From Klebsormidium nitens (lineage: Eukaryota; Plantae; Klebsormidiophyceae), in assembly GCA_000708835.1 (NCBI GenBank), contig DF237053.1, positions 124,001 through 188,000 of the forward strand: a stretch of 64,000 bases of DNA, in the 5' to 3' direction. The notes under the pieces are model-generated. The model saw only the letters and a program-made list of their open reading frames with translations. It did not search any database and had not been told where the DNA came from. The translations under genes were made by a program, and so were the position numbers. This document shows positions 1-64,000 of the stretch, in pieces. Each line of letters starts with the position of its first letter. Within the stretch, counting starts at the first letter, position 1.

Positions 1-969
1 AACACCTCTTCTTCGGATTTCGCTTCCAGGTCGCTTCTTCCCAGCAAGTACGAAACGCCCTCCAAGCTCAGTAACTTGAACACGGGATCGTCCCAGAGCG
101 TTACCTCCTTGAACCGCTGGAAAAGTGTGTCGCACGCTTGTGCTTTCAGGCTCTTGACGGCGACGTATTGGAGATAAGGCGCGGGCAATTGGAACGCCGT
201 GTGCTGTAGCCACTCCAAGTCGTCAAGCAGATTCGCCCAGACTTTGCTGACGGCAGCGACCATTCCGGCGACCCCGTACTTGTCGGCGACGGTTAACAAG
301 GCCACGAGCTCCTCGCAACGGTCGCCGCGATCTAGGCACGGCGTGGAAAAGGTTCCCGTGTAGACGAAGTAGAGCATCTCTAAGACGGCTCGTTCCTCTG
401 CACCAACGAAAACGTTTACGTGTTTCCTCGAGCTATCTTTGACGGAAAAAGACCGTCCGCAGCAGATTCTGCTTCTCGTGGGGTCTTGCCCATGAACGGA
501 CGGTGAGAATGCAAGCGGTAGCGATGTGAAAGGGAGATTAAACAACCGGGGTGGCTTCCAGATTTCGAGCGAAAGATATGATCTGTTTTCAAAAATCTGT
601 GCTCGCCATGATCGAAAATTTCAAGTGACCGTCGAATCACGCTACAAGAGCTGGAACATTTCGTTCGAACATTTCTGGCGCAGAAGATGCGCGAACGGTC
701 AGCTCTTAAAGGCTCCCAAACCGTATCTAAAACGTACGTGCGCTGCTGAAAGATTGGAATCGTCTGAGTTGCATCAACACTTTCCTTAGGCTCACCATTC
801 AAGTTGTTTGTCGCGGCTGTCTTACCTTGCTCGCTGTCTACGTTGACGATCACAGGGCGGTCTTTGTCGGTTTCAGCCATGCCATTGGAGAGCATGTTTT
901 GAAAGACAAGACTTTTCGCCGCAACGATCGCGCTGTTGACAGGGACCTTCTTACGAACCACCGCTTGAT
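1..969 (-). CDS. BTB/POZ-BACK domain protein (partial; runs off the left edge; further 5' exons likely but unresolved)
   Basis: Exon 969-826 (VPVNSAIVAAKSLVFQNMLSNGMAETDKDRPVIVNVDSEQ) splices via GT-AG to exon 397-1 (EERAVLEMLYFVYTG...LLTVADKYGV...LSLEGVSYLLGRSDLEAKSEEEV). These are typical BTB and BACK motifs. Confidence 0.8.
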
Positions 970-3119
970 CTGCACACAGAAGAAATGGTTTGCCAGAGGG
1001 ACTTAATGGGGAAGGCTCTTGTCGTATCGACCATTCGCCGCTTGCGTTTAGAAACTTCTCTGACGTGCAAGAATATCTCAAAGTCTTCTCGAGGAGAAGA
1101 AGGAAGATTCATAGTCTGACTTGATATCCTGTTGCAAAGTGCGGTCTGATTTTTGAGCGACCCCAGACAAGATGTCGGCTTGATTTTTATTGGAAGCATT
1201 GCATCGGGGTAATGAAACGCTGATTTGAACAGCCTTCTCTTGCAGGCAAACCCAGAATAGTCTCCGGATCTTCGGCTCGCTAATTACTGCCTTGAGATCC
1301 AGGATCATAATCTGCATCTATGGCTCAGAATCAAAGAACCTCGACTTGACACCGACAAGACTCGTTTGCCCTGCATTTTCAGTTCCAACTCCAACCATCC
1401 AATCATCATTGATCTTCAACCGTTCTTCACTTAGTGGAGATGCACTCGCGAAAGCACCGATCTGACTTTTCGTAGATGATCACCTCCATCTTGAACTGGT
1501 TCCGGCCCTTGCAGCCAAATGATGCGGTCGCTGAACGAGGGATTGCTGCAACAGAGAACAGCCAATTCGATGGGGGATAAGGAGCTCTATTTCTAATGTA
1601 TTTGTTCAAAGGCCGTTTTCATCTTTCAAGCTCTGCTAAATGAGCTTGAGCGACTTTGTGTTCACTTTCGAATCTGTAGTGTGTGAGCTTTTCCTGAGAC
1701 ACCCGTCACAAACTCTTGTGCAACATCTGTCAAATCCACCCATTTCAAGCGCTCCAGATCAAGCGACGATTGACGTATCTGCTTGTTTTTTGATTAAATT
1801 TACCAGTTTTCTGCGCTCGCCACTGCAGTGCTGGCAACGTGTTGTTTGATACCTCTCTTCATGTTCATAACATCTCCGCGTTCCCCTATGACACAACTGC
1901 AGGACTGATGGCTGGAAGGTTATGCTAATATCACAGCAAAACTAGGGATCGGAACAGACTTCCCTGGGACTCCGCTGAGACATAACTTTTCTTCCTACAA
2001 GCAACCTGTGAAGATCAGCTGGATTTTTCACTTACCCATAAGCGAAAGCGAAGTCGTAGCAGGCAGGCTCGTCTAGTAGCACGCTGCTTGTTCCTTTCCC
2101 GGTTGCAGTGTCTCTTTTTTCTATGGACCCCGCTTCTTTCTTGCTAGCCACGCGACTCAGGCGCAGAATCCTTGGCCTCATCCTTGCTTCGCGTACGGTT
2201 GCTCTTTCTTGAGACTGGTTTACTCTGAGATGGCAGCAAGTGTTTGCTAAGGCGCGTCCTCAGGAATTGGGACGGAGAGGACTGAAAGGTAGGCACCAGC
2301 AGGCCTTACGCAGGATCAGGTCTTAAGGCAGCCATTCCGGCAAGTGAGGCTAGGCACACACATTGCTTGAAGCCTGCTAGAGCAGCTTCAATCTGTGAGA
2401 CACTGCATCTCCTACATAATTCTGCAAAGGAAGAATGTTGCACAGAACCGTTCAAAGCTCCTGCTGAGCCCGGGCCCCAAGCTAGCGATGGGCGTATCTG
2501 TGCCGCTGCAATCTGACCGTTCGATTAGACAGTAACAGGATCGACGATCACCAGTCTGGCTCGATGCCTCAATCAGATTTCATCGGACGGCTTGCTTATA
2601 CCGACAATATTTCAGGCTTATGTCTTCGCATGATCGCTCAACGTCACCAATTACAAACCTGCTCGAACCAAGGTGCCCCCCTGCAGCAACTTGGTAACTG
2701 ATCAAGAAGATACGGCCCTTGAGCAGCTGAAGTAGGATGGCGAGCCTGCAAGGGGGTTCAAGAGCCTTTAGATTCTTGGGATACCAATCGCAGTCTGCTG
2801 CAGCTTCAGCGAGCAGCAACGAGATCAGTTAGCAGATTCCTGATGAGATTCATTCTCTTGCTGAGCTGAGTGCTGGCAAGCTGTTTGCTAGGTTGCTGCA
2901 CATAAGTGTTGGCTCAACTTTTGGAGGAAGGATCCAGATTGTAGGAATCACCCAGCGCCCCACCGTTTTACTCTTACCTGCGTCCTAGCTGAACTTTGTA
3001 TCCTGCGCGGATCTATGGTCGGCCAACTCGAAAGCCCTATCACGCAAGGCAACGTTGTTCAAAGATAACACCATACCAAGCTTCACCATATCTGCGCGCT
3101 GAGGCAAGCAGCTCAGAAA

Positions 3120-5798
3120 ATGAAGTCCAAAACAGGAACGCTGCGCTCCCCTGCTTCGTCCACACCGAATAGATTTGGCTCACGGCGCCCAATGTCAAAC
3201 GTCACCAACTTCAACGTGAGCTTAAGAGCGAGAGCGTTTGACCAACCAAATGAGGCAGAGTTCGATAAAGAGAATGACTCGGGTTTCCTCAGCAAGGAGG
3301 TCCTTCTTCTAAAGAAGCTCTTACGCGAGAAGGAAAGAATGCTTATCCTGCAGAATGATCAGATGCAAGCCATGCAAGCCAATCTTATACAGACGATGCG
3401 TCGGAGCTCTGCGCTTAACAATGAGATCATCCAGTACAACGTAAGGTTGCAGAAGGTAAGAAGGGTGTTGTCACAGTTCGTGAGATTACGCTTGTCTTTT
3501 GATTATAGTGCGAACTGCTCGACACAGACAGAGTCACTCGCTGCAAAAAAGAGTATGCTCCTTGTGAATAAAGAGAAAGGTCTAAACTTAGATGCCGCTT
3601 GATGAACCCGATTGAGCTTCAGCATTGAACGGATGCCTTTCTGAACAAATCAGATTGTTTGCAGGAACTTGCCGAAGCACGGAACCAGGTGAGTGAAGGT
3701 GTCCTGCTTTCCATGGATGCACTAAACGACCACCGTTGTACCCTTTGCTCGTGGCCTGCTGTTGCGAGTCTGTTGCATGGACTTCCCTTCCCATTGCAAC
3801 ACTGTTCGTTGTAACTTCATTTGAACATTGACAACGTTGGTTCAATCTAGAATGAGGGTATAGACAGCAACCTTCGAGTCGTCGAAAATCAGGATCAAGG
3901 TCGAAATTGGCATACCGCACGAGCAAATGCTCTGGTGCTGACCAGATTCTACTTGCAGCTGACTCTTCTCAAGCACGAACGCAATCAGATGGTGTCCTTG
4001 CGGAAGCTTCATGCACATGAGACGTCACTGCAAATTGACGCTCTCTCTGAAAGGGTTGACCAGCTGCAACGAGAAAAGAACGAGCTGTTGCGGATGAGGT
4101 GCACCAAAGAGGTAGGTAGATACAGGAAACAATGATTCGGTTGGAGCTTCTCCTTTTGGACTCTGAAGCAATTTCCTAATTCTTGAGCCGGAATATCCTT
4201 TCTTTGGCACCTAAATTGCACGATGACCTGAAGTGTGACGGTTTCGTCTTTGTCAGGAGCGCCAGAATGGCGTGGCGAGCAGCCTGCAAAGAGCGAGCAA
4301 AATGCAGGGCGACCTGGACGTCGATGTAAGCCGTTCTCAATATTCGCTGTGTAAAGGGACTATCTTGGTCACTTCCAGGTTATGTAACACTGCAGCTTTT
4401 CCACACCGCTTGGCTTTTTTCAACACGTTTTCTTCCTTTAGTTTACTGAAATCTCCTAACCTGATTTGACAGCATCAAATACATTGTTTGAGGGATTACA
4501 ACCAGTTTTGACAGCATAAAATGATTCGTTCGATTGGCCGTCTCCCCAGCAAGAGCGGTGTCATATTTTGTGCACCCAAGGCCATTTCGACTGGCAAAAA
4601 GTTATATCAAGGCCTGACACATACGCAACGTAATCTCATACGATTCCCGGAGCCTGGATGCAGGTCCACCGGGTCAGAGATCGCTCGAGGACTAAGACAG
4701 GTACGACAAAGGCTCACTTAGACCAAATGAGGAAGTCCGGCGTGGGAATGCTTTGTGGTATTTCGTTGAGAAACCATGGCTTTAACGGAGAGTTGAATGC
4801 CTATTTAGACCTCGAATGGAAACTTTGTTTGGCAGAATTTCAGAAACTCTTGTGTGATAAAATTTTGCTGCCTCTCCACCTCCACCTCAATCTTCATCAA
4901 ATAGGAGAGGATCTGAGAACGTCCCTGCTTTTCCTCTCAGGTAGCTTGGCCAGACGTACTTCCAACGGACCACAACCGAGGGAGACTACGGGTGCCAAGG
5001 ATAGCCATACTGGTTCACGATCGGATTCGGAAATAATCCAACCGCGAAGGTAAGAAAAGTATCAGTAGGACGTTTGAGATGCCTCCGTCTCAGGCCTGTT
5101 TTGGCTCAACTTGATTCTGGATGCAAACCACGTAACTGGCTTCTGCGAGCAATCTCCACTTACATGGAAACGGTTGAGCCAACGGACCACGGAAAAGCTT
5201 CGAGTCTTAGATATCCGCGAGAAATCAGGGGCTCATGAGGAGTGCCAAATCCACAGCCGAGCATAAAAGACCATATTCATCAAAATTGTGATTCAAGGAT
5301 TGCTCGAGAAAGTTTCTCGCACGCCAGGGACAATTAACTTGTCATGAGAAACAGCTCATGTTTATTGTACCAAACTATTTCATTATGTGCAGGCTTGGTT
5401 TCGGTCTACGCAACACCGTACCCGTCAGCTACGCTGAGCCGTCACTGAGAGCGAAGATGCGGCGGGACGATGCTGCCAGCTTCCCCGTTGCAATCGACGA
5501 ACTTTCTCTGCTCAAAATTCCAAAGTCAGTCGCCCCGAAGATGAGCCAGATCGAAGAGGCTTCGGAATGGACTGGCCAGGAGGCGCCGCAGACTAATGTG
5601 CACGCTACTCGTTCTGCGAAGCCAACCCGCGCACAGCTTGTCGAGAATCCGAGCAGCGGTAAGAAGGTTAGCACAGACCTACCGGAAAGGTCGCTGTCTC
5701 CCTCTTTGAGTCCTGAAAGAAGGCGGTACCTAAGGAGATCAAAGCAGCCCGTAAGCTATAAAGAGCCGTCCCTTGCTACGAAGTTGCGCAGGTCATAA
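3120..5798 (+). CDS. SGO1: Shugoshin-like centromeric cohesion protector (multi-exon)
   Basis: N-terminal coiled coil (LLLKKLLREKERMLILQNDQMQAMQANL...) plus C-terminal SGO basic motifs VPVSYAEPSLRAKMRR and RRSKQPVSYKEPSLATKLRR. Internal exon boundaries are approximate. Confidence 0.8.
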
Positions 5799-6376
5799 GA
5801 CGTTTCAATGGGAAAGACCTGATGTAAAGAGAGCCGTTTGGAACATGCTAGGCATAGACTCTGCGCCTGCCAATGGCTACGATTACAACATCAGACAGCT
5901 CAGCTCTGCCGCTCTCGTCCAGAACAGGAGTCTGGTCAAAAGCAGGTTTGACGAACTGTGCGCTAATATTCTGCCGCCGTCTGATCAATGATATGGCCAC
6001 GTGCCCCGGGGCCAACTAATAGTTTGCCCTTATGCACTTTACGTGTGTTGAAGCATAGAGCGGCTTGACCCAATCTGAGACGTTACTGTGCGGCAATCTT
6101 AACCTCGCGACGTCTGATTGCAGCCCACGGCGTTGTCAATGCTTTTGCTTCTTGTCAAGCTCGGCTTGCAGGTCGGAAGGTCGGGCCTAAATATGTGCAC
6201 TAAGCTTAAATCAATCATGTAGCAGCTTGAACCAAAACACCGTGCAGAGTCATCATGGCCTGCCAGAGAATTATAACGGACACTGGCCTGCGGGGGAAAA
6301 GTGTAACGGCCGCCCCTACATATGCCCGGCCTGAGTCCTACATAGACTGGACCACCCAATCTATGGGCATCTTTTG

Positions 6377-6421
6377 CACATGGCGCCTGCGCACATGGCG
6401 CCTGCGCACATGGCGCCTGCG
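6377..6421. repeat. 15-bp tandem repeat x3 (gcacatggcgcctgc)
   Basis: Three exact copies read directly from the sequence. Confidence 0.95.
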
Positions 6422-6523
6422 CGCATGACGCGTCGATCAACCAAGAAAGCCTGCCCGCGCCGTGGACACGTGATCCATCCTGCGAAAAATACATGGCTCT
6501 TGAGTTTACGCTTTCAAAACACT

Positions 6524-6600
6524 TAGTATCTATACGGCCATAACGTTGTGGCATGATATGGCATATCATGCCACAACGTTATGGCCGTACATAGATACTA
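6524..6600. repeat. Near-perfect palindrome: 28-bp perfect arms, 1-nt loop, extended about 9 bp past a 2-nt bulge
   Basis: tacggccataacgttgtggcatgatatg (6533-6560), g, catatcatgccacaacgttatggccgta (6562-6589); outer arms tagtatcta / tagatacta. Confidence 0.95.
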
Positions 6601-7003
6601 TGATGATGATTGGAAGGCGCGTACACGTCGCTCGGACTGAGTGAATGGTTCGCGAAGTGCAATGCTCATATTCGTGCACGTATGTATCGTGCCACTGGCT
6701 TGAAGGTTGCACCTTGTTGATTGATTGATTCAATAGAAAGCTTGATTCTGCATAACCAACTATTGCGCGTGGGCCTCGATGACAATCTTCAATGTTGCTG
6801 ACATTTGAATCCTCATTACCTTGATCAATGACATGTCGAAGTCTCAGACCTTCCATGTTTAGTACCTCCTGAACGTAACCGACTAAATTACACCTCCAAT
6901 CACATTGTTTGTCACAATCCGTTCTACTCAACATACTTATGTGCTCTTTATCGTCAACCCACGATCACCAACCTCATCAACCTTACACCCCAAGCAATGA
7001 AGG

Positions 7004-10000
7004 TCACCGAGCTACAGACGCCTTTTTCCCATTCCTCCCAGATGCGGCCCGTTCCATAGATCGGCCTTCCTCCTCGCTTGGGAGATACTCCGGCAACGCG
7101 TCGAAAAGGAAGTCTAGGTCGCCCGGAAGGGACTGCTTGTTCTTGGTCGACCGGGCTCCAACGATCAGGGCCCCGCCCTCTTCCAAGGCCCACAGCTGAC
7201 ACATGGAGTTGGACGTCAGCACAAACGCGCCATGCTTCGGAAAAAGTGGTGTCAGTGCCGCCTCGCCTCTGGACAGCAAGCAGCACTTACAGATTGCTCT
7301 CTTAGTCAGTTTCAATACAGCCATCGAACATCTGTCTGACGACTTTGCAAGCAAAGTCCGGCGGGTAAGGAGAAGGGCGAACCTCTCCCATCATATAAAT
7401 TATTCAACGAATCTAGCGGTAAAAGGGTTGACACAACGACTAGCACCACTGATAATAATAATAAAAATTTTAGGCGAAGTGTTAGTCGATAACTATAATG
7501 TTAGTATTGGTGGGCAAGTTATCGAACAACAAACCGGAGAATATATGCATGTACAAAATCAATCAAAAATCAACGGGGTCAATCCCGTAACTAACGTGGC
7601 TTGCTTGCAGAACCCCTTAAATCTCAGCTCTTGCCGTGTCACGTTTGAGAATGGACAAAGGCTGGGCGTTCAGGCCCGCAATCTCTGTTTTGCATGTAAG
7701 AGGCAACACCTTGCAGCAAGGGTGGGACTATCAGAAACAGCAAAGACGTTTGTAGGAACAGCCGCACAAACATCGACAAGCAGTTGGCAAGATTCTCCTT
7801 AGAAGAAAGACGGGACTTCGAGAGTTTTCACGCTGAAGTCTTCAACGAGGACGGAAGCAGCGGACACAAGTACTTAAGATGGTACAAGAACCAGTCTCCG
7901 CAAGGCAACGATAGGAAAAGAATTATAACGGAAGCGACGAGACGGGCCAAATCCTGGAACCTAGCAGCTGAGGAAGACGGGATCGAGCGGGACATGAAGA
8001 ATCCTTACCTGATCGTGCGACACCTGGCTCACAATGACGGTCACGATGAGCGTCCCAAAGCCGGCGTAGACGAACGGCACTCCCGGATCATACTGCAAAA
8101 AGATGAGGCATGCTAAGATGGAAGGAATGATGGCTCGTGCCATATTCTTGTTTGAAACAAAAGTTGTCTGACGAAGCTAGTCTTGACCCTCATGTTCTCT
8201 GATTGCCGTCACGCAGCCAGCTCCTAGGATCCGGTTGCAATCTCATTTCGTGGACTACCATCAGGCTCCCACGCCGAAAACAGGATGAAAGAACCAGTCT
8301 TCGCGATTTGCATGCGCTCCAAGATACTTCACCATACCCTTTCTGCTCTGTACAGACGTTGCACGCAGATGCAAGCGGGCTTTCACCGAGGCTTGACATC
8401 GACAGACCCCCAAAACCATCTATTTCTGACGACTTGCAGCTATCAACCTTCCACTCCAACCATAAGGAGAAGACATTGCTCAGGTTCTTTGATTCGACAA
8501 ACGTTGCTGATGTTTCTCGGATCTAGACAAGGACAAAGACACTACGCAGACTGAAGGGCAAACCCGCCCACTTTTCTGCCGTACCTTGAGCTGCATTCCG
8601 GTCGCCCCGATAAGCTCTTCGATGACGATGTCCTTCCCGTCTACAGTGATGGGCTTGTTCGATCCCGGCCGTCGAACGCCGACAAAGTTGCCATCGGGGC
8701 CGTAGATAGCGACGGACAGAAAGTCACGTGCCACCAGAGAGCTGCATCGGGCGCAGAATCGTCAATCGGGGGCCACACAAAAAATTAGAACTGTGCTTAT
8801 TCTGACAACGTTGAAAAGTAACGAAGAGGTTTTTAAGAGGTTTTTTCGCACCTTTGTCATTCCAGATTATTCCTGACCGTATTTGCGTTTGTCTTCAATC
8901 ACTCAACCCTGCTTCGCAAGCGGATGCAACGCTATGGTTTTCAAAGACTGAGCAAAGCAGAGAATAGTCCCTAATCCATGGCGCAAACTCGTGGGCTTCC
9001 TTCGAAAACTACCAAAAGACCTCCCCTTTGCTCCGCTATGCAAAAGGGCTGAAAGACCGTGATAATTTACGAGGCACTGGGGCCAAGCGTCGCCGTCAGA
9101 TTGTCCCCCCTTCTCAAAAGTGGGAAGTCGTAATACTTACACGCCACGTGGCTCTTCCGCAGGCCCCGTCCTAAGGAACGTTCCGAAGAGCTTGCCCGTC
9201 TTGCCCTGCGGGAGCGGATAGGCCCTGTCAGAAGCTGCGCCGCACTTGGCAAAGCGATGGAGCTGACTGAGGCGCTTCGATATCACAAGCCGGCAAGGCG
9301 GCTATCAGTGTCCGGTTCTAACGGCGAGCTGGCACATAACTTCCTTAGAACGATTACCACAGAGCCTGCTTCACAGCACTCCGGACTCCTTAAGGGGAAG
9401 AAAATCGTCTACGAGGGGGTTCCAGAGCTCCAGTCAAGAGATTTTCAGCTCCATCCGAGCGAAACACATTGCGTCTAGCGAACATGGTGTCCAGAACACC
9501 TGCTCAAGTGGAGCTTGAGAAGAAGAGAGTCACGAAGCAAAAGCAGGGACCCGGACGAAACGCCTGCGTCAGTCTCACAACTTGAATCCGAAGCACATGG
9601 GAGTTCCGTCGCCATCTCCAGCACGTCGATGCGTCGCGCTTACTCCGCGACCCGAATTCCGAGGTTGCCACGCATCTTGATTGAAATATGACGTAAGCCG
9701 TAATCCAGTTACCAATCAATCATCCAGTACGGCCACCAGCAACTATTTTCGCAGCCACTTCATGATCCAGAGGGCACTGAAGAAAGGGTGAGGTGAGTGT
9801 GATTAAACATGTTACAAGAATGATGCAAACACCATGCTTACCACTCCGTCGTCAAGAATAGCCATCGGCAGCCGGAACGGAGCCCCCCCGTCGACGCGCG
9901 CTTGCAGGCTCGCGAGGTTCCAGTCCGTCTGGTACATGGTCACCCCGCCGTAGCGCAGCGGGTCGTTCACCTTGATCATCTTATGGTACACCTCGTTGTC

Positions 10001-13000
10001 GTTCAGATCGACGATGGATAGGTCTGAGTAGTATTGGTTAACCTGCAAAAGGGTTAAGGGTGTCACCTCAATTCGGAGCTGGGCTTAGAAATCACCATCT
10101 TGGGAGGCCAGGTCCGAGTTCAAGAAGGTGATCCTGCACCATGGTTAAACCGCCGATATCGACTGAATCGACCCATCAAGTTGAGCTCACGCAGGTTTGA
10201 TGTGACAAGATTTTCTGTGGTTATTGACCGGCACTGGACAGGTCGGGTTAGATTTTCTTAAGTTGCACCAGGTGTAAGCCGTCAGTTTTAGCGGTCTAGG
10301 ATAACCCGGTTCAACTCAAAATACGGACTTGACCCCAAGCAAAACTGGGCTCGAATATTTGTTGTCAATACTGACCACGATGCACAAGTCCGAGAGCAAC
10401 TGGTTTAGACTGCACTTTGCCGCAAATGCCAACTTTCGATAACTCCCAGTATCAGTAAGCAACTCTAGTCGTCTCGAGTCGAGCTCTCGTCAACGTTCAA
10501 TCAAGACAAATTCCGACAGCGGCAAAAAGTGAACTTCAGAAAGTTCCGTCAAAGATGGGAGGCACTTGCAAATGCGTTCTGATTTTCACACAAGTCTCAA
10601 GGAACGAAAGAAACGGTTGAAAGAGACGGCAAAGCAGTCCTTACGTTGCCGTTCGGCATGTAGTCAATGGAAAAGTTGTTGACGTGGACTCTATACTGCT
10701 CGGCCGCCGGCATGCGGCTCAAGATTCCCACTGGCTTCAATATATCGCCGATGAAGAACTCCTGCGGGGGGAGACACATGACGTCAGCTGCTAAGTAGCC
10801 ACCGAGACCTCTGTGACGTCAGCACGGGCTACGGATTCAGACGAGCGGTTCGCTTTCTGGTGTGAAAATGAAGACCGCGACTGCAGTGAGAAGATGCTGC
10901 GAGAACATCCCTCGACCACTTTCCGAAAGGAAAGATGTTCAGATGAAGCTTTCAATATGCAATACGGCAGCGAAACAAGACAATGCGGACGGTGGTCCGT
11001 CCTCTGTCACAACATCGAAACTATGGCGTCATGGAGTCCTCTTCAAAGTCGATAAAGACAGGGACTGCGCTCCGCAAGATGACCTGAACCAGCCCTACAG
11101 GACGCTTTCCTACCACAGAATTTGTCACTCTGAAGAATCAGTACAAAGCTTTCCTCTCCAGAATGTGAGCAGACACATACCTGTCCCTGGGGCGTCATGG
11201 AGCTTCCGTCGAAGCCGGCAGTGGCAGAATAAGCGCAGCCCGCCATAGTGAGAATAAGCCCTATGTGGACCCCGATCGGGCCCAGCTTGCCGGCCAGGCC
11301 CCGGAACGCGTAAACTGCAGGGCCTTTCATGAAGACCTGCGAAAGGCAGGAGCGGTGTGAAGAGGCTCTTGAGTTTGAAAGAAGTGGTTTGTATACGGAG
11401 ACTTTGTTTGTTACATGAAAGTAGAGGGGCCTCGCATGAATGCGAAATCCTGGAACAGAGGAAACGTGTTGGGAAGGCTCCAGACTGAAGAAGGCGCTTG
11501 ACGCTGCGACTCACGAATCCAGTTTTCCACTGCATGGAACCATGAACGAGAAGTGCTTTGCATTACCCCTTTTCAGGAGGGCGACTGGAGATAGGGAGTC
11601 TGGCACATAACGAGGAAAACGACGGGGTGGATCGGACCAAGTCGTCAAGTCTTCACATATCTTAGGCACACTCGAGTCACACCCTGTGCCTTGCTTGGGA
11701 AACCCCCACGAAGGGTGAGTCGATTCAGAATGTAAGAACCTGATAACTCCTTCCGCTAGCAACTCCCTTCAGAAGCAGGGGATCTCTTGGAAAAACAAGA
11801 TCAATGATGCACCATCGGGTGAATCTGACTTTCTTGCACTGGCCATGGGCTTACCTCATATCCTTTCGTGGTTAGCATGGGTACAAGATCGGCCGCCTTG
11901 GCGCGCGGCAGCTCTTCAATGATGTCCATATCCCGAAACTGGGCCTTGGACTTGAGGAAGCGCCACCGTCGGGCAACCTGAGAAAGCAAGCGAACATGAA
12001 CAGGAATGAAACTGGATACGCAAAACCAGTTCCAAAGCACTCGCCTTAGCCATTGGTAGCTACTACAAAGAAGCGCAGGCCATCAGCCACCCCCCCAGAA
12101 AACCAGCAGCTAATAGCCAGTGCAGTTGAAGCAGAGTTACTCTGTTTCAATCTGTCACAAGGAACATGAAGAGTCTTAGTTTCACCCTAGCCATCGGAAG
12201 CTGTTACGTCGAAATGCAAGCCATCAAGCACGCCGGAAGAGCCTTGATCAGGGAGTACAAAGTGTGGTTTCATATAAGATACTTCTGTCCTCAACTTGTC
12301 CAAACGAACATCGCAAACAGATAGTTTCCACTTGGCCATCAGACCCTATCACATGGACCTGGGAGCCATTGGGCAAGTGGTCAGAAATGCAGAAAGAAAG
12401 TGCGCCCAAACTGAAATTACTTTCATTAGAAGATGACCTTGACATGTCAAGGAGCAAATGCGAAGACTCACCTTAGCCATTGGAAGCTGTCGCGTAGACG
12501 TGCACGCCATCAGGCACGCCGCGAGAAACGCGAGAAGCGACAAGAACCACCAGCTCGTGTAAATGTGATCCAGCTCCAGATCCAGGAGCACCTTCCACGA
12601 CAAAAACCCGAAGCTCGGGTTCTCCTCCGGATAGTTGTTGATGTAGAATTGGTAGCTCTTGTTTTGCTCAACGACAGTTCCGAGGGCCGATAGCGCGGCG
12701 ACAGTCAAGAGGGTCCCGATCGCGAGTTCGAGGGAGGAGAGGCTCCGGAGGGTGCGCCGCCACAGGCGTTGCGGCAGCGCTAGGACGCCGTTTCCGAACT
12801 GGGGGGCTTGTATCCGGTTTGGGGGCTCGGTTGTACTTCCTACTAAGGCGGCCGGTTTTCCATTGGGGGCCTGTTTGGCGTTTCCATTCAGGGGCTGTTT
12901 GGCTCCATTCGCAGGAGCGCCGTTCGAAACACTGACATTCGCTGCACTGCCGTTTGTTGCACTACCACTTACCCCATCGCCTTCCCCGTTGAACAACTTT

Positions 13001-13461
13001 ACGCCATTCTGATTGGGCCCACCGTTCTGGGTCCTGTCTCCTTGGATTTTCAAAGGTGGTGGCACATTTGCAACCTTCACGCCGGAGGCCCCGTTGCTGC
13101 TCCCCCTCCCAGACGCGCCAGCCTGCGCCCCCTCTTGCCCTCCGACCACTTCAGCCACAGGGCCTCTTCTCAAACCTCGTCCCTTTCCCGAACCTAACCC
13201 AAAACCCAAACCCTGTAGCCGACACCCCTGGCAGATGTCCTCAAAACTGGAGGAAGTCTGCTTAAGCCCCCCGGAATCCCACCTCACAATCGCAGCATTT
13301 CGTCGCCTAGAAGCCCTTCCTCTGAATGGGCAACTCCCACCGATGAAAAGTGGTTGCGGACTTGAATGTGAAGTTGTGCAAAGATTGGCATTCTGAGACA
13401 ACCAGCTCTGTGCCGCCTTCGCCGCGTGCGGTGTCAGCAGACTCGCTGTTGACGCCATCAT
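7004..13461 (-). CDS. CCS1: Chloroplast cytochrome c biogenesis protein CCS1 (CcsB/ResB family), about 9 exons
   Basis: Exons in order: LSSLELAIGTLLTVAALSALGTVVEQN...LDHIYTSWWF; VARRWRFL; KGPAVYAFRGLAGKLGPIGVH; EFFIGDILKP...HVNNFSIDY; YYSDLS...VNDPLRYGGVTMYQTDW; GKLFGTFL; ARDFLSVAIYGPDGNFVGVRRP...IGATGMQLK; YDPGVPFVYAGFG; LWALEEGGALIVG...TGA at 7004. A long Ser/Ala/Gly-rich N-terminus is consistent with a transit peptide. Confidence 0.95.
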
Positions 13462-14058
13462 CAGACCAAAGGGGATGATCAGCAAATCTACAACTGAAAC
13501 ATTTGTATCACGAGCAGAGAAGGGTTATCTGAAGCTTGTTGGTGGAGGCTTTCACTTCAATGTTCAATGGACAACTCAAAACAGGCTAAGCTGGGATTAT
13601 GTAATCCTGATGGAACTGCTGGAGCCTGGGGTAGCAACTAGTCTGTCGTAGCTTCAAGATTTGAACGGTATTGGCCTTGACAGCTGGTAACAGTACCGGG
13701 GAGAAAACTAGATTGTGCGAGATTTCTTCTTCATCATGTTATCCAGCTGCCGTTGCGCATTCTTGGTGACTGGAGACTGAGGAGTTTTGCTACATTTTGT
13801 AGTGAGGTGAAGTGCGCCAATCCTTCACTTCAGGATCGCACCAATCACCGTTCAGCATCATGCCCCTATGGGCCTATGCCTCCCTCCCTGACTCCAGATC
13901 CCACACCTTGCACCGCTAGGCTTCACATTCGCCAGCAAGGATTTTGGCGCAAGACGTTGACAAATCAGGCACCAGAGCTAGTCACACCCAATGATGATCA
14001 ATTCTGCTATACGAGCCACCTTTGGCATTTTTAAAACATCAGATTGCACGCCGACACA

Positions 14059-17000
14059 ATGTCAAAAGCGGCCAATTTCCAGTACACCAACCCATTGAGC
14101 GAGGACCCCCTACAGTGCTTCAAAGACTGCTTATCAGAGTTCGCCCACCGTCGCAACTCCTGCCCAACGGACCCCTTCGCTTCTCCGCTTGTCTCCCCCG
14201 AAGTTTCCGACTCCAGCACCAACTCTAAGCTCCACAATCACGAGGAGTACCCCCCCCTCTCACCGCGATCGCACTCGCTAACTGCCCAGGTTAGGGCTAA
14301 CCAGGTTTTTGCATTGCAAGAGGGGCTGGAGAGCCAGGGGGCCAGGCGACGGCCGAGGGTTTATAAGGTCAAGTGTGACGAGATCAGGGGGTGGGGATTG
14401 GTGCTTGAGGAGAATGTGTCGCTACTTGATCCTGCTTGTCACCTCGTGGCTGTGAAGAAGGTGGGTTGCATTGCCATTTGGTTGACGCTTATCATTCGAA
14501 AATGATTCTCTGCTTCTAGTTGGGAGAAAGGCTGCTTTAGGGACAGCTTTGCCCGGCCAACTTCACTGTGTGGGGCGTTATCCGCGGTTTTGATCGTAAT
14601 GACGTCTCTTTTCACCAACGAAAATATGTGAACCCTTTTTCTGTTTCTTGATTGCCCACATTCAGCATTTGCCCTTTGAGCCGTCTTACGGCGCAGTATC
14701 TCTTGATGCCTTTGATAAAACTGAGATTGTCCGTTGACACAGTGCCCGTGACTCGAGTTCTATAGTCGGTGTTACTTGGAATCTTTTGCATTTTAGGAGC
14801 AGAGAAACCACCGCCGTCAGCCCCGTCAGCTGGTGAATGCACTATGAATGTTGGGGGATGTTGTAGGATACACCAAGTGGCAATTGCCCCCCAATGGCCT
14901 GAATCATAACACTAACCATCCGGGTTTTGAAGGTACTTCCAGTCTGACCCTCAAGGACATTAGTTGTTGGGCACTTTTTACTTCGCCCAAAGCGAGCCCT
15001 TATAGAGTCCAAGGGCAGACATCACACCTTCCAGAAGAAGCCAATGTATACTTATCTTTGCTCCTGCAAACATTCCTCCAAAGGCATGTTACGAGGTTGA
15101 CAGGACTTTCAAGATCTAGAAAATCCATTTGCGCAAGACTCTTATGTCTTTCATCTCCTTCAGGACGGAAGGCTAGGCTTGCGCAGTGGCCTGGCCCAGG
15201 GCCGTCTACTGCGGTGCAACCCGCAGCTCGAGCTGAGCTTCGTGCGCGGGAACCTGGAGAGTTGGGAGGTCAGTTTCTTCTCAACGTGGTGAAGATTTAT
15301 TTTCGAGACCCAGAGTATTCTTACCTCTTTTGTATGTTCAAAGGCCAGTCCTAATTGTTTGGAGTGTTGCTGGGTCCTTCGTAGGTTTGCAAGAAGTCTG
15401 GGAGCTGGAACGTAGCTCCTTGTTTGGTTACTTTGGGTTTTTCTTTGAGCAGGAGTTCTTCGATTTTGGAATGTCGGTCCGTTTCTGTTCCATTGATGCA
15501 GTCTTTACTTTGTGGGCAATCAGGATTAGTGGTCATCTTGCCTGACTCAGTTTCGGAAAAGGTACAAAGCGAGTGATCTCCAACGTATCACGACATGGGC
15601 ACTTTCCTCTGAAATACTCGTATTCGCAGGGAATGACTCTCTTGATCTACGAGCAATTTCGCGGCTTTTCTGGCCACTCGTACTTGCAGTGGATATCCTT
15701 CCACCAAGGGCAACTTTGATCCGCCGTTTCATTTGATTGTTAGAGTCTTTTGATACTTCTTTTCCGGTAGTAAACGCCATACTCAAAGGGGACATAGAAC
15801 TTTAGCAATCGATTCTCTGGCACGGCCAAAGAGCCTTGTAACCTACCTCTCTCGTCTGCAGGCTTGGAGCCTTCGAGGAGAGACTTTGTCCGATTGCCTG
15901 CTGAAGAATCGCCGCTTCAAGAAGGAGCTGAACGTAAGTGCATTGGTCCCTTTTATTCGTCATCTGATTAACGAGCAGTAGATTGGTTGATCATGTTCAC
16001 ACGTGAACTGTTATGGGAGCGTCTTATGCTAGTTGCAGCATGTAAAGTGCTTCGAGTCCCCATAGTGACGTCAGCTTCTCTCTTACATACATTCTTTCTC
16101 CTTGATGCCATGTTTTTTTTCAAGATTTGGCTGCCAGCAATCTTAACCCTTGATACTCCCACCTTGAGGCTATGTAGTTAGGTAAAAAGGGTTTCAAGTC
16201 ACGAACTTACATTGTTGTCAAATGTATTAAGCAGGTTTTGCAGAGTAATGTGTCTGGTCAGGTTTTTTCTGGTGTTGTAATTGAGCATCCCCGTTAGGAA
16301 GGGAGTTCAGCGGTTTCATCGAGCGGCCAACATGTCCCCTGCAACATGCAGATCAACTTAAGCACAAGTCAACCTTGAAGCAGGCTGCAATAAGCATACA
16401 CTGTTATTTTTCCAAACGCAGGTTTCGATCATGACCATCGGCGAGGTGGTCGACTCCCCCGGGAACGTGCGGTTGACCCACGACGCCGTTCTCGCAGCGG
16501 AGGCGCTCGCATATCCGGGCCCGTACGTGTCTTCCTCAGCCAAAAAGAGCCCCTTCATTTCATCAGGGGGGCTCCAAAACGGGGAGCGGCAGGGGGGGGC
16601 TTCTGGGGTGAGCGAGAAGGTGCGCTTCTTTGATGGGCTGCCAAACGGAAGCGCTGAAGGGAAAAGTGTACACGGGAAAGTGAAAGTGGATAGGGATTTG
16701 GAGGAAGAGATGGATGCGGTGCGGGGAGAATTCGACGGTGCAGAGAGCGCTCTGAGGACGATCGACGGTGCAGAAAGCCTTCTGAGGGAGATCGACGGTG
16801 CAGAGAGCACTCTGAGGACGATCGACGGTGAGGAGCGCGAGTCGAGGGCGATGAACGGCTGCAACGGAGACGAGGTGGGACAGAAAAGTGAGCGGGCGGT
16901 TGGGAACCTCGACGATAACGAAGGGGGCGAACTAGAGCGGGGCTTTGTGGCACGGGAGGAACGCCACGGGCGGAAAGGAAGTCCATATGGCAACGGATTG

Positions 17001-19660
17001 AGTCTGGACAGAGATGAACGGCTTCCGGACGGAAACGGACTGGATGCGGACGGAACGGAACGTCAGCCTGACGAAAAGGAACAGGACCCGGACGGAAGGC
17101 CACGGAAAATGGACGGAAACGGACCCAAGGCGGACGGCTTCAGACCGCATTCGGACGCAATTCTGCGGTGTCCGGATGAGGGCGATGTCGTTCTTTCGGA
17201 CGCTTACCAGCTGGACGGTACTGACAACGAGATTCTTGTGAAAACGGCGCTGGTAGATGGGCCGGTTAGGCGGGAACCGGATGGGATCGGTTCGGACGGC
17301 GGGGTTCAGACAGGGAGCGTTTCGGACAGCGGGGTTCGGACAGGGTTAGGGAGCGGTTTGGACGGTGCGGTTCGGATGGGGTTAGGGAGCGGTTCGGACG
17401 GCGGGGTCCGGACGGGGTTAGGGAATGATTCGGACGGCGGGGTTTGGACAGGGTTAGGGAGCGGTTCGGACGTCCAAACGGGGGGTCGTCGTGGGGAGGG
17501 AATGCGAGCGGGAGCGGAGGCCGTGGAGGAGGTGAGGACTGGAAGCAAAAGCTTTGCGCGAAAAAGTGAGGCTGTGGTGTTAAGGCGGTCGGACTTGCCG
17601 CATACGTGAGTGACAATCTTAATGTCCCAACTTGACTTCGTCCTCACCCGCGGTACAGCGCCCTGCAAAGGAGAAAGTTTGCGGCTAGGGTTTGCTGAAG
17701 GTGACTACTCCGTCTCACACACATGTACTTCTGCCTGCTCTCCATCATCAGCCCGCACTTATGGAAACGTGCAAATAGACGGGGAAGTTGCGCGTCGGCA
17801 GGCTATCAGCGCCACACACATCTGAATCGGGTAACCGTGGATCAGTTTTTCAACTCCCAGTCTTTCACGCGCGCTTAAGGCGTGTTGCCTTTACAAATGA
17901 GCGCCCCAAGAAGTTCTGCTCGAGGTCAGACCGTGGCTGTTAGCGGTCGATCTATTCACGCACACATGTCAATATTCTCGAAGCTTGGTTAAGTCCCTAA
18001 CCTCCACCCTCGATCCGCAACCAAGGCGCCTTGCAGCAAAGAGCGAGCGTCCGACTCCGTGCCGCCGCTTTTACCGGTCGAAGTGTCACTTACACACAAC
18101 AAGAAAAGACATCACTGAGTAACCCTCCTAAAATATGGTCTCACCCTCCACCGATACTCCGCAGTTGTGACGCCTTGGGGCAAAGAATGAGCGCCTGTGC
18201 CGCGAACTTGCGCTCGAGGCCGCGGCCAAAGTTTTTCAGCGTCATTCTCACACGATTTGTTCAAACTCTTATTTAACTTCCTAAACCTCATCATTAACCC
18301 GCAGTTACGGCGCCTTGCGGCCGAGAACGAGCGCCTGCGCCACGAGCTCGCGCTCGAGGTCGAGACCGCGGCATTCCAGCGGTCCGATCTGCTGCGCCAG
18401 CTGGAGAAGGAACGGCACCGGACGGAGCAGCTGCAACTAGAGCTGCAGCAAGCCGGGTCCGGACGGTCCACACCGTCGTCCGCAAGGTACGAACCGTTCG
18501 AATCTAACTGTCAATTCTCCGTGACAAAACAACGTGTTGCTTTCTCACTGTCAGTCCGTCATGGATTGACACGCGGTTTTGCGGTCGCTGCAAACCAGCT
18601 GCCCACATGGGAATATTGATCTGGACCCTTTGGCGTTGATCGGAAAATAAATCGAATTGCCCCATAACTTGGAGAGTTTGTCCTGAATGTGCGTAGCTTG
18701 CGGCGGTCTCTGAGGCATACAAAAGGGCTGGATTAATTTCCGGCAATTGCCCCGCATATCAAGCGCTCTTTCAATTAAGTTTTACGAAAGCTCCTCAAGC
18801 CGTTGATAAGATGCGCACAATTTGGCAGCAAATTCCCTGGCGACGACCTCACGTTCATTCCGCCCCCACGTCTGTGCAGGAGGCGGCTCACCTTCCAGGA
18901 AGACCGGAATAACGCTGCGAGCGTGGCGGAACGGGTGGAGGGCCAGCTGGCGGACGCCGTCGCGAGGCTGAACGGCAGTCGAGAGGTAATTGCCTCTTCA
19001 AGCTGCCGTCAGAAACTTCATGAAAAATTGAATCCGTTCTGGTCGCAGCACGCCTACGGCAGGGAGCGTCCTTTCCGCCGCTTTTCTGCCCTGTCATTGT
19101 CTCCTTGATCCTAGGACAATCGGCTTCCGAACGTGTAATTGTTGACATAAGGGCACTTTTGTTTAGCTTTCCTGCCGTAACGACACCCTGTTCATGTAAG
19201 GACGTTTTTGGTGGTCGGTGGTCATTGTGTTCCCAGGAGCTGTCTGCTCATTCGGATAAAGCATTCTTGCATACAGCGCGTCGAAAGGTTTGTAGTGAAG
19301 TGCCTCAAAGCGGTCTGAGAGAGCTTCTTGTTGCTTATTGCCTCCCCAATCCGTCGGTACCAATTCCTCCCTTCGTTCTGTACATAGGCTGCAATGCTCT
19401 TGAGATTCCGCGACTGAGACGCCCCATCGTCTACCTCAATCACCGACTCCTTTTCGCAGGCTCTTTGCGCAAGGGCAGACAGGGCCACTCAAAGCACCGG
19501 CCAGGAGTCCGTTTCGCCGACGTTCTTGCAGCGCCTCGTAGCGTGGACACGTGTCACGCTCCGGACGTCCCGGACCGTACTGCCCTGGTTCGTCGCGTTC
19601 GGATTGGGCATCTGGCTGACGCGATTGAAAGCCAAGCGGAGACAACGTTTGAATGGCTAG
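14059..19660 (+). CDS. Uncharacterised protein: N-terminal globular region, acidic/Gly-rich repeats, coiled coil, C-terminal TM anchor
   Basis: Phase-compatible exons near 14059-14460, 15162-15269, 15861-15932, 16421-17607, 18304-18487, 18879-18985 and 19460-19660. The last reads ...VLPWFVAFGLGIWLTRLKAKRRQRLNG*, a hydrophobic helix with a basic tail. No family recognised. Confidence 0.6.
16734..16829 (+). repeat. Coding 30-bp tandem repeat x3 (DGAES.LR.I)
   Basis: gacggtgcagagagcgctctgaggacgatc and two variants, in frame. Confidence 0.9.
17290..17480 (+). repeat. Coding tandem repeat, 30-36-bp units x about 5 (GSGSDGGVRTGL)
   Basis: Repeating ggttcggacggcggggt...acagggttagggagc units in the 16431-17609 ORF. 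Confidence 0.9.
17870..18230 (+). repeat. Degenerate intronic copies of the acceptor and 5' end of the exon at 18304
   Basis: Copy at about 18163 gcagttgtgacgccttggggcaaagaatgagcgcctgtgccgcgaacttgcgctcgagg vs real gcagttacggcgccttgcggccgagaacgagcgcctgcgccacgagctcgcgctcgagg. Weaker copies at about 18020 and 17875. Confidence 0.8.
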
Positions 19661-20589
19661 ATAGCTGAAACCAGTGATTATATACGAAATTTTGAGTACG
19701 TGCAATACTTAGTCAAAGCTCTTGAGCGGATACAAGTCAGAAGTTAGTGGGTGCGGTTGTTGGTTGTCAATCGAGGAACCCGCATTACCACTGCTTAAAA
19801 AACTAAGTGATTGATAGAAGAACGATTCGGGCTGGTGGCCCTTGTTTTACTTATACTAGTAGATGTACAGTTGATCTATGCGTAAAAGTGAGTAAGTGGA
19901 GCATTGAGCGGTTCACTCTTTGCAATACATATAGACTTTGTTCTGAACGCGATGTATGTACGAAACATGACAAAGAAGCACCTGTGGATGCACAATCGTC
20001 CACGTACACTGATGTACGACGGTGCGCATCAAAACTAGAGCTGTAGACAATGGACTGGCGCGGCGATGTCAATGAAGATCACTCAGTAAATCCGTATCGG
20101 GATTGAGTGGATGGCCGCGCACCATCGGATGCAAGCGAGTTCTAGTTCGATGTCGTGCACGTACATTTTCGATTCGTTCAACAACTCGCACTGCATCACT
20201 TGCCCATGTGCAATGAGTCGCAATGCAATTAACGCGACAGTTCCTAGATGCTGCACTTGTGCACTAGACAGATTTGCTGAATGGTCTCCCTGCCTGGCAT
20301 CCGACCATATGCATGCACGCAAACTCAACAGAAGCTCAAATGAACTTGCATCCGCATGCCAGTATGTGCCGTTGACCTAGCGTTGGGGCGGAAGGTCCGA
20401 TCGTCCTGATGAGTGCCATGATCGCGTTGAACTCTATTTGACGTCATGCGCTTCAATGAATTTGCATGTGAAGCGCTTCAAGTGTAGAACAGCTAGCTTT
20501 CCGATCGGCCTGGTCGAATTTGAAGGTTTACAAAGAGATTGATATGAGAATACAAAGTCGTGAAATCCCAAAGCTTCGTCCGCTCTACT

Positions 20590-23500
20590 CTACAAAACGT
20601 CATCCGGGAACACTGTTCCGCTAGGGAGCGGCTTGGTTCGTGGGTGCATCGCGGCTATACACAGGGAGTGAGGCAGAAAGAAAAAGAGTCCTAAGAAGAC
20701 AAGAACGCCCAGATCGGCCTCTTCTCCGACCGCGGGTATTCGCGGTACGGACCAGTAGGTCCGCTGTATGCACCAGAGGCAATATAGACTAAGGACGGCT
20801 AAGAGAAAAAGGGCGGCGTGTCGAGTCGGGGGGGTAGGGTTCGTGTTAAAATGTGGGGGAAGTAAGGTCCCGGTGAAGCTTGACCTGCTAAAAGAGGAAC
20901 GCTCAAGTCACGGGTCAGGAAAAGGGATGGCTCCCAATCTCGGCTGAAGGAAGAAGATGCGTAAGCCGGGCTTAGACGAGACGGGCGTCCTCGAAGAGAA
21001 CGGAATCATGAGCTGACGGGTTGAGCGTCGCCAGAACTGAACCAATAAACTCGCATTGGATCGCGAAGAGAGGGCTCATGTATGGGAAGTTTCTGGCTCT
21101 TCATGCCTTTCCCAAAATGAGCCAACAGGACCATTCCCACTCATCCCCACCTCACCAATAGATCCGGGCGATTCCCCAAGCAATGCACAGGAGGGAACTC
21201 TGAGTACGCTCCACAACTTTCAACGGTTGAGAATAACGTATTGAAGTCTTTGACGATCAAAGAGCTGAGAGAAGCGAGAGCAGTAACCTCACGAGAAGTC
21301 TGGAAACGAACAGGAAAAGCTCTAGCGCTGATGCTTCCCCTATAAGGAACGTCTAGAGAAGTATGCAAACTTTCAATCGGCCCCTCACCGGTAGATTCAT
21401 GCAAATCCCCCGAGCAGTGCCCAGGAGAGAGCCTCGACTAGTCTTGCTAAAATTCAAAGGTTGACAACAAGGTGGCGAAGTTCTCAACGATCAGAGGGCT
21501 AAAAGAAGGAAGAACAGTATCCCTCACAAGAAGGCACGAGTACTCTGTCACGAACAGAAAAAGCTCTGGCGCAAGAGCTTCGCCCATAAGGAACGTCATT
21601 TCTCATAACGACGTTCATTAAGAAAACGATGCAATTCCTCAATCCGTCCCTCACCGGTAGATCCACGCGAATTCTTCGAGCAGTGCACAGGAGAGAGCCC
21701 CTGACTACGATCCAGAAATATCGATGGTCGAGAACCAAATTTAAATGCCTTCAAACGGTCAAAGGACTGAGAAATGCAGGGTCAGTATTCCTCACGAGAA
21801 GGCAGGACTACTGTCACGAACAGGAAAACCTCTGGCGCGTGATGCTTCCCCTAAAAGGATCTTCCAGAAAATTATGCTAATCCTTAACCCGCCCCTCACC
21901 GGTCAATCCACGCAAATCCCCCGCTGATTGCACAGGAGAGAGCCCTGACGACGCTTCCTAGAGGGTAACGGCTGACAACAAGGTGTTGGAGACTTTACCG
22001 GTCGAAGCAAGAAAAGTATCCCTCACCAGAAGGAGGGAATACAAGTCACGAACAAAACAGCTCTGGCGCGTAATGCTCACCGGTACATCCACGCGAATCC
22101 CCCGAGCAGTGCACAGGAGAGAGCCCCGACTACAAGCACAGCCGCGACATCGACCGGGGCGTCTGTCTCCCACCACCCGGTGCTTATCACCCACCGCATC
22201 ATGGGGGTGCGGCCCTCCTCCTGCGAACAAACGGTGACGTCATAAGGCGGGCCCATGACGTCGTCTAACATATCTCGCATGGTGATATGTAAGTTCCGAC
22301 CAAATTATCGATATGAAAAGTGTGATCATCCGCCGCATCATGGGAGTGCGGCCCTCCTCCTGCGGCCCTCCTCCTGCAAAGAGACCGTGCCTCTGGAACA
22401 GACGATCTGTACAACTGAGTAGAACCTATTGGACGGCTCACGGTTGGCCTCTTCAAGCCGCCCTCTGAATCCGGTCTCACTGGTGTGCTACTCACCCACC
22501 GCATCAAGGGAGTGCGGCCCTCCTCCTGCGGACCAGACATGACGTCACAAGGCGGGCCCATGACGTGGGGCGGTCTCGAAGCATACTCCCTGAGCCTTCT
22601 GCGTTCTTCGATTGTTGTGCGTTCTTCGATCCACCCCCGCCGCTTTTCGCCTGGCTTTCGCTCGACCGTTCCGCAGCGCACTCTCAATCGGTTTCCGGAA
22701 CCCATATCATGTACAAATTCTGAGCGTTTCCAGGCCTCTTCCCAGACATCCGCGATCCGTCTCTCTGAGCTTCTTTCGACTCTAGCGTGCCGGTCCAAAG
22801 CTCTCCACAACGACACCGTAGCTTTGTTCCCAATGGAATTGGCTCCACTTTCTCCTTGATTTATCCCGGAATTTCTTCGATGGCAAAAGCAGTTGAATGC
22901 AAGCAATCATCCTCATGAGGGAAGTGATCATTATACCATTGACATGACATGCAATTCAAAAAGGTTGTAGTCCGCATGTGTCAGCATGACAGAAGCTCCA
23001 CTCTTGCGATGTTGCCAAAGCGCTGCTTCGTGGCTTGCTTGGGAGTTTGTTGAGCGTTGCTGCATTTAGTTGCGCTGCTACCATCTGCTTATGAAATGAA
23101 GACTGTAGCTTATAGGTGCAGTAACGGGGGGGCGACCAGCTGGCAGGAACGCCGAGGATGACGGGGCAGGGAAGGGGGATTCGCAAAGGACGACAAAAGG
23201 GAGACAAGTTCGAAGTAGCAGAAGAATTGCATGGGAAAGAACAAATCAGGTTCCAAGAAAGCAGGTGCCCACCTCAAATAGGTTGTCTAAGAAAAAGTGG
23301 GAGATGCCCCCCGCCACGACCAGAAGGGAGCACTGTCGAAAATTGAGAGGAGCCTGCAACAATCAGTGAAAAATAGATTGTCTGAACCTGGACAGCGAGG
23401 CTGGCTTTAACCAGACGGAATTTTTTGGGCCACTGAAGATTCCCAATTGGGGAGACTGATGCCCCTCAACCGAAACCCAGCTGTGGACGATAGTAGTTGA

Positions 23501-24412
23501 GATACTTGAAGGTTCCGCTTTCAGAAACAGGTCAAGAAGGATATGATTGACTTCAAGGAGTGAGAGCCAGGTTTTGCATCACAGAAGTCGAGCTAAGACA
23601 GCCAATCAACAAAAGGGCTTTCGTCTACCAACCCAGAATCCACTAAAACATGGAAATTTTCGAAGGCAAGTGAGCACGACAGAAGAAGACCTGACCTTCT
23701 GAAATGATCGGCCAATCAAAGCAGGGAGACGAGCGGGATAAGAGAACGTCTCACGTTTTGAATAGATTAGCTAACCAAAGACAGGGCGTTTCTTCAGAGA
23801 TCTGACCGGTGTCCAATCACCTCTCTCACAAGCTTCCGCACCACCGAACTCTTCAGAAATCCTAGCGGCGCCCCCAAAACAGTTGCATACCCCAGCGCAC
23901 AATGAACTGACCGCATCAAATAGCTGCACAAATGAGGAGTTGTCTACTGTTTTGAAAATTGCAATGCTCACCTCTCTCACAAGCCCCCTGGTAACCCAAC
24001 TTTACACAAACCCCAGCGGCGCTCTAATAGAATTGCCTACCCCAGCGGGTCATGAACCGAAGTCATCACGCGGCCGCACTTAGAAAAATTGGTCCAGCCT
24101 TTTGTAAACAGCAAAGCTTACCTCTCTTACAAGCCTCCACGTAACCCGACTGTACGCAAACCCCAGCGGAGCCCCCATAAGGATCGCATACCCCAGCGGA
24201 TCGTGCACCAAACGCATCACAACAGCTGCGGCCTTTTCTCCTGCCCCAGATGTCATTGCGAGCCACTCGCAAAAGGACCCAATGTCGGGCCCAAAGAAGC
24301 CATTCAGGGCGTATATAAGGGCATGGGCGGGGGAGAACCTATGGTCGGACAGGTGCATAAGGCCGAGGGATGTGCCGAGGCAGTAGCCTAAATGGGCGCC
24401 CGGGCCGGGCAT
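20590..24412 (-). CDS. Conserved plant multi-pass membrane protein of unknown function (MPGPGxH family), 4 exons
   Basis: Exons 24412-24122 (MPGPGAH...ALNGFFGPDIGSFCEWL), 23353-23273 (RQCSLLVVAGGISHFFLDNLFE), 22220-22081 (EEGRTPMMRWVISTGWW) and 20884-20590 (SLYCLWC...PAVGEEADLGVLVFL...LPHSLC). All are phase-compatible GT-AG junctions and match my recollection of an uncharacterised land-plant family. Confidence 0.85.
21380..22560 (-). repeat. Degenerate tandem copies of both ends of exon 3 of the 20590-24412 gene
   Basis: 3' end plus donor (ggctctctcctgtgcactgctcgggggattcgcgtggatgtaccg|gtgag) is copied at about 21900, 21655 and 21388. Acceptor plus 5' end (cag|gaggagggccgcac) is copied at about 22525 and 22375. 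Confidence 0.9.
23812..24070 (-). repeat. Two degenerate intronic copies of the last ~100 nt and donor of exon 1 of the 20590-24412 gene
   Basis: On the + strand, real gcaaagcttacctctcttacaagcctccacgtaacccgactgtacgcaaaccccagcgg... vs copy gcaatgctcacctctctcacaagccccctggtaacccaactttacacaaaccccagcgg... at about 23960, and a more diverged copy at about 23812. Confidence 0.85.
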
Positions 24413-25627
24413 CACTTTTTCAGGGGGTGAGGTGGGCTTAAGATCGGTTAAGATTTCTGGATCCTTCTATGGTAGAATATATGGTGAAGCTCTGACCGGA
24501 ATGTGCTCAAGGGAATGTGCTTGGAGGAGAGCTGATTGACGGTTGAGGGCTCTCATGACGGGTCGAAAAGTGCTCAGTTTTTGAAGCCTCTTGATCCAAA
24601 AGTGGTTCTAGGTTTGCAGAACTGGGGCACTAGTACTAGATAAATGCATGTGGGTAGGAGCTGAATGTGTGCGCATCCAGACTACGGCGCCTTGATTGTG
24701 ACTTCATTTTCAAAGGTGCATTGTTTTGCCACTACTTCCAAGAATCCTTGTAAAGTCATTCGGCAATCTCTGTCCTTTTTGGGTTCAATAGAATGGTGGA
24801 TTGTGCCTCAGGAGCCCACCATTTCTCCTCTGATTTCATGACCGGCAGCATTTTGTAGCTCAAGCCTGAGAGTGCTCCACACCACTGTTCCATCATGCGG
24901 TTTTGCTCACAATACCTGATCATGCTTTTACATACTCATTCGCCTTCCACTCCCGTGTCGTGACGTAAAAGTTACTTCTACCGGTGCCCATTTTTTATAC
25001 CACCACTTTTATCAAGCCTGCAATCAAGTTCAGGTGGCCTGTCTGGCCGAATGTGCTGCAATCAGCTTTTGTTCGCAATCCTTCCCCGTATTGATGCTGG
25101 TTTTTCAGCCTCGCTGCTTGCATCCCCTAAGTGAGTCAGAATTTTGTGAATGCGGCCCATGGCGCCAACTGCTTGAACGGGCGTCGCCCTGTTCCAGTAT
25201 GCGCCAATTGATGCGAATGAAGGACTAATTGAAGTGGCCTTCTGAAGGATGAAGATGGCACCAAGGAGAGGGGGATCCCTGAACAGGTTAGTAGGAGCTA
25301 TTTTGGGTTAATATCTTTCCAAGGTCTGTTCCCGAGTCGATCCCCGCGCTAGGTTAAATAACACTAACCATTAGCCGCGTATGATCAACACTGGCAGACT
25401 GCATACTGTTCCAGCTTGGACATCCCTGAACATGCACAATCTGGGGCACAATCCAGAGGCTGAGAAGGGGGATGGCCGCTGCGACTGTAAGCGTCTTCTG
25501 ACATAGCGGTGCATCGAGGGGAGACCTAGCTGGCCCCTCTTGCTTGTAGCAGAGAAGCATCCTGCATCGTCAGAAACATTTTGAACAGCGGCGGACGTTA
25601 GTCTATTCTGGTGCCAGCCAAGTAAAC

Positions 25628-28600
25628 ATGGGAGGCTTTTGGGCAGAGGCGGTTCGCCGCGACCCTGAACCCTCTGCGCCAGCCAAAGCCACAATGAGGA
25701 ACGAAACCCACAGCCAGATTAATGGGAACCCCGTTTCCGAGGATGGTAACAACCCGTCCGTGTCATCAGCGGTGGTTACGGCAGAAGCGGACAGCGGGCG
25801 AGCATCGGACACAGAGAAGAGTGGACCAATGTCTGAAGACGTTGGGGCTAGAGTGCATGTGAAGGGGAAGGATGGAGGGCATCTAATGACTCTAGTGGTG
25901 GACACAAACGCGATCATCACTGGAACTAGACTGGACAACATTGCGGAGAGCCTGGTAACCATTACCGAGGTGTTTGAGGAGATCCGGGACAAGCAGACGC
26001 GGCAGCTGCTGGCGAGGCTACCGTACGAGATCGAGACGAGGGAGCCGTCGGATGCAGCCCTGAAAGAAGGTAGGTGGTCGCATGAGACGATCCTGACAAA
26101 TGCTGGTGCAAACAATTGGTGGTGGTTTGTATTCGTTTAATGATGGTGCGTGAAGAAGTCGAGTTTGACATGATAGAGTAGGCCTCTATTTCTCAATTGG
26201 GTTGGGCAGCTTTTGATGCCATGCCATTCTTAGGTGTTCCACGACGTCAGGATGGTAAGACTCCAGGGTTTGTTTCTCGCTTAATAATCCTGAGCAGTAT
26301 TCATCGTGGGCAGTCTTCTCGGGTGCGATGAGGCCAAAATCAAGGCTTACCAGCTCATATTGCCATACCCCTAATTTCGATGGTCGCGTGATGTGGAATT
26401 TCTCTTTGGCCAATTCCTGCTCCTATTTTCCAACGCCATTTTTGACACCCCCATGGCAATATCTTTGTTTCTGCAGTGGTGCGCTTCGCCCGTGCGACTG
26501 GCGACCTCCACTCCCTCTCCCCCCCTGACATCAAGCTCATCGCTCTGACCTACACCCTCGAGGCCGAGCTCTACGGCACCGCTCACATTCGCCGTGAGCC
26601 CCCCCCAATCGCAGTGGCCAAAAAGTCTCAGGCCCGTATGAAGGACCCCCCCGGATGGGGAAAGGTCGCAAACCCGGCTGATTGGGCGGGGATTGACGAG
26701 GTGGGCGATGATGGGAAACGGCCCGGATCGAGCAGCGGTTTCGGAAAGGGGGGGTCGAGAATTTTTGGGGTGAAGCCTTTGGAGGGGGATAGTGTGAGTG
26801 TGGTAAGTTCGAGCGGGGCGGGGGAGGTTTTGAAAGGTGCGGCTGGGTTAGGGCTGGAGGAGGTATCAACCAGCTTGTCAAAAATCGGGTTGGAGGGAGG
26901 GTTAATGCCCAAAGAAGGTTCAGCGGGTCTGCCGGAGGTTAGCTTAGAGGAGCAAGGAGTGGGGACAGAGGAGCAGAAAGGGGAGTCGGTCTCAGAATCG
27001 AACATCGAAGAAGGTGTGAAGTCGGAAGGGAAGGGGGTTCCAAGTGGTTCAGAGGGCGCTGCGGCGTGGGGGGGCTTCATGGTGGCGCCACCTGTCGCAG
27101 TCCCGTTGGCCAGCAACTCCCTTCTCTCTACCAAGCCTGCAAATGACAGCAGCGCTCCTCAAGCCGTCGGAACCGCGAGCTTCGCAGAAGCGGCGCCTCA
27201 AAAGAACGCCCGCCAAAGCTTCAAACAAGGGGGGGGCAGAGGGGGGGGCCGAGGGAGAGGCCGAGGGAGGGGGAGAGGAGCAAAAATGGCGGCGCTCACA
27301 AAGCCGATTGTGGTGGATGGGGTTCATGCAGTGTTAGTGGAAGAGCAGGCGATCGAGCACGCAGAGGGGGGGGACGAGTGGGAGCGTAACGTGAGCCGTA
27401 GCACGCGGAGGAAACATCAACGGCGGGCCGAGAGGGCGGCGGGGCTCGAGACACCAGGGGGTGTGAATACAGGGGCCGCAAATATGGGGGCTGTAGAGGT
27501 TGGGGCGAACTCTGGGGACGGTCCCTCTGCTACTGCCGAGGGTCACGTAGAGACAGAAAGCAACGCTGAGACTCATGCAGAAAAAGGGGGAGAAGAGAAA
27601 GCGGAAATTGGGGCTGCAGTGGTGTCGAAAGGAGTGGGCTTGGTGGAGAACGATCAGAAAAGCGAAGCGGCGGCGGAAAGTGTGCGGCAGTCCGAGGGGC
27701 CGGCGAGCGCAGAGGGGCCGTCTGGTGCGGAAGCCGAATCGGGAGGCCAGTTTTCGGATGCAGAAGAAGACGAAGAAGCGAGCGGTGCCGAGGAAGACGA
27801 GCCGGAGGTAGAGTCTCCGGCCGCTGACGTCGACGACACCCCAGCTGACGTCAGCACGCGCGCAGAGCCAGAGGACAGTGGCGAGCCTTCGGGAGCAGCG
27901 GAGTATGAGTACGTTTACAGCGATCAGGAAAAGGCCCCGGAATCGATTCAGGTGGCTTTGCCCCAAGCTTCGCAGGCTGCTTCGGAAGTTGGGTCGGGCT
28001 GGGATGGGGCCTCCTCGGCCGCGGGGCCCGAACGGGAATCGGAGGTGGCGTGCATGACCTCAGACTTCGCGATGCAGAACGTGCTGCTGCAGATGGGGCT
28101 GCGGCTACTGTCGGTGGACGGGCTGGCCATCTCGCAGGTGCACCGGTGAGGATGTTTACGCTTTTTTTCCTTGTTCTTCTCACCCCCCTCGCTTCCACAT
28201 GTCTTTTTGGAAGCGTTCTTTATCAGTGCTCAGTCGTCTTCTCGAAGTGCAACAGCGGCCGCGGAGGGGCCATCTCGCAGGTGCATCGGTTAGGAGAAAG
28301 TTGTAAATAGTTTCGTTTTTCCTGACACTAAATGCCTGCTCAAAAGCCGGAATGTCGAGCAGGCATTTTGCCAATTACAACAGCAGCTGACAGCTTGGTC
28401 ATCTGGCAGGTGCACCGGCGAGCAGGCCGCCGCAAATTTCGATCTCCTATGCAGCCGTCTAAGCCCTTTTCTGGGCACAGAATGCCGTTTGCACGGCACT
28501 CGATTCCGCATGTCGTCTATTCTCGGTTTCATGCGCGTTATTGGAAGCTTGCCATCTAGCAGTGCTCGGTTTCCTTCAAGTGCTCAGGTGACGTGATTGA

Positions 28601-30645
28601 GTTCTGGGATCATGGTCCTGGTTGGCCCTGTGTTCGACACTACAGGAACTGGCGGCTTGATTTGTCGACGATCACATTCGAACAAAGGCAGAGACCTTGG
28701 ACTGAGGACTCGCCAGTCGTTAAGTTTACACGTTAAGGTTGGTTTAGCTCTGCCTCCCAATACTAAATTTGCTTTTCTTTCTCCTTCGACCGAGTACTCA
28801 ACGTTCTTCAGACCCCCGTCGAATTTTCTTGCTTAAGGACCTCATATCAAACTCAGAGTCCAACTTGTGTAAACATCTGCAGATTTGTATATGACACTCA
28901 TCTGACGGCCAGCTCTTTTATTGCCTCAGGTGGGCGCTCCGGTGTCAAGCGTGCGGGCAAGTGACCCACGAGATGGGCCGCATCTTCTGCCCCAAGTGCG
29001 GTAACGGCGGCACGCTCCACAAGGTGACGGTAATGGTCGGAGAGGACGGGGCGCTCGTGGCGGGCGTCAGGAAGCGCTTCAGCCTACGTGGCACGCGGGT
29101 AAGCGTTCACTGGGACTTTTTTGGCCGTTTATCATGGATGGTTATGGGCTGGTCAGAAGGTGGTTATATTCCCAATAATCAGACGTCGGCGACAACCAGG
29201 CATGGAAAGATGATAAATAACAGTTTGTTTTTCGATAATCCTGAGACTCAAGTCCGGTGATAAGCCTGGTTAGCAACCAAACCGTACTGTGGTTGTCACA
29301 GAAGTTGGGTTCTTCTGCACTTCGTGCTTCTCGGAAAATTTTCTGGTATGCCGACACTCTTACGATGTCGATCTTGCTTCGAGATGCTTTTTCAATGTTT
29401 GCCATGCTCTTAAATGCACATCATTCCGGCCTGCAAGTCTCCTGCAGCCCATCCCGTCTCGCCTTGCGAAAGCTGAGTCGTCCCACAGGGCGCTTGAAAC
29501 CCGGTCATCCACAAGGAATTTTCTTTCCATCCACTCTTCGGCTCGCGCATTTTTCGATTCGGTCAACAAACCTCCGTTCTTTCGTCGCTTCATGCGCTCT
29601 CCGATTCCCTCACCAACCTCTCGTTCTTCGCCCCGTGCACCAGCCGTTCCATCACCATTTGTCGTCCTGCGTTTGCCCCGTGTACTGTCCCCTTCCCTCA
29701 CCAAATCTACTTTCTTTCTTTGCTTTGTGTGTTAGCTCCTCACTCAAACATACCTTCTTTCTTCGCTTTGTTCATTAGCCGATTTCTTAACCAATTGACG
29801 TTTCTTTCCGTCCTTGTGCAGTATCCCATCCCCCTGCCTAAGGGCGGCCGCGAGGGCAAGCAAAGCGACCCGATCCTGCGGGAGGACCAGCTGCCGTCGC
29901 GGATTCGGCACGGCCTGGGGCCTCGGAAGAAAAAGGGGGTGAGCTCACAGACAAGCTCACAGACAGACTCTCAGAAAGTGCAACAGGAGCATACATTGCC
30001 GGAATGTGTTCGTTTTGGCTCTCCCTGTGTCCGTTGGATGTTGCAGCTCGTTGATTGCTCGTTTAGAATCGAAGACCGTGTCTGTCTCTGTTTCGGGAAC
30101 GGCGACTGGTTTGGTGGTTCTTGCTCTGGTCTCTTGTGAACGGCCTTTAGTATCTTCCAAGTGGCTGGCTGACTTGATGCGCTTCCCATACCGATTAATT
30201 CAGCAAGAGCATGGATAACTGGATATGAGTCCGCGAGAACGCGTTCTTCGACGAGGACGAAGGTTTTGAAGCTCTTCGCGCCTGCTGGTCATACCCCTCG
30301 AGCAGAGTGTGCGGCGTCTCGTGCCGTTCGTCTCCCTCTAGAGGCGGGCCTTGAGCTAATCGTTCTGGAAATTTCCGGCGGAAAATGTTGACAATTTTCA
30401 GTTCGAGTCGCTGGTGTTTATTTGAGACAAAAGTTTGAGGGTAGCTTTAAAGAGAAGTCCTAAGCTCCGGGTGTAACCCCTTGCAGGAAGTCGACGTCTT
30501 CGGCGCAGAGTACGGCCCCGAGACGTGGTTCCAAGCGGTGCCCACGAAGGGAGTGTCTCACAACGCGGTCCACGTCAAGAACGCCACCGCCGCGTTTAAC
30601 TCGCGGAAGAATCCGAACGAGCGCAGAGTGGCCCGGAAGAAATAA
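25628..30645 (+). CDS. NOB1: RNA-binding endonuclease NOB1 (18S rRNA 3' end processing; PIN domain plus Zn ribbon)
   Basis: LVVDTNAII...EIRDKQTR | VVRFARATGDLHSLSPPDIKLIALTYTLE ... VACMTSDFAMQNVLLQMGL | WALRCQAC...FCPKCGNGGTL...RGTR | YPIPLPKGGR...ILREDQL | ...RKNPNE*. Exons 25628-26069, 26477-28145, 28930-29098, 29822-29938, 30487-30645. Confidence 0.95.
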
Positions 30646-32207
30646 ACTTGTCTCCGCTTAAGCCTGTAATTCTGTCATGCACCCTAGCCCTGATAGCCGG
30701 TGAAAGGGTGCTACTACTTTGAATGAGCAGCATGCGGCACAGGGATAGGAGACGCTTGGAACCATAATGTCATGCGATTTTAGTGTTGAAATTATCCGTA
30801 CAACCAAATCATGCACCTAGTGACGTTTGACATTGGCTACGTACGTGACCTTATGGTCGCTCCCGTATCGAAATACTGCATGCTCCGGGATGGGCTGGTT
30901 TGAAGCAGACGTCAAGTCGAGCAAATTTGCACATGCTTGCGAATGCACTTAATGTACCTAAACATGGCATGTGTTCGTATGGGCTATATACGCCTCTTGA
31001 TTGAGTTGTGTGTTGGATCTATGTTAACGCGATTTGATCATCAAATCTTAAATTTCAATATGTGGATTGATTGCCTGGTACAGGAAGTTCATGAGTCTCA
31101 TCTACATGCTGGCCCTAGCTAGCTAAAGCAGCCGTTCTATATCTTGCAAATGATCGATGGCACATATGTTGTCAAAATTGTGCCCGCGGTGTTTGAAGAT
31201 GCCGAACCACAGACTGAAAAGAGTTTCTGGGCCGCATGCAGCCAGCGTTCCTTCTTGTCGTTGACGCCTTGTTGAGCGCAAAGAGTTGGCTCAGTGATGC
31301 ACAGCTTGAGAAAGAGAAACGAAATCTATTCTTTCGAGTCTGAGATACAGCTGTCCGAATTGACATGCCATCAAGAGCCATTTTTCGAAAAAGGAGGTAA
31401 CGTTTCTCTTACTTCGACAAGTCCAAATCGTTGCTTTTGGTCTGAAGAGCAAGGACACGAAGTTCAAAAGTGGGAAGGAACGTGTTGACCGTTTCCGAAC
31501 TGAAAGCCAAGGCATACGAATGGACGATTCTTATCCTAGCCGGAATCTACTGCAGAGGCATCTGTTCCTTCACTTCATAGACGGTTTTGAGACCCTCGAT
31601 GAGGATTTGATTGAAAGTACCTAATTCATGACAAGTTTCATGCTGGTTAGACACGTGTCAGTGCGGAAGTGCTTCTTTATTTCGAGTGGGACGTCCAGAG
31701 ACTCCAGACGGAGCTCCGGAGTCCGTCGGCACCTTCCATTCCGCGGCCGAGCCAGGAGCCTGCGCAGTGCGGAATGCGGATGCCTAGCCGCGGAAATCGA
31801 CGAACTCTACCTTCAGTACGTCATTATGGCTGACGCCATCGTTCAAGTGGTGTCATGCTTTCGTACTGAAAAGAGAAAGCGAGCTGCATGTGGCCGAAGT
31901 TGAACGAACTCCACAACGATGCGCCGTACTATCGAAAAGTCAAACTTTGAATGATTCACGCAAAAGGGTCGTCGTCTTCGAGTGCCACGTTCACATTGCA
32001 CAGCATCAGCAACACAGTCCAAAATGTACGGTCTAAATATTTAGAAATTTCAATCATGCAAGTCAATCATGTAACACGACCATGCATGAGTCATGACAAT
32101 TGTGGAATTGATGGCGAGTCTGCGACCCTCTGATGCCGACACGTCTCTTACCGATGCCTACGCGCCTGCCAGACGAGAATTTAGACAAGAGAATCAAACG
32201 CAGGATA

Positions 32208-32651
32208 GGTCTCGTTTTCATGTTGACAAAGGGCAAGGGAAAGCACCCGGGGGACGGGTAGGGTTGGTATGGGGGTTAGGTGTGTGTACGGTGCAGAGCG
32301 GGTGACATTTAGTCGGTTTAGGTTTTTAGGTTTGTTCGTGCCCCCGAGCACGATCCTTAGTCAACATGCGCTTAGTCAACATGGAATCGAGAAGTATAAA
32401 CGCAGGTCGACCTTCTGACCGCCGTTCAAGCAGTAGCCCACAAGCCGCAATTTGGATACTTCTCGATTTCATGTTGACTAAGAGCATGTTGACTAAGGAT
32501 AGTGCTCGGGGGAACCAGCAAAACTAAAAACCTAAACCTGGGAATGACGCGCTCCGCACCCGTACCCACCCTAACCCCCAAACAAACCCTAACTGTCCCC
32601 CGGGCACTTTCCTTAGTCAACATGGCCCTTAGTCAACATGAAATCGAGACC
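32208..32651. mobile_element. Foldback/MITE-like non-autonomous element with ~190-bp imperfect terminal inverted repeats, flanked by TA
   Basis: Arms 32208-32397 and 32456-32651 are reverse complements (GGTCTCG...CGAGACC), with a repeated ttagtcaacatg motif and a 58-nt spacer. TA lies at 32206-7 and 32652-3, consistent with a Tc1/mariner-type target duplication. Confidence 0.8.
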
Positions 32652-33627
32652 TATGCAAATTGGGCTGCAAATGTTGTTGTAGTGTCTCTGGAAAGTGGGG
32701 GGGTACAGGGGGGAATTGGTCAAACGACTCGGATAGAACATGGAGAGATTGGTCCCTCCGAGCACGACAAAAGGTCGAAGGCCCGCTTTTGCGTCTCTGA
32801 TAACTTCGTAGTACATTTCTCAAGCGCCAGCGCCCGTCAGACACCAGACGGCCATTCGTCAGCTGCAAAGCTTATCTTGTCACACGCCTGCCAAGAGGGA
32901 GCTTAAGCTGAGAGGGAAATATCGTCGAAGGTCTGCTGTACCTAGTCGCTCCGAGTAGATTCTCGATCCAGGATGGCAACCACCAGGTGAGCTCCTGTAG
33001 TTGTACCAACGGTTTCTGCTTCTTGTTCCGACTTCTTTTCCTTTCATACATGGATGAGTGCTGGACCAGTTCAGGGTAAGACCGCGTTCAGAGACCTGTT
33101 GAGACTCTCATTGCGAAAGTTAGTATATATCCGGGATCCAGGGCCTTAGAACCCAATTGCAGTTTGGCTTCTGCTCATACTGAGCAAAGCTGACCTTGTG
33201 GCAAGTTTTTCTCTGCTTGATGCTCATCGCAGGAGTGACCTTTTGTGGGGCAATTGGTTTCTTGGTTGCACTCACTTGACCCTCCAATATTGCTGTTTGC
33301 TAATGTCCTGCTTCAGTTAAGGAACACTCATGATCGAGGGTCTCAATGATTGCGCAAAACCGATATCATTCAGCCAGCCAAGTTCGCCTCGTCGCCTCTG
33401 CACTTGAAAGTATGTTGTGCTAATCAAACCTTGAGAATACTTGTACATGACACCTTAAGGTATTCTTCGTGTCCACCAACCAAGACTCCCCATCTAAATT
33501 ATGCCAGAAGGCCACAATTACTGTTCAAAGCCTGATGCTGAGGAACAAATCCTCGTACTAAACCCCACAAAATCTCTTTTGCATAATTCAGATCGTCCCT
33601 TCATTGACAAGGCCTTCGGCGCCCAAA

Positions 33628-36211
33628 ATGGACATCAAGGGGGACCATCTTTCCATCCAGGACATCATCGATGTCAGCCTCTTGGGCCGCCACGTGCCGC
33701 TCAGCCATGACGTGGACGACCACGTGGCAGCAGCCCACCAGCTGATTCTCGACCGTCTGAAGGCGGGTCAACCCATGTATGGGGTCAACACCAATTTCGG
33801 GGGGCTGGCAACCAAACAGCTCACGGCAAACGAAGCCTCTGCTCTTCAGGAGAACCTCATCTGGGGCCTCAAGAGCGGGGCGGGTCGCAAGCTGCCCCCC
33901 TATCTAGTTCGTGCAGCCATGCTCATCCGCGCAAACGCGCTGGCCAGGGGGGCTTCGGGCGCCCGCAGGATCCTCATCGAACGGTTGCTGGCGTTCCTGA
34001 ATGAGGGTGTGACACCTGTCGTACACGAGCTGGGCTCTATTGGCGCGAGCGGCGACCTTATTCCGCTGGCGGAAATTGTCGGCTGTGTCATTGGCCTCAG
34101 TAAGGCCTACCGGGTTGTGGACCAGAATGGGAGAGAGCTCGACGCCCTGGCAGCGCTTGCTGAGATGGGCCTTGAACCACTTAGGCTGGAGGTATGTGAC
34201 TTTCTCCAGTAATTCTCAGGTTGGCTGCAAAAGCAAGCCATCTCAATCCTACAGTAGCTCAAGTGTTTTGAAGTGCGTGCTGATCACGAGGTTTCGTTGC
34301 GGTTTCCGAGACTCTTGATTGAGATGAAGCTTTTCGGACAAGAGAACTTATCATCCAGAGTATCATTGTGAACTTTAGGCAGACCTGTCAAAGCTTCGAA
34401 GATTGTCAACAGTCTCTTTCTGATTTAACGTTGCTGTCCTCGAGGAAGCAGCTTCAATTTCAAATTTTTCAAGACATCAATTAGTGAAAGCTGCACCATC
34501 TTTTTCGCAGCGGAAAGAAGGCCTCGCGCTCGTGAACGGCACCTCCATGATGAACGGCATCGCGTGCCACGTCATCACCGACGCTCGCAAGCTGCTGCGC
34601 CTCTCGCTGTACTTGCACGCCTTCTACATCCAGGCGCTCGAGGGATCCCCCGAACCCTTCTCCGCGTTTCTGCACCAGTGCAAGCCGCATCCGGGGCAGG
34701 TTGAAGCTGCCAGACTCATGCGCGAGCTGCTAAAGGGCGGGAAGGTCCTTCCGAACGCCGAGCAAATGCTCGAATCGGATAAGGCGCTGATTCAAGACCG
34801 GTACTCTATTCGCTGCCTACCGCAGTACATGGGACCGATCCTGGATGCGTTCGCTCTCATTGAGAAGCAGGTATGGCGTTGCACGTAGTGAAGGTGCAAG
34901 GCGGTGAGGTTTGCTGGGTTGCCTCATTAGTGGCGTTGTGCTCTGGTCATAGTTGTTGGGTGGTGTTTGATGCTTCAATGCGCTTCATCTGAATAGCTTG
35001 CATTGGTCAGCGGCAGTCTCTTCGTGCAAAAGTAACTTTTGAGCATATTCCCACGTGTTCGCATTCTGAGCTGTCTTCCCATTTTTGTTGCTGTAAGGCC
35101 TCGAGCACTTTTTGTGTTCATCCTTTGTCTCCAGATTACAGAGATATTAAATAGGCCTTTGGCTCATATGCAGGTTGAGATGGAGGCGAACTGCGTGGAC
35201 GACAATCCGCTGGTGGACGTGTCCGCCGGAATGGTGCTAAACGGGGGCAACTTTCTGGGGCAGTACATCGGAACCGGAATGGACCTGTTACGATATCACG
35301 TCGCCTTACTTACGAAGCATCTTGACACACAGATTGCAATGCTAGTTACGCCCAGCATGAACAACGGGCTGCCTGCGTCGCTAGTTGGCACACGAGCTGA
35401 CGATACGGGAATCAAGCTCGGCTTGAAAGCATTGCAGATCTTCGCCAACTCTGTCCTACCCCGGTTGATGCACCTCGCTTCCCCGATAACGCACCTCTTC
35501 CCGACGCATGCGGAGGAGTATAATCAGAACATCAATTCGCAGGTTTGTCACTTATTGGCTGGCTCATATGAGCCCTCATTTCACCTTGATCGTGCAACAC
35601 GGGGGCTCGCAGGAGCATGCCTTGTAAAGAGATGGTATTTGCCTGCTCGATATAGATGGGAAGTGATGAGATTCGTGGCCACAAAACTCAGTAAGCAACT
35701 CAATAACGTCCGAGCACAATTGGATCTGATCGCAATGCATACTCTCAGACTGTTGTATTCTGAACCCCTCACCTTGCTCGTTTCCAACTGTGACTCGAAC
35801 TTTCAAGAAATATTGATCGCGCCTCTCTCATCCTTAGCTCGCAGCTCTGGCTCTGTGTCTAGAAGGCCGTGTTTCAATGATTATTCTGCAGGGTTCAACT
35901 CTGCCAACCTGGCAAGAGAGTCTGTTGGTCTTCTAAGAACCTACCTTTCGGCTGGGGTGATTTTTCCGATTCAGTCAATAGAGCTACGCGCTTTCGCTAG
36001 GGAGGGGCACTAACATGGCGAGGCATTTTTGTCGCCTGCGTGTCGCCCTCTGTATAACGCCTTTTACAAGGCATTTGGGCAGCCCAATCAAACGACGAAG
36101 CCGTTCGTCGAAAAGAATGGCGACCAGGATCTTGCAGACTTGATTTCGAGATTGGAGATTGACCTTGCCAGCGTGGACAGCAGGTTGTTAGACAGCGTCT
36201 GTGAAGGTTGA
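33628..36211 (+). CDS. PAL: MIO-dependent aromatic amino acid ammonia-lyase, cyanobacterial PAL-like; 4 exons; possibly a pseudogene
   Basis: Exons 33628-34191, 34511-34870, 35174-35542 and about 35891-36211. Motifs: MYGVNTNFGG, GSIGASGDL (MIO), KEGLALVNGT, QDRYSIRC, DDNPL, GGNFLGQY, THAEEYNQNINSQ. Colinear with Anabaena/Nostoc PAL as I recall it; no eukaryotic shielding domain. In-frame TAA at 36011-36013. The start codon is uncertain because an upstream acceptor exists at 33591. Confidence 0.9.
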
Positions 36212-36826
36212 AGTACAAAATTTGATTCAAACGCGTAAGATTACAACATAGGACATATACGACGGTACAGGCTTTCGTGCATGTAGCGAACAAGGAAGCC
36301 CATATATACATGTGTGCATGCACACGAGTCACCGTCCAGTGCGCTGTAGGCCGCCTGGGGCCACATTGCAGTAGACCTGACCCTCTTGTATTTAGTACAG
36401 GATCCAGATGTCAGAGCACCCCGCGAGCATGGCCATACGTTGTGGACTCGAGCTTGCTTCAATGAAACTAGATCATGCAACACGTGGCTGTGATCTCATT
36501 CAATCATGACCGAAGGTCAATATCTGGTCTTCGAAGTGTATAATTCATATATCTCAGCAGCCCGATCAGCATGGCCATCTTGTGAACCCGGGCTTGCTTC
36601 AATAAAGCTGGACTGCAACATGTAGCGGTCCCACGCAATTATGAAGGTCAATTTTTGGTCTTCGAGCTCATGCTCAACGATCAGTGTCCCGACATACCAA
36701 ATTTATAAGAGGCTTACTTCAAGCCGTCCTTCCGTAGCCTTTCGCTCAAATTGCTCTACAAGAGCGCAAGTTGTTAATATGTCTATCTAAACCATACCGC
36801 AAGGTGTTGAACACGCAAAAACACTG

Positions 36827-39800
36827 TCACCTTTTCGGTGCGTTTTGTGGGTTACTAGATTGGCTTCCCGCGCTGGCACCACTCCCGTGCCCACTCGCCT
36901 TTTCTTCGACAAAAGCCCCCAGCTTCTTCAACCCCGTTCCCACGTTCCCGGCAAACCGTTTCCCCATTGCAAGCGCCTTGTCAGCCGCCGTAGATTCGGG
37001 GGGGTGGTTTCCGCTTGCTCCTGCACCCCCCGTTTCCTTGCCATAAGGTCCATGCACTTGGTCATATGATACATAGCCGGGGGGAGGGGGCGGAGCCACG
37101 AGCCCGGGCCCCAGACCCCCCTGATTCGAAGCCGGAGGACTCGCATAAGGAGGTGGCTGGCTTTTATAAGCAGACGACGAGCTCCCATAAGGCTGGCTTT
37201 GATAAGCTGGCTGCGGACTTGCATAGGCCGGCGGGCTGGGGCCTTCGAAGCCTGGTCTAGGAGGAGGCGCGGCATAAGCGCTCTGAACTGGATAACCCAT
37301 CTGAACCGGGGGGCTATGACTCGGGGGGAAAGCGTATCCTGGAGGGGGGGCAGGTCGAACCATGTCCGCAATTGGGGGGGGAGGAGCGGTCTGCGGGTAA
37401 CCCTGGTTGTAACCCGGGGGGGCGGACTGAATCATTTGAGGCCTTTGCTGGGGGAAGAATAGGCGCCCGATGATTGTTTGGGGGGTGCTGTTTGGCCGGC
37501 CGTTTGGGGGGGGCCTGTTGCTTAGGAGGGGGGCGCGGCGGCAGCATTCCAGTAGGAGACTGAGGACGATCATAAACAGGCTGGCGATGACGTAGACTAG
37601 GAGCAGAGCTGCGCAGATGGCGGCGGCTCTCGGGAGGTAGTGACCTTTGACGGGGGACTCGCCCTGCAAAAAGCGAAGCTTATCGGGTTGACTTGCATGC
37701 TAAGCCTTTCGACCGTGCAGAGGGTTTTTGGAAGAGTTTCCTGCGCATTGAAGCATTTGCAATTTTCTGAGGCAGCATCCGGAGGACCTGAGACCTGACA
37801 AGCCGCCTACGACTTTTGAGGCAAGTGCACAACTATGCGCTGCGATACTCAAGGGGTTTGGCTGCGCCTCTGAAAATCGATATCTCAGAAGTTTCCCCAG
37901 CGGAAACGCTTCTTGTCCTTTCACAGGAGCAAGTAACACAACAAGTCGAAACAGGCATCAACAAGTACCGAACACAATACGACATGTCGGGAGCGTAGAC
38001 GGCTGCAATATTTCTGACACCCGGAGGCAACTCGATCACACAAAAGAATCTTTTTGTCCACGGGCATGTATTGCTCCTGAAACATAATCGAGGGGTGAAA
38101 GCAACAATCAGAGCTACCTGATTCACTAAGCAACAAAAGAGCACCCTGGAGACGAGATGAAACTCAAGAAAGATATAGTAAGCCAGAATAATAAGCTCCG
38201 ACAAAGACTTAAAACCCCAACCCAAAAAGATACCTGCTCCGCACCCCTACCCACCCTAACCACCAAACTAACCCTACCCGTCTCAGTGCAGTCAACTTCT
38301 TATTATCTCGGCGTATCATTCATTTAGTGAGTTCGATGGAGACGAGTACTTACGCAGTGGGCAGATGCAAAAGCTTGGAACCCAGCAATCGCCCAGGCAA
38401 ATCCTCCAATGAAGAAGAGAACGAAGAAGGCTACCCAGGGGTCGTTCCAGAACACGTGGCAGGCTCTGCAGAGGGGCAACGTCTCAGTACCAGAATATAC
38501 TTTTCCACAGCAACGAGACTAGCAGAATCATTGGTCTCGTACAAACGTCCTATGCCTATGGGGCTCAGCAAAAGATAGTCATCTCGGTCTGCAAGCAATT
38601 GTTGCGATGGTCGCAAGATCTTTGTGTCTCGAAGTTCAATACGTTGGATCAGGATCAGTCAGAGGACCACAGTCAACTGAAATTTTAAGGCCCCAGACAA
38701 TTTGAGCTTAGTGTCCCTGACCAAGTGTAAAGTCGACTGACTTTGAGATTGGCATAGCTGAGATTGATAAGAATTTGAGGCTCTTTGACACAAATCAAGG
38801 CATCAGGACCAGTTGCTACCATGTGCCTCAAGAACCTTGAAGCGCTCAGTAACTTGTGAAGCTGCTGAGATAAAGCCCCTGTGGAGTGGCTTGATTTGTT
38901 GCAGAAATTCGACAGATAATGTAAAGTGACAAGTAATCAAGCCTTCTACAGTAAATTGACATGACCGATTGTTTGAAGGGTGACAGCCTCCAAATCAATT
39001 TCAAAAGGCACCATAACCACCTCATTACAGAAGCTCCCAGCTAGGCCTCCCCTTCGTAAGCTTGTACTCGGTTCACCCACCTTGCCATAGGCCCTGCATC
39101 TGCTTCCACCCTTGCATCGTAGGGCCGGGAGAAGTACGTGTATATGTGGACTGCAAACCCGACGAAAAACAGGTTGATCGCCGCAGTGACGTAGAAGAAG
39201 GCGGGGACATATGTGTCGCAGTGGTTGTGGATGTTAAGCAGCCCCAGAACGATGAAGACGACCCCAGGGATTGCGTTCATTAGGACGGTGAACCCCAAGA
39301 ATAGAGGGGACGGCCTGGAAAAGGAAGAGGAGTTTTGCATTGGGGCGGGGGGGGGGGTATCAAGCACCGAATAGTTGCTCAGAAGTGTCACCCTTGAACC
39401 TCCGTTACTTCGAGCTAACCTCTGAGAACTGAGGAACCCCAGGAACATTGGAACCATGACACTTCTTGGGTTGCGCTCATGCTCCTTAAGCAGCACACGC
39501 CAAGAGAAGCAAACTTGAACGGGACAGTGTGGCGAGCATGTATGTTCCCCAACATTGAAGGAAAGTTTCTTGTCTCAGCTCCTTGCGATAGCTGCTATGA
39601 TCCTCAAGGGACATGCTTTGCAGAGTCAGTCCTTGCCAGCAGCTTATGATCCTCGAATGGAATATGCTTTGAACAACCAGTCCTGCCACCATCTTATGGT
39701 GCTAATATAGAACATGCTTTGCACAATCAGTCCTGCCACCACCTTATGGTGCTAATATAGAACATGCTTTGCACAATCAGTCCTGCCACCAGCTCATGAT

Positions 39801-40305
39801 GCTGATAGAAGTTTGACTAGTCCTGCCACCAGCTCATGATGCGAATAGAGCTCTGACGAGTCCTGCCACCAGCTTATGAACCAATTAGACCTTTGATAAG
39901 TACAACCACCAGCTTATGATCCTGATAGACCTTGATAAGTCCGGCCACCAGCTTATGATCCTGATAGACCTTGATAAGTCCGGCCACCAGCTTATGATCC
40001 TAATTGACCTTTGATAAGTCCAGCCACCAGCTTATGATCCTAATAGACCTTGGATCAGTCCTGCCACCAGCTTATCATCCTGACAGACCTTTAATAAGTC
40101 CCGCCACCAGCTTAATATGATAAAAGACCTTCAGATTGAGGATCTGCAGCTGTGGAAGGGGCGCTGACTAGGCTCACCTGTCCTCCGGGCAGCAGCAACC
40201 CCCGCATGTCAGGCACTCCTCGCAGCACCTCCCGCAACCCGCACACAGAGCGCCCCAACACTTTGCATTGCAGGGGGCGCAGACAACTTTGGCCACATAG
40301 TACAT
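36827..40305 (-). CDS. Four-TM membrane protein with Cys-rich N-terminus and Pro/Tyr-rich C-terminal tail
   Basis: Phase-compatible exons 40305-40178 (MYYVAKVVCAPCNAKCWGALCAGCGRCCEECLTCGGCCCPEDR), 39314-39081, about 38466-38353 and about 37666-36827. Four hydrophobic segments; tail with PPGY/PPAY/PPPY repeats. Confidence 0.75.
39590..40125. repeat. Intronic minisatellite, about 13 units of 39-48 bp (core gtcctgccaccagcttatgat)
   Basis: Core repeated head-to-tail with mutually related linkers, inside intron 1 of the 36827-40305 gene. Confidence 0.9.
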
Positions 40306-41987
40306 GGCAGCGCCTCAGCCTCGATCAAGTAGAGTGGATGACTCGTGCGGTGTCAAGAGAGGACAAGCCTCTCGACCTCGATCCAAGACTGATAGTGGAG
40401 AAATCCCGCGAGTGACAAGATAGGATGAACTTGAAAGTGCGGGACGTTTTTTGAAACCCTAATTTGCCCTGTGGGCCCTCTGATGGACGCGTAGACGAGG
40501 TCAGCAACGGATTGACTGAATGAGGTCCTTATTCACTGCAGTAGAGGAGTAATTGTGTCAGCGCCACCTTCCGAAGCAGCGGATTCCATCAGGGTTCACT
40601 TTTGTCATGAGCACTGTCACTTCCCAAGCTACCCTTGTGTCCTACGGTTGGCAGGAAGATGCTTTGCAGAAAGCTGCTTGCTGCACATTCCTGCCATGCT
40701 AGACTTGTAGTGCCAGCAACACGGATCCAGCAACACTTGTCAACAGAACCATGCGGCAGCGCAATGCGCATGAGCGCCCTTCCCCACAGAGACTGCCACT
40801 TGAGTCCAGATTCCAGGCAGCTAGTCTTCCAATATCATTGTCGCAAACAGGTCAAAGAACGGAGTTGTAAAAGTGTTCACATGCTACTTTTACGCACCAG
40901 GTGCGTCAGCATTTTTGAGCCAATTTGACATCCCGGGCACTATGCTTTCCGCGGTGACGACCTACAACGTTGTGGTTAAGGGCTAGGTACGACAGGCCTA
41001 GGTGGTTTATGAGGGTCAGCTCGATCACGGGTTAAATCTTCCGAGCTGATATGGGTATACCAGTACTGAGCTTCGGCCTGGGGCTGGCCCGTGCTGTTGC
41101 TTCAACTTGCTTGTTCAGACCCCGGTTTGGTACCTAGTTGACTTGAGAAAAGGTTACGGTTTCGGTCATGTAGGAATGGCCAAGGCTGGCTGTTGTAGAT
41201 AGGTAGTTAGTCTCTGCCCGGTAGAGAAAAGGAGTAGCATGGATCGCTCGGTACTTTTGTAAGGTGTGTCGGGTGACGCCCTACCACACGCGCGACGACG
41301 GGATCGTCGGATCAATCGGGCGGCTGAGAGCAATGGCCTAGGTAACACTCGGCCGGTAACACTTTTACAACTCCGTTCTATGTACTACTTGCATCATTGT
41401 CGTCTCCCCGAGTCCAGGCATGGCATTAGCCTGGTGTATTCTGGGCACCAAAAAAGTGGCCGTTTCCCAAGCATCGTTTTCATCTTGCCGTCAAAACTTC
41501 TCAGCTTTGAGCATCGGACGATTCAGAAGCCCTCCCCAGCTTCCACCTTGGCCACGTAATAAAAATTGCCGCCAATTGACGATCCCCAATTGCTCCAAGC
41601 TGGACAATCATGGACTTCTTCAGGGCCAGATTCAAGCAGACAGAGAGGAGGGAAACGCATTCGCGAGCGCTTTGAATTCAGCTAGCTGCGCCTCTGCATG
41701 CAGATGCTTCTTTAAAGCTGACGCCCGGGGGTGCCATAGCGCTGAGGAGCAAAGGAACGGGTTGGTTCTATTGCTGAGAGCACTGGCAGTGGCGGAGATT
41801 TTGGGAGGAAAAAGTAGTTGCTTGAAGCAGAGAGAGCCCCTTTGTTGCTTTGTTCAAGCAGGCGGCGTGGATTCAAGAAGAAAGCGGCCTCTGGCTGCGG
41901 ATGCCGGATGGTGTGGGAAGCGGGGGGGTGTAAGATGAGGTGACAGGGGTTTGGCTGGCCGGCAGCCTCGAGGGGAGGAGGGGAGGA

Positions 41988-44900
41988 ATGGCGGTGACCG
42001 CTGTCCAGGCTGCGGCTGGCACATTACCATCGAGCACCGTGAGATTCGACGAGTGCTGCTCGCTCCTCAGCAGTCTGCCGGGGCCACATTTGCAAGGGAG
42101 CTTCACTGCAGCCATCGGATCTGGTTTGGCGCCATCTGAGGGTCCAGATTCCAGATGGAGGCTAAGGTGGCGGGAGCGGATCGGGGGGTACCTGGAGAGA
42201 AGACCCGTGCGGAGCCCTGTTTCGTGCTCCGCAGATCGGCAATGGGGGGCAGCAGTGGGCGAGAGCTTGTATCAATCGAGCCTGATTCTACCCAATGCCG
42301 GCACGCTCACTTTGGCAGTACCTCAGGTAGAGTGCCTGGAGGTCACGGGGGGCCACGCTTTAGAAGGCCGGGTACGCATCAGCGGGGCCAAGAACTCGGC
42401 TCTTGCAGTTCTTGCTGGCGCTCTCTGCTGCGAAGAACCGGTCGTGCTTCGCATGGTCCCAGATCTGCACGACATCAAGCGGATGAAGCAGGTGCTAGAA
42501 TCTGTAGGAGCGACGGTCAAGCGCGGTCACGACGGCTCCGATAGTTGCGTCCTGGTGGACGCATCAGAACTGACGTCCGTGGAGCCGTGTCCGGACGTGG
42601 TCCGGAAACTGAGAGCGAGCTTCTTTGTGCTGGGGCCATTGCTGGCGAGGATGGGAAAGGCGGTTGTGCCGCTCCCGGGGGGGTGCAACATCGGCGCGAG
42701 GCCGATTGACTTGCACACGAATGGGTTGAGGGCGCTGGGGGCGGAAGTCGAGCGGAAGTGAGCATTTTCCCCTGAAAAGGTGCTGTGTGTCTAGTCAGAG
42801 GCATTGTCACCAATTGCGCACAATTTGAATGCGTGGCAGGTGAAAATTTGAAGTCTTGTTTGTTCAGCCAGATCTAGGAGGATTCACGCTGAAACGTCCA
42901 GAGCAGTACAAGCGATGAAGAGAGCAGGACAAGCAAAATGAACAATTGGAAATGCAGAATTCTCTCTCATCCAAGGTGCGACCTTGCTTCCGCTGACTCG
43001 AGTGTACAAATGCAGGCATGGGAAGATTTACGCGTACGCCAAGAACGGGCGGCGATTGGTGGGAGGCCATGTGCATATGGACTTTCCCAGCGTGGGCGCC
43101 ACAGAGACGATCATCATGGGGGCCGTTTTAGCAGACGGGGATACAACCATCACAAACTGCGCGCAGGTAGGAATGTAATCTGCTCAAGCAATGTCATGAG
43201 GATCTCGAGTAAATTCAGGTGGTTGCAATCCCAGCAGGTTCGCGAGGCTTGTGCAGTAAGCCTGGGAAAACGACCAGCAGTCATACATTGCATCTGACAA
43301 AGCGCCCCTTGTCTGCTTGTTCAACGGTCTGGACAAGCTACCCTTCAGCCGCACCCTCTGCGGAACTGAAAGAGCAGCGGTTTTGTTCAAAGAGGAGAAC
43401 TAGATGCAGAGTGAAACGAAGGGAGGGCTTAACTCAACCCTCAACTCTCAAGTATTAAGGGGAAGTGTGAGGCGGAAGGGGTCTCAGATTCCGCTGACCT
43501 CTGGAGCGGCTCATTATAAAGGGACCAATTATATGGAAGAGATACGTCCAGTGGTCTGCCTCCTTATGGTAGGAATCAGCATCAGTGGGACCAAGCAGGC
43601 TGTTCTTTTCAATTTAGTCATACCTGCCCGAATCTATCACGCTGTCTTCCACTGTCTGCTGTAGTCACCCAAGTTTTAGAGCGGAGTGCCAAAGACAGTT
43701 GTCTTCCCATCGGTCCCTTCTCAGATACTTCCTCTTCAACTTTCTACCTTAATGACCCATGTTTTTGTTGTGACGCCCTCACGCACTTTAGCTGACTGCA
43801 CCCCCTGCTCGATAATTCGTCATCCATACGCAGAAGACCAGGTCCTAAGCTTCCTCTCCGTCATATCTTTGCTCATTGTGGTGTTGGCCAGGGTCACCCA
43901 GTAGCTTATGCTTCCCCCCATCTCCTACACCCATAGCTTATCCCCAGTGCCCCATCTCCTATGCCAGGAGCCCGAGGTCCGGGACCTCGCCGACTTCCTC
44001 AACGCGTGCGGCGCTCGCATCCGCTTCGCCTCCAACAACACCATCTGCATACAAGGCGTGAAACGCCTGCACTCCGCCGAGTTCACCGTCATTCCGGACC
44101 GAATCGAGGCGGGCACTTTCCTCACCGCGGCTGCGATCACGCGCTCGACGATCTCGATGTCCCCCGTCTATCCCACGCACCTTGCGGCGGTCATCAGTAA
44201 ACTGCAGGCGATCGGGTGCCGCATCGGGCCCGACATGGAGCTCGGACCGCATAGTGTCAAGGTGAGTGTTCTGTTTCTGCTCTTTTTCCCCTCACTTCAT
44301 TCCTAAACTGGAAGCGACCTTTTGCACTAACGGAGAGCTTAGTGTTATGCCCTGGTTTTGCAACGTCTCCAAGCCGCTTGTTCATATCCAATGTCAGCTG
44401 GAGTCTACTGACGCCAGTGTTCGACGTAACTTTAGAAAGTCAGTTGAAAGGGACCGTAACGTGAACACCTCTGGAAATGAGATTTTTGTAGAGCCTTGTT
44501 GCAGAGCCTGAGCTTGGGAGCTGACGGATTGCAAGGATATGTGGTACTTTTTTTGGGTGGTGCTGACATCAGACTACCGAAGCTTCCCCAACAACCTTGT
44601 CTTGCTTTTGCATTAGATCGAGCCTGCCGGTGGCGAACCGCCTCACAAGTGGAGCTTGATTCCCTCTCGACCTTATATCCAACTGGTCAAATATGTTTCT
44701 AATCTATCAAGCAGCTCATTAGCCAGCTGTTCAACTGAATTTCCCCCCCCTCGTTTTGCCAGATTGAGTGCCCCCCCAACCTGCGGAGCTCAGAGATCAA
44801 CACGCTGCCCTTCCCCGGCTTCCCCACCGACATGCAGCCCCAATTAATGGCCCTACTAACTACATGTTCTGGGACCAGTCATATCACCGAAAATGTGTTT

Positions 44901-46400
44901 GAGAGCAGAATGCGCCATGGTGAGAATTCCCCATATCTTCTTTTTCTGCTTCGGATTGAAGATCTTTGTACTCTGGCTCTGAAGTTGACATCAAAGCAAT
45001 TATTTTGGCCAGCAAACACGACGGGAATAGGGCTTGGGCTCTTGTTGTTGGCATCTCTTAGTAGCTAAAACATTTGTTGTCGGTGCCTGAGTTTGCAAGG
45101 TGCACAGAAGAGTGAATTGGAGGATTTCGCAAACGAAGATTGGATACGTTGCAGGATTTGAGCATGTTGGCACCGGCACCCTTTGAGTGGCGATCAAAGA
45201 AGGCTTCTCAAGTGGGACGTTTCGAGTGCAGTCGTCCTTTTGCAGAGCAGGAAACAATGTCCTGTTGTGCATTTCCAATTTGCAGAAACCAGGCAGGCGG
45301 CCAACTTGATGAGGTGACCGCTTGTGGCTTGGACTACTGCAATTGCACAAAGGAAAGGAAGATTCGGAAAACAGGAGCTACGTTTCCTTTCTAAATGCAG
45401 CGGAGGAGCTGCAAAAGCTGGGCGCAAAGATCATCGTCAAAGGAAAGGAGGCCCGGGTGTACGGCCAGGATGGCGGAAGGTGAGGCTAGACACGTGGCAG
45501 GCTGTGCAAGGACTTGCCTGGACTTTTGTGCTGCATCATATTTTGGGCGAAGAGCAAGAGCAAGAGAAATCTCAAGGAGGGCGTTGGAGGACGGTAAAAT
45601 ACCAGGCGACCAGCTTAGCTCCCCGCGGGGCTAGCTTGGTCGCCGAAGCCAATTCACACTGTGAAATGTGGGCCGCATGACGAAGTTTCTGTCTCAGACC
45701 TCGGACCATTGCCCCTTGTCGAACGGACGCTTTTTTCAGATCCCGTGACTAGTCCAACGTTTGACAATTGAGCTCGCTGTCTGTCACCGACGTCCGACCC
45801 ATGGACAGCCCTGACGTTCTAAGCTCGACTTTTGCAGCTCGCTGTACGGTGTGGAGGTCGAGGCGACAGACTTGCGCGCGGGCGCGGCGCTCGTGCTGGC
45901 GGGGCTGGCGGCCGAGGGGCGGACGCACATACAGGTGGGTCATCGATGGGTTTTCATTGGGTTATTGGTAGGTTACTGGTTGTCTTCATCGGTTGGTTAC
46001 GGGTGAGTGATTTGGTGGATGATTGGCTTTGAAATACGGTTCCAAGTGCTGAAAATGTAGCCACACGGATTCGAGGGAGTATTCTAGGCCGTCCAGTCTT
46101 GTCGCACCGCACTTGAGGCAGGGTACAAAAATCTCTATCTCGCAACTAATCTAGACTGCTTGGCGGGCAAGCAATTGTGGAACGCACTTCACTTGTGCAT
46201 CGCCGGTTCTGTGCGCCTAAGCCAAAGCCCCAGAGTAACGTCAATTTTTCCGAAAAAACTGAAACGCCTAAGCTTTTCTACAGGGTCTCCACCACGTGGA
46301 TCGCGGCTATGAGCAGTTTGATAAGAAGCTGCGCGGGCTTGGGGCGCACATCCGGCGCCTCCCGTGCACGCCGGTCGAGCTGCAGGACGTCCTGGTCTAG
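41988..46400 (+). CDS. murA: UDP-N-acetylglucosamine enolpyruvyl transferase (plastid peptidoglycan synthesis), 7 exons
   Basis: About 95-aa transit-like N-terminus, then [47 protein letters not shown] (catalytic Cys kept), [71 protein letters not shown]; TAG at 46400. Confidence 0.97.
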
Positions 46401-48220
46401 GCGGCGGGTTAGCGCACGGGTTTGGGCGTGGTTCCGGGGGGTTTGGGCGAGGGTTTCGGGGGTTTTGGTCGGTTGGGGCGGTTGTTTAAGCGGGTTCTGT
46501 GAGACATCGTCGAGGTTGGCGGCCGGGTCGAGCGGGAACCAAGGGAGGGTCGGGCGAGGTTGAGCAACCGCGGGGGGAGGTTAGTGTGAGGGTTTGGCGG
46601 AAGATTCTGGCCTCGGTGTGCTGTGTACTTCAGTGCAGGTTTGGGCTAGGTGTGAGCCATAGTCTGAGCAAGGGCCGTGGGCAGAAGGTGTGGGGATGTG
46701 GGGCGAGGGAGTTTGGGCGGAGTGGTCAAGAACGATTGTCGATGGTGGTCTTGCTTTGGTTTGGGAGGGGGGAGACGTGTGCGCGTGAACAAGCAGGGGC
46801 GACGAGAGGGCGCATTGCTTTTGGAGGGCCGCAGAGAGCGATGAGAAGCAGAGGTCTGGCATGCGGACTTAGGCGGAATAAAGGGTAGGGACTGCTAGGA
46901 GTTGTTTCCACCGTGCAATCCGTTTCCCCGGTGGGATCCTCGCACCCCTCCAATAAAAGTTGCAAGGCACCATCACATCGGGCGCAAGTCTGGGGTGCCG
47001 TCAGCTCGGCAGCTAAAGCGTAGCTGTAGCTTTTCTCTTTGCTGGTTCGCAGCGGGAAGGATCACCCGTCGCTGGTTGGTGCGACCTTTGGAGCTTTTTC
47101 GTGTCTGAGCTCTCGAGTTCCAATGACTGGCACATGCGGAGCAGCATTATGCTGCTTTCGAATGCTCTTTGCTCGTTTTACCTAGGTACAAGCGGTCTTT
47201 GTCTTTAGCAGAGGTTGTAGCGAGTAGCATCGACTTTACTTCTTTTTTTGTGCTTTCGACTTAAATTTACTTTCATTGACATACAAAACATCGTTGAGGA
47301 GATATCACTCCGGCTTGCTTTCACTCCACCTGAAAGCTTGGAACTTGTGCTGGAGCGCGGTGCCTTGCTGCAAATAAACGTACTCGGCTATTTGTTACCT
47401 CGAATGTAAGCTGCAATGGAGAAGAAACAACGATTCAACATGCATACAGCAGCTTTTGAATAGTCAACAAGCAAGCATCGCATTCGTTGTCATGCAATCG
47501 CAACTCACGGACTCGTATAAGTGTTGGCATGGATCTGGATCCATGCCAAACTTCACATAAACTTTGCATATTCTATCACAGAGTGCCGCCATGCAAAGTG
47601 CCTGCACATGTAAATTGACATCGCGGTCGGATGGGAATGCAATATTCCAGATCCGACCTAGGGGGCGCATAAATGAATATAAGCTTTTAGACAGTGCCGC
47701 TAATTGCAATAGTTGACCACATGCGTCACTGCATATCCATGGGCTCAGCTTCCTGCGTCAAACATTCATATATGAGCCGCAATTGATATGGCATATGCCG
47801 ACGTCGTCAACATGAAGATGCAATCTTGCCTTGAATCTTATGCAATTTATGGCCTCTCAAGCTGGGGCACATGCACCAACCACGTTCTAGAATCGATCAA
47901 AGGTGTACCGAAAATACCAGGTAACAGGTCTACAACAGATTGCCACTCCTGCCCACGCTTTGGGAAAGGGTTGGTTCCCGGACTTGCTAAACCGTTCAAA
48001 GGATTCTGGTCGCCACCGTTTCTGCTCCTAAATCTCTAGGCTTGTTTGCAAGCTGACGCCCCTGCTAAGTGCGCCCTCGAGGACCTCTCATGCGGGTCCC
48101 CGATCTCCCCTCGGCCGAAGAATGAATGTTAATTGCAGAACGTAATTGGACTGGCCTACTCTCTTAACTTGACATGTGTCCGCACGTTATATGTAATGCA
48201 CGTGTGCTGCCAGCGGTAAC

Positions 48221-51200
48221 CTAATCTCGCACACTCGTGCGGAGAATCTTCACGTCTTGCACCGGTCTAGAAGTGACGCAAGAAAACAAGGGAATCAGGA
48301 TGCTGTAGAAATCCACCGGCAACGACTTACACTGCTCCGATAACATAGCGCTTTGAGACAACCGCGAGCAGGTAATTGTCCGAAAGGCATGGATCCAACG
48401 CAGAGAATAACCTTCGAACGAGAAAGGAGGAGATATGCTTGTTGTGAGAATCGCTGCAGTACGACCTACCAAACGATTCTTCGACAGCAAAATGCGAAGT
48501 GCCTTGAGTTGAGAACATACCTATCGTTTCTGTCCGTTTGCACCGTCCCCAGCTTCTTCACGTTCTCCATGCCTACATAGAAGTACTAGCAACGTCAGTA
48601 AGGTGTGGACACCGGACGAGGACATCAGCTGCGTGTTCTGACGCTGACGAACGGAGCTACTGCCCAAGCCCAGCGCCCCAAGCACTTCAGGCAACTCGGA
48701 TGGGAAGGAAGACATCCATTTTCGACCAAGAAAAGCGACCAAAAAGCATGATGGTCAGTCTTCTATCTTTCAATCCTGGCCACGACACATTCTTAAGTTG
48801 CATGCTGGAGTAGGGTTCCAGATGTATTTGCGTGGTTAGAAGAGCGGGAGATTGGACGGGCAAGAGAGCTCCAAATTTCCTCGTAAGAACACGAGGCTTG
48901 CTACACACACGCGCTACGTCGGCAAGTGCCAAATGCCGCTGGAATGAAAGACGTGAGTTCGTAGCGACCGCCACAACCGAACATCGAACAACAAGAGCAA
49001 AGACAAAAGGGCGAGGGGAATGCATCTCACCTTGACTGACTCTCCCAAAGATTGTGTGCTTCCCTGCAGGTAAGCCAAGTTCGCGGTCACTAATTTGACT
49101 TGAAATTGACGTACATATGACCTCACAACGTCACGAGACCCAGCGCCGGTGCCAGCAGCGCGTGGGCGTCGAAACAAGCCGAAAAAGGGCGAGCCTTTAG
49201 AACATCTAACATCAATTCGAGTTTTGGACTCTGGGGGCAGGCCTGAGAAGAACTGGAAGTTCGTGTTGGGTCCCGCACTCGCCATGCTCGAACCTCAATC
49301 CAACATCCTGACGTCAGCGAAGGGTGGAACAACGTCAGCCAGGGGCTCACCGTCGAGCCAGGGCGTGGGGGCGAGCGTGATGAACCGTTGGTGTTGGGTT
49401 CTGCGTTCGAAATCCTCAAAATGCTTCAATCAAACCTCTGACGTCAGCAAAGGGGCGAAGTGACGTCAGCAAGGGGCTCACCGTCGAGCCAGGGCGTGGG
49501 GGCGAGCGTGATGAAGAATTGTGAGCCGTTCGTGTTGGGCCCCGCGTTGGCCATGCTCAGGATTCCTGCGCCCGTGTGCTTCAGCTCTGGACTAATCTCG
49601 TCCTCGAACTTGGCCCTGGAAGCAGGGTCACCAATTGCGTTGAATTAGGAGCAAGTGTTGCAGGGTTTTAGAATCTGGTCGGAGGCCAGCGGAAAACAAG
49701 GTCGAGAATGGATTACTTTCCAACGGTAGGCGGCGTGCTTCAGCTCCGGGCTAATCTCGTCCTCGAACTTGGCCCTGGAAGAAGGGTTTAAAGTTTTATG
49801 CAATTGCGAATCAGGACGGTCGGAAGTCGGAGGACGGAAACGAGGCCAAGGACGGACTCAGTTCTGAGAGCGAGTCGTTGTGCTATCAGCTCCTTGTTGT
49901 GAACGCCTTTGAAATAAAAGAAGAGGCAGGACTCATTAATGCATCCTCAGCCCCGGACTGATCTTGTTCGCTAAAAATGCCATGACGCAACCAAAGCAAT
50001 TGGATGTAGGCTTAGTATGGAACTGGAAGTTCGGGTCAGATGTCAGTGGCAAAACTGCGCTGTGACCTACACGGATTTCAAAGCGAGATGGTGTATCCGG
50101 CTGATTGATCGCCCCAGAACTTGGCTTTTAAGAGGCAAAATCAGAATGCAATATGGTGGCTAGGATGGTTGAGGGAAAGAAAGCGTGCCAACTGTGTTGT
50201 GGATCCAGAGGGTAACTCTGTTTCTGAATGCCAAGCGCCGTGCTTCACGATAAGATAAGTGTCCTCCGACAAGAGCACAAGTGAGTCTGCACTCTGACGG
50301 AAGGGCGCGCAATTGGTTCAAGAGAGTGAAAAGCGCGTTGCAATCTGCACGTTGTTTGGTCTCAACATCGGACGTTTGCCTGCCCTATGTGACGTTTTGT
50401 TCTCCATGAGCAACATATGGCGTCCATCCAATCAGACGGCCTTAAATGGCACCCGATGGAAAGAAATTCTTTCGAAAGCCCGCCCAGCCTTTCTTCAATT
50501 CAAGGAAAGGGGTCATCGCCCGAATGCAGACAAATCAAGGTCCAAATTTTTCAGGGAGACCAAAAGACCTCATAAGTATCTTACCCATAGACACATTGAA
50601 TGTGGTTTAGGCAAGGCTTAAGTATGCGGCTCAACAACAGCGCATGCTTTGTTGAACAAGGTCGTGCTTGAGGAGGAAGTAACACGATGGGCAGAAGAGA
50701 GAACGAAAGATGATAGGAGGGCTTATCTAAAGGCGAATTGATCAGTCAACAAGCTTAACGGACGCGTCGCCTCAGAGAGAAGATTAGGATTTTGCAGTCA
50801 TGGCTCCGAGGAGCTACTCTGACACACACAATGATGTCATCACAGGCGACGCGTGCATCCAACAAGTAACGGGTAGTGTATCTGCAGTCTCTGAAGCGGG
50901 TTTCAAGCAACGTTCACGCCGAGAATGAATCACCAGGCATAGGCACCAAGACAGACACCAGCGATGCTAAGAGAGGACACATTGCCTAGAATTCTATGAT
51001 GGATTACTCGCTTCGTTAAAGAGGAACAGTAAAGGAAGGTTCAATTTGAGCTGAAGCTCGAGCTCAAAGGAACAAGGAGGCTGCAAGATTGCTTTGGCAG
51101 GCCAGAATATGATTGAACTTTCTCCGGGAAAGTTTCTAGATCACCAGAATTCAGTCAGCAATTGTCTTGGTTGACCAACCGTTTATCCATCCATCGCTTT

Positions 51201-52367
51201 CAGGCAGCAGAGAAACGCTGCTAATCACTGCATCTTGTCTTGGCAGCGTATAATCCCAAACAATTATGACAATGGACATAGACGATCACAGTCAAAACCC
51301 TTCTCATTGCTTGTTGGTGATTTTAATAACGACGGCAGGCCAAGATCACTCACCCGTAGATTGACTCTCCCCCTCTGCCTGTGCCCGTTGGATCACCCCC
51401 CTGGATCATAAAGTTCTGCAAAGGGACGGGATACGAGTGCACAGTTAGCACTGGCATACAGTTCCAAAGACAAGCCCAACTAACACACGGTCAAAAGATT
51501 CAGATACGGAGAATGCTCATGAAAATATCAAATGAACTCAGATGTTCTGACAGAATAGACTTTGGATACCGAAATAGGAAGGATGATGCCACCGAGAGTG
51601 GTGGTGCAATTACCAGGGAGAGTGCAGATTGCAGTGTTCAATTCTTCCGAGATGCTGGACAATGATCACGCTCAGAACCATGTGACGTCCTCTCTTAGGG
51701 TGGGACCTCTCCAATGCTGAGAGGCCTAATAAGCATGTGTGCCTAACTAACATAGAGTTGACCATGCGCAATCTTTTGTGCTGAACGCACTATGTACGCC
51801 CCAACTCAATCCACCGTTAAGTAAGCCGAGTCCCTCGCTGATTGTGTTCCAACTTGCTGTTCCAACTAGCGCAAAATGCCAGTTTAGAGGAACACCACCT
51901 CTCAATCACTGTGGGCATGATGATGTGATCCAGACGCAAATGACTATGCTGATTTGTTCAAATGTATGAGCAAATCGTGCATGCCTATCAGAAAAAAGGG
52001 TGGTGTAGCATTTTCAAGTCCATGTAGGTGCAACAACAGTCCCTGCTCCATTCACTGAGGACATTGCCCGATAGCTGCGATTTGTTCTGAAATGGATCTT
52101 ACATACTCGGCAGATGTGAAGCGGACCTTGCCTGAAGGTGGCAGGGTTTATTGCTGGTGGTCGTGTCAGAAGAAGAAGCTGTCCTAACAAGCCGATTGCT
52201 GAAAGACTTACTGGTATGATCCTGTGGAACTTCACATCATCGTAGTAGCCCTTCCGCGACAGCTCCACGAAGTTCCGCACCGTCTTCGGGGCATGCTTGT
52301 CATACAGCTCTATCGTGATAGGCCCCACAGATGTCTCCAGGGTGACCTCGGGCGAACTGCTAGCCAT
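48221..52367 (-). CDS. PPIL1: Cyclophilin-type peptidyl-prolyl isomerase, PPIL1/CYP18-like, 6 exons
   Basis: [15 protein letters not shown]...FHRIIP (52367-52212) | [21 protein letters not shown] (about 51415-51354) | AKFEDEI...[26 protein letters not shown] (49615-49482) | KHTIFGRV | [14 protein letters not shown] | [15 protein letters not shown]. Confidence 0.95.
49250..49790 (-). repeat. Degenerate copies of the ends of cyclophilin exon 3 in both flanking introns
   Basis: Acceptor plus 5' end (ccag|ggccaagttcgaggacgagattagc...gagctgaagcac) is copied at 49731-49790. 3' end plus donor (catcacgctcgcccccacgccctggctcgacg|gtgagcccc) is copied at 49340-49417. A third partial copy lies at 49250-49290. 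Confidence 0.92.
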
Positions 52368-52725
52368 TGGCGCGGAGGGAATTGCAAAGGTGGTGCAAGG
52401 TGTGCTAGACGATGATGCAGTGGTGCAATCAAAGCAGGGTAATAGAGAGGAGAAAGAAGGGAGAGAGAAGGATTTATGGCGCCCAAGAGCGAACTGACAA
52501 TTTGAAAGAGTCAATGTGGCATGCACGAATTCCGTTTTCACACAGGAGCCTCCTGAGGAGGTTGTGTGAGGTTGTGAAAAACTACAGACCCTTCTGCGGC
52601 CACTACAGCCGGGGGGTGTGAATAGGCATCTGTCAATCCCTCGAAGGCTTTGAATTAGTCAAATCGTGCATGGGCTGGGACAAACTTGGTTTTCAGATCA
52701 GCTGCTCTTCAACGTTTGGGCAACC

Positions 52726-55700
52726 ATGGCGACTTTCTTCCCCCAGAGAGCTGCCTCTTTGCAATCTCTGCACCACAACGTTTCGGCTCTGAGCCAGCCA
52801 CTGCAACAAACAGCAGGTTCGTCAACCACAACAGCTGCTTCCCTTTCCTTCCAAACCTGCCACGCCTGCAAGCGAAGCTTTCTGACACCACAATTTCTTA
52901 GTGTGTTTTCATTAGATTCTCGGAGAAACAGGACGAAATTTGGGGTGCCAAAGTTAGCAGGTCATGGGGCTAGGCGAAAGGAACATAATCAATTGGGATT
53001 GGCTGTTCGTGCACTTCAAAACGAAGGAGAAGCGTTGGAGAAAGTGCGGAGCCAGCTTGAGGAGCAACTCAGCAAAAGCAGTCCGACAGTGGGAGCAGAA
53101 GCAGGAAAAGCAGGTAAGAGCCGGAGCATTGTGAAGGGTGGCGTGGAGAAGCTGATAAACTTCGAGTGAAGGATGAGCGTATCCTTGCAAAACAGGGGCA
53201 CGTCTGGCATGCAAATGATCCAAAGATGTAGATTATGCTGTAACTTGTTTTCAAGGAGTTTCTACTACTAGCGTTTAGCTACAGAATAGGATTGTAGAAG
53301 CTTATCCTATTGAACAAGCTGAGACGCTCCTTCTGCCCCAGGCCCCAGATGCATCAATCACGTAATTCACAGCGCATGCGTTTAGAAAAGGTCGCATATG
53401 CCCCTGAGTTGTTGCCTCTTTCTTGGAATTGCCCCTGAACTACATATTCTTGCCAGCAGCCGTCCTGTGCGAAATCTTCAAGTGCAATTAGCACCGAGAT
53501 TGCCATCTAACATCTTTCTGCGGAGGTTGCAGGGTTTGACAAGTGGCCACAGCTGCTCCTCATTCTGTTTGCAATCGGCACCGTTTCGGGCCCTCTGCTA
53601 GATGGTATCCACAGCGTCACGGGGCTCCAGGTCTATGACGATGGGGCCATTGAGTTGGGGAGCGGGAAGTATCTGCTGAAAACAGACATCTGGGTACGCA
53701 ATTTAGGTCCTTCTTCTCTGCGCAGCTTTGGGCCCTTGCGAGTTGCTTTATTGAGTACGTTTTAGATATGGACTCAGACTCAAGCTTAGAAAGCAATTAA
53801 GGATAAACTTGAGCTGTAACAACTTCAGATTTCATTATCAATCTGGAAATTCAGTGTACCAAAAGGTACTCATGCTCTCTTGAGGCACATGTCTGACTCG
53901 TTTTCAAATTTTCTTTGAGGCTTTGGCCTTAGAGAGGGCTAAAAAAAGCTGTGGCAAGTCTTGCCTCACATCAGATTACCAGGAAATGAACTGTGAAGGT
54001 TTTCTTTTTTTCAGTTCTCCCTACGCTCTCAATAAAGTCGAATTCCCTTCTTCTGAACTCTGCCTTCTCGTTGAAACAAGATTGGTCGTTGGACAGCCAA
54101 AAACCCCTTCTCTTCTCTGCTTAACCATCAGTAAAGTTTGGCTGACATCAAGTTGGCATAGTAGTCCTACCTATCTGCGACTCTCAGTCTGGCAACCCCT
54201 GTCAGGTGTACCATCCCCGCTAGAATGTCAACACTTTTCTCCCCCTTGTCAATCCAGGTTTTTCCCTTGCTCGGAGTTTTCTACGCAGTTGTCGGCGGAC
54301 TATACCCCCTCCTAGACGACATATTCACACCAAAGGCCCTGGAGAAAACTGATGCGCCAGACGAAGAGCCTGATGTGTCGGGATACGGTGCAGACTGGGG
54401 TTTGAAGGGGGATCCGAAAGCCAAGGAGCTGCCGCCCTGGCTAGAAGTGGCCCCCCCTTTTCAATTCATGTGAGACCTGGGGCCTTTTTTGGTGTGTTCA
54501 ATCTACTGGGGGTGAGAAGATTGGTCCTTTATTTCGCAAGCCTTGTTTGGGAGGCTGAAAGTGTGAAGCTTGTCATGGATTCAGTCGTCGTCGTAAGGGT
54601 TCAACCCGTGTTGGGAGGGTATGATTGCAGAAATCCTCATATTGTCCAGTGGTTGTTGTATCCATTTGACCTGTGTCACAGTCCTTAAGATCATGGAACG
54701 TTCCAGAGCGGAAAGGTAGAGTCCCATGGAAGGAAAAGGCAAGGAAGAGCGATTGGCAGAACCGACAATTGATCAGGCAAGCGTTATGCACGGTTAGGAT
54801 AGAACCAGGGCCGAACTTGTTACGCACCCCGACGGCAGGGTCCTCGTGAGAGAGTTTTTGGCGGTTTGCTATTCTGCAGTTCAAAACATGTATGGAGAAA
54901 AGACCAGTGCAGAAAACTGACCTTGCAGGAATTGCCTGCGTATGTACTCCCGCTGTCTGATGCTCTTTCAAAAGCCTGGCCCCGGGTTCGGGCCCTTCTG
55001 AATCATAACATCGTTTTGAACAGTGTCGAGGCCAGGCGAAGACAAAAACGAGTCGGAAGCATCGAACCACCAGAACAGATGAAACCAAGGACTATTCTTG
55101 CACAGAAGAAGTGGAAAGGAGGAGTTTTCTCTTATGCTCTGACGTTGAATTAAACCAGTGGGCTCACGTGAGCGCGCTCATGCCGCGTTAGTTAGCACCC
55201 CCAAATCACAACTGATCAAAGATGATGTCAGCCTGACGTTGCACGCCTCCAATTCCTCTGCCTCCGCCCCGTTTGCAGGTTCCTCGCCTTCCTCCTCTCA
55301 GGCAGCGCCTTCCTGTACCGCACTGACATCAGCTATGACGTCATCTGGCTGGTCTTGGCGGGTTCCTGCGTCGGCTGCTGGGCCGCCCTGGATTCCACGT
55401 GGTGGGGCTTCCTGCTCGCGGCCGCGTGCGCGGTCGTGGCGCCTGGAGCGGAGCTGGTTCTGAACAAGTGAGCAGGATAGTATTCTTCTGAATGAAGCAG
55501 TAAAAGTCGCATGTTTCATAGTTGTCCAATCATGCAACGGTCGCGACGCACGGGGCGGAGGAGGTTTTAAACAGGCGAGCGCGTGGTTTGGGGAAGCAGC
55601 GGAAAGTGTTCAGTGTTCGCGTTCGTGTAATTCAACGATTGCACGAGGAAAGAGGGAGGGGCTCGAGGGAAGCAGTCCCTCCGTCGCCCATCAGGAGACA

Positions 55701-57285
55701 GGTGCACTTCTTTGAGAATATTAAAGCTCTTACTTGTATCTCTTCGAGCATGCGGGGCTGTCGATTGTTGGTTGGATCACCGGGACTGTTTTGTGGACAT
55801 AACGAAGACGACACGAAGGGCGAGCGAATCAGGTTGAATTAGTTTGCTCTAGTCGGAACGTCGTCGTTAGATATTGACTGGTCCTAGATCTCCGTGACTG
55901 TCCATTCCGGGCCAGCTCCCGTCGCTTTTGCGGCAAAGGTCGGTTTAAATAAATGCTTACACTTTGTGGTTCGACCCGATCTGATGTGGCTTCCCGCATT
56001 GAATACGTTCGAAAGAGTGCCCATCCAGGAGATTTGTGTCTAGAAAGAACACTCTCAAAAAACAATGTCAATTTTCACTTTACAAGAAAGGCTCGACTGA
56101 GGCTGAGCGTCAATCTACCTCTGATAGTAGCTTCTTTACGGAAAAGGCGCATGACAATCTCTGAGGACGGGAGCCGGAGAACCTGTCTAGAGCTTCGGTT
56201 GCACGCTTCCACTTCCGCCGAAAGTCATCTTGTTGGATATACCGATAGCTTGGGGTCATCGTTCCGGTCAACGTTCTACTTTCGTCTCGCTCTGGTTCAA
56301 CTCGGCTCGATGTACCGACTCTTCGACGAAACACCGTTGTCGTCATCAACACGTCTTATCAATGCTCGATACCACCATTCAAACAAGCTCGCAAGACAGA
56401 CGCCAGCTCTTTTCTCCTTGGTCAAGCTCTTCCCGCCTGCCGTGCTGACACCCTCCTCTGCACACGCGCAGTTTCTTCCATTTGTGGCACTACCCCCGAG
56501 CCGACGTCTTCATCGCAGGCCAGGTGCGCGGAACGGCGAACTTTTGATTAATCATTATTCTGTTAATGACGCTTGCAGCGCGGCACGGATGCTGATGCTT
56601 CCCCTTTGAACGTCTGCTGCTCTGGTCGGGACGGTTGTCGAAGTGAGATCAGAACTCGAAAACTGTGTTAGAACTCGAGACTCCGTGGTTGAACCCGGAA
56701 TCGTGGTAGAATTTGAAACTTGTGGTAGAACTCGGACGGACGTCCGGTCGGCCTTTACAATTGAACGCAGACCTTCGCAATGCTGGGCCACGTTCAGCCC
56801 CTTGACGTGACCGGAAGACCAACGCCGTTACTGCAACTCCCGATCAGCAGAACGCTCATACGCCTTGTGCGTGTCATGGTGCACCTTCTGAATTCTCAGT
56901 GGCTATTTGGGTATTAGCTACACTCTTTGCCCGCTATGTGGGGCGCTGCGAGCAGACTTCTTTCTCACAGGCTGTAGAGTCCATTGTCAATAGCATACAG
57001 GTACTCGTCGGAGCTGAGCTTACGTGGACAGGTCCTTTTAAATATTGGCACGTTTCCAGTGCACAACGCGGAAATTCTTGTCGAATGTTGAGGCTGCTGT
57101 TCGGTGCTTGATCCGCAGACATGCTGAAGTTGCTTGTTTCACTTGGAGACGGAGCTTTCTCGCCAATGTTGCAGGGGGTGGTGTCCTGGGTTGCTCTGTG
57201 CTACTTCTTCTATTGCCCTCCGCTAGGCAACCTTGGAAGGTTCTTGAAAGCACACCTTCAAGGTCAGCTTCCTTTGAAAAGATAG
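52726..57285 (+). CDS. Chloroplast-targeted multi-pass membrane protein (plant family sometimes annotated INSIG-like)
   Basis: Transit-like exon 1, then LFAIGTVSGPLLDGIHS, VFPLLGVFYAVVG, WAALDSTWWGFLLAAACAVVAPGAEL, FFHLWHYPRADVFIAGQ, GVVSWVALCYFFY...*. Matches my recollection of an uncharacterised land-plant family. Confidence 0.75.
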
Positions 57286-59952
57286 GTCGAAAAGATACTT
57301 AGCATACCGCTACTCATTAAGAACCATTCACAGTATTGACTTCTTTGCCGCTTTGCAATCACGTCCTGTGAAAACCTGGAGACGGCCGCTGAAACAGGAT
57401 TAGTGGGCACCAACGTTATGATTATTTGGCTGCCGGCATCGGCATGAGGAATCGAAATTTGTCACCAACGTTGTGCAAACCGCAAGGTTCTTTCAATGGC
57501 ACTTTGTTGCGACTGCGCGCTAGAGCTGAATGCTGCGTCGCTTTGTTCACATCATGGTGGCCCCATGGAACATTTAGTGTGAATTGAGAAAGGAACTCAA
57601 CGAAAAAGTTAATTGGTTTGGCCAGCACACTTAGGTCAGCAGGCTTATCTTCGATCGCCTTTCACTCGTCAAATGTAAGCGGCATGTATGAACATTAGAG
57701 CGCTTTCTTCCACGGCCCGGCTGCGCACGGGCAGCCTAAGCTGAGATTGAGATTCATGCTCTTCTGCATTCCCTTGTGAATGCATACTAAAGTTTGGACT
57801 AATAAGGATGCAGCTTGGAATCGAGCTTTTTGAATGATCAAAATCACGTACTTCATTTGAGAACACCTGCTGATTACAAATCGAACGCGATCGTATTGAA
57901 TGGGTGGGCGGATCCTCAGCATCGTGCAAACCTATAATTGTTGAGTACTTTCGCAATAGTCAGCTGCGCAAATGTCAAATTAAAACCCCGAATCTCTTCC
58001 GCATCTTCAAATCGATCCATTTAGTAAAGCATCTCACTTTCAAAAGCATGTGACTATCTACCTATAGCTACTGTAGGTACCTACCCCCGAATGTGCAATA
58101 GATGCGATTATTCGGAACTTCCTCGATGCCATGCAAACTTCCACTTTGCCATTTTCCAATTTTCATGATTGCTCGAGGGCTCATGACTAATTACGGTATG
58201 CAGAACGGGCCCGAGATGTACGGCGCCCGAGATTGGCGGCGCCGCTAGGCGGCGTACCCGCGTTCGGATTTGAACGGCGGCTGGTTAGCAATCCGGCCGT
58301 TCGATGAGATCTTCCAAGTGTACGGTTGGACCTATCTGCGCCGCACCTTGAGATCTTCTGAGCATCCAACGGTACAGAAGACATGTAGCGTGCTGCCTGG
58401 GGTAGGAAACAACAGAACCCAAATGGCTCGAGTTCCCAAAGAAAGTCACAAGTTGGTGAGTGCTTCCTACATCGATTAAAGGTGTCGAGACGCACCAAAC
58501 CGCAAACTTGACCAGGTTTGAAAGAAAGGACGCGAAATTTGAAACTTCGACAATGAACGTTCCAGATGGTGAGCAGGGACCACCTTTCACATCTCGAGCT
58601 GACAACATGCAACAGGTTGGCAGGCAAGAGTCAGTTGGGAGAAAGCGACTTTTGAGAAGCATCCTCTGCTCTTTGAAGTTTGAGCAGGGTGGCCCTTTGA
58701 CTTTGGCAACAGGCTGGCAGCATTGAAAACAGCAACCTCAAGAGAGCCGTTTGCTTTACAGCAGCATCGCTTTAAACAAATAAGAGGAGAGATTGTGCAG
58801 AAGGAGTCCCTAGCTCTGGCTCTTTGTTCCGGAAGACCTATAGAACTTCCACCTTGGTATTAGTGCAATGCTTCAGATGCTTGGCCATGACAGGGAGCAA
58901 ACATCAGTTTAGCGCAATCACTTGAAACTGAGGTTTCACGTTTCGAAAGAAGCCTTCCTGTGGCATAAGAAAGGGGGGCTTTGCTTCTCTGAGAAAGCAT
59001 CCTGGTCGGAGGCAACAAGGAGGCGGCATGTCGGCCCAAATACAGTACTCTGAGAAATATGCGGATGACTGTTACGAATATCGGCAAGTTTCCGTCGCCT
59101 TTCCATCCCTTTGTGAAGCTCTGTGCTGGTAATGTCTTGTTCCAGCTGGTAAGCTGGCGGTAAAATGGTGCTCAAGCTGGTAAAGTGAAGCAGGGCGTCT
59201 TGATGCATTTTAATAGTGTACTTGGGCTTCTCTTGGTTTGGGTGCATGAGCCTTGTCTTTGACAAGAATCTTCTGCTCAGTATTCAGCCTCATGTATTTG
59301 GGGAGCTTCAAGATCTGCAATGCTGTGCTCTGGCCGGGCCTGAAGTCATGCGAAAGAAGATTTGGTAGCTCATAAGCAGACTCATCATTCCACTGGCATG
59401 CTAAGACGACTCCACACATCTTGTATCCAGACTTCATTGAAGCTGGTTGAGTGACAACCTTGGCTGTTGATTGATGGGTCAGGTCGAATCCAAGCATCCT
59501 GTAACTTCCATCTCCTATGGTTACTGAGGGTTCACAGCTGTCACGCATACGCGTAGGCTTCATTTGTGATTGCTTTAGGGGGGCCCATGCATCCCATGAA
59601 TTGGTCACCAAGCGTTCTGGGTGCACCTGATTCCTTACATGGATTCGTTGAAGTTGAGGCTGTTCCTGACACTAAGCTTGCAATGCTGCTAAGAAGAGGT
59701 GGATTTTTGGTGGGTGCATGAAGCATGCATGCTGTACAGACAGCTGGCGCCGGGTCCTGTTTTTGATTGCCATCCTTTTGTTCTTATTAGAAGTGAACAA
59801 CGCTTCGTTCTCTTTTCAGTTGTGATACAAGTGAAGCCTGTCCTAGAACTGCTCTTGGCAGTCAAGCCTTTGAGGACTCTGGTCGAATGAGAGCCTCGAC
59901 CACCACCGTATTTTCTACTGCAGAGGATTGAAGTTATGATGGTCAGTGTTGT

Positions 59953-60179
59953 GGCTTTTTGTAGGATACACGATCTTGGCGGGTTGATGAAGTCAAGGAG
60001 TCTCTCCTGGGGCTTTTCGTAGGATACACGATCTTGGCGGGTTGATGAAGTCAAGGAGTCTCTCCTGGGGCTTTTCGTAGGATACACGATCTTGGCGGTT
60101 GATGAAGTCAAGGAGTCTCTCCTGGGGCTTTTCGTAGGATACACGATCTTGGCGGTTGATGAAGTCAAGGAGTCTCTCC
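59953..60179. repeat. 57-58-bp tandem repeat x4
   Basis: ggcttttcgtaggatacacgatcttggcg(g)gttgatgaagtcaaggagtctctcctgg in four near-identical copies. Confidence 0.95.
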
Positions 60180-60952
60180 GAGGGTGCTCTAGAATACTTG
60201 CATTGCCTTTGCATTGCCAATATGTGTTTGCAGGTGTCCCTTTTTTGGCTTTCATTGAATCTTGGCAAGAGAGTGTGTTGGTGCATGGTCGTCTTTAAAA
60301 AGCCCAATTGAGTCGAGGGGGGAGTTTCTCCGCTTGATGTTCGCTGTCAAGATTGCCTCTCTCCTTGACTGTTGCTTGGCCTTTGCTTGATTGATCGTGG
60401 TTCTCAACAGATTGGACTCGATCAAGGTGTCCATCACTGCTCTTAGACCTTTCTCACTACTTTCTTGTGAGCTACCTACCTTATGGCTTGGTCTTTCTTC
60501 AGTTGCCCCTTCATCGTGGGTTAGCTGGCATTCAACTCAGCGTCTTGACTTGACAAGTTTTGATTATCTGTTCCTTCAGCAAGCAATCACGAGTGGCCCA
60601 TTGTAACCAATCTGGGAAAGCTTAGCCCCGAGTGAAGAGCAGTCAGGAAACATTCTGAGCACAATAAGTTCCAAATCGAGCGTGGTTGACAACAAAAGCA
60701 AGTGCGATTAACGACAGAGGCGCGTAAGGTATAGGGAGCCAAATAGGGTCAAAAGCAAGCGTGGTTAAAAGCAACTTATCCTGTGGACGTAGGCATTGAT
60801 CCTGCCGACGTCATACATGAAGGGATTTAGTGGTTCAAAACAAAGGCAAGGTCTAAGACCAAACTTCAACGTGGTTACACCATAGAGCCAAGCATTTTAA
60901 ACAGGATCAAAATTAAGCGCCATTAACAGAACTTTATCTTGTGTCGGCGCAG

Positions 60953-62591
60953 GCACGTGATTCTGCCGACGTCGTACGTGAAGGAGCTGCCGAAGAACCG
61001 GCTGCTGAGCGAGGACGAGTGGCGGGCGCTCGGGGTGCAGCAGTCGCGCGGGTGGGAGCACTACGCAGTACACAGGTGAAATACTGCTTCACGCCTTCAA
61101 CTTTTCTGTTCATTTCTAACTGGTTTTTAAGCCGTCAATCTTTCTGTTCGTTTCTTCTGATTATCTGTTCTACCCTCCTAACCTACTTCTGGATCCTGCT
61201 AACCTTTGTCTGGGTCGTTCTAATCTCTGCTAGAGTCTCCTAATCCGATTTATAGATACCCTAACAGTTTTCTCGACCACCTGACCCCTTTTTGGACTCT
61301 CTTGACTCTTTACTCGAATCTCCTAACCTTGTCCTCTAATCCTCCTAATCCACCTCTAGACACCTCCTAACCTTCGACTGGACCCTCCTAACTTCTGTAT
61401 CCTCCTGTTCTCTTTTTGGACCTTGGTCAGGTTTCTGAATCATCTTACCCTTTTTTTCTTCCTCTTCTCTTCCTCTTTTTCGGATGTAGAGAGTTCAGTG
61501 CATGCGACATCCTTGCTAGACTTGCTCGCTTCGGTGTTGCTTTCGTTTCAGTACTTCTTTCGGCATTCTTATTTCCCCCCGGGTTTTGGACACGGCAGTG
61601 GGGACAAGTTGCGTGGGCAGAGTACCACACCCCTGCAGTATTTCCTCTTTCTCCCGGATCTTTGTTCCCTGCTTTGCTTTGTCGTTGCACGCCTTCCTTG
61701 GCTTTGTTCTTCTCCTCTCCTCTTGTCGTTGCAGTCTTTTCTTCCCTCTGCTTTTCCGGTCTTCACTCCGTATAGTCTTTTTGGGGCCTATCCTTATGGC
61801 CAGTCAATCTTCTTTGCTTCAGCGAAAAGAGTCCTGTCGTGTTCTTGGGGATGCGCTTTTATTTGCGACTGGTTGATCAGCAGTCCAGCGTCAGTGAGGG
61901 CGTCTGCATCTGCAGGAGCCGCAGTGCGCAACATTATTCAGTTGGGTGCTGTAGTAGATCGAGACAGGTTGACCCACTGAAAGCCTTGGCCAACGGTCCA
62001 GCATGGTCTCTTAGCGTCCGAATGAAATCACGTTGTGCTGGTTGAAAACCAAGCATTTGCAAGGTTTCGAAATGATTGCGTAGTGAGTTATCCTCGTGAT
62101 TTACGTCGCAAAACGCTGTAAACGAACATAATACGTGGTTGTAAGGGACTTTAGAAGGGAAAAGCGACAGCCTATGCAACGAACAAAACAGGTCATTTGG
62201 TACTTCTTCCGTGTCCTTCCGAAGAGGCATTTCATGTTGCTGAAAAAGGTGTCTCGTAGGAGGTTTCCGAAGTCGCAGCCTGACTCCAAATCAGACCCGT
62301 GGTCGGCTCACAGTGCATACCTAGCACGAATTTGCGTTGATTGGGTTAAGGTGTCGATCGTCCGTACTCTGGTCTTCATAGCAACCTCCGAGTCCGCTCT
62401 TAACGCAACTTCGTTCCGTTCACAGGCCGGAACCCCACGTGCTGCTCTTCCGGCGACCACTAGGCTACGGCACGGCAGCCCAAGTCATGCAAGGTACAAC
62501 GAACGACGCATCCGGTCGACGTGCGCAGCCCCGCCAAAGCCAAAACGAGCTGCAAGAACATACGGACACGTCATTTACTGGTGAAAGCTAG
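60953..62591 (+). CDS. CKS1: Cyclin-dependent kinase regulatory subunit CKS (first exon not located)
   Basis: Exon 60953-61075 [42 protein letters not shown] joins exon 62426-62591 [12 protein letters not shown]...*. Confidence 0.93.
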
Positions 62592-64000
62592 AAAGGACTC
62601 GATGCTGGTGAGTAGCTAGAGAAGAAGAGAAGGATTGCTCTTTCTCTTGTAAGCGTGCTGCTCGGATTACTGACAGGGACTGCAGTTGTACATACACGGT
62701 TAGGCAGCCTAGCGAGTCAGTTGCGCAAGGTGATTTCTAAGTGGCGCCCGGCCTAATCGGATCCTAGTAGTAAGAACCTTGACATAACATGTAGAGCTTG
62801 ACAATGCACAAAAGCGTCCACCGTTAGGTACATAGTGGGCATACATGGTCACTTGAGGCCATTCACTTTCCCATTAAAGTCAGCCGTACACCTCAGAAAG
62901 AAAGCAAACGGGTAATAACACGAGCACTCGACCATCAGAATGGCTTAACAGCGCGTGCCTGACATTTTCGCAATAAAATGTACAACTGTTGGGTCAAGAA
63001 GTTAATTACAAAGAATGATCCACGAGGTTTGCTACGCACTGCTTTGAAAGCAATCGAAAATCTTCCTAACGGTAAGTTCCAAGAAATGCACCGTCCTTTC
63101 CAAACTGACGAGTGTGTCTTCATAGGCATTGCAACGTCCCCTATGGTCACCGCACTCTTTTCATGCACCTAAAGCAAGCATGGTGGACACAATGCTAAAA
63201 CCTATCGTAGAACGAAACTGACTGGGCTAGAATATGTGGCCCATACGCGCTCTCGATTCCCTCTCGATTATGCTAAGTAAGGCGTGGCACGAGCTTCTTA
63301 GAGGAGAGTCGGGGTATAGTATCACAGGATCCGACACATATTGGCCTTTGCTATGCATCATCGATCGGATTTGAAATACTGGCGTGCGGCATGCACAAAA
63401 TCATGGCGGGAAGAATGTAAAGCATATACTAGCAGTGTGCCAATACTCAATTGCGGCTGCCGGAGCTAACTAATCGACTTGGAGTTTGTTTTAGCAGCGT
63501 AGCGTTGACGTTAAGGAAACGCTCTTCACAGTTGAGCACCTTGACTCCTGAGCGCTTGCTTTAGGGCTACGGCAAGCCGCTCTGCTGAGCCGCTTGATAT
63601 TGATATTGAGAGCTAGTTATAGGTAGTCCAGCTGGTCCTGTGCAGCATGTGTGATTCTGCTAGTCGCACAAATTATCATGCCTCAGTTCCCCAATATGTG
63701 AAAAGTCTCGATGGTCACTTCGTATGAACGCGTGCACACCCCTCAGTGCACACCCAGATGCATACCTATATACCGGGTATATACCTAGCGCATAAAACAT
63801 CAGAACAACGTTCAAGTTCGTAGTACCCAACTACCCCTTCGATAAGGGGGTGATGTATAATTTGTCGTTGGAATGTGCAAGTTGGGGTTAGATCGTCGAT
63901 AACGCTCGCGAGGAAGACGATACACCGTTGGCCATGAGTTACCTTACGTTCCGAACCCGTCGACTGCCAAGGCCGGACCGTGATCGGTACCAAGGTATCC

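Follow-up and report, generated by a model that had tools for sequence, protein, structure and literature searches.

The window, which is the whole 64,000-nucleotide stretch of Klebsormidium nitens DNA that was analysed, carries on its forward strand a gene for an aromatic amino acid lyase. The gene product is 100% identical to P0001, 'Aromatic amino acid lyase [Klebsormidium nitens]', and the gene is known in the literature as kfl00104_0290. There it is repeatedly labelled a 'promising PAL candidate' and repeatedly cited as a sign that phenylpropanoid metabolism had its entry step before land plants arose, and De Vries et al. placed it among bacterial PALs. Three exons match Pfam family PF00221 (cut-off 27.3 bits) with scores of 179, 131 and 92 bits, together covering profile positions 1–414 of 466. 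The gene is laid out as follows.

32958–32986, + strand: 3′ end of a 5′ exon, donor CAG/GTGAGC at 32986/32987 (transcript contigs of all four runs)
33592–34191, + strand: exon with the first family-homologous ATG (33628), residues 1–188 (translation; PF00221, 1.6e-52; splice joints in four runs)
33778–33801, + strand: Tyr loop Y51-G-V-N-T-N56-F-G, catalytic Tyr51 equivalent to AvPAL Y78 (alignment to 2nyn, 3czo and 5ltm)
33793–33795, + strand: codon for Asn56, equivalent to AvPAL G83 (same alignment)
33865–33867, + strand: GGC, Gly80 at the selectivity switch (AvPAL F107, PcPAL F137, RsTAL H89), followed by Leu81 (alignment, transcripts)
34045–34053, + strand: Ala140-Ser141-Gly142, precursor of the MIO electrophile (translation)
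34192–34510, + strand: intron 1, 319 nt, GT..AG, phase 0 (joint in four runs; position common to L001)
34511–34870, + strand: exon, residues 189–308, KEGLALVNGTS ... QDRYSIRC ... (PF00221, translation, transcripts)
34871–35173, + strand: intron 2, 303 nt, GT..AG, phase 0 (transcript joint; position common to L001)
35174–35542, + strand: exon, residues 309–431, DDNPL ... GLKALQIFANS ... HAEEYNQNINSQ (PF00221, translation, transcripts)
35543–35891, + strand: intron 3, 349 nt, GT..AG (joint and unspliced contigs; absent from L001)
35892–35936, + strand: out-of-frame tail of the spliced mRNA, GSTLPTWQESLLVF, with stop TAA at 35934–35936 (equals the end of annotated protein P0001)
35891–36010, + strand: 40 codons in the family frame, GFNSANLARES...IELRAFAREGH, which are translated only when intron 3 stays in the mRNA (translation; alignment to P0002 and AvPAL)
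36011–36013, + strand: in-frame TAA at a conserved Tyr, GEGH-Y-DGR in the orthologue and KTGH-Y-DAR in AvPAL (transcript contigs spanning the site: X17 record 5, X13 record 2)
36014–36211, + strand: open remnant of the last 65 codons (…LSPACRPLYNAFYKAFGQ…), no longer translated (ORF 36029–36211; the family's usual stop is 36209–36211)

Before 33589 the loose ends of the contigs read ...GATTCTCGATCCAGGATGGCAACCAC, which occurs once in the window, at 32958–32983. Translation from the ATG at 33628 to 34191 reads ...PMYGVNTNFGGLATKQLTANEASALQENLIWGLKSG..., and the exon at 33592–34191 encodes the Tyr loop, the switch and the ASG/MIO triad. A bacterial-style reading of the ORFs is ruled out by the GT..AG borders, the transcript joints and the contrast in GC content between exons (0.55–0.61) and introns (0.42–0.47). 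The sequence-only reading had taken the ORF to be broken: the splitting is due to the three GT..AG introns, and the description stands for the 3′ end, where there are two true lesions, a frame shift and the TAA at 36011–36013. Scans of the window for tRNAs and Rfam families found nothing, and no pathway partners were seen among the neighbouring algal genes.

The best solved relatives of the exon at 33592–34191 in phmmer searches of the PDB are structures of Anabaena variabilis PAL (AvPAL; 2nyn, 3czo and 5ltm; E ~1e-42). The two proteins pair without gaps at both motifs, NLIWGLKSG lying over NLVWFLKTG and YGVNTNFGG over YGVTSGFGG, so that (by counted chain numbering) Tyr51 equals Y78, Asn56 equals G83, Gly80 equals F107 and Leu81 equals L108. 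The loop thus has T-N-F-G in place of T-G-F-G, as had been noted from the DNA, and the ASG (residues 140–142), NGT, QDRYS and DNP motifs, said to be intact along with the catalytic Tyr, can all be read in the translation. Over positions 33589–36300, contigs assembled from the transcripts of four studies match the window with 0 substitutions and 0 indels. Because these contigs equal the window without any change, sequencing error at the Gly80 codon is excluded, and the GGC codon at the switch stands as originally read. Gly is likewise found at the switch in the algal orthologue L001. The contigs probably derive from one laboratory strain, and the lesions described below may therefore be strain-specific.

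The 3′ end of the K. nitens gene

Removal of intron 3 shifts the frame by one base, so that the spliced mRNA leaves the family frame after NINSQ and ends 14 codons later, and mRNA that retains the intron halts at the TAA at 36011–36013. The two products lack the last 106 (spliced) or 65 (intron-retaining) family residues. L001 and the bacterial relatives have a complete core that includes the C-terminal helices past ...NQNINSQG, whereas the K. nitens protein does not. L001 is collinear across the intron 3 site, and its sequence is 57% identical to the untranslated remnant at 36014–36211. A search for other splice sites, donor or acceptor, with which the reading frame would continue past intron 3 found none, and the reads use the 349-nt splice. 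Comparison of the window with L001 revealed no second copy of the intron. At the TAA, a micro-intron or recoding was rejected, there being no GT..AG at the site and no joint in the reads. We know of no read-through context there.

In two of the four runs, transcripts that retain intron 3 make up about one-third to one-half of the depth (unspliced versus spliced depth 417.6 versus 388.8 in X3, and 9.5 versus 18.7 in X8). The numbers of stop codons in its three frames are 0, 6 and 9, the stop-free frame being that of exon 3, and 23 of 5,000 shuffled sequences are stop-free (p ~0.005), which hints that the intron-retaining form is selected as coding sequence. Exons 1–3 contain no lesion and the gene is well transcribed in the four studies, and both observations fit a gene that is still in use. 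Since only C-terminally truncated products are encoded, the K. nitens protein may lack enzyme activity altogether. In a deep mutational scan of AvPAL every premature stop codon was depleted under selection (bioRxiv 10.1101/2021.06.06.447205). Relative-rate tests assign 49–57 unique substitutions to K. nitens and 23–33 to L001 (p 0.0002–0.04). Two near-invariant residues adjoining pocket or catalytic positions are changed in K. nitens, a Gly (LQICG to FA) and a Gln (HAEQ to HAEE). That the lesions are errors of the reference assembly in an intact gene is very improbable: one of them lies within a short G run (35891–35893), a typical site of miscalls, but the contigs of four studies equal the window across both lesions with 0 substitutions and 0 indels, and the 349-nt splice is visible in them.

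A mostly bacterial clade with glycine at the selectivity switch

Relatives were gathered by word search and 200 short-type MIO enzymes were aligned; ASG is present in 200 of the 200. Gly occupies the switch in 23 of them, 20 of which also have the loop Asn, a residue found at that column in 3 of the 177 sequences with another switch residue. The Gly-switch sequences form one clade apart from the F-L, Y-H and S-H sequences (SH-aLRT 99; UFBoot/SH-aLRT 100/100 in a second tree). AvPAL is not itself a row of the tree; its T-S-G-F loop and F-L switch classes occur only outside the Gly group. Within the clade, a subgroup of nine rows (98/95) contains the algal pair (100/100), which lies next to P0125, P0024 and P0122. 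L001 shares two intron positions with K. nitens, has an intact C-terminus, lacks intron 3 and reads G-H at the switch and NTNF in the loop; no synteny with the window was found outside the gene. A scan of GTDB genomes returned at least one named Gly-switch locus among the 80 loci listed. The Gly switch is not peculiar to the K. nitens gene but marks a clade that is mostly bacterial, its members apart from the algae being found in bacteria. The proposal of a new class rather than an ordinary PAL gains support from the joint conservation of Gly and the loop Asn in a separate, well-supported clade that is not of the AvPAL/NpPAL type. Searches of PDB entries, NCBIfam models at cut-off and the literature found no characterised member of the clade.

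Switch residues and profile scores were compared with those of the established classes. The PAL 'zymophore' of Weise et al. (2017) consists of Phe-Leu at motif positions 6 and 7 (AvPAL F107 and L108) and at least 18 of 19 pocket residues; scored at positions 6 and 7, the key position 6 is Gly, followed at position 7 by Leu (K. nitens) or His (L001). TAL enzymes have His at the switch (RsTAL His89), the pairs Y-H and F-H also being taken as TAL-like, and HAL enzymes have Ser-His, whereas K. nitens has G-L; the G-H of L001 and three bacterial members puts His at the second position only. No NCBIfam family scores above its cut-off. The PAL model TIGR01226, which misses short bacterial PALs, has a cut-off of 519 bits and gives 343 for P0001, 349 for P0125 and 413 for the AvPAL-like control P0092; the hutH model TIGR01225 gives 323 against 539. 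NCBIfam mutase models fall far under their cut-offs and below the PAL and HAL models, and a lyase is the better fit to the gene neighbourhoods of L018 and P0004. Active-site residues do not separate lyases from aminomutases (PMC5651878).

The remaining catalytic and pocket residues are PAL-like in K. nitens and in the clade. K. nitens and L001 have ASG, the loop Tyr and N260, Y351, R354, N384, F400, E484, N487 and Q488 (PcPAL numbering), as do the bacterial clade members (20 of 20), and the clade-specific differences are confined to G83N, F107G and three peripheral sites. A third position co-varies with these two: AvPAL Met416 is replaced by Phe in the bacterial members and by Leu in the two algae. 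Positions 83, 107 and 416 take MIp ranks 1–3 of 83,028 column pairs (F/G/M versus G/N/F, in the order 107, 83, 416); an underpowered independent-contrast test of the 83/107 coupling, with 4 pairs, gave a median p of 0.5. The summed side-chain volume of the triad is 411 Å3 in PALs, 363 Å3 in the bacterial members and 340 Å3 in the algae. In PcPAL, a smaller residue at the switch (F137) opens the pocket to bulky para-extended substrates, and F137V and F137A take 4-methoxy-, naphthyl-, styryl- and biphenyl-alanines, none of which is a substrate of the wild type (PMC6055856). The co-variation of the clade triad suggests that volume is partly compensated; the pocket seems to have been reshaped and not just opened up, and to call it 'enlarged', as the sequence-only reading did, is too simple.

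Most bacterial members lie inside PKS/NRPS clusters. The neighbours of individual members are as follows.

L018 (Polyangiaceae MAG): KAS-III, AMP-ligase::MIO fusion, hydratase/dehydrogenase, thiolase
P0122: KAS-III and an ORF of >2,436 aa
P0125: ketosynthase follows
P0200: KAS-III, ligase, ACP, MIO enzyme, trans-AT PKS
P0188: ligase, pterin-dependent aromatic hydroxylase, methyltransferase, NRPS-PKS
P0019: trans-AT PKS cassette
P0013: Trp/Tyr permease adjoins
P0004: enoate-reductase-like flavoenzyme adjoins

These contexts, taken with the conserved residues, point to an aryl-acrylate-forming ammonia-lyase as the likeliest function of the clade.

Possible functions and comparison with known systems

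We consider the K. nitens gene to be, on balance, a transcribed but damaged and probably bacterium-derived member of the distinct Gly80/Asn56/416 clade, decaying or inactive rather than a working PAL. It is the frameshifted spliced mRNA, the TAA, the loss of 65–106 residues and the faster evolution than in its algal sister that make decay the likelier state. The gene probably moved from a bacterium of the kind described above to an ancestor of Klebsormidium-type algae, where introns would have been gained; this direction of transfer presupposes a root of the tree outside the Gly clade. In intact members, the ASG triad would form the MIO, the β-proton would be taken by the equivalent of Tyr51 (AvPAL Y78), and a conserved set of Arg, Asn, Gln and Glu residues would hold the carboxylate and amine. 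The aryl-acrylic acid released would then be activated as a CoA or ACP ester by the neighbouring ligases, and would serve as a starter unit or be chain-shortened. Because the aryl pocket is PAL-like except for its remodelled far wall, the rings accepted are probably Phe- or Tyr-like, possibly substituted or larger.

A more specific proposal, which we hold tentatively and at somewhat less than even chances, is that the G107/N83/F416 clade constitutes a new substrate class of MIO lyase, acting on a Tyr- or Trp-like or ring-substituted aryl amino acid and not on Phe, and providing bacterial assembly lines with aryl-acrylate starters of an unusual kind. In that case the sole 'bacterial-type PAL' of streptophyte algae would belong to this class, having arrived by horizontal transfer and being now in decay. 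Rather unlikely, though still a serious competitor, is that the clade has ordinary PAL function, converting L-Phe to cinnamate as AvPAL does, with the G/N/F triad as another build of the same pocket. The hydrophobic residues of the pocket otherwise agree with those of PALs, Phe is present at 416 where it is lost at 107, De Vries et al. placed the algal protein among bacterial PALs, and the gene layout of L018 matches an enterocin-type route in which Phe is turned into benzoyl-CoA by way of cinnamoyl-CoA. Against this, the switch departs from the zymophore at position 6, the key one, the Tyr loop has gained a polar Asn, Leu and not Phe stands at 416 in the two algae, the Trp/Tyr permease next to P0013 points away from Phe, and a 100/100 branch separates the clade from the F-L sequences.

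It is unlikely that the algal gene itself encodes a working enzyme of new specificity, in which Gly enlarges the pocket for a bulkier or different aromatic amino acid such as Trp, a substituted Phe or Tyr, or DOPA. Gly and Asn are kept in L001 and across the clade, the triad volume is 48–71 Å3 below that of PALs, each of the four studies has transcript contigs over the gene, and the hydroxylase and methyltransferase in the P0188 cluster and the permease beside P0013 fit such substrates, as do the bulky arylalanines accepted by PcPAL F137V/A and the precedent of AtPAL3 (below). However, both K. nitens mRNA isoforms lack the last 65–106 residues, the lineage is accelerated with two near-invariant residues changed, the co-varying changes of Met416 to Phe and Gly83 to Asn argue for compensation, and algal partner genes are absent nearby.

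Less probable again is a 2,3-aminomutase clade that, like AdmH and CmdF, would supply NRPS/PKS lines with β-aryl-amino acids and not release the acrylate. MIO mutases occur in NRPS/PKS clusters, and several clade members adjoin such megasynthases; small or polar switch residues (Cys or Ser) have also been reported for mutases (bioRxiv 10.1101/2021.06.06.447205). The β-oxidation set and ligase fusion of L018 and the enoate-reductase neighbour of P0004 nevertheless need an acrylate, not a β-amino acid, and the scores of the mutase models stay well short of their cut-offs and under those of the PAL and HAL models.

Under our preferred reading of a decaying member of a bacterial clade, kfl00104_0290 says little in favour of algae having a PAL like that of plants, because it lacks the Phe-selectivity residue, its clade differs from the AvPAL/NpPAL type and the reference-strain protein is C-terminally truncated. 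Its clade is tied to bacterial secondary-metabolite clusters. If the proposed new substrate class is real, the gene drops out as evidence that the phenylpropanoid entry step preceded land plants. The Gly/Asn/Phe triad is also a natural, conserved alternative pocket at positions mutated by PAL engineers, and catalysts for bulky or substituted aryl amino acids may for this reason be found within the clade.

The closest solved systems are AvPAL and NpPAL (2nyn, 3czo, 5ltm and 2nyf), which match clade member P0125 with E 1e-176 and about 50% identity. They share its short architecture without the plant shielding domain, the MIO triad, the catalytic Tyr, the carboxylate- and amine-binding residues and the L104/L108/L171/L219/I423 pocket; the clade differs in having Gly for F107, Asn for G83 and Phe or Leu for M416, and the K. 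nitens copy in lacking its C-terminal 65–106 residues. The enterocin-type benzoyl-CoA route combines the PAL EncP with a CoA ligase, hydratase and thiolase. L018 has a comparable row of lyase, CoA ligase, enoyl-CoA hydratase/3-hydroxyacyl-CoA dehydrogenase, thiolase and KAS-III, but its ligase and lyase are one protein of 1,085 aa, the lyase is of the Gly-switch clade, and the likeness is one of gene layout and not of EncP sequence.

Arabidopsis PAL3 is an ammonia-lyase of 3-carboxy-tyrosine (bioRxiv 10.64898/2026.09.15.751672), a long-accepted 'PAL' in which a non-canonical switch residue and two further pocket changes accompany loss of PAL/TAL activity and a new substrate. Unlike the Gly clade, it is a long PAL of plant type with Tyr at the switch and other co-changes (I to V, E to S), and its activity was shown by experiment, whereas that of the clade is predicted. 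The engineered PcPAL F137V and F137A enzymes are single laboratory changes in a plant PAL without Asn83 or Phe416, and the natural Gly is not among the variants at that position found in PMC6055856 and PMC9226071; they nonetheless resemble the clade in having a small residue at the same position, with which they accept bulky para-extended arylalanines.

The lyase gene and its surroundings

The PAL-like gene studied here lies in eukaryotic DNA (GC 0.51), and scans of the window for tRNAs and Rfam families gave no matches. Its annotated product is P0001, 'Aromatic amino acid lyase [Klebsormidium nitens]' (479 aa); the literature names the gene kfl00104_0290 and describes it as the streptophyte algae's 'promising PAL candidate', and we found no published enzyme assay of the product.

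Exons and introns of the lyase gene with spliced joints
33592-34191, + strand: exon holding ATG 33628; joints in four runs
34192-34510, + strand: intron 1, 319 nt, GT..AG; joint in four runs
34511-34870, + strand: exon; joints in four runs
34871-35173, + strand: intron 2, 303 nt, GT..AG; joint in four runs
35174-35542, + strand: exon; joints in four runs
35543-35891, + strand: intron 3, 349 nt, GT..AG; joint in four runs

Transcript contigs also splice a further 5' exon, ending at 32986, onto 33592. At 32200-32662, units of ~250 nt that alternate in orientation make up a nested foldback repeat, whose inverted arms measure 83 nt (92%) and 43 nt (86%) and in which the core CATGTTGAC[T/A]AAGG / CCTTAGTCAACATG recurs. 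The annotated start of P0001, ATG 32220 (MLTKGKGK...), sits within one arm, and the N-terminal 13 residues of this protein are therefore doubtful.

The first family-homologous exon codes from ATG 33628 to 34191 (188 residues, + strand), and includes the motifs YGVNTNFGG and ENLIWGLKSG. Here it aligns without gaps to the solved phenylalanine ammonia-lyase of Anabaena variabilis (AvPAL), pairing Tyr51 with Y78, Asn56 with G83, Gly80 with F107 and Leu81 with L108. Between 33589 and 36300 the window shows no substitution and no indel relative to transcript contigs of four separate studies, so the Gly80 codon (GGC, 33865-67) is not an error. The sequence-only reading of a glycine at the substrate switch, gap-free against AvPAL, is thus borne out, as is its claim that the ASG, NGT, QDRYS and DNP motifs are intact: all four are found in the translation.

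Elsewhere in the window, ORF pieces at 41940-44303 (+) match EPSP synthase (PF00275, 5e-28 and 4e-19), and their nearness to the lyase gene may be coincidental. A PIN_6 ribonuclease domain (PF17146) is divided between two ORFs at 25628-28146 (+) that are probably a single intron-bearing gene. Immediately downstream of the lyase gene, on the opposite strand, a 280-aa proline-rich ORF (36830-37669, -) carries PPPP/YxxP repeats and one hydrophobic segment, and has no Pfam match.

Damage at the 3' end

An intron-bearing orthologue with 67% identity lies on L001, a metagenome contig of 208 kb; it shares the positions of introns 1 and 2 with the K. nitens gene, is missing intron 3 and has an intact C-terminus. 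It keeps both the switch Gly and the loop Asn (ENLIWGHKCG, YGINTNFGG); a Phe at its switch, which could have undermined the earlier reading, was not seen.

In K. nitens, splicing of intron 3 puts exon 4 out of frame by one base, leaving an mRNA that ends in NINSQ-GSTLPTWQESLLVF-stop, identical to the end of P0001. The family-homologous frame (GFNSANLARES...) is translated only with intron 3 retained, and is interrupted at 36011-13 by a TAA in place of the Tyr found in the orthologue and in AvPAL. As a result, 106 C-terminal family residues are missing from the spliced product and 65 from the intron-retaining one; in a deep mutational scan of AvPAL every premature stop was depleted (bioRxiv 10.1101/2021.06.06.447205). 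Past the TAA, 65 codons remain free of stops and share 57% identity with the orthologue, which suggests that the lesion is recent.

Intron 3 has no stops in the frame of the upstream exon, whereas its other two frames hold 6 and 9; of 5,000 shuffles, just 23 were stop-free (p ~0.005). Its retention reaches a third to half of depth in two runs, with introns 1 and 2 at 1-3%. Of the two algal copies, that of K. nitens has 49-57 unique substitutions and its sister 23-33 (p 0.0002-0.04), and the K. nitens copy is changed at near-invariant residues adjoining I460 and E484 (PcPAL numbering). We conclude that kfl00104_0290 is probably a decaying gene in K. nitens.

A glycine-switch clade and its pocket

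In a set of 200 short-type MIO proteins of nearly full length, 38 have S-H as the switch pair, 20 have G-L and 3 have G-H. Y-H, interpreted as TAL-like by Weise et al., is as frequent as F-L in this short cyanobacterial-type family (51 each of the 200; proteins P0003-P0228). The loop Asn is present in 20 of the 23 Gly-switch sequences and nearly missing from the others. Gly-switch sequences form a single group (SH-aLRT 99 in one tree, 100/100 in a careful tree), in which the algal pair (100/100) falls within a nine-row subgroup (98/95) adjoining the bacterial proteins P0125, P0024 and P0122. AvPAL, placed by motif class because the tree rows did not include it, has a T-S-G-F loop and an F-L switch, classes seen only outside the Gly group. 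The proposal that this may be a new specificity class is partly upheld: the clade is separate, but Gly at the switch also occurs outside the alga. The arbuscular-mycorrhizal fungus Gigaspora rosea adds a second eukaryotic lineage to this bacterial-type clade: its 601-aa P0129, which has the switch pair D-H and the loop NTCF, groups inside it.

Besides G83N and F107G, the only clade-specific residues are at three peripheral sites, all remaining catalytic and hydrophobic pocket residues being as in PALs. By corrected mutual information, the pairs 83-416, 107-416 and 83-107 rank 1, 2 and 3 of 83,028 column pairs.

Residues at positions 107, 83 and 416
PAL/TAL-like classes: F/Y/H, G, M
Bacterial Gly clade: G, N, F
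The two algae: G, N, L
S-H classes (motif groups TTCF and TTLF, separate in the tree): S, C/L, T/V

We read these states as a far pocket wall that appears remodelled and partially compensated. In published engineering, a small residue at the switch position lets in bulky para-extended substrates (PMC6055856, PMC9226071).

Bacterial contexts and likely function

Six of the nine bacterial neighbourhoods that we read have PKS/NRPS or fatty-acid-type surroundings. The clearest, a locus in a Polyangiaceae MAG (L018), has KAS-III, an AMP-ligase::MIO fusion, hydratase/dehydrogenase and thiolase, a layout that needs an acrylate product. The fusion is one 1,085-aa ORF (6333-9587) with AMP-binding (CoA ligase) and MIO domains, flanked by the KAS-III, hydratase/dehydrogenase and thiolase genes; we know of no described ligase-lyase fusion of this kind. 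Other Gly-clade genes adjoin an enoate-reductase-like flavoenzyme (one case) or a Trp/Tyr-family permease (one case), and one cluster also has a pterin-dependent aromatic hydroxylase and a methyltransferase.

Because of these contexts, the clade most likely consists of ammonia-lyases supplying aryl-acrylates to secondary metabolism, with Phe, Tyr, Trp or substituted rings as candidate substrates. As AtPAL3 illustrates, a non-canonical switch can signal a different enzyme (bioRxiv 10.64898/2026.09.15.751672). The Gly-switch enzyme is a variant of a known enzyme kind, shared beyond the alga.
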